NCBI RefSeq assembly: GCF_020745735.1
Contig: NW_026867443.1
Coordinates: 248,001-312,000 of the forward strand
Source of the DNA: Hemiscyllium ocellatum
Lineage: Eukaryota
Direction of reading: 5' to 3'
Length of the DNA stretch: 64,000 nt
The stretch's first letter is position 1. Every line of letters begins with the position of its first letter. Shown piece by piece: positions 1 through 64,000 of the stretch. The position numbers were made by a program, and so were the translations under genes. Under the pieces are notes generated by a model. The model was given only the letters and a program-made list of their open reading frames with translations, was not told the DNA's origin and searched no databases.

Positions 1-24
1 TAGGAACAGTGATATATTTCCATA

Positions 25-235
25 TCGGAATGCTGAATGGCTTGGAGGTGTTCCTGTGTATCTGCTACCATGTCCTTCTTGATGGAAGTGGTCATGGGTT
101 TGGAAGGTGCTCTCTCAGGATCTTTGCTGAACCTCTGCAATGTATCTTGTAGATAGTGCTCACAGCTGTTACTGAGGGTCAGTGCGGAGGCAATGGATAT
201 ATGTCGATGTGGTGCCAACCAAGCCGGCTGAAATT
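25..235 (-). mobile_element. CR1-like LINE 3' fragment
   Basis: Reverse complement resembles 48260-48400 and 48620-48650. Confidence 0.55.
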
Positions 236-469
236 TGATAAACAAGATTTAAATAAAACAAAATAACATAAAACAGTTTAAAATTAGATAAAATCATCAA
301 AAACTGTGGTGTCTTTTTGATAAAACATCACTGAATCCAAAACATTATTCCCTCCTCTCTCTAAAGCGGCTGCACCTGTTCCCTTTCTCCAGCATCTTGT
401 TTGATTTGAGATTTGCTGTATTTTACTCTTATAACCAATGGAATTAAAACAGATACAAGAGAAGCATTG

Positions 470-690
470 GTCAGCACACTGGGGAGAGTTTCCCTGAGAT
501 GGTCACAAAGCCCTTATATTCACATCGACCTGAGAGGGCAGTGGTTTAACTGATCATCCAGCAGATGGTGTCTTTGCCTTTGCCAGCCTCAGGATAGTGC
601 TCCAGTGTCTGGAGTGGGGCTTGAAACCTGCAGGTTCAGGTGACGGTGTTACCACTGAGGCCGTCTATTCTTTCCTGGGATGTGGGTGTC
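470..690 (-). mobile_element. SacSINE1/Deu-SINE-like fragment
   Basis: Degenerate similarity to the SINE body at 18935-19055, 3335-3580 and 34250-34490. Confidence 0.4.
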
Positions 691-819
691 ACTGACAAGA
701 CCAGCATTTGTTCTCCATCCCTAACTGCCCTGAAACTGAGTGGCTTGCTCGGCCTTTCAAATGGCAGGTAAGGGTCAGCCACATTGCTGGAGTCCTGGCA
801 GAGTCAGACATCAACAACA

Positions 820-1160
820 GGTCTACAAGAACAAGGCCCTTCGGCCCAATGAGCCAAAGCCCCAGTCGAACAAACACCTCACTATTCTAATTCCATGTTC
901 CTGCTCTTGGCCCGTAGCTCTGTATGCCTTGGCATCACAGCTGCACACCGAAATACTTCAATGTTATGGGAGAGCTTCTGCCTCAACTACCCTTACAGAA
1001 AGCAAGTTACAAATTACCACTACCTATTGCACGAAAGTGTGTTTCCTCACATCCCTCTTAATCTTCTGCCATTTCCCTCAAATCTCTGCCCCCAGTCATT
1101 GATCATGAAATAACTCCACATCATCAAGTCACCCTTTATTTACACATCAACCATCCTTGA
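820..1160 (-). mobile_element. HER1/CR1 LINE 3' end
   Basis: ggcccttcggccca tail motif and CR1 C-terminal coding remnant on minus. Confidence 0.6.
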
Positions 1161-1399
1161 CTGTAATGTCCCATATAGAGTTGGCACCAGAGGTGCAGGG
1201 TCCCTAACACCCAACCTGTTTGATGTCAGTAAGTCATCTCCCTGTTATATCGTTTGTAAAGATTTGAGATTTTCTTGTGAAACTCCTTTGGGAGTTTTTA
1301 ATAGCACAGAGCCTTCCACACACTCCCATCTCTCTTGATGCTCACCCTTGTCTAGTTAATTCTTCCCATCTCCTTCTCTTCTTTCAGTTCATTCCATTT

Positions 1400-3060
1400 C
1401 AGTAAAGTCTGTGATATTCCCATGGAGGATGTGTACTTGAAACCGCCAGAGAGAAGCTCCTATGAAGAAGCACTTCAATAGAAGGAAGGCTGATATTTGC
1501 AGGAAGCCTGGACTGTGCCCTTGTAAACCTTTACAAACATTTCCATGTGATCTGTCAGCCTCCTTCAACTCTTCCCATTGCTTCCAAATCCAGTGGGTGG
1601 CCATGGGTCCCAGCTATGTCTGCTTGTAGTCGGCTACATCAAACAACACCTCACCAGTACATGCACAAGCACCGTTCCCCAAATCTTCCACCATTACATC
1701 AGTGATTGCATCAGTGCTGCATCCTGCACCCAGGCTGAACTGGAGCAGTTCATCTACTTTGCTAACAACTTCCAACCTGCCCTTAAACTCATGTAGTCTA
1801 TCTTGGACAAATTCTTCTCCTTTCTTGACCGCCCCATTTCCATCTCCGGTGGCAGTCTCGGAACAGACATTTACTGTTAACCCACAGGCTCACACAACTA
1901 CCTGGTCAACACCTTCTCCCAACCAGTATCCTGCAAGAACACCATCTCGTTTTCCCAATTCTTCCATCTCCGTCACATCTGCTCGAACGAGGAGACGCTC
2001 CCCTCCCGAGTGTCCCAGATGTCCACCTATTTTTAGCAATGTACTTTTCCCACCTCTGCCATCCAGAAAGCTCTTCACCGCACCTCCTCCATTCTCTGTT
2101 CTCCAAATCTAAACACTCCCCTCCAAAATGCAATAAAGACAGGATCACCCTTGTCTTCAACTTACACCCCACCAATCTCCACATCCAACGTATCAGCCTC
2201 AAAGAATTCGGCCAACTCCAGCTAGACCCCACCACCAAGAAGATCTTACCCTCCCCACCCCTCTCTGCCTTCCACAATCCTTGGTTTTCACCACACTTCA
2301 CACCTACCCCTCCTCCCCCAACAAAACCCTGGTACCTTCCCCTGCAAACGTAAAAGATGCAAAACCTGCCGACACACCACCCCTGTCATTCCCATCCAGG
2401 GCCCCAGTCCTTCCAGGTCAGACAGAGGTTCACCTGCCTCTCCTCCAACCTAGTTTATTGTATCCGGTGCACCCGTTGTGGTCTTCTCTGCATCGATGAG
2501 ACCAAACATAAACTAAGGGCATGTTTTGCTGAGCATCTCTGCCATGCTCACAAAGGCTGACCTGGCCTCCCAGTCACTGCCTATTTCAATTCCCCTTCCT
2601 ATTCCCTCTCTGACATGACTATCCTCTGCCTCCTACATTACCATAAGCAATCAGACTGCAAATTGGAGGAACAAATAATTATCTTTTGCTTGGGAAGCTT
2701 ACAATCCAGAGGAATCAACATTGAATTCTCCAGTTTCAAAAAGCCTCCCTTTCCCAACTTTCGACTCCCTTTCCAGTCCCCCTCCTCCATTCTATTCCAT
2801 TTACGGACCTTCCCTTTCAGCCACCAAATGGATTCATTCCTCCCATCAACCAACCACTTCAAACCCTCTACTTGTGTTCATCCATCAATACCTACCACTC
2901 CACCATTCCCCCCACCTGCCCAAACAACGGATCCCACCTTGATTTGCAGCTCCCCCTACCCCCACCTGCAGTTCTGAAGAAGGGTTATACCCGAAATGTT
3001 GACTTCTCCACCTCCAGATTCTGCCTGACTTGCTGTGTTCTTCCAGCCTCCTGCAAGCCT
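1400..3060 (+). mobile_element. Penelope-like element remnant (RT C-terminus, GIY-YIG, pLTR)
   Basis: RT remnants (GGHGSQLC/MGPSY-type, YISDCI) and GIY-YIG remnant QRFTCLSSNLVYCIRCTRCGLLCIDETKHKLRACFAEHL; terminal repeat with hammerhead core at 2974-3000. Confidence 0.85.
2974..3000 (+). ncRNA. Minimal type-I hammerhead motif (degenerate stem III)
   Basis: CTGAAGA-A-GGGT tat ACCC-GAAA-TGTT. Confidence 0.45.
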
Positions 3061-5226
3061 CCATCCCAGCCTGATAAGCATCTCGGACACTGGAAGGAAA
3101 TGCACAGGGCGCAGGTTAACGATGTGCAAAAAGCCTTTCAGCTGAAGCTTCAGTGTTTGCCTTCAGTGTGGATTTTCAGTTACTGATTTACTCCCCTGTT
3201 ATGTGACAGGAAGAAAGAACACTTGTTGGTGCAGTGTTTATTTTTAATCATCCCAGGATATTTAAAGCTGCCTGCACAGTGCAATCACCTTCAAAAGACA
3301 AAATGCTGAGATCCCAAAATCAGCAAACGAATGATGAGACAAATCTTTTTGGTGGCATTAGTTGAATATTGAGCAGGATACCTGAGGGAATCTCTTCAGA
3401 ATGGGACTTGTCGAGCCCCCTGAGGTGGAGGGATTGGGGTCTGGGTGGTGCTGGTGGGGCTTCAAATGAGCATCCCATACATAACATTGTGTCAGAGTTC
3501 AATGCAGTCTCAACCTGGATTGTGTGTTCTCATTTCTGAGGTGACCATTTGACTCTGAAGCTGGAGCATTGCCCATGGAGTCACTGTCAGTAACAATGTA
3601 AGCTGTGTAGCTCTGAAAGCCTAAGTCTGTATTTCAGCTTAGAATGATATCACCTCATTCATCAAATCTGTTTCTGTCCCTCTGCAGGCTGACCAGGCTG
3701 CCGGTGCCTTTCCAGTACTCCCAGGTTTTCCTATGTGCCACAGCTCATTCTCCTGAGGGATAGTTTACTCGGAGTCAAAAAGTGTGGCGCTGGAAAAGCA
3801 CAGCAGGTCAGGCAGTTGTGCTCAGGCCGAGGACATGACCTTGTCCCTCTGTCAGATCCTCTTCGAGAAACCCATGGCTCACCACCGCCCTCTCCAGGAC
3901 AGTTAGGGAAGGGCAACAGAGATAGAGATGGGGACGCACAGATGCAAGTGCTGTACTCTGCAGTTTGGGGGCACATTTTGATAGCTGTTTGTTCGATCTT
4001 TGAGAGAAATTCATTTTTTGCTGATCCCAGCGTCAATCCAAAGGACACTTCACCTTTCAGTCTGACAAACCAGGGTCACCCATGTCATGGCTCTGTTTCT
4101 GGCCGAGAGTCGAGTCTTTCAAAGAGATGAATTCAAGCCTCACCAGTTTGAACATTTTAATTTTACATCATTTCTCTTGATTTCTCCCGGGATGGGGCGG
4201 GCGTTGACGTGTTGGTTATTGGTTGCCTTCCCCCAATTGTCCTGGAGAGGGCGGTGGTGAGCCATGTAATATCTGGAAAGGAAGGCGCTGGAATCTGTGC
4301 AAAATAGACATGAAATTCAATGTGAGGTTCGCAAATGTTCTTTCGGTGAGGGAGCCTGGTCTGTGACTCCTGCCCCACTGTGACATGATCCATTTTTAAT
4401 GACCCCATGATCTGGCTCAGCAAAGAACTTCGTCCAAGCAACTGGGGGGGGGGCAATATTTATGAAGCTCGCCAATGATGAAGCAGAAATAATAATGAGA
4501 AGGAATAATGCAGCTCCTTGCTGTCTGCCTTTTAGCCTCTGAGCCAGCACACTCTCACCGTTCTGGGTTTCTAATCCTCTAACATTAATTCATTAAAGTG
4601 TGGGAATATATGAAGAGCGTTTATTTTGAACTATAAGGTCTCTTTTCTCCGTGACTCTCTCCTTTTCAACCCCCTACAATCCTGTCACCAGATGCTTGTG
4701 CTGACAGCCTTGTTGTGCAGAGTGAAAGCTCTGGGTGTTCTCTGAGGCCTCACTGCCTTGTGTCTGTCTCCACTGCAACATAAGGCAAATGACGTGTTTC
4801 TAAAACCCTGTTGAACTTAAAAGCCAGCAAAGAAAATGACTGCAACAAGAGTTGAGTTGGTCTTGTTCAAGAAAATAATTTTCATTTTAAAATTACATTT
4901 CTGTCAGTGAGTGACAAAGGAAAGATGGGGGTCCAGGATTGCTGCAGCCTCTGTCAGAACATAGGGCCCAGGAGCAGGAGCAGGCCTTTTGGGAGCTGCT
5001 GTGCCAATGAAGAAGATCACTGCTCATCTGGTTATGGTCTCACCTGTACTTTCTGCTTCCCCACCCCCTCCCATTATCCTTAATTGCCTTGTTCATCAAA
5101 AAATCTGTCAACTGCAGCCTTGTGCCAACTCCATGAGTGAACCTCCATTCCCATGTAGAGAAGAAAATTCCACAGACTATCAACCCTCAGCAAGAAAACC
5201 CCTCCTTCCTTTTCATGGGAGCCTAC

Positions 5227-5498
5227 TTTGTGTTAAACCTGCCCTCCAGTCCTCAGCTGCCCGATAACAGGATCCACCCTCTCAGTATCCAGCCTCTGAT
5301 GTCACCTTCAGATCAGAAACTGTTAATGAGAGAGAACAGGTTACATCAGTGAGACTTTTCCCCAGAGATGATGAACAATGTTGATTTAAATTGCTTTCTC
5401 CAGTCCCAGAGTCCAGAACAAGAGGGTTGTTAAAATTGTAATTCAGACAATTTCAGGAAAAATTCCTTCCGACAGAGTGATGGAAATCTGGAACTCTC
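5227..5498 (+). repeat. ~270-bp repeat with an inverted copy at 10327-10601; 3' part CR1-like
   Basis: Includes a ~68-bp near-identical core (ccaccctctcagtatccagcc...atgagagagaacaggtt). Confidence 0.8.
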
Positions 5499-5959
5499 AA
5501 TCCAAAATAAAAAGCTGTTGAGGTTGGGTTTCAATATCCATTTACTCAGGGCAGTACGGTTTACAGGACAAAGGGAGAATGTATTCCAGGTCAGCCATGG
5601 CCTGATTAACAGGGGAACTAGGTCAAAGCAACTGATTGGTCATTCCGACTGGAAACCACTGGAATGACCACTGGTGTGTTTGCGGCTAATGGAAGGAGTC
5701 ATTACTCATAGTCTCCAGCAGCTGTGCAAGTCCTCCATAGTAACTAGAAAGCAGCTGTTTCACTGTGCCTGAACAATACAAAGTCAGAGGACACACTACA
5801 CCAGGTTCTAGCCCAACTGATTCATTTGAAATCACAACCTTCTGAAGCTATGCTCCTTTATCAGGTGTACCCCAGTTCAGCATCGGCATTTCCACATTAC
5901 TGAACAGTCTCAATAAACTGGGGCTGTGTGAGGATCTAACCGGCTCAATCTGTACAAAT

Positions 5960-6016
5960 GAGGAGAGAGAGACAGAGAGAGAGACAGAGAGAGAGACAGA
6001 GAGAGAGAGAGAGAGG
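5960..6016. repeat. (GA)n/(GAGACA) microsatellite
   Basis: Direct inspection. Confidence 0.9.
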
Positions 6017-6169
6017 GTACATCTTTTGAACCAGGATACCTAATTGCACCACAATGAAAATGGTCTGCGTGCTATGATATATCAAAAAGACGAACTTTGG
6101 TGTAACTTTTGATTGTCCTCACAGTGTGCTGTTTTATTCATGATGTGATACACGGAGAGTATGTCAGCG

Positions 6170-6497
6170 TTGGGTGGCAAAAAGTATATTTTCTCCACTA
6201 AAACCTTTTCAAAACTCTCCTTCAATGTTGCTTTAATCCTTATTGACTCTTCTACAATTGCCTCTATTTCCTCACTCCTTTCCGGTCCCAAAGGAACATA
6301 TGGACAGACTTCATGACCCCACTCTCTTAAGTTCCATGTGTAGTGTGTTGGAGCTTGGGCCCCTCCCTCAGGCCCAGGTGTAGGGGCCTGTTCAACAATC
6401 TGCACGTTGTCCTTTGTCTCTTTCTGACTGAACTGGATCAAGTTGCAGTAACGATCTGGCAACAAGGTGTCTTGTCTAAAATGTTCCCAGCACTGGG
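6170..6497. repeat. Unassigned ~330-bp repeat with a direct copy at 25345-25704
   Basis: Shared ttgactcttctacaattg...ctcaggcccaggtgtaggg...aacaatctgcac...aaaatgttcccagcact. Confidence 0.8.
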
Positions 6498-7573
6498 TCC
6501 GGAACTGGCTGTGTCAGAGGAGACAGAGGGCAATGATGGAAGGATGGATTTCAGAATGGAGGACTGTGTCTTGTGGGGTTTCACAGGGATCAATGATGGG
6601 ACCTTTGCTGTTCATGGTCTCCATTAGTGATTTGGATGAAAACATGGCTAGTCTAATTGATGAGTTTGTGGATGCCACAAAGATTGCTGGAATCGCAGTT
6701 AATGATCAGATTATTAGAGGATACAGCAAGACATAGATCAATTGGATGCATGGATAGAAAATGGCAGATGAAGTTTAATCCGGATAAATGTGAAATTATG
6801 CATTTTGAAAGATGAAACACGTGGCAGAATACCTGCACAGTGAATGGCAGAATCCATTGGAGTATTGAAATGCAGAGGGATCTGGATGTACATGTTCACA
6901 GATCACTGATGGTGGCAGCACCTAAGGTAGTAAAAAAGGCCAATGGCACACTTGGCTACATTGGGAGGAGCACTGAGAATTAGGATAGACAAGTTATACT
7001 GCAGCTTTACTGAACTTTAGTTTGGCCACACTTGGAATATTTGCGTAGAGTTCTGGTCACCACATGACGAGAAGGATGTGGATGTTTTGGAGAGGGTACA
7101 GAACATATTTACCAAGAATGCTGTCTGATATGGAGGGTTTTAGTGATGAAGGAAGGTTGGATAGACTGGATTTGTTTTCATTGGAATCAGGGGGTTGAAG
7201 GGCAACCTAATAAAAATTGATGAAGTTGTGAATAGCATGGAGAGAGTGGGAAATATGAGGGTTTTTCCCAGGGCAGAGGGGTCAGTTACTAGGGGACCCA
7301 AGTTCAAGGTGGGGGGGGGATTTAAAACAGATGTGTGGGCTAAATAGTTCACACAAACGGTGGCGAGGGACTGGAACACACAGCCAATGGAGGTGGTGGA
7401 AGCAGACACAATAGCAGCTTTCAAGAAATACCTGGATGAATACATGGATAGGAAGGGAATAGAGGGATATGAATCCTGTAGGTGAATACAGTTTCAGTGA
7501 GGAAGGGCAAAATGTGTCAGCACAGGCTGGGCAGGCCGAAGGGCCTGGTCCTGTGCTGTAATGTTCCTTGTTC
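6498..7573 (+). mobile_element. CR1/HER1 LINE 3' fragment
   Basis: RT C-terminal remnants (VRNWL..RRQRAM, VSQGSMMGPLLF, FVDATK) through the ggccgaagggcctg tail. Confidence 0.85.
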
Positions 7574-7949
7574 TTTGGTCCCTGCTGTTGAATTGGATTC
7601 TCGGGAGCCAGCTCCGTATGAAGAGCCTGTTCTCATTCTTTTGTTGGAGTTCATGGGGCAGCTGCTGCTTCCTTGCTACGTCACTGATCAAACCAACAAT
7701 GAGGGAAGACTCATGATGGAGTGGGTGGTTGTTTGAATTCTCACTTGTAATAATACAGTTTTAAATGTGTCAGTGTACTTTCCCCTCTCACTGTGGAGGG
7801 GGTCACTGCCAGTGTCCCCACCCCACCTTTTCACTCTTATAGTGATAGCATTTTTAGCATTCCTTCTGTCGGAAAATGCTGTCATTCACACATCCCCCGC
7901 CCCAACCCACACCCCCAACCCCTCAACCTCTCGGGCACTGGGTGGGGGT

Positions 7950-10290
7950 GAATGGAATTTTAACCTTTATTGCTGCGGGTTGGAATTTAAAAATAGAGAA
8001 ACCTTGTACCAATTCTAATGGGTGTGAATGAGTCTGCACGTGCAGTGCTGTGTGCAGTTTTGGTCCCTGTATTTAAGAAAGGATGGACTGACATTGGAAA
8101 CATCCTCCTGCTCCAGTTTCTCACAGCCGAACTGGTTTGGAGCCTGCTTGCAGTAGCAGCCTCCAGCCTCTGGGTGGTGCCTTGCCCAGCCTCCCAATTC
8201 CTCTCCACAGTCTCCTGCTGCAGCAGGTGGGGGAGTCGATATAATGGACCACTCGGTTATCCTCAATCCCTCCCCCATCTCCCAAACTCTCCAACCGAGC
8301 CTTCCCCCTCATGACTGGCAGCTGTGCCTTCAGTCTCCCAGGCCCTCAGCATGGGGATTTCCTCCACAAATCCCTCTCTCTTCTTAGAATGAGCTTTTTG
8401 TCTCCTTTTGGTCACCATCACAAACACCGTATGTCCCCACCTTTTGAATGGTTACTATATTAAAGATGCTATACAAATACAAGTTGTTGTTGTTGATATT
8501 ACTGACCAGGAGTTATTTATTGACAGGTTTCACCGATATAAGAGGAAAGGGAATGACCATGGTTGGAGAGAGGTAATCATTTTCAGCCAACTGTACCACT
8601 AACACCAGCTCATCAAACGTCCTTAAAATAGTTCTTTCCAAACCCATGACTGCTTCAGTCTGGAACGACAAGGGCAGCAGATATATGGGAACACCAAATC
8701 CCTGGAAGTTCCATACAAGCCACTCACCGTCCTGACTTTGAACTGTTCCTTCACTGCCACTGGGTCAAAATCCTGGAATTTTCTCTCTCAGGGCTTTATG
8801 AGTCTATCTACAGCACATGGATGCAACAGTTCAAGAAAGCAACTCAGCACCAACTTCACCAGGGCAACTAGGTATAGGTAATAAATGCTGGCCCATTCAG
8901 TGAACCCCACATCCCATGAAGGAATTTTAAGAAGCCCACTTCCTTTGACATTTCCCTTCCACCCAGCCTAATACTCAGGCCTCATTGGCTGCTTGGGTTT
9001 TATTTGCCATTCCATCCTATTCTCCACTCTGTATCCTATCCCTGAGATCCTTGTCAATATTTCGCTGTTATTGTGGGAGCCTGCTGAGAGGAAATGGGCT
9101 GTCACAGTTCCCACATTACAACAATGACTAGACTTTGGAAGTATTCCATTAGCTGTAAAACATCTTTGAACATCCTGAGCTCATGAACGGTGTAACAGAA
9201 ATGCAATTCTCTCTCCTTTTTGTTTCCTCTCCATGCCTTCCCATCTGTCTCCACACAACATCCCTTCCTTGTTTAAAATCTGGAATGAATTATGAATCTC
9301 TGAGAGAATTAATCTGCGGCAACATTGAGACTAACAACAACCACCTCCTTGGTGGGCTTTGAGTGTGAAGGTCAATAACACTCTCAGTGGGACTTGATCT
9401 GGGTTGTCTCCAGTCAGTCAGTGTTATTGTTCTGGGGCCAGACAGTACTGACCAACCTTAGACCCTGTGATTTGATTGAGATGAATGATAGCCTGTGCTG
9501 AGCTTTAACACTCGGGTCAATGTAGTGGAGCAGGGATTGCCCATTTCCCAAGAGAGTAAAACGAATTAACAAACCAGTGTCCCTCCCTGACGCTGGACAG
9601 TTGGGAGACAGGGACAGTAGCATCCTCAGACAGAAAGGATGGCAGAAACAGTATGGCCCCAAAGAGGGAGGGGACAGGAACAACTGCACTACCCTGAGAG
9701 AAAGGGGACAGTTACAGTGACACTCCCCAGAGACAGTAACTGCCTGTTAACTATTTTCTTGTTGTGTTCTGATGAATGTCCTTGGGAAATTGGTTTGGTT
9801 TATATTTTCTCAGTTGTATTTGGGTTTGATGAGGTGATTCGGGAACAAGGATTCCAATTCTATATTTCCTGTAGCAGCAGATCCACTGAAGGTCATCCTT
9901 TCATTTGGAGTTTGCCCCAGGTTTCTGTCCAGGCTGATACAACATGATCTACCAGTGCTGCTCCTATTGGGCGAAATCATCACACACCAGGGAATCTGAC
10001 GCCACTTTCTCTTTGTGCGGGTAAAGGGAGAGATTTGCGTTTCCTGCAATGGCGGACAAAGAAATGGGACAGGAGAAAATGGGTTGTTTTCCTTGAAAGC
10101 TGGACGTAGGGGGATGAGAATTCAAACACCCACCCACTCCGTTACATGGTGTCAAAGACACACTGTCCTTATCAAAACATGTTTGCAAAGCTCTTCGTAA
10201 CACGTAAGGGGAGAGAAGCATTGAAAACTGTGTTATCATGAATGAGGGTCCATTACAAACTAGGACCATGACGTTAAATGATCCTTGAAA
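7950..10290 (+). repeat. Inverted segmental paralog of the kappa-cluster 3' flank (partner 25890-28010)
   Basis: Collinear blocks: 7950-8210 vs 28010-27680, 9280-9490 vs 27520-27310, 9493-10040 vs 26984-26460, 10085-10290 vs 26100-25890. Includes non-TE sequence and a shared CR1 truncation junction. Confidence 0.88.
8650..8935 (+). mobile_element. CR1-like LINE 3' end
   Basis: Same family as 25000-25260 and 48610-48895 (gggcaactagg...aataaatgctggcc...ccacatcccatgaa). Confidence 0.7.
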
Positions 10291-10805
10291 TGATATATTT
10301 CCATCATTAGTTTAGTTTGTCAGACTGAGGGTTCTAGATTTCCACCACTCTTTGTCAGGAAGAGTTCCTCCTGAAATCTTTCCCAATTCTAATTTTATCC
10401 ATCCTCTTGTTCTGGATTCGGACATTGGAGAAAACAGCTGACATCAACACCATTCTTCATTTCCAGGGAAAAGCCTCGCTTTTCCAACCTGTTCTCTCTC
10501 ATGAACAGTTTCTGATCTGAAGGTGACATCACAGGCTGGATACTGAGAGGGTGGATCTTGTTATAGGGCAGACGAGAACTGGGCGGCTGGTTTAACACAA
10601 ACCAGTGTTTAACACAAATTTTGAGTGGGAGCAGCGGCTGAGTAAAAGCAAACCTGGAAGACTACAGCTAAGGTAAGGCAGTTTGTTTTAAAATTACTGA
10701 CCTGTAGCGGGCAGCGGTGTTTTTTTTCTCTCTCTTCACAGAAAGAGGGAGTGCAGCAGGGGAAGTGACGGCTACCGGAGGGGCAGCCGGGAAGGAAAGC
10801 AGTGA

Positions 10806-11105
10806 GTTCTCCCTGTTCCCTGGGACACACACCGAGACAAACATCAACTGTGCCTGGAGGAACAACAACTCGGTGAAGGACCTGTGGATCTTCCAGCTGA
10901 AGGAGTTGACCCCAACTGAGTGCTGTAGACTGGCACATTCCAAGGTCCAGCACTACGTGAAGAGGAACGGGCTGAAGCTTGGGGTATCTGCTGCCAAGGT
11001 GCGGTGGGGAAAGGCTACCGTGTAATGTCTGCCTGCCTAAGAATAGGGGGCCCATGCAGTCATTTGGGCTCTGCTTATCCCCCCAGCTAAATATGTGGAT
11101 AGTAA
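10806..11105 (+). mobile_element. Tx1-clade non-LTR retrotransposon ORF2 C-terminus and 3' UTR
   Basis: LFPGTHTETNINCAWR...ELTPTECCRLAHSKVQHYV...KVRWGKATV*, recognised as a Tx1-type ORF2 end. Confidence 0.7.
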
Positions 11106-11127
11106 TTGTACAGACCTGTATATAGCT

Positions 11128-12387
11128 GAAAATGTGTTGCTGGAAAAGCGCAGCAGGTCAGGCAGCATCCAAGGAGCAGGAGAATCGACGTTTCGGGCAT
11201 GAGTCCTTCTTCAGGAATGAGGAAAGTGTGTCCAGCAGGCTAAGATAAAAGGTAGAGAGGAGGGACTTGGGGGAGGGGCATTGGAAATGCGATAGGTGGA
11301 AGGAGGTCAAGGTGAGGGTGATAGGCTGGAGTGGGGGTGGGGGCGGAGAGTCAGGAAGAAGATTGCAGGTTAGGAAGGCAGTGCTGAGTTCGAGGGATTT
11401 GACCGAGACAAGGTGAGGGGAGGGGAAATGAGGAAACTGGAGAAATCTGAGTTCATCCCTTGTGGTTGGAGGGTTCCTAGGCTGAAGATGAGGCGCTCTT
11501 CCTCCAACCGTCATGTTGCTATGGTCTGGCGATGGAGGAGTCCAAGGACCTGCATGTCTTTGGTGGAGTGGGAGGGGGAGTTGAAATGTTGAGCCACGGG
11601 GTGGTTAGGTTGGTTGATCCGGGTGTCCCAGAGGTGTTCTCTGAAACATTCTGCAAATAGGTGGCCTTTCTCCCCAATATAGAGGAGGCCACATTGGGTG
11701 CAGTAGATGCAATAAATGATGTGTGTGGAGGTGCAGGTGAATTTCTGGCAGATATAGAAGGATCCCTTGGGGCCTTGGAGGCAAGTAAGGGGGGAGGTGT
11801 GGGCACAAGTTTTGCATTTCTTGCGGTTGCAGGGGAAGGTGCCGGGAGTGGAGGTTGGGTTGGTGAGGGGTGTGGGCCTGATGAAGGAGTCACAGAGGGA
11901 GTATTCTTTTTGGAATGCTGATAGGGGAGGGGAGGGAAATATATCCCTAGTGGTGGGGTCCATTTGGAGGTGGTGGAAATGACGGCGGATGATACGCTGT
12001 CTATGGAGGTTGGTGAGGTGGTAGGTGAGGAACAGTGGGGTTCTGCCCTGGTGGTGTTTGGAGGGGCGGGGCTCAAGGGCGGAGGAGCAGGAAGTGGAGG
12101 GCATCGTCGATCACTTCTGGGGGGAAATTGCGGTCTTTGAAGAAGGAGGCCATCTGGGTTGTACGGTATTGGAACTGGTCCTCCTGGGAGCAGATGCAGC
12201 GGAGACGAAGGAATTCGGAATATGGGATGGCGTTTTTACAGGGGGAAGGGCTGAAAATGTGTTGCTGGAAAAGCGCAGCAGGTCAGGCAGCATCCAAGGA
12301 GCAGGGGAATCGACGTTTTGGGCATGAGCACTTCTTCAGGAATGAGGAAAGTGTGTCCAGCAGGCCAAGACTGAAAACGTGTTGCTA
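11128..12387 (-). mobile_element. Penelope-like fragment with tandem pseudo-LTRs
   Basis: ORF 11511-12104 has RT-thumb/GIY-YIG (TYHLTNLHRQRII...CIYCTQCGLLYIGE...FREHL). Direct repeats of ~110 bp at 11128-11240 and 12251-12363. Confidence 0.88.
11187..11214 (-). ncRNA. Minimal type-I hammerhead motif
   Basis: CTGAAGA-A-GGAC tcat GCCC-GAAA-CGTC: core intact, one stem II mismatch. Confidence 0.55.
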
Positions 12388-12590
12388 TATATGAATGATT
12401 ATTCTGTCCCTGTATGCAAAGAAATGGAACGTTTACGGATGTATGGCATGAACCAATTTGACAGATCATCAAAATACTTTATGAATAAAGTATATTTTTG
12501 GAATTTAAAAAGTGCCTTATTCACTATCTTTTCAACCTGTGATTCTAATTTCAAGGACCTATGAACCTGCATTTCAAGGTCTTTTTTTTT

Positions 12591-12897
12591 TAGATTACTT
12601 ACAGTGTGGAAACAGGCCCTTCGGCCCAACATGTCCACACCGACCCGCCGAAGCGCAACCCACCCATACCCCTACATTTACCTCTTACCTAACACTACGG
12701 GCAATTTAGCATGGCCAATCCACCTGACCCGCACATCTTTGGACTGTGGGAGGAAACCGGAGCACCCGGAGGAAACCCACGCAGACACGGGGAGAACGTG
12801 CAAACTCCACACAGTCAGTCACCTGAGTCGGGAAATGAACCCGGGTCTCAGGCGCTGTGAGGCAGCAGTGCTAACCACTGTGCCACCGTGCCGCCCA
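12591..12897 (-). mobile_element. HE1 SINE (V-SINE), young full-length copy
   Basis: tRNA-like head with A/B boxes, V-domain, HER1-derived tail and TAATC-type end; near-identical to 26986-27305 and 54644-54956. Confidence 0.92.
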
Positions 12898-12922
12898 CAC
12901 ACTCCCCAGTACCTCACCAGTA

Positions 12923-13256
12923 AGGGGTGACATGGTGGCTCAGTGATTAACACTGCTGCCTCACAGTGCCAAAGCCCTGGTTCAGTTCCAGACTCGGGTG
13001 ACTGTCCATGTGGAATTTGCACATTCTCCATGTGTCTGCGTGGGTTACCTCCCATAGTCTAAAGATGTGCAGATTAGGTGAATTGGCCATGCTAAATTGC
13101 CCAAGGTTCAGGCATATGTACAATAGGTTCATTATTTAGGGTTAAATGTAGAGGAACAGGATAGGAGGATGGGTTTGGATGGGTTACTCTTCAGAGGGTC
13201 TGTGTGGACTTGTTGGGCCAAATGGCCTGTTTCCATACTGTAGGAATTCCATGATT
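12923..13256 (+). mobile_element. HE1 SINE, older copy
   Basis: Same layout, more diverged, head-to-head with the previous copy. Confidence 0.85.
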
Positions 13257-14064
13257 AAACATCTAAACCCTCTCCTGATTTGACTTTCCAAAATGCAGCA
13301 TCTCACATTATTCTAACTTAAACTCCATCTGCCACTCATCGGCCCATTGTACACTGTGGTAACCCCCTTCACTGCCCACTACATCTCCAATTTGGTGTCA
13401 TCCGCAAACTTACTAACTATACCTCCTATGTTCACATCCAAATCCTTACGTCAATGACAAAAAGCAGTGGACCTAACACTGACCCTTGTGGCACACCACT
13501 GATCACAGGTCTCCAGTCTGAAAAGCAACACTCCACCATCACTCTCTGTCTTCTACCTGCAAGCCATTTATATATCCAAGTAGCTAGTTCTCCCTGTATT
13601 CCATGTGATCTAATCTTGCAAGCCAATCCACCACAAGGAAACTTGTTGAATGCCTCACTGAAGTCCATATACATCACATCCACTGCTCTGACATCATCAA
13701 TCGTCTTCGTTATTTCTTCAAAATCTCAATCAGGTTAGTGAGTCATGATTTCCCAGGTCCAAAGCCATGTTGACTATCCTGAAACAGTCCTTGTCTTTCC
13801 AAATGCATGTAAATCCTGCCCCTCAGGATTCTCTCCAACAATTTGCCCACTATTCATGTCAGGCTCACCGGTTCCTGGCTTTCCCTTACTACATTAGCTA
13901 AACTCCAGTCTTCCAGCACCTCACCTGTGACCATCGATGATATAAATATTTCAGCAAGTGGCCCAGCAATCACTTCCCCAGCTTCCCACAGAGTTCTGGG
14001 GTGCACCTGATCAGGTCCCAGTGATTTATCTACTTTTATGCATTTTAAGACATACTGCACTTCC

Positions 14065-14511
14065 AAAGTTTGTGAGAAGATTTGTAGCTCGGGTGCTCGT
14101 TGTTGTGGTTCTGTTTGCCGAGCTGGGAGTTTTTGTTGCAAACGTTTCATCCCCTTTCTAGGTGATATCCTCAGTGCTTGGGAGCCTCCTGTGAAGCGCT
14201 TCTGTGCTGATTCCTCCGGCATTTATAATGGTTTGTCTCTGCCGCTTCCGGTTGTCAGTTGCTGTCCGCTGCAGTGACCGGTATATAGGGTCTACGTCTA
14301 TCAACAGACACATCGACCTAGACCCTATATACCGGCCACTGCAGCGGACAACAATGATGACCGGAAACGGCAGAGACAAACCATTATAAATGCCGGAGGA
14401 ATCAGCACAGAAGCGCTTCACAGGAGGCTCCCAAGCACTGAGGATGTCACCTAGAAAGGGGACGAAACGTTTGCAACAAAAACTCCCAGCTCGGCGAACA
14501 GAACCACAACA
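14065..14511. mobile_element. Penelope-like fold-back insertion (~198-bp arms, 16-nt loop)
   Basis: 14101-14298 pairs with 14315-14511. Same family as 21838-22940. Flanked by catactgcacttcc / catacctcacttcc. Confidence 0.9.
14438..14471 (+). ncRNA. Minimal type-I hammerhead motif (mirror copy on minus, 14141-14174)
   Basis: gca-CTGAGGA-t-GTCaCCT agaa AGGgGAC-GAAA-CGTT-tgc, with 3-bp stem I gca/tgc. Confidence 0.65.
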
Positions 14512-14799
14512 TACCTCACTTCCTCCTCTGTAATATGACATTTTTCAAGATGTCACCATCTATTTCCCCAAATTCTCTGTCTGCTGTGTCTTTCTCCACA
14601 GTAAACACTGACGCAAAGTATTTGCCCAATCTCCTGCAGTTCTACACAATGGCTGCCTTGCTGATCGTTGAGGGACCCTATTCTGTTAATTATTACTCTT
14701 TTGTCCTTAGTGCATTTATAAACTCCCTTTTGATTCTCCTTAGCCCAATTAAGCAAAGCTATCTCATGTTACCTTTTTGCCATCCTGATTTCCCTCTTA

Positions 14800-16537
14800 A
14801 AGAGGAGGAGTTAGCAATTCTGGAAAGCGTGAAAATATTTAAGTTCCCTAGGCCGGATGGGATTTATCCAAGGATTCTCTGGGAAGCCAGGGAGGAGATT
14901 TCCGAAGCATTGGCTTTGATCTTTTGACAGGAACAGTGCCAGAATACTGGAGGATAGCAAATGTAGTCCCCTTGTCCATGAAGGGGAGTAGAGACAACCC
15001 TAGTAATTATAGACCAGTGAGCCTTACTTCGGTTGTGGGTAAAGTGTTGCAAAAGGTTAGAAGAGATAGAATTTATAATCATCTAGAAAGGAATAAGTTG
15101 ATTAGGGATAGTCAACATGGTAGCTCCGGCCTCACAAACCTTATTGAGTTTGTTGAGAAGGTGACCAATCAGGTACATGAGGGTAAAGTGGTTGATGTGA
15201 TGGATATGCACTTCAGTAAGGCATTGGATAAGGTTCTCCACAAAATACCAAGGCATGGGATTAAGGGTAATTTATTGGTTTGGATCAGAAGTTGGCTAGC
15301 TGAAAGAAGACAGAGCGTGGTTGTTGATGGATAATGTTCATCCTGGAGTTCAGTTACCAGCGGTGTACTGCAAGCAACTCTTTTGGGGTCACTGCTGTTT
15401 GCCATTTTTATAAATGACCTGAATGAGGGCATCGAAAGATGGGTTAGTAAATTTGCGGATGACACTGAGGTTTGTGGACTTGTGGATAGTGTTGAAGGAT
15501 ATCACAGGTTACACAGGGACACGGATAAGCTGCAGACCTGGGCTGAGAGGTAGCAAATGCAGATTTTAATGCAGAACAGGAAGAGGTGATTCACTTTGGA
15601 AGGAGCAACAGGAATAAAGAGCACTGGGCTAATGGTAAGATTCTTAGTCGTGTAGATGAGCAGAGAGATCTTGGTATTCATGTACATAGATTCTTGAAAG
15701 TTTGATAGGAGAAAGTGAGGACTGCAGATGCTGGAGATCAGAGCTGAAAATGTGTTGCTGGAAAAGCGAAGCAGGTCAAGCAGCATCCAAGGAGCAGGAG
15801 AATCGGCGTATCAGGCATGAGCCCGTCTTCATTCCTGAAACGTTGATTCGCCTGCTCCTTGGATGCTGCCTGACCTGCTGTGCTTTTCCAGCAACGCATT
15901 TTCAGCCCAGTTTGATAGGGTGGTTAAGAAGGCTTATGGTGGGTCAATTTTTATTGGTAGAGAGATGGGTTTAGGAGTCATGAGGTCATGCTGCAGCTGT
16001 ACAAAACTCTGGTTTGGCCGCAATTGGAGTATTGCATACAGTTGTGGTCACCGCATTAAAAAAAGGATGTGGAAACTTAAGGGTTCAAAGGAAGTATACT
16101 AGGATGTTGCCTGGCATGGAGGGAAGGCCTTATGAGGGAAGTATGAGGGACTTGTGGCTGTTTTCTTTCGAGAGAAGAAGGTTGAGAGTTGTCTTAATTG
16201 AGACATACTAAGATAAACACAAGGTTAGATAGGGTGGATAGTGAGAGCATTTTTCGTCAGATGCTGAGAGGACATAGGTTTAAATTGAGGGGTGATAGAT
16301 ATAGGAGTGATGTCAGAAGTAGTTATTTACTCAGAGACTAGTAGGGGCATGGAATGCACAGCCCGCAACAGTAGCAGACTCGCCAACACTAAGGGCATTT
16401 AAATGGTCACGGGATAAACATATGGGTGAAAACGGAATAGTGTAGGATAGATGGGCTTCAGAATGGTTCCACAGGTCGGTGCAACATCGAGGATTAAAGG
16501 GCCTGGATTGCGCTGTCATGGTCTATGTTCTGTGTTC
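14800..16537 (+). mobile_element. CR1/HER1 LINE RT to 3' end, interrupted at 15710-15908
   Basis: ORF 14924-15334 (WRIANVVPL...NYRPVSLTSVVGKVL...HFSKALDKV), later FADDT motif and 3' tail. Confidence 0.9.
15710..15908. mobile_element. Penelope pLTR fold-back (73-bp arms)
   Basis: 15743-15815 pairs with 15834-15906; direct repeat agtttgatagg at 15699-15709 and 15909-15919. Confidence 0.85.
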
Positions 16538-18494
16538 CAGATATGACATTGCTCACCACCGCCCTCTCCAGGACCATTAGGGAAGGACAACAAATAGCAG
16601 ACAAATCGAAGCTTGCCCCATCCCAGGAGAAATCAAAATAAATGACGTACAATTCAAATGATTAAACTGATGAGGCTTGAACTCATCTCTTTGAAAGACT
16701 GGAGCCTCGGCCATGACATGGGTGAACCTGCATTTTTAAATTGCAAGGTGGAGTCCCCTACGGATCAGGCACAAAATGAATTACACAAAGACCGAACAAA
16801 CGGCTACCAAAGTGTGTCACCAAACTGCAACAAACAGCAATTTGTCAGGAAGAACTCAAGAGAAAGCCATTAGTGGGTGTAAGAGGGTAAGACAGACAAG
16901 TGTCAGATGTCATTGAATGCACCATAAATACACTAAAGCTGTTGGGATAGAGCAGGGCAATGGGATTAATTGAATTTTTCTAATGAGAGCTTTCCTGGTT
17001 GTAATGACTCAGAACGTTAAAGGATGAAGTGTAACTCATATTGTAAACAATGTACTGCAGTGGGCAAGAAAGGATGTTGAGCAACATAAATGCTTAAAAT
17101 TGGGAAAGAAAGTAGTATAAAAGAAATGGGAAAGGCCAATGGGACTTTGGAATGAATATTGAGAGTGAGGAGATGGAGGGGAGAGTGGCCAGGACAGCTG
17201 TACTGAAGAATGGTTAGGTCACATCTGGAATATGGCGGATAGTTATGGGCTTCTTTGAGGGGCATTGCAGAATGGGGCAGGGATAGGGGATCTAGGTTAC
17301 AAGGAAATGCCATAACAGGATCTCGAGGAGAGAGGGAGGGTATTCTGATAACAAAATTTCTTTATGAAATCAACACAGTAAATGTAGATTTACTGTCAAT
17401 ACCGACAAACAAAAAGGCAAAATGACACATTCTCCGGTCATTCACCAAGTACAGGAAGGAGATCAGGAAAACTATTTTGATGCAGCGATTGGAATTTAGT
17501 AAGTTCTGGTAAACTGGGTCCTCCATTCAAAATGGGACAGAATTACTCCTTGGAATTTGAACTGGTCTGAAGCAAAAGAGCAAATTATGACCAAATGGTC
17601 ATTTGAGAATATTGAACTGGCCTGAAAATGTCCGGTTTTTAGCAGCTTTTCACTTTGCCCTCATCAGGACGGTTGTAAAAGTACCAATCAAAGGAGAAAA
17701 ACATGACATTTATATTGCAAGTGAGGAAAGTGCTGACAGACTGAGGTGTTGTCACTATGAACACGCCAGTTTAAATATTGTTTCCCTTTGCTGTGACATT
17801 TCTTGTAAATTGTCCTGATGTATGCAGGACAAAAAGCTTCAACATAATGTTTTGTTTTTTGCAACATTCAAATGAGGATCAGTTTGGAGAGAAAGAATGA
17901 AGATGGAAATGAACATGAAAATTGGTCTAAATTCAGCAGAGACCAGGATAGCTTCAGCTTGAACTTAATACAGGAATTACCAGGTGAAATTTAATCTCTG
18001 GAATGATTGAACCACCTTCCACCAGTTTGATTGTTTGAATTGTCCATCAGTTATTTTGATTACTCCTGGGATGGGGAGGACATTGATATGTCTGCTGTTT
18101 ATTGCCCTTCCCTAACTATCCTGGAGAGGGCGATGGTTAGCTCTCTCCTGAAGGCACTATCTCTACCTGGGAAACGTCTCTAGCCTCCCCAGATGGTCTC
18201 ATTCCTCCAAGTGTGGGCTGGGATGGGGAAGCAAGGCAGGCTATTTGACCGGGAAGTGTCAGCCTGTTCTCAGTGGGGAGCACTCTCCCCTCAGACTCAC
18301 AATGTTGCAGACTGGGTGGATGAGCCATTGGGAAATGCAGGGTTACAGGCATAGTGTCATGGTTTGGATCTAGGTGGGATGCTCCTTGGAGGACTGGTGT
18401 GAACTTATTGGGGTAAATGGCCTGCTTCGATATGGTAGAGATTCCATCTTTACATGATTCTATCACTGAAGAAACTTATCCAGGCTGAGAGTGC

Positions 18495-19055
18495 AGTGCA
18501 GCACTGAGGAATGCAGCACTGTCAGAGAGCCAGTACTGAGGGAGTGCTGCACTGTCAGAGGGTCAGTATTGAGGGAGTACTGCACTAATGTTGGGTCAGT
18601 ACTGAGGCAGTGCTGCACTGTCAGAGAGTGAGTACTGAGGGAGTGTTGCACTGTCAGAGGGCCAGTACTGAGGGACTGCCACACTGTCAGAGGGTCAGTA
18701 CTGAGGGAGTATTGCACTGTTACAGAGTGAGTACTGAGGGAGTGCTGCACTGTCAGAGGGTGAGTACTGGGGGAGTGCTGCACTGCCAGAGGGTTCGTAC
18801 TGAGGGAATGCCACACTGTCTGAATGTCAATACTGTGGGAGTGCCATCCTGTCAGATAGTTCATGCTGAGGGAATGCTGCACTGCTGTTGTGTCAATACT
18901 GAGGGAGTGCAACACTGTCAGAGGTTCAGTGCTCAGAGACTATCTTTCAGATGGGTTGTTCTGATGTCTGCCCTCTCACGGGACAGTAGAAGATGCCATG
19001 ACACTATGAGAAGAGCAGAGCAGATCCCCAGGGTGTCCTGGTCAATATTTTAAAA
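18495..19055 (+). repeat. 33-bp tandem repeat (~13 units) fused to a SacSINE1/Deu-SINE-like body
   Basis: Unit ~ctgagggagtgctgcactgtcagagggtcagta, followed by tctttcagatg...ctgccctctca...gtgtcctggtcaatattt. Confidence 0.8.
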
Positions 19056-19391
19056 ATATATCTTTTAAAAAATATCTGGATGAGCTCCTGAAATATCCGA
19101 ACATTCAATGCTTTGGGCCCAGTTCTGGAAAGTGGATGGAGAGTAGATTTAGTTATGCCTTGGTGGTACAGACATGATCAGATGAGGGACCTCTTCTACA
19201 CTGTATGATTCTCTGATTCTGTGAAACCTCTGACTGATGACCACGTACTGTCCTCCCTCGGCTGATGAGTCAGTCTCTCCTCCATGTTGAACAGCACTTG
19301 GAGGAAGCTCTCTGAGGGTGGTGAGGGCACAGCATGTACTCTGGGTGGGGGACTTCAATGTCCACATTCAAAAAGGAATTTAAAAAACATC

Positions 19392-20176
19392 GGGTTTGTT
19401 GGGTATTGGATACAAATGTTCAAAATGATACTTTTGCCAGTCCAATGCTCATTTCTCTTGTGCCCTCACCCATGTGGCCCTGTCCTCTCCCCTCAGCAAG
19501 AGCATCAGGAGATCAAAATGTGTGTAGAGTGTGTGAGACAGTCCATAGAGGTGACACAACTTTAAATAGAACAGGGCTGAGCTGGCAGGACAAAGGTCAT
19601 TGTCAGCACTGAATTTCAACTCTCTTTCTTCTTGAGACTGGCCTCTGGGAGACTCTGAGGTTCAGGGGTTATGGCAGGTTACTGTGACACTGTTGAGAAT
19701 CTAGTGCTGTCCTTGTCCTGGGAGTATTGACGAGGACAGTGTGGAGACAGCTTTATTCTGTTTCTTTTCTTGTCCCTGTCCTGGGTGTCTTTGGTGGGAA
19801 CAGTATGGAAAGAGCTTTACTCTGTATCTAAGAATATTCTGTTCCTGTCCAGGAGACTTAACCTTTCAAAGATATTGAAAACTGTCAGCTGTAGAAAAAC
19901 AATGTGAACCTCAGAAGTCTCTGCTTCAGCAAACCAGATCTTCCAGCTCAGCCACCAGTTCCACCTTAAGTTTTTGTCACTGTTTAAAGGGACAGGATTC
20001 TCAGGTTCTTGAGAAAATCTCCACAAGTGTTTTCCTCAAGCTCCATTGTGGCTGTGAATTTGTGCAGCTTCCTCTGTCTGGGCTGTTAATTGCTGACTGT
20101 TTTCTGTCAATGTTAATCTGGAAATGGGAATAAAGATGAAGAAGATTCACTCTCTGTCTCGTGTGCGCTTTGGAAA
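19392..20176 (+). pseudogene. IGKC: Orphan truncated C-kappa relic (intron end, last 28 codons, 3' UTR, polyA)
   Basis: 19441-19527 encodes SNAHFSCALTHVALSSPLSKSIRRSKCV*. 19528-20176 aligns with the reverse complement of 31630-31062, and 19395-19441 aligns with J-C intron 32085-32025. Confidence 0.92.
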
Positions 20177-20630
20177 TGGCCCGAGCTGAAGCCTAAGGGA
20201 AAGGGTGTGTGAAGTGTTAACCTTCACCCTCAAGGCATGGAACACGAGGGGGAGAATAGAGAGGGCAATGGGGTCCTGGGAGCAGGAGGGCAATACTACA
20301 GTTAGGGACAGAAGGGGTACTTTCAGCAGGAATGCAGGTCTCTGAGAAAGTCTTCCCCAATAAATGGGGAAAAGACAAAAGGTATGTTGGCTTCGGAAAG
20401 ATTGAAGAATAATGCTGAGAGTAAGCTGAACTCAGAGTGTAGATGGGAAAGGTCCAACCCAGAGTGGGGAGGGTACATTTCACTCCATAACCCTCCATCC
20501 ACAATGGTGGTGCTCTGAAGGGGCAGTACCCATCCTGAATACCTGTGCCTGATGGTGTACGGTGAATGGAGAAGAGCCTGTGCCCATACGTGTGTGGGTG
20601 GGGAACAGGGAACATATTGAGTTTTTTATA

Positions 20631-20633
<3 letters not shown>

Positions 20634-20677
<44 letters not shown>
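20634..20677. repeat. (AT)n(AC)n microsatellite
   Basis: Direct inspection. Confidence 0.95.
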
Positions 20678-20699
20678 TCATACATCTCACACACAGATG

Positions 20700-21240
20700 C
20701 ATCCATCAAAACCACTGGGATCAGCCCCCTCCAGTGGAGAGCGAACTGAAGGGGTTCACGGGGGGATTCTGTGATGGGAGGGTTATCAAAACCCTGGAGT
20801 GTAAGGGTGGGCTCTCTGCCAGTCTATCCGAACATAATAGAGTGAGCTCACTCAGGGAGTGTTCAGAGAAGATTGGCTCATTGCTGATGGAGTGGCAGTG
20901 GGTCTTTACCCAGTTGGTCATTTCGTATGTGCCCTGGTCCATATTGGGGCAGGGAGGACTGAGGACCAGGACAAGTTCACCTTTACATTTAAAGACCAAT
21001 AATATTGGTGGATCTGTCTGCCCCAAGGGCTCCCCAATAGTCCCTCCGTCTTCCAGCAGAGTACAGCACAGGGGTGTGAGAGTTCAGGTCAGCTCCCCCA
21101 AACAGTTTGGACAGTGTGTGGCTGACTTGCTGCTGTTTGTGGGAACTGAGGAGGAGGACTTGTCCAGGAGTTGCTCGGAGGGATCCAGATGTTGATCCCT
21201 TCCCTGGAACAGCAGGTGAAAAGCTGCTGCATTGCTCGGG
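20700..21240 (-). mobile_element. Possible L1/Tx1 endonuclease-domain relic
   Basis: Frame reads ...CLGELT*TL...NWVKTHCHSISNEPIFSEHSLSELTL, resembling the GGDFN and PIFFSDH motifs; highly degenerate. Confidence 0.35.
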
Positions 21241-21837
21241 CTCCTTGATGCCACACACCATCAAAGAGGCCTTGATGTCAAGTGCTGTCACTCTGCCCTC
21301 ACCTCACTCGCATGATCAGGGAGAACTCAGTCCACTGACTCACATTTATCGGAATGAATTCCACTTGTTACTGATCAGCCCATCTGACCCTCCCAGCCCG
21401 TCTATATCCTCATGTCGTCTTGTACTGCTTTGGGACTCTCCCATTCGGGAAGGTCAATAAATGGAAAGCACTAAAACTTTAATTCAGATACTGAAGACAA
21501 TTACTGGATTAATAGAGGGATGGCTACCTTCCATTTGTAAGTGGGATCTACATTTCTTAATTAAATTAAAGTGACTCAGATTAAATACATCTGTAGTGAA
21601 TGTATAAATCTACAGCAACTCCCACACAGGGTGTTTCGATTGGAGGCTGAGTTGAAATAATTGGTGATACATCAGGGAGGTGCAGAGATACCTGGAGATC
21701 TTGTTCCTGAAGGATGCTATAATCCTCAGGACCAGACAGTCCAATTCCACGTGTGATAATGGGCAGGAGGGTATGACAATGAGGAGGGCAGGTAAGGATT
21801 TGGAGAGCACTGTAGGACAGGAAAACCCCTCACTCTT

Positions 21838-22940
21838 GCTGTAGTTGTGGGTATGCTCACCGAGCTGGGAAGTTGATTTGTAGACATTTTGTCCCCTGTC
21901 TCAGTGACACCTTCAGAGCTTTGGAGCTTCCTGTGAAGCGCTGTTGTGCTGTGTCTTCTGGAATTTATTTGGTTCCATCCCTGCTGTTTCCGGTTGCTGG
22001 TTTGGGAATGTTCATTTCAGTGGTCGGTATACTGGGTCTAGGTCAATGTGTTTACTGATGAAGCCCATGGCTCCAGAAAATCTCTGGCTGCCCTCTGTTG
22101 AGCTTGTCCTATGATCATAGTGTTGTCCCAATCGAATTTGTGGTCCTTGCCATCTGTGTGTATAACTACCAGGGACAGCTGCTCATGGGGTTTAGTGGCT
22201 CGTTGGTGTTCATGGATGTGGATGGCTAGTTGTCTGGCTGTGTGTTTCATGCAGGCTTTGCATGGAATCTTGTAAACTACATTTGTCTTTCACATGATTG
22301 GTTTTGGGTCTTTTGTTCTCACGCGTTGTTGTCTGAGCGTGGCTGGCAGATTCTGGACAGTTTATGAGTGATTAGATTCCCTACAGTATGGAAACAGAGC
22401 CTCCAGCCCAACAAGTCCACACCGACCCTCCAAAGATAACCCACCCAGACCCAGTCCCCTAACCAATACTGACCTCAACTAATGCACCTAGCACTAGGGG
22501 CAATTTAGCATGGCCAATTCACCTGACCTGTACACAGACAGTTGCCCGATGTGGGAATTGAAATTGGAACCCTGCCACTGTGAGGCAACAGTGTTAACCA
22601 CTGACGCACTGCTCCATGGTTGGTCAAGTCTGGCTGTCAGTTCTGTGGCGTTTGTTTATATACGGTAGCGTGGCTAGGAGTTAGGTTGTCGCACGTCCTC
22701 ATCGTGTTGTTTGTCTGTTAGATATCTGTGGATGAAGTTGCAGGAAAATCCGTTCTTGGTGAAGACTTTGTAGAAGTGTTCTTCTCTTCGCAGGTCGGGA
22801 GTGCTGCAGTGTGTTGTAGCCCTATTGAACAGGGGCCTAATGCAGCTTCTCCTGTGTGTGTTTGGTTGGTTGCTGTTGTAGTTCAGGGTCTGGCTTTTCT
22901 GTCCACTTTTGTTATACATTCACCATTCTGTGATGGATGA
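21838..22940 (-). mobile_element. Penelope-like element (RT end, GIY-YIG, pLTR) with HE1 inserted
   Basis: RATTHCSTPDLRREEHFYKVFTKNG and QLAIHIHEHQRATK..H.FDWDNT.I...R.FLEPW. Confidence 0.8.
22375..22612 (-). mobile_element. HE1 SINE, older copy
   Basis: Tail gattagattccctacagtatggaaac and V-domain gggcaatttagcatggccaattcacct. Confidence 0.8.
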
Positions 22941-23289
22941 GAATGTGGCTTTGGAAGCAAAATCACAACAGCCATGGTCCTATTGTTTGTTTGAGAAGTC
23001 TTGAAGGATTGAATGACATAATTCAGCCTCTAATTTGTAAGTTCAAAACAATTGAATGGTCCTTTCTCTGTACCCACTCATACACACTCTCTGTGTGAAA
23101 GATTTCTTCAATGCTTCACCTTTCCTCATTCGTGTCTTAACCCTGAGCTCTCATTGTTGCTGGGAAATTTGAGAAGCTGGTATATTCACTTGCTCATTCA
23201 TTCCCTCCTCAGCCTCTCTTTATCTCCTAAAACTCCACTCAACACCAATCTGCTGGGTCAGGAGCAAGGCTCTCAGCTCAGTGGATAAA

Positions 23290-23666
23290 GGAACCTTTTC
23301 TAGCACCAAGCTGGTGACAGTCAGCCGGAGAATAATGTTCTATTGCACATGCCTTCTTCAAAAACCAAGGTGTTCAGCCATTCTGCACATCCACGTTCAC
23401 TCCTGAAGGGATCAGGCAGAGAGGAAGAGTCAGTGCAGCCATTGTGCAGCATCCAGTGTCGAGTTGTCCCATTTCCAATCCCACTGCAATGTCATAGTCT
23501 GCCCTGACATCAAGCAGATGCTCCCATCACAAGAGGCTCATGGCCCTGAGGATTGTGAGAGTAAGCCCTGTCCATTCAGCTCAATCATCAAACTTCAGCC
23601 TTCCTGATGTGGTGGCAGCCAGGAGAACCCTGCCCATAGGAGATTCCACACACACTCCCTCCCTCC
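23290..23666 (-). pseudogene. Frameshifted ankyrin-repeat exon relic
   Basis: Acceptor-like ttttccctgcAG at 23668-23667. Overlapping frames give EHLLDVRADYDIA / GNGTTRHWMLHNGCTD / LCLIPSGVNVDVQNG*TPW, resembling LL..GAD.N...G.TPLH.A..NG ankyrin repeats, with stops and frameshifts. Confidence 0.5.
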
Positions 23667-24229
23667 CTGCAGGGAAAAATGATTCTGTGGCCCTGCTTTC
23701 TCTCCAACTGACCTGAATTTGAGTGTTGCTGAAAAAAGAAACATTTTGTCAAAGCTTTTGTCTTGCACACATCAGGGCAATTTGCAAGAAATAGCATAGC
23801 AAAGGCAAACACCATGTAGACTGGAGACCCCAGCGGGTCAGGCATCATCCATGGAGAGAAAGCAAGGCAAAATGAAATGTTTTCATAAGAAGGACTTTCT
23901 CTCACTCAAGTTCCAGATTCTCAAATGACTGTTTGATCCTGATTTCCTCTTTTGGTTTAGACCTGTTGAAATTCGAAAAATAATTCTCTCTTTTTTAAAA
24001 TGGAGTACTCCGTTTATACATCATTCATCATTGAATTCCAATAACTGCATCAAAATATTTTTCCTGATTTCCTTTCTGTACTTGATATATGACTGGAGAA
24101 TGTATCATTTTGCCGCTCAGTTTGTATGCTCTGATGGTTAATATATATTTTTTGTGTTTCTTTATTTAAGAATTTTTGAACATCAGAATACCCCCTCTCC
24201 ACTGTCGAGATCCTGTTCTGGCCTTCATA

Positions 24230-24445
24230 GAATCATAGAATTGAGGAATCCCTTCAGTGTGGAAGCAGGCCACACAGCCCAGCAAGCTCATACCGACTCT
24301 TTGAAGACCATCCAACCCAGACCCACACCTCCCCTACCCAATCCCTGTAACCCTGCGTTTTCCATGGCATTTTCCATTTGCTAGCCTGCACATCTTTTGG
24401 ACATAATGAGTAATTTAGCACGGCCAATCCCCCAACCTACAAATC
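24230..24445 (-). mobile_element. HE1 SINE 3' fragment
   Basis: catagaatcatagaa tail plus taatttagcacggccaatc. Confidence 0.6.
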
Positions 24446-25889
24446 TTCTCTCAGTTTTGCAAATGAAACATCAGTTTTGATTTTTCCGCCTTGGCCTTGT
24501 TTTAATACAGTTGGAAACATGACTCTAGGCAAACTTAATCATTCAAGTGGCCCATTTCAATGCCCTCAATGGCAGCAAATCTTTCCCAATGAATATCAGG
24601 ATAAAAGGAGTGAACTGGAATTCTCAGCCACCATCAGACGATCTCAACTTGACTGAGGAACAAATTGACCCCTAAATTCCTGAATCTATCCTGATTTACT
24701 GGCAGCTCAGGGATTAAATCAGCTTGGCTTTCCCACAATTTGTCCAATGGACCGAGCTTCAGATGATATCCTCATGTTAAACTGCAACCTCTCCCATGAC
24801 CCACACCTGCCTTTAGTTGCATTTGATCTGGGATTCCATAATAAGCCAAGGTCTCTAGTGATAGCCCTGACTCCAACAAGCATTGCTCTGCTCACTCCCA
24901 ACTGGGGACCTCCCCAGGAACCAGAAGGAGCTCCCCAGCAGATCTGTCACTGATGGGTGAGATTGTTGTTGACCCACCTTAGAGTGGACTGAAGTAGTAC
25001 ACACATGGGAACACCACCACCTGCAGGGTTTTCCCCAAACAGTTCATCGTCCTGACTAAGAAATATATCCCTGTTCCTTCACTGTCACTGGGTTATTATC
25101 AAGGAATTCTATCCCTCAGGGCATTCTGGGTCTACCTACAGCACATGGCTGCAGCGGGTTCAGGAACGCAGCTCCTCACCACGTTCAAAGAAAATGAGGG
25201 ACAGGCAGGAAATGCTGCCAGCCAGCAGCGCCCATGTCCCACCAGAGAATAAAACATGGATAGGTTTTGTTTAACAGCCTGTGGCAGAAAATTGCAAATT
25301 CTTACCACCTTCTGTGTAAAGAAATCTACTTTCCGAAATAAAACCTTGTGACCCTGGATCCCCTGTCCCTGTCCATTATGTATTTCCTCCTCTAACCCCT
25401 TTCCAATACACCCTCTCCATCTTGCTTTACTCCTTATTGACTCTTCTACAATTGTCCCTGTTCCCTCACTCTGTCCCGGTCCCAGAGGGATTGATGGCCG
25501 GAGCTCATGACCCCGCACTGTGTGAAGGTTGGTATGAAGTGAGGCCAGTGTGTTGGAGCTTGGGCTCCTGCCTCAGGCCCAGGTGTAGGGACCTGTTCAA
25601 CAATCTGCACATTGTCCTTTTTCTCTTTCTGACCGTACTGGAGTTTTCAAGCTGCAGTAACTTGCTGAAAACAAGGTGTCTTTGCTAAAATGTTCCCAGC
25701 ACTAGACAGACTTCTGCTGTTGATTTTTTTTCTCTCTCTGGAGTCAGCTCTGTATTCAGTGCCTGTTATCATTTTGTTAGAGTTCATATGTCAGCTGCTG
25801 CTTCCTTGCTTTGGACTTGGAAAATAATCATCAATGCCTCTTGAGATTTAAATTATTTAACATTCCAGTGATGTGAATGCATCAGTGTT

Positions 25890-28010
25890 GTTTATGGCAG
25901 GAAGCATTTAACATCATGGTTTTAGATTTTAATGTATCCTCTCTCGTGATAATACAGTTTGCAATGTTTCTCTCCCCTTATGTGTTATTCAGATGCTTGC
26001 AAACCTGTTATGATGAGGACAGTGCGTCTTCAACACTGTGATGGAGTGGATGGGTGTATGATTTCTCATCTCATTATCATCCAGTTTTCAAAGAAAATGC
26101 TGTAGTCTTTGAAATGGGATTATCTATAATGTGTTTGGATTTTATTTTTGCAATGCCAATTTTCCTAAACAAAATCCTGTTCCATTTTGTAGTTATGTTT
26201 GTCAATGAATGTTCCCTGAGATACTGAGAGTTTACACAACACGCCATTTGCCTGTGGCCCAGTTGTTGCTGAAGCCTCTGGTTGTTCGGTGAGTCCAAGC
26301 CATTGCCTTGCTTTCTGCAGTTATACCATCAACTTGGTGTTTTAGTGTGAGCCAGGAAACCACTGCATGGTGACTGTTGAGGTTAATCCCATCATGAACA
26401 TCAGAACATTCTGCTCAGCTGGAACTACACTCACTGACTAATTTCTCTGGCCACCATCGCAGTAAAACCAAATCTCTCCCTTTGTCAGTACAAAGGGAAA
26501 GTGCCCATCAGATTCCCTCGTGTGTGATGGTTTAGCCCAATAGGAGCAGCACTGGTAGACCATGTTGCATCAGCCTGGACAGAAACTTGGGCAAACTCCA
26601 AATGAAAATGTGATCTTCAATGGATCTGCTGCTACAGGAAATATGCAATTGGAATCCTTGTTAATGAATCACCTCATCAAACCTAAACACAACTGAGAAA
26701 ATATAAACCAAACCAATTTCCCAAGGTCACAACACAACAAGAAAGTGGGGAACAGACTGATCCTGTCCCCTGTCTTTAGGAAGTGTTGCTTTTCCTATCC
26801 CCTCTCTCTCTGGGTTAAAACTTTTACCATCCTTTCTGTGTGAGAATATTACTGTTCCTATCCCCACTCTCTTAGGGACAGGTGGGGATGTCACATCCAC
26901 CCAGTTCGTTCGTTCCATTTACTCTTCTGAAATGGGGAATCCCTGCTTCACCGTGTGTGAGCCATGTGTGAAATTCCAGCACAGTGGGCGGCATGGTGGC
27001 ACAGTGGTTAGCACTGCTGTCTCACAGCGCCTGAGACCCGGGTTCAATTCCCGACTCAGGCGACTGACTGACTGTGTGGAGTTTGCACGTTCTCCCCGTG
27101 TCTGCATGGGTTTCCTCCGGGTGCTCCGGTTTCCTCCCACAGTCCAGAGATGCGCGGGTCAGGTGAATTGGCCATGCTAAATTGCCCGTAGTGTTAGGTA
27201 AGGGGTAAATATAGGGGTATGGGTGGGTTGTGCTTCGGCTGGTCGGTGTGGACTTGTTGGGCCGAAGGGCCTGTTTCCACACTGTAAGTAATCTAATCTA
27301 ATCTAAAAAGCTCACCCTTCATCTCAATCAGATCACTGGGCTCTAAGGTTGGTCAGTACTGTCTGGACCAGACAAAAGCACTGATTGACTGGAGACAATT
27401 CAGATCAAGTCCCAATGAGACAGCTATTGGCCTTCACCCTCAAAGCCCACTGAGGGTGTGGTCATTAGACCCAGTGTTGTCACAAAGTAAGTTCTCCCAG
27501 AGATTCATGATCCATTCTAGATTTTACACAAGTGTGCGATGTTGTTGGATGACAGGTGGGAAGGCTTGGAGACAAAACATAAAAGGAGAGAGAATTATAT
27601 TTCTATTGTGCCGTTTTTGAGCTTAGATGTTGGAAAATGTTTTACAGCCAATTCAATACTTCCGAAGTCCAGGCATTGTTGTGATGTGGGAATTGTGACA
27701 GCCTGGGCAAGGCAGATCATATGGCAGCACCACCCAGAGACTGGAGGCTGCTACTGCAGGCAGGGAACAAACCAGTTGTGCTGTGAGGGAAGGACACTGG
27801 AGCACACAAGAACATGAGAAATTGAAGCAGGAGTAGGACTCCAATGACTGTCCATCCTTTCTTAAATACAGGGACCAAAATTGGAAACAATAATTCAAAT
27901 GCAGGCTCACTAACACCCTATAAAGTTTCAACAAGATTTCCCTACTTTTAAATTCCAACCCCAGACAATAAAGGTGAAAATTCCATTTGCCTTCTCAATT
28001 CCTTGCTGCA
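25890..28010 (-). repeat. Kappa-cluster 3' flank, partner of 7950-10290
   Basis: Same blocks as above; this copy carries an extra HE1 insertion at 26986-27305. Confidence 0.88.
26986..27305 (+). mobile_element. HE1 SINE, young full-length copy
   Basis: A box TGGCACAGTGG at 26997-27007, B box GGTTCAATTCC at 27041-27051, (TAATC)n tail. Confidence 0.93.
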
Positions 28011-28829
28011 CCTGCACTAACTTTCAATGTTTCATGCACAATACTACCCAGGTCACTCTGTACTGCACTTTTTTGGAATATCTCACTATTTAAATAATAG
28101 TCGGCCTTTCGATTATTCCAAACAAAGTGCATGGTCTCACACTTTCTGATATTAAATTCTGTCCACTGTGTATGAGTGTTTCATTTTCAGTTTGGTCTTC
28201 TCTTTGTGATTGACTGTCTCAATGCATCTATCTGTAGTGTGTCCCATTCCCATTTGTTGATGGCCCTGACACTTGATTGTCCAGCCCTTTCCTGCTGGTT
28301 CCATTCAATGACAGGCAGGAGGTTGGAGGAACACAGCAAGCCAGGCAGCATCAGGCGGTGAAGAAGTTGATGTTTTGGGTGTAACCCTTCTTCAGGAATG
28401 GCGGTGAGTGTAGGCGGAGCTGCAGATAAAAGGGGTCGTGGGGGGATAGTAAATAAGGGGCAAGGCTCGGCATGGGGGACGAGGTTTTCAGGGGGGTCCG
28501 AGATGGCTGAAGGAGGGGAGGGGGAAAGGGTAATGGGAATGGGAGAGAATGGGTGTGGGAGAGAAAGGAGATTGGGGCGGAGGTGGGTTATGGAGTGAGG
28601 TGTGGGAGTGGAAAGGTGGGGATGTGGTGAAGAGGGAGAAGTGGAGGGATAGGGTGCACTGTGGGGGTGTATGGGTGAGGAGGGAGAGCGAGTGTGCTGC
28701 CTGGCTGCAGGTAGGCAGTTGGACTCAGGGTGACTGTGGGAAATGTAGTCTCAGTCCTGGTTGCAGAGTGGGAGGGGCCAGAAGTGGAGGCAGAGATTGG
28801 AGCGAAGTCAAGGCTGGATTGGGTGTTTT

Positions 28830-29130
28830 GACCCAGGTTCAATTCCAGCCTCAGGCAACTGTCTGTGTGGAGTTTGCACATTCTCCAAGTGCCTGCGTAG
28901 GTTTCTTCTGGGTGCTCTGGTTTCCTCCCACAGTCTAAAGACGTGCAGGTTAGGTGAATTGGCCATGCTAAGTTACCCATAGTGGTCAGGGATGTGTAGG
29001 TTAGGCTCATTAGTCAGGGGAAAAGCAGAGTAATAAGACAGGGGATTGGGTCTTGGGTAGGTTACTCTTCCAAGGGTCAGTTTGGACATGTTGGGCCAAG
29101 TGGCCTGTTTCCTCACTGTAGGGATTTTAT
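28830..29130 (+). mobile_element. HE1 SINE, older copy
   Basis: B-box, V-domain and HER1-type tail. Confidence 0.8.
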
Positions 29131-30489
29131 GACAGTCCATTCCGGATTCCCACCACCTGTTGAGTGAAAAAGTTCTTCACCAAATCTTATTTGCAGTGTC
29201 CATAATGAAATCTTACAAACCATTCATTTTGTTTAATGTCATTTTGCTCTTGAGTTCCTTGTTCAATAAATGTTTTATTCTTTTTGATGAAATGAGTTCC
29301 CTGACAGGGACAGTTAACTTTGTCCAATCAGGGAGCCCTGGCTGACAGATAAAAAGGGGCATGTCAGAAGGACTGATACTCTGGGAATTGACTCCGAATA
29401 ACAACCTGCCAACCAACCCCCTCCTTCTGTCACCCTCAATCTCCCCATGCTTACTCTTGTTTCACCTTCGATCCAGCCTGTGCTGCCTTTGGGAGAGGTT
29501 GGCCTTCCCTCCATCACCCAGGAATGTGGTCATCATCCCAGAGCAGTCACACTTTTAACCTGAGGGTCATCACAGCTGGGGCAGGGGGAGAGAAGGTGGC
29601 ACCTTCATGGTGGTCATACCTGTCATTAATCCACCACAACCTCTCTTGGGGCTGCAAGAATTCAACCTCCCTCCCTCAGACAGCTCCCCTCCCTGGAAGG
29701 TAATATTGCTGCACCTTGTTTTGGGTTAATTAACCACTGAAATATGACTATGGAGAGCCAGCACTGGCTGGGCAGGCAGCCACGATTGACCCTGGATTCA
29801 GAAAGTCCCCTTGTAATTGGGCAACACATTAGGGAGCACAGTCTAGATTAGAGTAGTGCTGGAAAAGCACAGCAGGTCAGGCAGCATCTGAGGAGCAGGA
29901 AAATCGACATTTCTGCATTCGGGAGCACAGTGCCCACTGCCTCTGAAATGCCTCCCTTACTGAGAATACACTCTCAGTATTCACCTTTCTCAGCTGCCAC
30001 CTAAATTTACAATAAATTCTGTGTCCAATGATCCTGCCCCTCCAGCTACCTGATGAAGAAGCAGTGCTCTGAATGCTTCTACTTTCAAATAAACCTGTTT
30101 GACTATCACCTGGAGTTGTTGGATTTTTAACTTCGGTATTCTGAATGAGCTGCCATCTCAGACTGAATCAGCAGAACGGTTTTCCATTCATGATTTGAGA
30201 AGATTAAAGCCTGATCTTCAATACCCAGCACTAAACCCATTCTCAATCCATCGCTCGGAGACACATACCTCAGAGAGACACCTACAGACAGCACAGAGTA
30301 ACACACTCACTCTGTGAGACAGGTAGCACTGAGGAACATGATCACACTCCATGCTGCAGACAGGTGTCTCCGAATGTGGGTGCGTAACTGAACGCTGCCT
30401 GTAGGTGTCTCTCTGAGTAACAAATCCACACTGAGAGAGACCCCTCCAAGCAGCATTATGTTAAACACTCACACTCAGAGAGGCACACA

Positions 30490-30720
30490 TTCTAGATTAG
30501 AGTGGTGCTGGAAAAACACATCGGTTCAGGCAGCATCTGAGGAGCAGGAAAATCGACGTTTCGGGCAAAAGCCCTTCATCAAGAATAGAGCTTTATTCCT
30601 GATGAAGGGCTTTTGCCCGAAATTTCGATTTTCCTGCTCCTCAGATGCTGCCTGACCTGCTGTGCTTTTCCAGTACCACTCTAATCTAGAATCTGGTTTC
30701 CAGCATCTGCAGTCCTTGTT
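30490..30720. mobile_element. Penelope pLTR palindrome (101-bp arms, essentially no loop)
   Basis: 30490-30590 pairs with 30591-30691; each arm has a hammerhead-like core with defects. Confidence 0.88.
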
Positions 30721-31099
30721 TTTACCTCAGAGAGACACAGCTGACAATGTCAGTGATTGGCCGAAGGTTGTTTCAACAGCTACCCAACATGCAGCAGAGA
30801 TTGCACAGTGCGATCCCATCAGCCGGGCCTGGACCAACAGAGTGAAAAGGGAATGCATCAGATTGTACTTATTGAGTCCTAACAGCTTTCAGTTTCTGTT
30901 CTTTTTGGAATCTTGTAACCTGCATAAATTCCTGACCAAAGGGATCATTTGAAAATGATTAATGATTGATGATTGTAATTGATTGGCAGGCCAACCAGCC
31001 AATCTTGACAATGACCTGCTGAAATGCAGTCAATCAACTGGAGGGCGGGGAAAGTCATCGATTTCCAAAGCACACAGAAACAGAGACTGAATCTTCATC

Positions 31100-31105
31100 T
31101 TTATT
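31100..31105 (-). terminator. Polyadenylation signal of the kappa gene
   Basis: AATAAA ~530 nt after the stop codon; conserved in the paralogous relic at 20129-20134. Confidence 0.7.
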
Positions 31106-31630
31106 CCCTTTTCCACATTCACATAGACAGAAAAAAAACTGCAATTAACAGCCCAGACAGAGGAGGCTGCTCAAATTCACAGCCACAATGGAGCTTGAGG
31201 AAAACACTTGTGGAGGTTTGCTCAATAACATGAGAATCCTGTCCCTTTAAACAGTGACAAAACCTTAAATTGGAACTGACAGCTAAGCAGGAAGGAGATC
31301 TGGTTTACTGAAGCAGAGAATTCTGAGGTTCACATTGTTTTGTACAGCTGACAGTCTTCAGCAACTTCAAGAGATTTTACTTGGCATCGCAAGTCAACTC
31401 TGTCCCCATCAAACACTCCCAGAACAGGGACAGCATGGGGTTTGACACAGCGTAAAGCTCTGTCGACACTGTCGCAATGACCTGCTTTTACATCCAAACC
31501 TCAGAAGATTCTCTGAACAGTCCTGAGAAGGAAGAGAGTTGAAATTCAGTGCTGACAATGACCTTTGTCCTGTCAGCTCAGCGCTGTTCTATTTAAAGTT
31601 GTGTCTCCTCTGTGGACTGTCTCACGCTCT

Positions 31631-31959
31631 CTATACACATTCTGATTTACTGATGCTCTTGCTGAGGGGAGAGGGGAGGGTCACGTGGGTGAGGGCACAG
31701 GAAAAGCGAGCGTTGGACTCCCAGTCAGACCTAGAGAGGGTCAGCAGGCTGCTGACACTGTAGGTGCTGTCCGAAGCTCGCAGGTAGTTGCTGGTCTGAA
31801 CCCCGTCCGAAATGACTGCACCGTCCTTCTTCCACTGCACCTCCAGCTCATCGGGATAGAAGTGATTGGCAAGGCACACCAGGGTGGCAGTGCCCTTGGC
31901 ATTGATCTGCTCCGGGGAGGGGGGCAGCAGGGTCAGCTTGGGCTGAGAGTTGTCACGGA
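31631..31959 (-). CDS. IGKC: Ig kappa constant-region exon, intact
   Basis: Acceptor ttgtctttcAG|TC at 31961-31960; 329 nt = 2 nt plus 109 codons including TAG. (I)RDNSQPKLTLLPPSPEQINAKGTATLVCLANHFYPDELEVQWKKDGAVISDGVQTSNYLRASDSTYSVSSLLTLSRSDWESNARFSCALTHVTLPSPLSKSISKSECV*, with C1-set Cys/Trp/Cys and the penultimate interchain Cys. Confidence 0.97.
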
Positions 31960-33429
31960 CTGAAAGACAAAAGAAACAATTTTAATCCCTGCCTTTTGAA
32001 GGGAATTCAACCCTCACAATATTCACTGGCAATACAATCTTTTTGAACATTCTTAGTCAATACAGAATAAACCCAACAAATGAACAGACACTGTTCAAAT
32101 TGCTTCTTGCGATCTGAGTGTCACTGGCAGGGCCAGCATTCATTACCGTCCCTAGATGTCCCTGAGAAGGTGATGGTGAAGCAGCAGAGAGAGAAGGGAC
32201 AATTTTGGACCATCGGTAATGGAATGAATGTGGACAGCTGGAAGGGCTATCGATGGGGGAGCACTTTAGTGACAGCGATCAGAACTCAGTGAGATTGAGA
32301 GGAGGGATGGAAATGGAGAACCATGGAGCAAGTGTAAAAGTTTTCATTTTCCTAAACTGTGCGGTGCTTTGGTAAAAGTGGATCGGAACCAATGGCATGA
32401 TGGGAAATCAGTGTCAGGGCAGTGGGATCCCTCGAAGGATGAGACAGACTGTTCCGAATCTGTTCCCACAATGAGTAAGGGTGGGACTCCCACAACTAGA
32501 CCAAAGAAACAAGAGGATTGGGGTTCATGTACTGACATGGATTGGGAACTGGTTGGCAGGCAGCACAGAAAGAATGAGTCTATTTCTGAATGGCAGGTAA
32601 TAACAACTTAGGGTGCCACAGGGTCAGTCCTTGATACCCAGTTATTCATAATAAATAACAATAGAGTCATAGGGGCCCAAAAGACCCATTATTCCATTGT
32701 GTCCATACTGGTCAAAAAACAACAACCCAATAATTGTCATCCATTTTTCCAGCAAAAGGGAATTAGATGCAATATGTATTTAAGAAGGAATTAGATATAG
32801 TTCTTAGGATTGAAGGGATCAAAGAATGTGGCGAGAAAGTAGGAACAGGGGACTGTGTTGGATGAACAGCCATGATCATATTGAAGGGTGGAGCAGGCTT
32901 CAAGGGCTGAATGGCCTACTGATGCTCCTGTGTTTGATGTTTCTATCTGTTTCTCAGATAATGAAGGAATGTCTCTCATCATTTTGAAGCTGGAAGTCAG
33001 ATGTGTGTGGAGCTGGAAGATGTGGCCATGGTGATTAATGCAGGTCAGTGAGGTGGTTCAGAAGACACATGGGATAATATGCTTTTCTTTTTCCCTAAAT
33101 GGAATGAGGGCATTGCTGGATCGGCAGCATTTATTGCCCATCCCTAATCACCCAAAGGGCAGTTTAGAGTCACCCACATTGCTGTGGGTCTGGGGTCACA
33201 TGGTAAGGATGGCAGTTTTCTTCCCTAAAGGACATAAGGGAATCAGATGCTTTTCCTGACAATCAATGATGGTTTCATGGTCATCATTAGTCTCTTAATT
33301 GCAGATTTTGTTTTGATTGAATTTGAATGCCACCATCTGCTGGATTCTAACCCTGGTCCCCAGAACATTACCTGGATCTCTGGATTAACAGCTCAGCAAT
33401 AACACCATTAGACCATCACCTCCCTTATC

Positions 33430-33960
33430 TCATTTTTGGTTGACTGTGAAAGCAAGGAGTTTGTTTATTCTGGAACTGTATAAAACCCCAGTTAGAGCAC
33501 AGTGAGAGAACTGTGTACGGTTCTGGTCACCACATTACAGGAAGGATGTGATTCCATTAGAGATGGGGACAGAGGAGGAGTTTGTCTGGAATGGGGACTT
33601 TGAGCTTTGTGGAATGATTGGATTGGCTGGGACTGTTTTCTTTGGAACACAGGAGGCTGAGGGGAGATATGATGGTGGTGTGTAAAATGATGAGGGGCCT
33701 GGACAGAGTGGGTAGCAAGGACTGATTTCCACCAGCACAGAGGACAATAACCATGGGGAGAGATTGAAATCAGTTGGGGCAGGATTAGAGGGGAGTTGAG
33801 GGTATTTGTTTTCACCCAGAGCTTGGTGGGATGTGGGACTCACTGTCTGAAAGGGTGGGAGAGGCAGAAACCCTCATCAAATTGAAAAAACACTTAGATG
33901 TTCACTTGAAACAGCAAAACTTCCAGAGCTATGGAGCAAGAGCTGGAAAATGGGATGGAG
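33430..33960 (+). mobile_element. CR1 3' fragment in the J-C intron
   Basis: C-terminal CR1 ORF2 remnant. Confidence 0.7.
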
Positions 33961-34504
33961 CGTGATATCTCTTTAACAAACCTCCGATTACCCACAGATC
34001 AGGAGAACCTTATCCAAGAACATTGGAGCAGACTCGGATCCACACACGTCAGGAAAGAATCACGTTGGGGTGTCTGTGTAGAAGATTCTAGATTATATTT
34101 CAAACCTTGCTGCACAGTATTGGGCTGAGGTCAAGGGTGAGGCTGCAAAGAGTCTCAGTGTCCTAGAGTCAGACAGGGTCACTGCTCCTAATGACCCCAT
34201 GACTCCTGGAAGGTGAGAGTGCGCAGACAATGGATGAGGATCCTGATCAGGAGACTCCAACCTTCAAGAAAGACTTGCACTTGTGTAGCACCTGTCCCCA
34301 ACTCAGGGTGTCCCACTGGATCTTTCCAGCAGACTGTGCACAGCGAGATCCCAAACCCCATGTGATAATTAGCAGAGAAATACTATCTGAGTGATTTTGA
34401 CTGGGGGATAAATATTGACCAGGGAGACCAGGGGGAACTGCCTGCTCTTCATCCAATAGTGCCATGGAATGGCATCTTTCACAATTGAAAGACTCTCAGT
34501 TATT

Positions 34505-35185
34505 CCAAAAAATGAAGAATAGTTCCTTGAAGATGAAGTTGCAGGTACATAGGGAAGTGACAAAGTTATTTGGTTTGCTTTCCTTTACTTGTCAGTGCAT
34601 TGGGTATTGGAGTTGGGAGCTGTTGCGGCTGTACAGGACACTGGTTAGGGCACTTTTGGAATACTGTGTGCAATTCAGTTCTCCTTGCTGTAGGAAAAAT
34701 GTTGCGAATCTTAAAATGATTTACAAGGATGATGCCAAGGTTGGAGGGTTTGCATGAAAAGGAGAGGCTGAATAGGCTGAGGCTGTTTTCCCTGGATCAT
34801 TGCAGGTTGATGGGTGACCGTATCGAGGTTTATAAAATCATGAGCGGCATAGATAAGGTGAATAGAGAAGATTTTTTCTCCAGAGTTGGGGAGTCCAGAA
34901 CTGGAGGGCATAGGCTGAAGGTGACAGGGGATAGATTTAAAAGGGACCTAAGGGACAATGTTTTCATTCAGAGGGTGTTAAATGTATGGAATGAGCTGCC
35001 AGAGGAGGTGGTGAAGGCTGGTACAATTACAACATTTAAAAGACATGGGTATGTAAATAGGAAGATGTTAGAGGGATATGGGCCAAATGCTGGCAAGTGG
35101 GACTAGATTAATTTCGGATATCTGGTCAGCATGGACGAGTTGGACCAAAGGATCTGATTCTGTGCTGTCCATCTCTCTGACTCTA
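34505..35185 (+). mobile_element. CR1/HER1 3' end
   Basis: ORFs 34464-34757 and 34729-35106 (LRLYRTLVRALLEYCVQF; GHRLKVTGDRFKRDLR), then the tail. Confidence 0.88.
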
Positions 35186-35549
35186 ATTGTATTTCAATCC
35201 AGCCCTTAACACATCAGGCTCTCCCAAAGACATTTACAGGCAGTTTTGTTTGACAAACAGTCACTGTTGCAATGTCAGTAACGTGGCAGCCAGTTTCTGC
35301 ACAGCAAGATCCCACTAGAAGCAATGAGATCAAAGAGCAATAATGATGTTGGCTCAACGATAAATATTGGCCTGAACTCAACCCAAAGAGAAAGTAATTT
35401 GGTTCAGTTGGATGGAAAATGAGAAAATGGAAGGTAAAGGAGAAGGTAGGATTGCTGGATAGTGTTGGGATTGATTGTTACCAGAAAATAAAAGGAAGGG
35501 ATGGAATTTTTGAATATCAAAGGGATCATAAAAGTGCAGGGAAAATCAA

Positions 35550-38315
35550 CAATAGAACAAACTTAAAGAGTTTGTATCTAAATGCACAAAGCATTCTGAG
35601 TAAGGTTGACCGAGTGATGTCACAAATCCAGGTAAATTGAGTTTCCAAGGAATTTAAACTAGTTAAAGTTGAGGAGGGCTCAGGAAAGGTTATTCAAGTT
35701 TCTAGAAGATGTAAAAGGACAGAGAATGTGGAAAGGATCAGGAATCGAACATAAAGCACAGCAGATAAGGGGACAATGATGGGAAGGAGGGCAATCAATG
35801 CAGGACTAAGGGTGTTGTACTTAAATGCACACAATATACACAATGGGCTGGTAGTGCAGATTGAAACTGGCAGGTACGATGTTGTGGGTATCACAGGGAC
35901 ATGACTGAAAGGGAATTCGGGCTGGGAACTAAATATCCAAGGTTACATGTCCTATCAAAAGGACGAGCAGATGGGCAGAGGGGGAAGAGTTGCCTTGTTA
36001 GTGAGAAATGAAATTAAATCAATTGCAAGAAGTGATGTAGAGTTAGAAGGTGTAGAATCTGTGTGGGTAGAGCTGAGGAACTGCAATAAATAAAGAATCT
36101 GATGCAAGTTATGTCCAGGTCTCCAAGCAGTAATCAGGGTGTGGGGAAGGAAATCAGTCAGGAGACAGAAAATGTCAGGGCAGACGTCAATGGATAGGTG
36201 GGCTGGGTAGTGTATCTCAAGGAAAGGATTTCATGGAATGTCGACGAGATGGACTTTGGAGCAGCTTGTGGTTGAGCCATTATGGAACAGGCAGGTCTGG
36301 ATTCAGTGATGTGTATTGAGGCAAACTTGATTAGTGAGTTTAAGGTGAAAGTATCCCTGTGGATAAGTGACCATAATACGATAGAATTCCCCCTGTAGTT
36401 TGAGAGGGAGAAGCTGCAATCAGATTGAACAGTATTTCAGTTGAGTAAAGGTAACTCAATGTGGTGGAGAATAGTGGGAAGCCCGAGGATTAGGAAGCCT
36501 TTAAAAACCTGCAGGGGATAACTGAAAAAGCATTAAGGGTGGAGAATGTGAAATGTGGGAGTTATCTAGCCAGTAATATAAAAGAAGATTGCAGGAGTTT
36601 TATCAGGTGTATAAAGAGGAAGAGGGAGTCAAAAATAGACTATGGATTACTGGAAAATGAGGCTGGAGAAGGAATAACAGGAAATGAAGGAATAGCAGAG
36701 GAATTGAATAGATATTTTGCCTCAGTCTGCACCATGGAAAACACCAGCAGTGTCCCAGTAATTCAAGACTGTCAGGGGTCGGAGGGGAGTGCAGTGGCCA
36801 TCACTAAGGAGGAGGTACTGGGGAAGCTGAAAGGTCTGAATATGGATAACGCACCCAGACTGGATGAACTACACCCATGTGTTCTGAAGGAGATCACTGA
36901 GGAGATTGTGGAGGCATTGGTGATGATCTTTCAGTAATCAATGGAGTCAGGGTATGGAGGTGAGATGGGGCCGGATTTGGTGGGGGCAAGGGACAAGAAA
37001 ATGGCTCACATACCACCCCTGTTTCAGAAAGGAGGGAGGTAGAAGGTGGGACATTGTAGGCCAGTTAGCCAGGACTCAGTTGTTGGTAAGGTTTTAGACT
37101 TCAATTTAAGGATGAAATTGCAGAGGATTGGAAGTGCAATGGCTTCATCAAGGAGACGTCATGCCTGGCAAATCTGTTAGAATTCTTTGAGGAGGCAATG
37201 AGCCAGTCAGACAAAGGAGAGTCCGAGGAAGTAATCTCTTTGGATTTCCACAAGGCATTTGACATAAGATAAGCGCCCACAGTATTAGTGGCAATGTAGT
37301 GGCATGGATTGAAGACTGGCAGGTTGGCATAAAGCAGAGCATGAGGAACAATGGCCGCTGGTGACTAGTAGAGTTCTGCAGTTGTCAATGTTATGGCCAT
37401 AACTATTCACGTTACACATTAACAATCTGGATGAAGGAAGTGAAGACACTGTTGCTAAGTTTGCAGGTGACATGAGGTAGGTGGAGGGACAGAGTGTTGA
37501 GGAAGTGGGAAGGCTGTAAAATCTCCTGGATAGGCTCGGAGAGTGGGCAAAGAAGTGGCAGATAGAATACAATGTGTGACAGTGTGAGGGTGTGCACTTC
37601 GGGAAGAAGAAGAGATGCAAAAACTGTTTGCTAAATGAGGAAAGCCTTTGGAAATCTAAAGCACAAACCTCATTCAGGTTTCCCTTCAGTTTAACAGGCA
37701 GGTCCAGTTTGTGCTTGGGAAGGCAAATGAAATGTTCGCATTCATTTCAATAGGGCCAGAATACAAGAGCAGAGATGTACTGCTGAGGCTGTGTAAGGCT
37801 CTGGTCAGACTGCATTTGGAATATTGTGAGCAGATTAGGGACCCATATTCTAAGAAACAATGTGCTGGCATTGGAGGGGTTTACAAGAATGATCCTGGGG
37901 ATGAAAGGCTTGTCATATGAGGGGTGGTTGAGGACTCTGGGTCTGTACTCAATGGCGTTTAGAAGAATGAGGAGGGATCTTATTGAAATTTGCAGAATAC
38001 AGATAGGCCTGGATATAGTCGATGCAGGACAGACTCGGGAACCAAGGCACAGCCTCAGAATGAAGGGCCGACCCTTTTGAGCTGAGGTGAGGAGGAATTT
38101 CTTCAGCCAGAAGGTGGTGAATCTGTGGAACTCATTGTTACAGAGGGCAGGGGAGGCCAAGTCACTAAGTGTACTTAAGACAGACATAGATAGGTTCGTG
38201 ATTGTGAAGGGGATCGAACGTTCCTGTGGAGTAGGCAGGAGAATGGGGGTGAGAAGCATATCTGCCAAGATCAAATGGCAGAGCAGATTCAATGGGCTGA
38301 ATGGCTGATTTCTGC
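35550..38315 (+). mobile_element. CR1 ORF2 remnant (endonuclease, RT, 3' tail)
   Basis: YLNAQSI endonuclease start, ORF 36539-36937 linker, RT remnants, tail gggctgaatggc...ttctgctcctatttctt. Confidence 0.88.
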
Positions 38316-40989
38316 TCCTATTTCTTAAAGACTTCTGGAGAGTTTCCCCAAAACCTTGGAACACTGAACCCACTGGACTGTGAGCCCTCCTGGAGCTGTT
38401 TGTCATCAGAACTTTGCCAAGAGACAACCAAAGAGTGGAGAGAGTGTGCATCCATGTGGGAATTTCAGAATGTTTCCCAGCTACTGGAATACCATGAGTA
38501 CAGGAAGTGAAGTCTGTGACAGCAGTTAGAGCTCTGGGTTTTGGAGCTTGAGCAGCAGCTGGTGTCAGTGCAGAGCGTCTGTGAGGCTGAGAGCTCCGTG
38601 GAGAGCACGTTTCTAGATATGGTCACTCTGCAGCCTCAGAGTATGCAGGGAGAGAGGGAATGGGGGAGCAGCAGACAGTCCAAAAGGATCAGGCAGCTAG
38701 TATAAGAGTCCCCTGGCATCCTACTCTCCAACCAGGATACAGTTCAGAATCCTGATGAGAATGATGGTTCATCTGGAGAGTGCAGCCAGAGCCAAGTCCA
38801 TGGCATCACTGGTGACTCAGCTATAATGGGGGGTTGCCGGGGCGGGGGGGGAGGTGGGGGTGGTATTAGCAAGACTGGAAGAGTGATCGTGAAAGGAGAT
38901 TTGAGACTGAGGGCATCGATAGGTATTTCTGCAGCTGCAGATGGGAATCCAGGATGGTGTGTTGTCTCCCTGGTGCCAGCGTCAAGGATGTCACTGAGCG
39001 ACTGCAGAGCACCCTGAGGGGAGAGGGGGAACAGACAGCAGTCGTGGTCCACATCGGTCCCAGTGACAGTGGGAGAAAAGGGATGTAGTCCTGCAGTCAG
39101 AATTTAGGGAGCTCAGAAGGGAATTAACATCAGGAACTCAAAAGTAGGAATCTTCAGATTACTCCCAGTGGCCCAGGCAAGTGACAAGAGGAGCAGGAGG
39201 ATAACACAAGTGACTGTGGGGCTGGGAAGAGGATCCAGGAGGGAGGGTTTTAGATTCTTGTGACATTGGGAGTGGGTCTGGGGGAGATGGGACCTGGATA
39301 GACCAGACAGCGTTGCTCCTGAACAGAGCTGGCACTGAGCTCCTTTGAGGTGATCTACTCGTGCTGTTGGAGAGGGTTTAAACTAACTTGGCAGAGCTGT
39401 GGGAGTCAGGAGGGACTGTCAGAGAGGAACACCAAGGTCCACAGAATCATCAGTGCAGTCAATAATTTACCACCCAATGGGAAGGATTTAGAGGGATACA
39501 TTTGCAAGGAATTTACAGTGACCTGCAAATATAATAGTCATTACAAATGGGGTTGGGGGGGGGGGAATTTCTTTAATTTCTGAATATAGACTGGGGTAGT
39601 AGCAGTGTGAAGGACAGAGGGGCCAGAGTCGTGAGAGTGTGTTCATGTGAATTTTCTCCAGCCGCATGTTTCCAGTCCAATGAGAAAGGAGGCTCTGCTA
39701 GATCTGGATCTTGGGAATGAGGAGGCCCAAGTGGATCAAGTGTCAGTGAGAGGACAGTTAAGGAAGAGTGATCATTGTATCACAAAGTTGAGGGTGACGG
39801 TAGAAAAGAACAAAGGCCATTTCAGGGTCAAACCTCTTCACTGAGGAAAATGCCAGCTTCTATAGGATATGGATATATCGGATCTGAATAAAGTGGGATC
39901 AAAGGTTGGCAGGAAAGTCCTGAAAAGAATAGTAGAGGATGTGGACCAGGTATAGTCGAGATACATTTGAAGGAGGGCAAACAATTCCTGAACTTACTCA
40001 AGGGCAAAAGTGGTAGAATCATGGTAAATAAGAAAAGGGCAAAAGAGTAACTAGAGAGAGAATAGGGCCCCATGAAGATGAACAATGTACCTCTGGGTGG
40101 ATCCACAGGAAATGGTTTAGGTCTTAAATGAATATTCCAGGTCAGTATTTATCATGGAGAAAGACATGGAAATTTGGGAACTTGGGAAGTAAATAGTAAT
40201 GTCTTGACACAAGTCCACATTATAGAAGAGGATTTCTTAAAGTGCAAGACGGTAGATAAATCTCCAGGACCTGATCAGGTGTATCCCAGGACATTGTGGA
40301 AAGCTAGGAAAGAGATTGCTGGACCCCTTGCTGAGGTATGTTTCTGATTGACCGCCATGAGTGAGGTTCTGGAGAACCAGAGAGGTTGGCTAATGTTAGC
40401 CATTATTTAAGAAAGGCTGTAAGGAAAAGGCAGGGAACTATAAACCAGTGAGTCTGATGTCATTGCTGGGTAAGTTATTGGAGTGAATTCTGAGGGACAG
40501 GATTTGCATGCATTTGGAAATTAATGCAGTTTTGTGCATGGTAATCGTGTCTCACTAACATGATTGAGGTTGTTTGAAGAGAAGATTGGTGTAGGCAGAA
40601 CAGTATACACTGTCTATATGGACTTCAGCAAAGCATTTGACAAGGTTCGACATGATAGACTGATTAGTAAGATTAGGCCACATGGGATCCAGGGGGAGCT
40701 AGCCATTTGGGTAAAAAAAAATGACTTCAAGATAGGAGACAGAGAGTGGTGGTAAGTGGTTGCTTTTCAGACTGGAGGTCAGATGTCAGCTGTGTGCCAC
40801 AAGGATTGGTGCTGGGTCCATGGCTTTTAATCATTTAAATAAATGATTTGGACGTGAATATAGGAATTATGGCGAGTTTGTAAATGACACCAAAATTGGT
40901 GGTACAGTGGATAGTGAAGAAGCATATCTGAGAGTACAGTGGGACCTTGATCATTTGGGGAAATGGGCAGAGGTGTGGCAAATGGACAA

Positions 40990-41198
40990 AAGTGCAGACT
41001 GCAGATGCTGGAAACCAGAGTTTAGATCAGAGTGGTGCTGGAAAAGCACAGCATGTCAGGCAGCATCCGAGGAGCAGAAAAATCGACTTTTCAGCTAGAG
41101 GAATACTGACGAAGGGCTTTTGCCTGAAACGTCAATTATCCTGCTCCTCGGATGTTGCCTGACCTGCTGTGCTTTTCCAGCACCGCTCTGATCTAAAC
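40990..41198. mobile_element. Penelope pLTR fold-back (75-bp arms) with hammerhead core at 41106-41133
   Basis: 41020-41094 pairs with 41124-41198; CTGACGA-A-GGGC tttt GCCT-GAAA-CGTC. Confidence 0.85.
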
Positions 41199-41321
41199 GT
41201 GTGACAAATGGAGTTCAATTTAGATAAATGTGAGATGTTGCATTTTGGAAAATCAAACCAGGGCAGGACTTGTACTGTTAATGGTGGGGCCCTGTGGGGT
41301 GTTGCTCAACAAAGTGACCTC

Positions 41322-41463
41322 GGGGTGCAGGGGCAGGGGCAAGTGCAGGGTGCAGGGGCAGGGGCAGTGGCCGGTGCAGGGGCAGGGGCAGTGGCAGGTG
41401 CAGGGTGCAGGGGCAGGTGCAGGGGCAGTGGCAGGGGCAGGTGCATGGGCAGGGGCAGGGGCA
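41322..41463. repeat. G-rich hexamer repeat (GCAGGG/GCAGGT/GCAGTG)n
   Basis: About 23 six-base units inside the CR1. Confidence 0.9.
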
Positions 41464-42129
41464 TTATTCCTTGACAGTGAAGTCATAGGGAGACGGAGAT
41501 GAAGAAGGTGTTGGGTACACTTGCCTTTATTGGTCACTGCACTAAGTATCAGAGTTGGGACATCATTTGCAGCTGTACAGGAAATTGGTGAGGCTACTTT
41601 GGGAATAATGTGAACAATTCTGATCATCCTGTGATAGGAAGGATGCTGTTAAACTTAAAATTCTGGAGAAAAGATTTACATGGATGTTGCCTGGAACTGG
41701 AGGGTTTGAACTGTCGGAAGAGGTTATTTTTCCTGCAGGATCGGAGACTGAGGGGTGGCCTTATAGATGTTTATAAAATCTTGACAGGCATGGACAGGGT
41801 GTACATCCCAGGTCTTTGCCTTGGGAAAGGGAATGCAAAACTAGAGGGTATAGGTTTAAGATGAGAGGCAAAAGATCCAAAAGGGACCTGAGGGGTAACT
41901 TGTCACACAGAGGGTGGTGCGTGTCCAGATCGAGCTGTCAGAGAAAATGCTGGAGACAGATACAATTATAACATTTAAAAGATGTTTGGATGGGTACATG
42001 AATAGGAAGGGTTTAGAGGGATGTGGGCTAAATGCTGGCAAATGGGATGAGGTCAGTTTTGGATATCTAGTTAGCATGGAGGAGTTAGACCGAAAGATCT
42101 GTTTCCACGCTGTCTGACTCTGTGAACAT

Positions 42130-42950
42130 TAGTGGCTGGAAAAACTGAGATCTTTTACCCTGAAGTGCCGGAGGCTGAGGAGTGACCTTATAGAGGTTTA
42201 TAAAATCATGAGGGACATAAATAATGTGAATAATGCAGGAAGGAGGTGAATGTTTTGTAGAGCTGGCAAACATATGCACAAAGATCATTCCAGAGATGAG
42301 GAATATCAGTTCTGAAGATAGATTGGAGAATTTGGGACTGTCTTCTTTGGAGAAAATTACAGATCACACAACATCAGGTTATAGTCCAACAGGTTAATGT
42401 GGAAGCACTAGCTTTTGGAGCACCGCTGACAACCATTTGATGAAGGAGGGGCGCTCCGAAAGCTAGTGCTTCCAAATAAACCCCCTGTTGGACTATAACC
42501 TGGTGTTGTGTGATTTTTAACTTTGTCCACCCCAGTCCAACACCGGCACCTTCAAGTCTTTGGAGAAGGCAGCGAGGAGAATTGTTCCAGAAATTCAAAA
42601 TCAGGAGGGGCCTGGAACAGAGTAAATAGGGAGAAAATGATTCCACTTGTGAAAGGATTGAGACCGAGAGGCCACAGATTGAAAGTAATTGGAAAAGTAA
42701 GAAAAGTGAGATGAGGGAAAACATTTTCAGCCAGTGAGTGGTTAAGGTGTGGAATGCACTGCCTGAGAGTGTGGTGGAGGCAGCTTCAATTGAAACATTC
42801 CGAAGGGAATGAGACTGTTATTTGAAAAGGAACAATGTGCAGGGTGACAGGGAGAAGGCAGGAGAATGACACTCAGTGAATTGCTCATTCGGAGAGCTAG
42901 TCCAGACAGGATGGAAGGAATGGCCTCCTTGTGCACTGTAACAATTCTGT
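42130..42950 (+). mobile_element. CR1 3' fragments with a Penelope pLTR fold-back at 42363-42551
   Basis: 42363-42421 pairs with 42453-42514; TTGATGA-AGGAG gggcg CTCC-GAAA-GCTA. Confidence 0.75.
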
Positions 42951-43007
42951 GATTGTGTGATTGAGCAGAGTTAAAGCTGGGGGAGGTGGGAGCTCGGTGT
43001 CTCACTG

Positions 43008-43008
<1 letters not shown>

Positions 43009-43041
<33 letters not shown>
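43009..43041. repeat. (GCT)11 trinucleotide repeat in the J-C intron
   Basis: Direct inspection. Confidence 0.95.
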
Positions 43042-43042
<1 letters not shown>

Positions 43043-43417
43043 AGGTCAGTGAGATCAGAGACTGGGACAGGGAGCCAGAGCTCACATCAAACTCTGCCCC
43101 GTGTCCGTCACACTGAGACTGGCAGGAGGCTACTCACTGATTTCACTCCATGCTGCAGGAATGGGACCACAGGCTGCAAATGGACAGAGCTCCTCCACAC
43201 GGTGAGTAAAACTTACTGACTTATATCTTGCTTTTTTTAAAGAGGGCATGAAAGTAAAGAAATACAGCTGGACACCCTGTTAGACACAGTGCTCCTCAAT
43301 CAACCATTTCATTCACTGCAGCTCCCCACTAACACCTTCAACAAATCAGTAACTGTATTTTAGAAAGTGTGTTTCAGTATTGACAGGGTTAATAACAGAG
43401 GATTGAGGTTTACTTAC

Positions 43418-43448
43418 TCAGTCTGAGCTTGGTTCCTTTACCGAACGT
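43418..43448 (-). CDS. IGKJ: Ig kappa J segment ([10 protein letters not shown]), pre-joined to V
   Basis: ACG TTC GGT AAA GGA ACC AAG CTC AGA CTG A|GTAAGT: FGxG motif and canonical phase-1 donor at 43417-43412. No heptamer/nonamer between V and J. Confidence 0.95.
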
Positions 43449-43742
43449 AGGAGCTGCTACCCTGCTGACAGTAATAGTCAGCGACATCCTCATTCTGAAC
43501 GTTGCTGATTGTCAGGGTGAAACTGGTCCCTGATCCACTGCCGGTGAATCGATCGGAGATTCCTGTGAATCGAGTTGCTGCAGCATAGATCAGGAGAGAG
43601 GGTTTCTGATCTTCTCGCTGCTGGTACCAAACAAGGTAGCTGCTAATGCTTTGACTGGCCTTACAGGTGATGGTTGCGGTCTGGCCCAGTCCCACTGACA
43701 GCACCGGGGGAGACTGGGTCATGGTGATGTCCCCACTGATAC
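43449..43742 (-). CDS. IGKV: Ig kappa (type III/NS4-like) V segment, open frame, fused directly to J
   Basis: Acceptor ...ctctgacccctcAG|GT at 43743/43742. Translates [98 protein letters not shown], with both Cys, the core Trp and DxADYYC. Confidence 0.97.
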
Positions 43743-43928
43743 CTGAGGGGTCAGAGAGAAACACAGTGAAGTCAGAACTGTCACACAAAGAGCCAGTCAA
43801 ATGAGAGATTGTTGGAGACACTGAGCATTCCTCTGGTTTCAGCATTTTCCCTTCAATCACAAGTCAGTGGAATTGGAGTGAAATGGAGAGCAGCTAAAGA
43901 TTCAAGGTGGAAGGAGAGAGATTTGTAC

Positions 43929-43977
43929 CTGCGACACAGAATGCCAGGGGCCAGATCAGCTGGATGTGTGAAATCAT
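43929..43977 (-). CDS. IGKV: Ig kappa leader exon (MISHIQLIWPLAFCVA-G)
   Basis: ATG at 43977 in Kozak context (accATG); 16 hydrophobic codons plus 1 nt, then GT donor at 43928-43927 (GCAG|GTACAA). The 186-bp intron 43743-43928 ends in a pyrimidine tract and CAG. Confidence 0.93.
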
Positions 43978-44037
43978 GGTGTGTGCTCCTGTCCCTGTGC
44001 CTGGTTCCTGATAAACTCTCCCTTCACTGGGCTCTGC

Positions 44038-44117
44038 TTTATAAAGCTGCAGCCTGTGAGAGTCTGACTGGGTGTTCCTCAGTATGTAAATGGGATCAGG
44101 CAGAGAGAGCCACGTCA
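44038..44117 (-). promoter_or_regulatory. V-kappa promoter: TATA box, variant octamer, CRE/UPRE-like site
   Basis: On minus: TATAAA at 44043-44038; ATTTACAT (one mismatch to ATTTGCAT) at 44091-44084, ~107 bp upstream of the ATG; TGACGTGG at 44117-44110. Confidence 0.7.
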
Positions 44118-44128
44118 GCCCCTCACAC

Positions 44129-44131
<3 letters not shown>

Positions 44132-44177
<46 letters not shown>
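44132..44177. repeat. (CT)23 microsatellite just upstream of the V promoter
   Basis: Direct inspection. Confidence 0.95.
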
Positions 44178-44182
<5 letters not shown>

Positions 44183-45179
44183 AGAGTCATTGATGTGAAC
44201 AACATTGAATGAGGCCATTTGGCCCATTGTGTCTGTGCTGGTAAACAGCGATCTGATGACACTAATCCCATCCTCCAGCTATTGGCCCGTTACCCTGGAG
44301 GTTACAGCAACACAAGGGAATATCTAAACACTGCTCCAATGTCACGAGAGTTTGTGACTCAACCAGCCTTTCAGGCAGTGAGTTCCAGACTCCCACCACC
44401 CTCTGGGTGAAAACATTTCTTCTCAACTCTCCTCTCACTCTCCAATTCTCCAACTCGCCTGGCCATGGACTCACTCGTGTTCAGAACGATGAGAGGGGAT
44501 CTGATTGAAACATATAAAATTGTAACAGGGCAGGGCAGGGAGGAGGTTTCCCCTGTTGGGGAGTCTGGAACCAGGGGACACAGGCTCAGCGGGATAGAGG
44601 GTAGACCATTTAGGACTGAGATGAGGAAACATTTCTTCACTCAGAGGGTGGTCAACCTGTGGAATTCACTACCACTGAAGGCTGTGGAGGACAAGGAACT
44701 GAATATATTCAAGAAAACAAGAGAGATAATTGTTTTGCATTTTAACAACTTGAAGAGAATGGGGAGAAGGCAGGAATATGGCTTTGAGAGAGAGGATCAG
44801 CCATAGATCATAGAATGCCTACAGTGTGGAAACAGGCCATTTGGCCCGACAAGCCCACACTGACCCTCGAAGAAATTATGACATTCAAAAATTGATACAG
44901 CCATGATCATACTGAATGACAGAGCAGACTCAAAGGGCCGAATGGCCTACTGCTGCTCCAAGTTTCTACGTGTCCATGTCTGTGTTACCTTCAATCTCTG
45001 TACCAGGTTTTTAAGTCTTTTACTCATGTAAAAAGTGCCATCCTACCTACCCTGTCACTGTTCTGAATAATCTTATCCCTCTCTATCAGGTCCCTGTTAA
45101 GCCTTCACTGCTCAAAGCTCACATTCAGGCAGCATCCTGGGAAATCTCCCCTGTACCCTCTCAGGTACAATCACATTCT

Positions 45180-45930
45180 TCCCAGAGTGTGGTGACCAGG
45201 ACCTGTCCCTCTCTCTCTCTGACTCACATCTGCCATTTCTTTCTCTCTACCTCTACCTCTCTCTCCCACTGTTAATCTCTTTCATGTTCTCTCTCTCTCT
45301 CTCCCTCTCTCTCTCACACACACACACACACACTCTGTCTCATAGCCACTCTCTCCAACTCACTGATGCTTTCTCACTCCATCTTATCATCTGTTTCTCC
45401 ATCTCTCACTGCCTCTGTTACTCGCTCCCTCTCTCACTTCAATTAAAAGCCTCCAATTGTTATCTGTCACTCTCTATTCCTCCCTCTTTCTCTCTCCTTC
45501 CCTCTCGACCTCCCAATTTACAGTCTCTCTCCCTCTCTCTCTCTGTCATTATAAATCTACCCATACTCATCTCTCTCTCTCACACTCAACCCTACCCTCC
45601 CTCTCAACTCTCTTCATGCTTAGTCTCACACCCATCCTGTCTCTCACTCTCTCTCTCTCCTTGTCTCTTTCTCTCTCTCCATCCCTCTCAGTCACACTGT
45701 CTCACATCTTATTTCACTCTCTATCCCTCAGCCTCACCATTTCTACCTCCCTCTAACTCTCTCGGTCCCCTCACATATCTTACACCGTATCAGATGCTCG
45801 TCCCTCTATCTCTCTCTCTCACTTTCTTTCTTTCTTTCTCTCTCTCTCACTCACACACACACACACACGCACGCCCACACTCACTATTTTTCCCTCCATC
45901 TCTCTCTGTCTCACTGCTCTCTCTTTCTGA
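45180..45930. repeat. Pyrimidine-rich (CT/CA) low-complexity tract
   Basis: ~750 bp almost free of G on the plus strand. Confidence 0.85.
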
Positions 45931-46679
45931 CAGTGTCCTGGGTGGTGACAGTTGAATGCAGGATAAATCTCCCTCTGCTCTGCTCCACTAATGGATGTTA
46001 ACCCTTGACCCCTGTCTTCTTCTGGAGTAAGGCCCCATTTCCACGTTGACCAGCGTTTGGCCTCTCTCAGGAAGATGGACAGATTCTGGTCAAATGAAGG
46101 GCAGTTCTGTGCAGTTCTGTGCTGTTGGCCTATTCTCACTGGGGACTGATTTGGACACAAAGCTCATTCCATGAAGGCCTAGCAGAGAGAGGAGATCCTC
46201 AGATCATCAGCGCGAGTTGGAGGCACAGGACAAGCTCTGACCCACTGACCCATCCTGTCCATTCACAACATGTTCCAATCCCTTCCCCTCTCCTTCCCCT
46301 TCCATGGTCAGTCTTTTCTGAAATGGAGTGGTCCCTTCCCTGTCTCACACCAAGGAGGAGATGGACAGATATTTAATGGGTAATGGTTTAAAGGATGATG
46401 GAGAGTGGGCAGGAAAGTGGAGTTGAGTCTGAGATGGGATCAGCCATGATTGTATTAAATGGTGGAGTGGGCTCGAGGGGCTGAATTGCCTGCTCCTGCT
46501 CCTAGTTCTTATGTTCCTCCACCCTCTCCCCCATCCCTCTTACTGCAACTTTGTGAACATTCGTGGAATGTTTGGACATTGAACGAGTTATGTGAATTCA
46601 AGATTTGTGTGGATTTAATGTGGGGACAGAATTGCACACGGGCTGTGATAGCTCCTGCGGTTGAATATCCTGCTGGCAG

Positions 46680-48895
46680 GCTTCCGCCTTCCATATACAG
46701 AATGGGGAAGTGGGGGAGGTGGGAATGTACTGCTGGGGTACACGGCACTGTCCTCTAGCAATGTGGTTGACTCTCTAGTGCCCTCTGAAATGGCCGAGCA
46801 AGGCTCTCAGTTGTATCAATTGTGACAATGTTTCAACAAAGAAATGAGACCGGACGGACCACAGGCATCGATCTAGACACCGAAAAGACAATGACAGAAA
46901 CAGTCCTGTCTACCCTGCTCTGTCCTCCTTACTGACATTTGGGAGTTAGTGCCAAATTCAGGAGAGCTGTCTCACAGACTAGTCAAGCAACAGCCTGACA
47001 CTGTCATACTCACAGAACCATACAGACAATGTCCCAGACACCACCATCACTGTCCCTGCATGTGTCCTGTCCCACCAGAAAGGCAGACCCAGCAGAGCTG
47101 ATGACACAGTGGTCTACAGCCAGAAGGGAGTTGCCCTGGGAAATCTCAAAGCTGGCTCTGGACCTCATGACACCAGGTTAAACATGGGCGAGGAAACCTC
47201 CTGGTGATTACAAGATATCTTGCTCCCTCGGCTGATGAATCAGTCTCTCCTAGGTGTTGAACAACATTTGGAGGAAGCACTGAGGGTGATGACAGCAGAG
47301 AGTGTACTCTGGGTTGGGGGTTTCAATGTCCACCACTGAGAGTGGCTCGGCAGCAGCATTACTGATCGAGCTGGTTGGTTCCTCATGGATGTAGCTGAGG
47401 GACTGGCTCTGCAGCTGGAACCAAAATGATGGAAAAAGATGCTTGACCCCATCCTCACCAATCTTGTGGCTGTAGATGCATCTGTCCTTGACAATGTTGG
47501 TAAGAGTGACCATCACACAGTCCTTGTGGAAACAAAGTCTGACCTTCACATTGAGAATCCCCTCCATTGTGTTGTGTGGTACTATCACCGTACTAAATAG
47601 GACAGACTCCAAACAGATATTGCAACTCAAGGCAAACTCGTAAATGGGGATGATTGCCAAAGATTGCATAATGCTCAGCACTCTTCTCAACTCCTCAGAT
47701 ACTGAAGCAGTCCACGTGCAAATGCAACAATATCTGGACAACATCCAGGTTTTGTCTGAGAAGTGACATTTCCCATTGGTGCCATGCAAATGCCAGCCAA
47801 TCACCATCACCAATAAGAGACAAACTTAACATCGCCCCTTGACAATCAATGCTATTACCATCACTGAATCCCCACGATCAACATTCTTGAGGTGCCATTG
47901 ACCAGAAACACAACTGGATTCACCAAAGAAACACAGTGGTTACAAGAGCAAGTTAGAGGCTAGGAATACTGCATCCAGTAATTCAACTCCTGATCCCCCA
48001 AAGCCTGTCAACCAAGTCAGGAGTGTGAGCAAATACTCCCCACTTGCCTGGACAGGTGCAGCTCCAACAACATTCACAGAGTCATACAGCACAGGAACAA
48101 ACCCTTAAGCCAAACTTCTACGTGCTGACCAGGTTTTCTGAAGTGAACTCATCTTATTTGCCTGCATTTCACACATATCCCTTGAAACCTTTCCTATCTA
48201 TGTCTATTGTATCCTATGTCTTTCTTATCCACTCAAAAAGCTTGATACCATCCAGAGCAAAGCAAACTCCTTGATTGGCATCGCATTCTCAAAGCATCCA
48301 AACTCACCGTCACTGACGCTCCATAGCAGCAGTGTGTATTATCGAAAAGATGCACTGCAGAAATTCATCACCGATCTTCAGATAGCACCTTCCAAACCCA
48401 TGGACAAAAATAGAAATTGCAGGAAAAGCTTAGCAGGTCTGGCAGCATCTTGGAGAGAAATCAGAATTAACATTTCGGGTTGAGCATGAAATATTAACTC
48501 TGATTTCTCTTCACAGATGCTGCCAGGCCTGCTGAGCTTTTCCAGCACTTTCTATTTTTGTCTCAGATTTACAGCATCTGCAGTTCTTTTGGTTTCCCTC
48601 CAAACCCACGTTCACTTCCATTTAGAACAAGAGCAGCAGATACATGGGAACACTGTGAGCTGCAAGTTCCCCTCAAAAAAGCTTAGCATCCGGACTTGGA
48701 AATATGTCGCTGATCCCTCAGACTTGCTGGGTTAAAATGCTGGCATTCTCTCCCCAACAGCATTGTGGGTCAACTTACGTCTTGTGGACTATAGTCAAAA
48801 AGTCAGGTTCCCACCGCCTTCTCCAGGGTAACTAGGGACAGGGTAAAAAATGTTGGCCCAGCTGGTGAAGCCCACTTCCCACAAGTGAATATGCA
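46680..48895 (+). mobile_element. Internally deleted CR1-like LINE with nested insertions
   Basis: Endonuclease remnants (GELSHRLVKQQPD, LWVGGFNVHH), RT end and 3' tail; pLTR fold-back at 48405-48560. Confidence 0.75.
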
Positions 48896-49469
48896 AAACC
48901 AAATGAAGTGTTCCTCAGGAGGGGAGAGGGAATGTTCAGGGTCCTGAACTCCATTTCCCAGCCCAGGCAGTTTGTCTCCCAATGAATGAATGAGATGCCA
49001 ATTTGAAGCCCAGGTTCAGGGCAGTCTCACTCTGTGGACATGAGGTCTATAAGAGAGAATTGGAGATTGAGCTGTAAAGGAAAGATTTGCTGGGTTATGG
49101 GGAGAGAGAGGGGAGCAGTGGGATTCACTGGGTCATTCAAAGGCATGATGGGCTGAATGGCCTCCTCCTGTGCTGTCAGATTCCAGGGAGTGCAGACAGT
49201 TCACAGTTTTCTCCCATCTCAGTAACAAACATCCAGCTGCTCCGAGCTCCTTCTTTCACTTCCTCTCTTGGTGAAGTTTCAACCTTGTGCTCTGACAGTC
49301 TTTGCAGTTATTTTTTACACTGGGGCTTTCTGCTGTGGTCAGAATCTCTAATAATAAGTGTCCAATCAGTGACAATCACAGCAGCTTAGAGCAGTCAGGA
49401 CTGAGGAGCCAGGCTCACTGTGAAACACATTGGGAAGATCAAAGCCATCCTCTTCAGCTCCTGGTACAA

Positions 49470-49870
49470 ACTCCATCCCTCTCCCTGAGCACTGTCTGCT
49501 GCTCAACCAGACTCTTTACAACTTTGGCCTCATCTTTGGGGCTGATTTGAGGCCCAAATCCTCCACATCTCAATTATCAGCCACTGAAAATCTCAACCAT
49601 GTTTTTGTGACCATTCCAATGTTATCCAGGCCCACATCACAGCCACTGACTTCCGTAAACATCAGCTCATCCCAAACTCTGCTGTCTGTTTTCAAACTCA
49701 CACCAAGTCCACCCCATACCCCTGCCCACACCTCCCCACCCCACCATGACCACCACAATCCTCACTGACTGACATAAGCTCCTGGTCCAGCAACACCTCG
49801 ATTTTTAAATTCTCATCCTTGTTCTCAATCTGCTCCCTGTTCTTCCACCCTCCCTATCTCTGTGACCTCC
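49470..49870 (+). mobile_element. L2-like LINE 3' coding remnant
   Basis: Degenerate L2 ORF2 end (cagctcatcccaaactctgctg...ttttaaattctcatccttgtt). Confidence 0.45.
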
Positions 49871-50659
49871 TCCAAGCTGCCTCACTCAGTGTGATCAATA
49901 ATCTTGGATATATGGCTCTCTGTTTCTTCATCCAAGTCATTGAGAAATATCTTGAAAAGCTGAGGCCCCAGCACAGATCCCTGGGAATACCACTACTCAC
50001 ATCTGTCTCATTGGAACACACGCACATTATCCTTCCTCTCTGTCTCCTAGACAGACCCATTCCTGACCCAAGGTAAATGCATTTCTCAAATTCCAATCAA
50101 TTCCATGATTAGGAGATGCCGGTGTTGGACTGTTATGTAAATGTTAAAAATCACACAACACCAGGTTCTAATGCAACAGGTTTGTTTGGAAGCATTAGCG
50201 TTTGGAGCACTGCTCCTTCATCAGATGGTTGTGGAGTGTAAGATCTGAATCAATGTTTCTTTTGTGGAACATTCTTAAATGTCTTTTGGAATTCCCTATA
50301 GACAATAGCCATCGACATTCCCTTATATCCCAAACTAGTGAGCTCCTAACAAAGTGTAACCCGGTTAGTTAAAGATGTCTGAACCTTTGTCAATCCAGAC
50401 TGACTCTCTCAGACCAGTTCATATTTGTCCGTTATTCTGTCTCTAAAAACAGACTCAATCACTTCCTGACAACAGACATTCAATGGAGATGTTCATTGTA
50501 ATTGAGGCTCGTAAACAGCTAGCACTGACACGAGGGGCTGAACAGCCTCCTCCTGTGCTGGCACATTCTCTGTCTCCTGGACTGAAATATTTTACAGATT
50601 AAAAACTAAGACCAGCAGCAAATTTTAAAATATAAATTAAAAACTCCTCAAATAATTTC

Positions 50660-53600
50660 CACATACAGGGCCGGGCGATGTGTAGTAATTGTACGATGGG
50701 GAAGCTGGTGGAGCCCATTGTAGCTCAGAGTGACCACATCTACAGCAAGTGTTGGTTGCTCAAGGCACTCCAGCTCAGAGTTGATGAGCTGGAATCTGAG
50801 CTTCAAACACTGCGACACATCAGGGAGGGGGAGAGTTACCTGGACACTGTGTTTGGGGAGACAGTCACACCTTGTAGGTTAAATACTTCAAATTATGGCC
50901 AGTGGTCAGGGACAGGAGGGTGTGACCAAAAGTGAACAGGCCGATGCAGCCTGGATTTAGCCTTACAGGTGCCTCAGCTCCTTGTCCAACAGGAATGAGG
51001 TACTTGCTCCCTGTGTCAATGAGGAAAAGGATTGTCGGGAGAATGGGCAAATGTAGTTTGAGGATTTTGGTGATAGTGACCATAACTCTGTAAGTTTCAA
51101 AGTCATTATATAAAAAGATAAAGATAGAGCAGAAATTATAATGTCTAAACTGGGGAAAATGTAGGGATGTGTAGGTTAGGTGCATTAGCCATGGGAGATG
51201 CAGATTTACAGGGATAAGGTAGGGAGACAAGTCTGGGTGGGATGCTCTTCAGAATGTTGGTGTGGACTCATTGGTCTGAATGGCCTGTTTCACACGGTAT
51301 GGATTCTATAATTCGATGACTCCTAAGGGCAGTCATTGCTGGTTTGGCCAGAGATGTCCATTTCCTATGAATGAACGAAGGAAACCACTGCACCATGGTC
51401 CAGGAGGCCACTCAGACTGGGGGAGCACAAAGAAAAGAGAGGTCTTGATAATGAGGGGAACTGATAGCATCCTTTGTGAGCAGGATTGAGAGCCCCACAT
51501 GGTGTGTTTCCTGCCTGGTTTCAAGGTAAGGGCATCTCGAGCCGGCTTTGAAGGATAACAGACTTGGGCGGGCACGGGGGGTGGGGGGTGGGTGGGGTGG
51601 GGGGTTGAGGATCCAGTTGTTGTTGTTGTGTTGGGACCAACAACATCAACAAAAATCGGCAAAAGCTCCTATTTGGACAATATCAGGAAAGCTATCAGAA
51701 GGATATTGATTAAACAGATGGAGAGAAATAAGAAAGAGGTGAATACAGCATCAGTGCTGAGGAACAGATTCCAGTGAATGGGCCATATACGAGTTCTATA
51801 TACGAATGCACGGAGCGTAAGGAATAAATACAATAATCTGCAGGCACAAATTCAAATTTAAGATTGTGGTATCGGATCAATTACTGAGCCATAGTTGCAG
51901 AATCATTCAGATTGGGAACGATATCTATCGGGTTAGAAGGTTCACAGGATGGATATGGGAAATGGCAGAAGAGGTGGAGCAGCTTCATTGATGAGGGAAA
52001 AAATGGCTTCAATGGTGAGGGAGGTCATAATGAGGAGAAAACACTCAGTGGAACTGAGGAGCAGGAAAGGATCTAAAACTGTAATAGATGTTGGATACAG
52101 ACCCCCCTGACAGCAGCTCTGAGGTGCTGGATGATATAAATGGAGGAATTAGACAAGTGTGTAGCAAAGCCAGTGTATTATTAATGGGGAAGTTTAACTT
52201 TAACTTAGATTGGGAGACAGACAAGCCCTCTGTCAGAAAGGTAGTGAATTGCTGCTGTGTGTCCAGAATAGTTTCCAACAGCAATAGGTCCTGGATACAA
52301 CAAGGGGACAAGCAATATTGGAATTAGTAATGAATAATGAGCCAGATTTAGTTCGTAACTATTTGTGCATGAACATTTATCAAATAGTGATCATAACATG
52401 ATCTAGTTCAGTGTCGCATTTGAAAGTAAAAAGCATGAATCAGCTGCTAGAATTTGAGATTAAGGTAAGGCCGACTTTAATGAAATGTGACAGAAACTGT
52501 CCACAGTAAACTGGGAAAATCTGCTCATGGGTAAAACAACTGAAGAACAGTGGGGAATATTTAAAGGAACATTCAACACAAAACAAAGCCAGTTTATACC
52601 TGAGAGGGAAAAGCGAACAAACAACAATGGTCAATTAAAGAGATAAGGGAAAGGATAAAATGTTTAAAAAAAGCTAACAGAAAAGCAAAAAATAAGGACA
52701 GATTCCGCTGAATGGGAAGAATACAAAAGGACCACATATCAGCTTCTAAGAGCTACCAAAAGGGATTCTGAAAGGAAACATGTAACAAAATCAATAAGAA
52801 GAAATGTTACAGTTCCATAAAAGGGAAGCTGGGAGGTCAGGAGCAATGTTGGCCAATAAAGACTGAAAGTGAGGGATATTGTCAGTGACAATGGGGAAAT
52901 GGCAGCCATGTTAAATAAATACTTTACCTCAAGATTTGCAGTAGAAAAGGAAGAGGACTTACCTGAAGTCCCAAAGGAATTAACAGAGGATCTTTGTCAG
53001 GGACTGATTAGATTCCCTGCAGTGTGCAAACATGCCTTTTGGCCCAACCAGTCCACACTGACCCTCCGAAGAGTAACTCATCCAGACCCATTTTCCCTCT
53101 GACTAATGCAATTAACACTATGGGCAATTTAGTATGGCCAATTCACCTGACCTGCACTTCTTTGGATAGTAGGAGGAAACCCATGCAGACAATGTGCAAA
53201 CTCCACACAGGCAATTGCCCGAGGCTGGAATTGAACCTGGGACTCTGGTGCTGTGAGGCAGCAGTGCTAACCACTGTGTCACCTGAATAAAGTTAATGTC
53301 AATACAACATGTGTAATAAGGAAAATAATGGAACTAAAGAGTGACAAATCCTCAGGACCTGAGGGTGATAAAGTAGTAATAGACCACATTGCAGACACCC
53401 TGACTATAATCTTTCAGAGTTACCTGGATTCAGGAGTCGTACCTCTGAATTGGAAAATTGCGAATTTCATTTCACATTTAACAAGGATGTCAGAGAAAAG
53501 CCAGGGAATTCCAGGTCACTAAGCCAACGTTTGTGGTGTGGAAATTGTTGTGTCTATAATCAAGGATGGGGGTAACTGAAGACCTTGAAAATGGTCAGTT

Positions 53601-54000
53601 AATCAGGGAGAATCAGCATAGATTCATGACAAGTTGGTCATGGTGAAAAACCTCATTGAACATTTTTGAAGAGGAAACAAAATTACTGGAGACAGTAATA
53701 TCAATGGATGTTGTTTATAGGCACTTCCAGAAGGCATTTGATAAAATCCCATGTAAGAAACTGTCAACTCAGATAGAAATCCACAGAATTGAGGCTAAAA
53801 TACTGACATACCGAAATTGGTTGAGTGACAGGTGACAGAAAATAGGGATAATGGCTAAGTGCTGAAATTGGCAGGATGTGACCAGTGGTGTCCAATAGGA
53901 ATGTGTTCGCACACCTCAATTATTTACATTATTTATTAATGCAGTGGACAATGGCATAGAAAGTCAGATACTCTTATTTGCTAATGACACAAAGTTAGGC
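50660..54000 (+). mobile_element. Decayed CR1 (ORF1 and ORF2 remnants) with HE1 inserted
   Basis: ORF1 start MCSNCTMGKL...LQLRVDELESELQTLRHIREGESYLD; RT remnant HFQKAFDKIP. Confidence 0.75.
53006..53283 (-). mobile_element. HE1 SINE, older copy
   Basis: V-domain and A-box end taaccactgtgtcacc. Confidence 0.82.
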
Positions 54001-54217
54001 AGCTTTGTAGGTAGTGTTTGTAGAGTCAGAGAGTCAGCATTCATCCAGTCCAATTTTTAACAGAGCATAATTTATCTTTGACATAGAACTCCTTGACTCC
54101 ATCTCTCTCACTCACTCTCTCTCCCCACCCCTCTCTAACTCAGCTGCATAGATCTCACTCTGAATTCCATCCCTCTTTCTCTGTCCAAGCTCATTCCCCC
54201 TCTCTTTTAGTGCTCCA

Positions 54218-54258
<41 letters not shown>

Positions 54259-54643
54259 CTCTCTCTCTCCCTGTCCTCCATCTCTTGCTCTCTAAGCCTC
54301 ATCCCTACCTCCATTTCAGCTGCTGGGAGTTCGATCTGAGTCAATTCCAGTGAATCCCATGAAAAATGATGATGGGATATTTGGAGTGTGAGTTTGATGA
54401 TGTAAATGTGAACCATTGCAGCTAAGACATTACAGATGGTTTGTACAGGCAGCAAAGCCCAAACCAGAGCATTGTGTCAATCAACACAGAACTAATGAAA
54501 GCTTCAATAAAAATAATTATTAATGTGATTCTCAGAGATGTATCGTTATTCTAGTTACAAATGGCTATTTCTCAGTGAAGGTCCATCCTGATGAATATTA
54601 GATACAGCTGGGCTTTGAAGAAATATTGGGCAGATGGAGTGTA

Positions 54644-54956
54644 ATTAGATTAGATTAGATTAGACTTACAGTGTGGAAACAGGCCCTTCGGCCCAACAAG
54701 TCCACACTGACCCGCCGAAGCGAAACCCACCCATACCCCTACATTTACCCCTTACCTAACACTACGGGCAATTTAGCATGGCCAATTCACCTGACCTGCA
54801 CATCTTTGGACTGTGGGAGGAAACCGGAGCACCCGGAGGAAACCCACGCAGACACGGGGAGAACGTGCAAACTCCACACAGTCAGTCACCTGAGTCGGGA
54901 ATTGAACCCGGGTCTCAGGTGCTGTGAGGCAGCAGTGCTAACCACTGTGCCACCGT
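54644..54956 (-). mobile_element. HE1 SINE, young copy
   Basis: (ATTAG)n tail; near-identical to 12591-12897. Confidence 0.92.
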
Positions 54957-55399
54957 GGTGTGTGACCTTGTTCACTTTCACAATAATCATTCAAATATGA
55001 CTGGAGAGTTGTTAAGTCCACATAGCAAAACTTGCCATTGGGTATAATCCATTAGGCGTGATAAATACAGAAACTCGCTTAGTTCTAGTTATCAGTGAGT
55101 TCTTGTCAACATCCTTTTAACAAATCAATTTTATACAAGAACGATATACTACAAACCCTCTATATGCAACCTTCTCAGCTGGGAATAGGGAATGAATCTG
55201 GTTTTGTGACGAGACTCACATTCCTCGAGTCTACACAGAATCAAATTGAACAGTTTGGTTCAGGAGCCAATACTACAGGAGAACTCCAATTACTCTGATA
55301 TGGTTCAATCAGCTGATTCTCCAACATGGAAGCCCTCTGTTCCATTGCCGGTTTCGGTTGGTTTTGTTTTATTTTGTCTGAATTACCACATTCAAGTTA

Positions 55400-55860
55400 T
55401 AATTGATTCATGTGATAGATCTAAGTGTATCAATACAAGTCCACAAGATAAAGGAGCAGAATTGGGCCATTTGGCCCATCATGTCTGGTCATTTACAGTT
55501 GATAATGTTTCTCAGCCCCAATCTCTTCCCTTTTCCCTGTAAATCTTGATCCCTTGATCAATCAAGAGCCAATCTATCTCTTTCTTAAATACACTCAATG
55601 AATTGGCCTCCAAGGCCCTCTGCAGTTCCACAGATTAATGACACTCTGGCTGAAGAAATTCCTTCTCAACTCAGTTCGAAAGATCATCTCTTCACTCTGA
55701 GGCTGTGCCCTCAGGTCTCCAACTCTCCTATTATTAGAAACATCTTCTCCATGTCCACTCTATCCAGGCCACCCTGTATTCTGTAAGTTTCAATGACATT
55801 CCCTCTCATCTTTCTAAACTCCATCAAGTCCATCAAAGTCCTCAACGACTCCTCATACAA
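55400..55860 (-). mobile_element. CR1 3' end
   Basis: ccacaagataaaggagcagaattgggccatttggccca tail (reverse) plus C-terminal ORF2 remnant. Confidence 0.75.
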
Positions 55861-56039
55861 ACATCTTTATATTGTCTGAGCAGCCTCACTAAATCTACCT
55901 GTTGATCTTTCTCCAGATTCAAAAATGCAGTGTCTGAAGTCTCAAATATCTCTGAATTTGTTCATCTCATAACAGGTAGTTTACTTTGGGAAGTGCCCAG
56001 GTCTTTTTTGATCTCAAGTTTTTTCTGATCCCCTCCTCT

Positions 56040-57960
56040 ATTATACTCACTACTTGACAAACCTGTACATGACGGGATGGTTCCTCAAAAACTGGGAGAG
56101 GAATTAAGGATGCTGGTTTTGTATTGAGGTTTACCTATAACTTGACAAGTAAGACACGTTTCATAAAACTGCACCACATCTTTATTCAATTGTGGCTCAG
56201 TAAAATACCTGTTTCTGGATGCCTGTGTTTTCCAAATCCCCATGTGACCTGCCATGGGAGTCGCATGTGCCCCTTGTACTATCTCCCTATGATAGCTGGG
56301 TGGGACCACTAGGCAATGTCTAACTGACCATTCTTCTGGGGGTCTATGAGGGGGTCTCCACTTCCTCATCAGCGCTCCATTCTGAACACAATAACACTCT
56401 GAAACTCCTTCAGCCTCGACCTCAGTATGAGCTGACTGGGCTTTTATTTCATTCAGGATCTACTTTTTGGATCTGCTGCAATTAGTGACATCATACCAAA
56501 CACTCCACCTGGATTATCTTCACCCTTTCGGAAAGTTTCAGCGATCCTTTCACTTGCTGTGGTGTCACATCAACCCTTATTGATGGATTTTGTTTAACCA
56601 TTGCCCTGGTTACCTCACACGAAGGAGAGAGACCAGGAACCTGTTCCTGTCATTGTTCTGTTTCTTGGCCCTCCTTTGGACATTCTGTAATTATCGGGGA
56701 AGCTACTGCCTTTAGTCCTGACAAACCATTCCCCAGAAGGAAATCGACTCCCTCAACAGGGAATGTTTTCCCATTCCGACAATTGCTTCTCCTGATAACA
56801 AATCACATTCCAGTTGTACTGTATACAATGGAAGTGGAATAGATTCTCCATCAATCCCATTGATTAATAACTTAGCTCCCATCGAACTCTCTGGAGGGAA
56901 AATCAATTCTTTCTCCAGTAAAAGTGACTGTGTTGCTCCTGTATCTCTCAGTTTGGTTCTGGGTTTAGCTGAAGAAAAAGGAGTCACCATTCCTTTTGAT
57001 AAAAGTCCTGTCCACCTCTCACCTACCTGACAACCTCCTTTACTAATGACAGAATTCACCTCCGGCCTTTTTGTTATAGTTACAGCTACAACCTGCTCTG
57101 TGGGATTATCTGTCTGTGTTCCCTTCTCTGACTCATTTTTACTAACTCCCATAAATCGCCTGGGTTTACCGCAACTTCCAACATTCCAAACACACTTGGC
57201 TCACCTTATTCCAAGAGAAACATTTCAGCTTCTGATCATCACTTCCACCCTCAGCAATTTCCTTTTTAATCTGAGGAGGAGTTCTCGGGCTGTTCCCTCC
57301 TGTCCATTCTCTTCCCTGGCTAACTACCTTCCTTTGACTCTCCCAATTTTTATTTTTCTCCCATTTCTGGGCCTGATGGGAAAAAGGTTTCTGGATCGGT
57401 CTCCCATCAGGTGACTTCTCCACCTCCTGATGCTGCTTGGCTTGTTGTGCTCTTCCCGCCTCCTGTTTGTCTACTTTGGATTCCAGCATCTGCAGGGTTT
57501 TGGCTTTAACAAAGTCTATCATCATTAGCCATTCTAGCTGCTTGTCTTACTGTCGTTCCCTTTGGTCATCTACATGAATTCTGATTCTAGAAGGGAAGGA
57601 AGTTTTAAATTCTTCTCAAAGGATAACTTCTCTGAGAGCATTGTAAGTATTCTCAGCTGTTAATGTTCTTATCCACCTGTCAACATTATTTTGTTGAACT
57701 CTCTTAAACTCAGTAGAGGTTTGTCCAGGCTGTTTGTGTCCATTCTGAAACATCTGTCTGTATGTTTCTGGAGCCAACTCATATGTGCTTAGAATAGCCG
57801 TTTTCACCTCCTCGTGATCCCGAGAACATTCCTCTGACAGTGATGTAGAAACCTCTTGTGCTTCCCAAGTTCATTTTTGCATGGACAAGGTCCAACCTGT
57901 TTTTTCCCATCTCGCTTGCGTTTCTATCTTCACTAACGACATGAAAAATGCTTCCACATC
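56040..57960 (-). mobile_element. Gmr1-like Ty3/Gypsy internal relic (gag, Zn-knuckle, protease, integrase Zn-binding)
   Basis: YELAPETYRQMF...DRWIR (gag); KCFSWNKVSQVCLECW (degenerate knuckle); LRDTGATQSL with the catalytic D at 56945-56943; HATPMAGHMG...CLTCQVIGKP (HHCC). Confidence 0.8.
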
Positions 57961-57964
57961 CATC

Positions 57965-59380
57965 TCTTCATTGACATAGAGTCATACAGCAAACAAACAG
58001 GCCCTTCTGTTTGTCGACATGTCGATGCCAATCAGTAATCACCAAGCTCCATTTACCTGCATTTGGTACATAGCCTTCCATGCCCTGGCATTTTATGTGC
58101 TCATCTGGATGTTTCTTAAATGTTGTGAGAGGACCTGCCTTTACCACCTTCTCAAATAGCACATTCCATATTTCTACCACCCTCTGGGGAAAAAAAGTCC
58201 TCAAAACCCATCTAAACCACTTTTTCACAGGGTAAGCTTATTCCCTCTGGTCATAGACATGTCTGACATAGGGAAAAGATTCTCACAATTGAGTTTGTCT
58301 ATGCCTTTCATATTTTTGTATACCTCAACCAGATTCCCCCCAGAGAAAACAAACCCAGTCTATCCAATCTCTCCTCAGAACTAACATTTTCCATCCCAGG
58401 GAACATTCTGGTTAATCTCCTCTGCATCCTCTCCAGTTCAGTCACGTTCTTCCAACAGTGTCACGACCAGAAATGTGCACAGTATTCCAGACATGACCTA
58501 ACCAGTGCTCTGTCAGGTAACAACAAGAATTTCTACTTCCTATATTCTACACCCTGGCTAATGTTGGCAATCATCCCATATGCCTTCTTCACCACCCTGT
58601 CTAGCTGCGCTGATACCTTCTGGGATTGATGGACTTGTACACCAAGGTCCCTTCGTTCCTCAGTACTCCCAAGGAACATAAGAACATAAGAACTAGGAGC
58701 AGGAGTAGGCCATCTGGCCCTTCAACCCTGCTCTGCCATTCAATAAGGTCATGGCTGATCTTTTCATGGACTCAGCTCCACATAAGACCATAAGACAAAG
58801 GAGTGGAAGTAAGGCCATTTGGTCCATCGAGTCCACTCCGCCATTCAATCATGGGTGATGGGCATTTAACGACAGTTACCCACACTCCCCCTGTAGCCCT
58901 TAATTCTGTCCAAGATTAAGAATTTATCAATCTCTGCCTTGAAGACATTTAATATTTCAGCCACCACTGCGCTCTGTGGCAATGAATTCCAAAGGCCCAT
59001 CACTCTCTAGCTGAAGAAATGTCTCCTCAGTTCTGTTTTAAACTGACCCATTCTAACTCTAAGGCTGTGCCCACGGGTCCTAGTACCCCCACCTAATGGA
59101 AATAATTTCCCAGCATCCACCTTTCAAAGCCATGCATTATCTTGTAAGTTTCTATTAGCTCTCCCCTTCTAAAGTCGAATGAATACAATCCCAGGATCCT
59201 CAGCCATTCATCATATAGCTTACCATTCCAGGGATCATTCATGTGAATCTCCACTGGACACAGTCCAGTGTCAATATGTCATTCCTGAGGTGTGGAGCCC
59301 AAAACTGGACTAAATGGGGCCTAACCAGAGCTTATTAAAGTCTCAGTAGCACATCTCATTTTACATTCCAACCCTCTTGA
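57965..59380 (-). mobile_element. Stacked CR1 3' ends
   Basis: Tails at ~57970, 58675 (gaacataagaacataagaac) and 58781 (cataagaccataagac). Confidence 0.75.
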
Positions 59381-59439
59381 GATAAACTAGGAGAAAGTGA
59401 GGACTGCAGATGCTGGAGATCAGAGCTGAAAAATGTGTT

Positions 59440-62400
59440 GCTGGAAAAGGTTGAGATTCTGAAGGGAGATTGCAGAGTTAGGCAGGAATTTAAAAAGGAG
59501 GTCCTCAAAAGTAGGAATATCTGAATTATTCCTGGTGCTATGAGCTAGTGAGAGCAGGAATAGGAGGATAGAGCAGATTAATGCATGGCTGAGGAGCTGG
59601 TGTATGGGAGAAGGATTCACATTTCTGGATCTTTGGAAGCTGTTTTGAGGTAGAAGTGACCTGTACAAGAAGGACAGATTGCACCTAAATTGGAAGGGAA
59701 CTAATATACTGGCAGGGAGATTTGCTGGAGCTGCTCAGGAGAATTTACACTAGTAAGGTGGGCGGGTGGGACCCAGGGAGATAGTGAGGAAAGATTTCAA
59801 CCTGAGATTAGTACAGTTGAGAACAAAGGCAAGTCAAACAGTCAGGGCAGGCGGGGACAAAGCAGAGAACAAGGTAAGACTGATAAATTAAACTGCATTT
59901 ATTTCAGTGCAAGAGGCCTAACAGGGAAGGAAGATGAACATAGGGCGTGGTTAGGAACATGGGACTGGGATATCATAGCAATTACAGAAACATGGCTCAG
60001 GGATGGGCAGGACTGGCCGTTTAATGTTCTAGGATACAAATGCTACAGGAAGGACAGAAAGGGAGGCACAAGAGGAGGGAGAGTGGCATTTTTGATAAGG
60101 GATAGCATTACAGCTGTACTTAGGGAGGATATTCCCAGAAATACACCCAGGGAAGTTATTTGAATGGAACTGAGAAAGAAGAAGGGGATGATCACCTTGT
60201 TGGGATTATATTATAGCCCCCCTCCAGTAGTAAGCGGGAAATTGAGAAACAAATTTGTTAGGCGATTTTAGTTATCAGTAAGATTAATGGGGTGGTTATG
60301 GTAGGGGATTTTAAATTTCCAAACATAGAATGGGACTGCCATAGTGTTAAGGGTTTAGATGGAAAGGAATTTGTTAAGTGTGTACAAGACAATTTTCTGA
60401 TTCAGTATGTGGATGTACCTACTAGAGAAGGTGCAAGGCTCGACCTACTCTTGGAAATAAGGCAGGGCAGGTGACTGAGGTGTCAGTGGAGGAGCACTTT
60501 TGGTCAGCGACCATAATTCTATTCACTTTAAAATAGTGATGGTAAAGGATAGACCAGATCCAGAAGTTGAAGTTCTAAATTGGAGGAAGGCTAATTTTGC
60601 CAGTATTAGGCAAGAACTCTGAAAAGCTGATTGGGGGCAGTTGTTCACAGGTAAAGGGACAGCTGGAAAATGGGAAGCCTTCAGAAATTAGATAACTTGA
60701 GCCCAGAGATAGTATATTCTAGTTACGGTGAAAGGAAAGGCTGGTAGGTGTAGGGAATATTGGATGATGAGAGAAGTTGAGGGTTTGGTTGAGAAAAAGG
60801 ATGAAGCATATGCCAGATATAAACAGGATAGATTGAGTGAATCCTTAGATGGATACAAAGGCAGTAGGAGTATACTTAAGATGGAAATCAGGAGGTCAAC
60901 GACATGAGATAGCTTTGGCAAACAGGGTTAAGGAGAATCCAGAGGGGTTTTATGAATACATTAAGGACAAGAGGGTAACTAAGGAGAGAATAGGTGCCCT
61001 CAAAGATCAGCAAGGCGACCTTTGTGTGGAACCGCAGGAGATGGGGCAGATACCAAATGAGTATTTTGCTTCACTTTAACTGTGGAGAAGGATATTGAAG
61101 ATATAGAATGTAGGGAAATAGATGGTGATATCTTGAAAAATGTTCATATTACGGATGAGGAGGTGCCAGATGTCTTTGAAATGCATAAAAGTGGATAAAT
61201 CCCTAGGACCTAATTAGGTGAACACTAGAACTCTGTGGGAAGCAAGGGAAGTGATTGCTGGGCCTCTTACTGTGGTATTTGTATCCTCAATAGTCACAGA
61301 TGATGTGCCAGAAGACTGGAGGTTCACTAATTGGTGCCACTATTTAAGAAAGGTGGTAAGGACAAGCCAGGGAACTGTAGACCAGTCAGCCAGACGTCGA
61401 TTGTGAGGAAGTTATTGGAAGGAATCCTGACGGACAGATTGTCCATATATTTGGAAAGGCAAAGACAGATTAGGGATAGTCAGCATGGTTTTGTGCATGG
61501 GAAATCATGTCTCACAAACTTGATTGAGTTTTTTGAAGAAGTAACAGAAAGAATTGATGAGGGCAGAGCGTTAGACTGGATCTGTATGGACTTCAGTAAA
61601 ACATTCGACAAGGTTCCCCATGGAAGATTGGTTAGCAAGGTTAGATCTCATGGAATACAGTTAGAACTAGCCATTTGGATACAGAACTGGCTCAAAGGTA
61701 GAAGACAGAGGGTGGTGGTGGAGGGTTGTTTTTCAGACTGGAGGTCTGTGACCAGTGGAGTGTCATAAGGATTGGTGCTGGGGCAACTACTTTTTGTCAT
61801 TTACATAAATGATTTGGATGTGAACATAGGAGGTAGAGTTAGTAAGTTTGCAAATGACACCAAAATTGGAGGTGTAGTGGACAGCGAAGAAGGTTACCTC
61901 AGATTACACCAGGATCTTGAACCGATCGGCCAATGGGCTGAGGAATGGCAGGTGGAGTTTAATTCAGATAAATGCAAGGTGCTGCAGTTAGCAAAGCAAA
62001 TCTTAGCAGGACTTATACACTTATTGGTCAGGTTCTCGGGAGTGTTGCTGAACAAAGACACCTTGGAGTGCATGTTCATAGTTCCTTGAATGTAGAGTCA
62101 TAGGTAGGTAGGATAATGAAGAAGACATTTGGTATGCTTTCCTTTATTGGTTAGAGAATTGAGTATGGGTGTTGGGAGGTCTCCTAAACCACTTTTGGAG
62201 TATTGTGTTCAATTCTGGTCTCCTTCCTATCGGAAAGATGTTGTGAAACTGGAAAAGGTTCAGAAAAGATTTACAAGGATGTTACCAGGATGGGAGGATT
62301 GAAGCTATACAGAGAGGTTAAATAGGCTAGGGATGTTTTCCCTTGAGTGAGGGGTGACCTTACAGAGGTTTACAAAATCTTGAGGGACGTGGATAGGGCA

Positions 62401-62740
62401 AAGAGACCAAGTCTTTTCCCTGGGGTGGTGGAGTCCAGTAAGAGAGGGCATGGGTTTAGGGTAAGAGAGGAAAGATATAAAAGAGAATTGAGGAGCAACT
62501 TTTTCACGCACAGGGTGGTGTGAGTGTAGAATGGGGCTGCCAGAGGAAGTGGTAGATGCTGGTAAAATTGCAACATTTAAAAGGCATCTGGATGGGTATA
62601 TGAATAGGAAGGGTTTGGAGGGATCTGGGCCAGGTGTTGGCAGGTGGGACTAGATTGGGTTGGGATGTCTGGTCGGCATGGACAAGTTGGACCGAAGGGT
62701 CTGTTTCCATGCTGTGCATCTCTATGACTCTATGACTCTA
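59440..62740 (+). mobile_element. CR1/HER1 LINE: ORF1 end, ORF2 (EN-RT), 3' tail
   Basis: VMVGDFKFPNIEW, ORFs 61331-61768 and 61772-62089 (CMDFSKTFDKVPH; SKFANDTK), tail ctatgactctatgactcta. Confidence 0.92.
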
Positions 62741-63063
62741 GGAGGAGGCTGTTCAGCTCCTTGTGTCAGTACTAGCTGTTTACTAACCTCACTCACAATG
62801 AACATCTCCATTGAATTCTGGATTAGTGGTGCTGGAAGAGCACAGCCATTCAGCCAGCATCCGATGAGCAGGGCAGACGAAATGACCTGGAGTTGCAATG
62901 GGAAAGGGACTCCCTGAGATTCGTGTAGAGAGAAGCTCTTCAACCATGTCGTGAAACAAACTCGCTCCCACAGCCACATTTGCTTGTACTCTATGCTACT
63001 TTCTCCCCACTCCCACCCTCCTCTAGCTTATCTCTCCACGCTTCAGGCTCACTGCCTTTATTC

Positions 63064-63091
63064 CTGATGAAGGGCTTTAGCCCGAAACGTC
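63064..63091 (+). ncRNA. Minimal type-I hammerhead motif with intact core, in a Penelope pLTR (62985-63190)
   Basis: CTGATGA-A-GGGC ttta GCCC-GAAA-CGTC. Confidence 0.7.
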
Positions 63092-63239
63092 GATTTCCCT
63101 GCTCCTCGGATGCCGCCTGAACTGCTGTGCTCTTCCAGCACCACTCACCCAGAATCTGGTTTCCAACATCTGCAGTCATTGTTTTTATCTCCATTGAATG
63201 TCTATTGTGGGGAAGTAATTGAATCTGGTTTAGAGACAG

Positions 63240-64000
63240 AATGTCTGACAAATGTGAACAGACCAGACTAAGTCAGCATGGATTTAAAAGGGTCAGACAT
63301 CTTTAACTGGTTACATGTTTTAACGAGGTCACTAATGTGTGAGATAAGGGAATGTGTTGTTTATATGTACGTCCAGTTGACATTCAAGGAAGTTCCACAC
63401 AAGTGTTATAATGTTATAGTTGGAACAAAGAGATGACAGATAAACATATTCTGGATCTTTCTGCACAAATGAATTCTCAAATAAACCTCAGACATGTTGG
63501 TGAACTTGGAGTTTTATCAGAGGAAGGAGCTGAAGGAAATCAGTTATTGGAAGAAAATAGTTCTGGGAAAATTAGAGTGTCTTATATCAGCAGGGCCAAA
63601 TAATCTATTTTCAGGAGTGCTTCAGGAAGTGGTTACAAAATATGAGAAACATTGATGGTTATCTGTTTGTTGACTGTAGAATAAGTCCTACAAAATGGAG
63701 GGAGTTAATTTAACACGTGTATTGATAAAGAGAGAGAGAGGGGGAAAATAAGAAATTTTAGACCAATTAGCCAGAAGTCAGCAGTGGAGAAAATGCTCAA
63801 GTTCATTATAAAATATTTTATGGCTTAGCACTTTGAAAACAGTGGCAGAACTGGACAGAGTCGGCATGAATTGTCGAAAGGGAAACCATGCTTAAAAAAT
63901 CGACTGGAATTGTTTGAGGATGTAGTGAGTAGATTTGATAAGGGGGGGGGGCCGTGGATATGGTTTGTTTGGACTGTGTAAGGGGAGTAGATCGGTGGTT
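63240..64000 (+). mobile_element. CR1 RT fragments
   Basis: cagcatggattt and ttttagaccaattagcc...gggaaaccatgctt RT-start remnants. Confidence 0.55.

What the first reader, a model, noticed from the sequence alone, without database searches (positions are those of the whole stretch)
43418..43742. Pre-joined but out-of-frame VJ-kappa in an otherwise intact gene
Seen: V runs directly into J (CAG CAG GGT AGC AGC TCC T|ACG TTC GGT AAA) with no RSS or intervening DNA. The 1-nt offset creates TAA at 43440-43438, while promoter, leader, splice sites, V framework, J and C are all intact. Established: cartilaginous fish carry germline-joined Ig genes attributed to RAG activity in germ cells, including in the NS4/kappa isotype. 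Inference: this is a recent heritable RAG-made coding joint with trimming, inherited before any decay, or an allele polymorphic for the join.
Basis: partly seen in the sequence, partly recalled or inferred. Interest (0 to 1): 0.8.

Follow-up and report, generated by a model that had tools for sequence, protein, structure and literature searches.

The report
Out-of-frame pre-joined shark kappa gene
A shark antibody light-chain (kappa) gene has its V and J pieces already fused in the assembled genome, one base out of frame, so it cannot make a light chain; fused genes of this kind, including out-of-frame ones, were described in nurse shark in 2000.

Summary
On the minus strand lies one complete kappa (NS4/type III) cluster. 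It has a promoter, a leader (43977-43929), a fused VJ exon (43742-43418), an 11.5-kb intron and a C exon (31959-31634). V runs into J with no RSS anywhere in the window. Five split paralogs from Chiloscyllium punctatum carry V-12RSS, 408-681 bp, then 23RSS-J exactly where this gene has nothing. The Cys-to-Phe stretch is 22 nt, so J is +1 out of frame and the V frame stops at TAA 43440-43438. Everything else matches the family consensus.

Best reading: a RAG-type coding joint carried in the genome, trimmed about 5-6 nt on V and 2-3 on J, with no N bases needed, and non-productive.

Not shown: inheritance. No public run served here contains the junction, and the source reads were not available. 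"Recent" is not required either, because at shark substitution rates an intact frame can last tens of millions of years. A 2-nt loss after an in-frame join is not excluded.

The kind is known. Lee et al. 2000 found six joined NS4 genes, two of them pseudogenes, one being 1 nt off in CDR3. This scan's first readers flagged many other joined kappa genes, several out of frame, elsewhere in this genome. Verdict: new member of a known kind, modest interest.

The parts
44084..44091 (-). Octamer-like promoter motif ATTTACAT
   Evidence: Identical in the three split C. punctatum paralogs whose held sequence reaches the motif (L001-L003; L004 and L005 start downstream of it). The canonical octamer is ATTTGCAT (own knowledge).
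44038..44043 (-). TATAAA box
   Evidence: Conserved in the alignment with the four paralogs whose held sequence covers it (L001-L004; L005 starts downstream).
43929..43977 (-). Leader exon coding part (ATG 43977-43975; 16 codons plus 1 nt), followed by donor GT at 43928-43927
   Evidence: Translation MISHIQLIWPLAFCVA(G) is identical to the C. punctatum leaders.
43743..43928 (-). Leader intron (186 nt), retained in the genome copy
   Evidence: About 98% identical to L001. Its presence shows the gene is not a processed cDNA copy.
43450..43742 (-). V part of the fused exon (end of leader, FR1 to CDR3 ...CAGCAGGGTAGCAGCTCC)
   Evidence: Pfam V-set 2.5e-16. 85-86% identical to C. punctatum kappa V and 55-67% to mammalian V-kappa. 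All invariant framework residues are present.
43418..43449 (-). J part (TACG TTC GGT AAA GGA ACC AAG CTC AGA CTG A), +1 relative to the V frame
   Evidence: Matches split J segments of L001-L004 and of organism A contigs from TACG/ACG onward. Donor GTAAGT at 43417-43412.
43438..43440 (-). TAA stop in the V frame, ending 20 nt before the J splice donor
31960..43417 (-). J-C intron, 11.5 kb, rich in transposon debris (reverse-transcriptase fragment about 40564-40755, minisatellite 41327-41463)
   Evidence: Its first part is collinear with the post-J sequence of L001, so a long intron is normal for this family.
31634..31959 (-). C-kappa exon (acceptor ...tctttcag; stop TAG 31633-31631)
   Evidence: Pfam C1-set 3e-23. 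76-84% identical to shark C regions P0036-P0038. Open frame with conserved cysteines.
31100..31105 (-). AATAAA, the only polyadenylation-like signal within about 630 nt after the stop
   Evidence: Its use is inferred, not shown.

Best explanation
This is a germline-joined, non-productive kappa (NS4/type III) light-chain cluster of a shark close to Chiloscyllium. In a germ-line cell of an ancestor, a RAG-type recombinase cut at the 12-RSS of V and the 23-RSS of J of an ordinary split cluster. The ends were nibbled by about 5-6 nt on V and 2-3 nt on J and ligated without added bases. The 0.4-0.7 kb between them, carrying both RSSs, was lost. The joint came out one base off, giving a 22-nt CDR3. 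Any transcript would therefore stop at TAA, 20 nt before the J-C splice, and no light chain can be made. With both RSSs gone and only one V and one J in the cluster, no second rearrangement can rescue it. The cluster is a fixed non-productive allele drifting neutrally, and it still looks intact because shark sequences change slowly. Shown here: the fused anatomy, the frame, and the integrity of all other parts. Inferred: the enzyme, the germ-line origin, and that the frame was wrong from the start.
For: The sequence and frame are read. No RSS is present. Five split paralogs (L001-L005) have V-CACAGTG-12-ACAAAAACC, then 408-681 bp, then GGTTTTTGT-23-CACTGTG-J, and the window is collinear on both sides of exactly that segment. 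Split V and J ends nearly identical to this gene's ends occur in public contigs of two related organisms: V ...CAGCAGGGTAGCAGCT-GGCCTT|heptamer, V ...AGCTCCCCTA|heptamer, and J heptamer|GC-TACGTTCGG. Every base of the joint can therefore be templated. The leader intron and the J-C intron are retained, so this is not a cDNA copy. The window is one gapless 64-kb stretch with more than 20 kb of flank on each side, which is hard to obtain from a rare somatic clone. Lee et al. 2000 (PMC2193156) showed from erythrocyte DNA and several individuals that about 10% of roughly 50 nurse shark NS4 genes are germline-joined. Those joints were trimmed with little N addition. Four of six were in frame and two were pseudogenes, and R19 needed one CDR3 base removed to restore the frame. 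First-reader notes of this scan list many other joined kappa genes in this genome, some beside split paralogs (unchecked).
Against: No independent read evidence for the junction was obtained. The four laid runs are short unitigs, and none of the listed pieces bridges 43449/43450. Ten runs from two organisms all hold the same 5 of 7 index words around the joint, so the junction words are probably absent from every served run. The window's private bases at 43786 and 44094 are also unseen there. The tissue and reads behind the assembly are unknown to me. The precursor split cluster of this very gene is not available, so the trimming counts rest on paralogs from related species. The frame defect could postdate the join.
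Confidence: 0.72

Rival explanations
1. The gene was joined in frame in the germ line as a working pre-assembled light chain. It later lost two bases, or gained one, inside CDR3, so it is a decayed functional joined gene rather than a joint that was non-productive from the start.
For: Split paralogs end ...AGCTCCCCT(A/TGA). A join keeping ...TCCCCT plus ACGTTC gives a 24-nt in-frame CDR3 (QQGSSSPT) that differs from the observed sequence only by CC in a run of four C, a typical slippage site. Four of six nurse shark joined NS4 genes are in frame and are expressed in pups (PMC2193156).
Against: A priori, two thirds of unselected joints are out of frame, so no later event is needed. Nothing else in the gene has decayed. 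No in-frame relative of this joint was seen.
Confidence: 0.15
2. The fused gene is real, but the one-base offset is an assembly consensus error, and the true gene is an in-frame germline-joined kappa.
For: The junction could not be checked against the source reads. Runs served here do not hold it.
Against: The junction (...AGCTCCTACGTT...) has no homopolymer longer than two, which is where long-read consensus errors concentrate (own knowledge). The rest of the exon matches the family consensus without indels. Several other out-of-frame joints were flagged in the same genome (unchecked), and random errors would not target CDR3.
Confidence: 0.06
3. The assembly captured a somatic B-cell rearrangement, so the joint is not inherited.
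For: Non-productive VJ joints are common in B cells. No independent sample shows the joint.
Against: Each B cell has a different joint, and most cells in any tissue keep the split form, so a consensus assembly should show the split form. The fused gene sits in the middle of a gapless 64-kb stretch. The joint needs no N bases, as in germline joints and unlike shark cDNA joints (PMC2193156).
Confidence: 0.04
4. An ordinary deletion unrelated to RAG removed the V-J spacer.
For: None specific.
Against: Both endpoints fall within about 6 nt of the heptamer borders defined by five split paralogs. By a rough estimate of my own, a random deletion of 0.4-0.7 kb would do this well under once in a thousand.
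Confidence: 0.02

Closest known systems
Nurse shark germline-joined NS4 pseudogenes R19 and R6 (Lee, Fitch, Flajnik and Hsu, J Exp Med 2000; PMC2193156)
   Same: Same isotype (NS4/type III/kappa) and same cluster layout. V is fused to J without RSS, the introns are kept, the octamer is kept, the joint is trimmed with little or no N addition, and the gene is non-productive. R19 needs one CDR3 base removed to restore the frame.
   Different: R19 also carries stop codons and R6 has many disruptions. This gene has no defect other than the frame. It comes from a different species, with V 85-86% identical to Chiloscyllium punctatum. Inheritance was shown for the nurse shark genes but not here.
Nurse shark in-frame germline-joined NS4 genes R4, R7, R18 and RE18
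   Same: Same origin and anatomy, arising from split genes by independent events dated to a few Myr or more.
   Different: Those are in frame, potentially functional, and expressed in pups. This one cannot encode a light chain.
Split kappa clusters of Chiloscyllium punctatum (BEZZ01005289, BEZZ01019071, BEZZ01055339, BEZZ01107737, BEZZ01197680; loci L001-L005)
   Same: 88-92% identical over promoter, leader, intron, V, J and post-J intron. Same octamer-like motif, leader and [10 protein letters not shown].
   Different: They keep V-12RSS, 408-681 bp, and 23RSS-J. The window has none of it.
Uniformly germline-joined light chains (lambda/type II in all cartilaginous fish studied; type I in skates; PMC2192082, PMC5192425)
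   Same: Pre-joined VJ in the germ line.
   Different: There, whole isotypes are joined and functional. Here, the joined gene is a non-productive member of a mostly split family.

Membership tests
Ig kappa (NS4 / type III) light-chain cluster of cartilaginous fish | V domain of kappa type | tested here: met
   Pfam V-set 2.5e-16. Best hits are C. punctatum and S. torazame V genes (75-86%), then mammalian 'Ig kappa chain V' at 55-67%.
Ig kappa (NS4 / type III) light-chain cluster of cartilaginous fish | Single C1-set constant exon spliced from J in phase 1 | tested here: met
   C1-set 3e-23. The predicted splice ...LRL-I-RDNSQP matches the J-C junction of cDNA-like P0036 and P0037.
Ig kappa (NS4 / type III) light-chain cluster of cartilaginous fish | Kappa RSS arrangement in split family members (12-spacer at V, 23-spacer at J) | tested here: met
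   Found at V in L001-L005 and at J in L001-L004 (L005's held sequence has no J). It cannot apply to this gene itself, which has no RSS.
Ig kappa (NS4 / type III) light-chain cluster of cartilaginous fish | Minicluster organisation with one V, one J and one C | tested here: met
   Only one V, one J and one C motif are found in the 64 kb.
Germline-joined Ig gene | V and J contiguous, with RSSs and intervening DNA absent | tested here: met
Germline-joined Ig gene | Genomic introns retained (not a processed cDNA insert) | tested here: met
   The 186-nt leader intron and the 11.5-kb J-C intron are present.
Germline-joined Ig gene | Present in non-lymphoid or germ-cell DNA and shared by individuals | tested here: inconclusive
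   No listed contig of four public runs bridges the joint, and ten runs hold only 5 of 7 index words. The runs appear to be from related organisms, not the source.
RAG coding joint | Endpoints at the heptamer/coding borders, with only small trimming or addition | tested here: met
   Relative to split paralogs, V keeps 18-19 of 24 nt after Cys and J keeps 4 of 6-7 nt before TTC.
RAG coding joint | P or N nucleotides at the joint | tested here: inconclusive
   Zero are needed if the precursor V ended ...AGCTCC.... Two (CC) are needed if it was like the organism B paralog ...AGCTGGCCTT. The true precursor is unknown.

The most novel reading that the evidence does not exclude
This joint is young and perhaps still polymorphic, and it is one of an unusually large set of germline VJ joints in this genome with a near-random share of out-of-frame products. 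That would mean RAG cuts Ig clusters in germ cells of this lineage often enough for the rate and spectrum of heritable V(D)J recombination to be measured directly. As a side possibility, the stop lies only 20 nt before the last exon junction. The transcript might therefore escape nonsense-mediated decay and yield a secreted V-only protein lacking the J strand.
Probability: 0.15. Interest if true: 0.55.

Novelty: new member of a known kind. Interest (0 to 1): 0.3.

Why it matters
Germline-joined Ig genes are the main evidence that RAG still acts on the germ line of some vertebrates. In-frame joints can be kept by selection, but out-of-frame joints cannot. Their number, age and junction anatomy therefore report the raw, unselected output of germline recombination. 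One more such gene adds little by itself. A whole-genome census of joined clusters, counting in-frame against out-of-frame and finding each one's nearest split paralog, would give a first rate estimate and would test whether in-frame joints are enriched by selection.

Tried and rejected
1. Read support: two index searches and the single read-laying run. The runs are Logan unitigs of related organisms, broken at every paralog branch point. They gave split V and J ends but no verdict on the joint.
2. Exact look-up of this gene's ORFs in the 15-billion-protein collection: absent, so no other contig carrying the joint could be fetched.
3. Motif scan for further V, J or C segments in the window: only this one cluster.
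4. RSS scans, strict and relaxed: nothing.
5. Processed-cDNA origin: rejected because both introns are present.
6. 'Recent because undecayed': rejected as an argument after the decay estimate.
7. The long J-C intron as a defect: rejected, since it is collinear with a C. punctatum paralog. Other complete kappa genes noted in this genome span a similar length of about 12.5 kb (unchecked).
8. Pfam scan of the other long ORFs in the window: only a weak reverse-transcriptase fragment.
9. Expression could not be tested because no read-laying run was left.

Full report
**What is there**

The gene lies on the minus strand.
- An octamer-like ATTTACAT (44091-44084) and a TATAAA box (44043-44038) precede the ATG at 43977.
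- The leader exon ends at 43929 before a GT donor. A 186-nt intron follows.
- The second exon runs from 43742 to 43418 and is followed by GTAAGT.
- In the V frame it reads [12 protein letters not shown]...WYQQ...[13 protein letters not shown] and then TAA (43440-43438).
- The J motif FGKGTKLRL is in the +1 frame. Cys and Phe are 22 nt apart.
- The only constant exon in the window is 11.5 kb downstream (31959-31634, stop at 31633-31631).
- Pfam calls V-set (2.5e-16) and C1-set (3e-23).
- No other V, J or C motif exists in the 64 kb, and there is no RSS.

**Whose gene it is**

The best protein matches are unnamed Chiloscyllium punctatum V genes (85-86% identity) and one Scyliorhinus torazame gene. 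Mammalian V-kappa follows at 55-67%. The window therefore comes from a shark close to, but probably not identical with, C. punctatum. The isotype is kappa (NS4/type III).

**Proof that V and J are fused**

Several C. punctatum gene models read through the V end into a heptamer and nonamer. I fetched five of their contigs as L001-L005.
- Each has V-CACAGTG-12 nt-ACAAAAACC. L001-L004 then have 408-681 bp followed by GGTTTTTGT-23 nt-CACTGTG-J; L005's held sequence stops before any J.
- BLAST shows the window collinear with them from the promoter to the V end (about 43452). It is collinear again from J (43448) into the J intron, and nothing lies between.
- The multiple alignment shows the same.
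- Both deletion endpoints lie within a few bases of the two heptamer borders. This is the signature of RAG cleavage followed by end joining, not of a random deletion.

**The joint**

Split V genes carry 24 nt after the Cys codon in four of the five paralogs. This gene keeps 18-19 of them (...CAGCAGGGTAGCAGCTCC).

Split J segments carry 6-7 nt before TTC: GCATACG in L003, GTACACG in L004, and GCTACG in a public contig of organism A. This gene keeps TACG.

Loose ends in public contigs also show two split V genes near this one's V end. One is identical to it up to ...GGTAGCAGCT and then continues GGCCTT|heptamer. The other ends ...AGCTCCCCTA|heptamer.

The joint therefore needs about 5-6 nt trimmed from V and 2-3 from J, with no untemplated base, or at most two. 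Lee et al. described the same pattern for nurse shark germline joints, in contrast to N-rich cDNA joints (PMC2193156).

**Is the rest intact?**

Yes.
- The promoter motifs, ATG, leader and all four splice sites match the paralogs.
- The whole V exon equals the family consensus outside the CDRs.
- Every invariant framework residue is present.
- Splicing J to C in phase 1 gives ...LRL-I-RDNSQPKLTLLPPS. This has the same architecture as two cDNA-like shark sequences that sit as contaminants in bacterial records (P0036 and P0037).
- The C exon keeps both domain cysteines and the terminal Cys.
- The long J-C intron is not a defect. Its first part is collinear with the post-J sequence of L001.

**Consequences**

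In the V frame a transcript would encode leader plus V and stop after ...QQGSSSYVR, without the J strand and without C. With both RSSs gone and one V and one J per cluster, no second rearrangement can repair it.

The stop ends 20 nt before the last exon junction. By the mammalian 50-55-nt rule (own knowledge), the message might escape nonsense-mediated decay. Whether the locus is transcribed was not tested.

**Is it inherited?**

This is the weak point. Two index searches found no run with more than 0.69-0.71 of the words. For the 111 bases around the joint, ten runs from five samples and two organisms all hold exactly 5 of 7 words. About 2.4 of 7 words are expected to span the joint, so the joint words are probably absent from all of them. 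I cannot see which words are missing.

The single read-laying run used organisms A and B, two runs each. It returned only short unitigs, and none of the listed pieces bridges 43449/43450. The window's private bases at 43786 and 44094 are not seen in any of the four. These runs look like related species or other paralogs, not the source.

Germline status therefore rests on indirect arguments:
- The fused gene sits in the middle of a gapless 64-kb stretch.
- A consensus assembly should show the majority split form.
- The joint lacks N bases.
- The phenomenon is established for this isotype.

**Is it recent?**

Not necessarily. Lee et al. dated a 99%-identical joined/split pair to 7 Myr, which implies about 0.7e-9 substitutions per site per year.

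I counted 26.7 stop-creating site equivalents, 11 start and splice bases, and indels at 5-10% of the substitution rate over 699 coding nt. An undamaged frame then survives a median of 6-24 Myr, with a 95% bound of 28-100 Myr. 'Undecayed' is weak evidence of youth.

The frame could also have been lost after an in-frame join. ...TCCCCTACG would be a 24-nt in-frame CDR3 (QQGSSSPT), and the observed sequence differs from it by CC in a C run. I give that 0.15.

**Comparison with what is known**

Lee, Fitch, Flajnik and Hsu (2000) reported the following for nurse shark NS4:
- About 50 NS4 genes, roughly 10% of them germline-joined.
- Six joined genes cloned from erythrocyte-derived libraries, found in several individuals, and arising by at least five independent events.
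- Four in frame, and expressed in pups.
- Two pseudogenes. R19 needs one CDR3 base removed to align, and R6 is heavily disrupted.

[quoted passage not shown] The present gene is the same kind of object in another species. It differs only in having no second defect.

First-reader notes of this scan list many further joined kappa genes in the same genome, several out of frame and some next to split twins. I could not check those, but they fit a family-wide pattern rather than a one-off.

**Verdict**

The RAG-type germline joint is the best explanation (0.72), followed by post-join frame loss (0.15), assembly indel (0.06), somatic capture (0.04) and non-RAG deletion (0.02). This is a new member of a known kind, with modest interest. 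Its value would come from a genome-wide census of joints.

Noticed in passing
L002:2325-2375, L003:907-960, L004:584-640: Three of five split C. punctatum kappa V genes end ...CCT TGA or ...CTC GA directly against the heptamer. In L002 and L003 this is an in-frame TGA as the last V codon. An untrimmed join would therefore carry a stop, and trimming is obligatory for a productive light chain.
   Followed up: partly
L001:10300-10320 and L001:11250-11262; L002:2349-2356 and L002:2800-2812: Some split C. punctatum clusters are themselves crippled. L001 has Tyr in place of the first domain Cys and GG instead of GT at the J donor. L002 has degenerate heptamers (CACAATG at V, CAAAGTG at J).
   Followed up: partly
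P0036, P0037, P0031: Shark Ig light-chain sequences are filed as proteins of Aeromonas veronii and Salmonella enterica assemblies. This is almost certainly host or sample contamination of bacterial records.
   Followed up: no
window 43438-43418: The premature stop ends only 20 nt upstream of the J-C exon junction. By the mammalian 50-55-nt rule, a transcript might not be a target of nonsense-mediated decay.
   Followed up: no
window 40564-40755 (+), 41327-41463, about 43009-43041, 44132-44182: The J-C intron and promoter flank hold a weak reverse-transcriptase fragment (RVT_1, E 0.0015, below Pfam's cut-off), a GCAGGG minisatellite, a (CAG)n run and a (GA)n run. The (GA)n run just upstream of the promoter is also present in C. 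punctatum paralogs.
   Followed up: partly
window 18499-18930: A 33-bp tandem array of about 13 copies at 75% match, of unknown meaning, well outside the Ig cluster.
   Followed up: no
window 43786 and 44094: There are two bases where (nearly) every public contig from organisms A and B reads a different letter than the window. They are useful as locus-specific markers for PCR or read mapping.
   Followed up: partly
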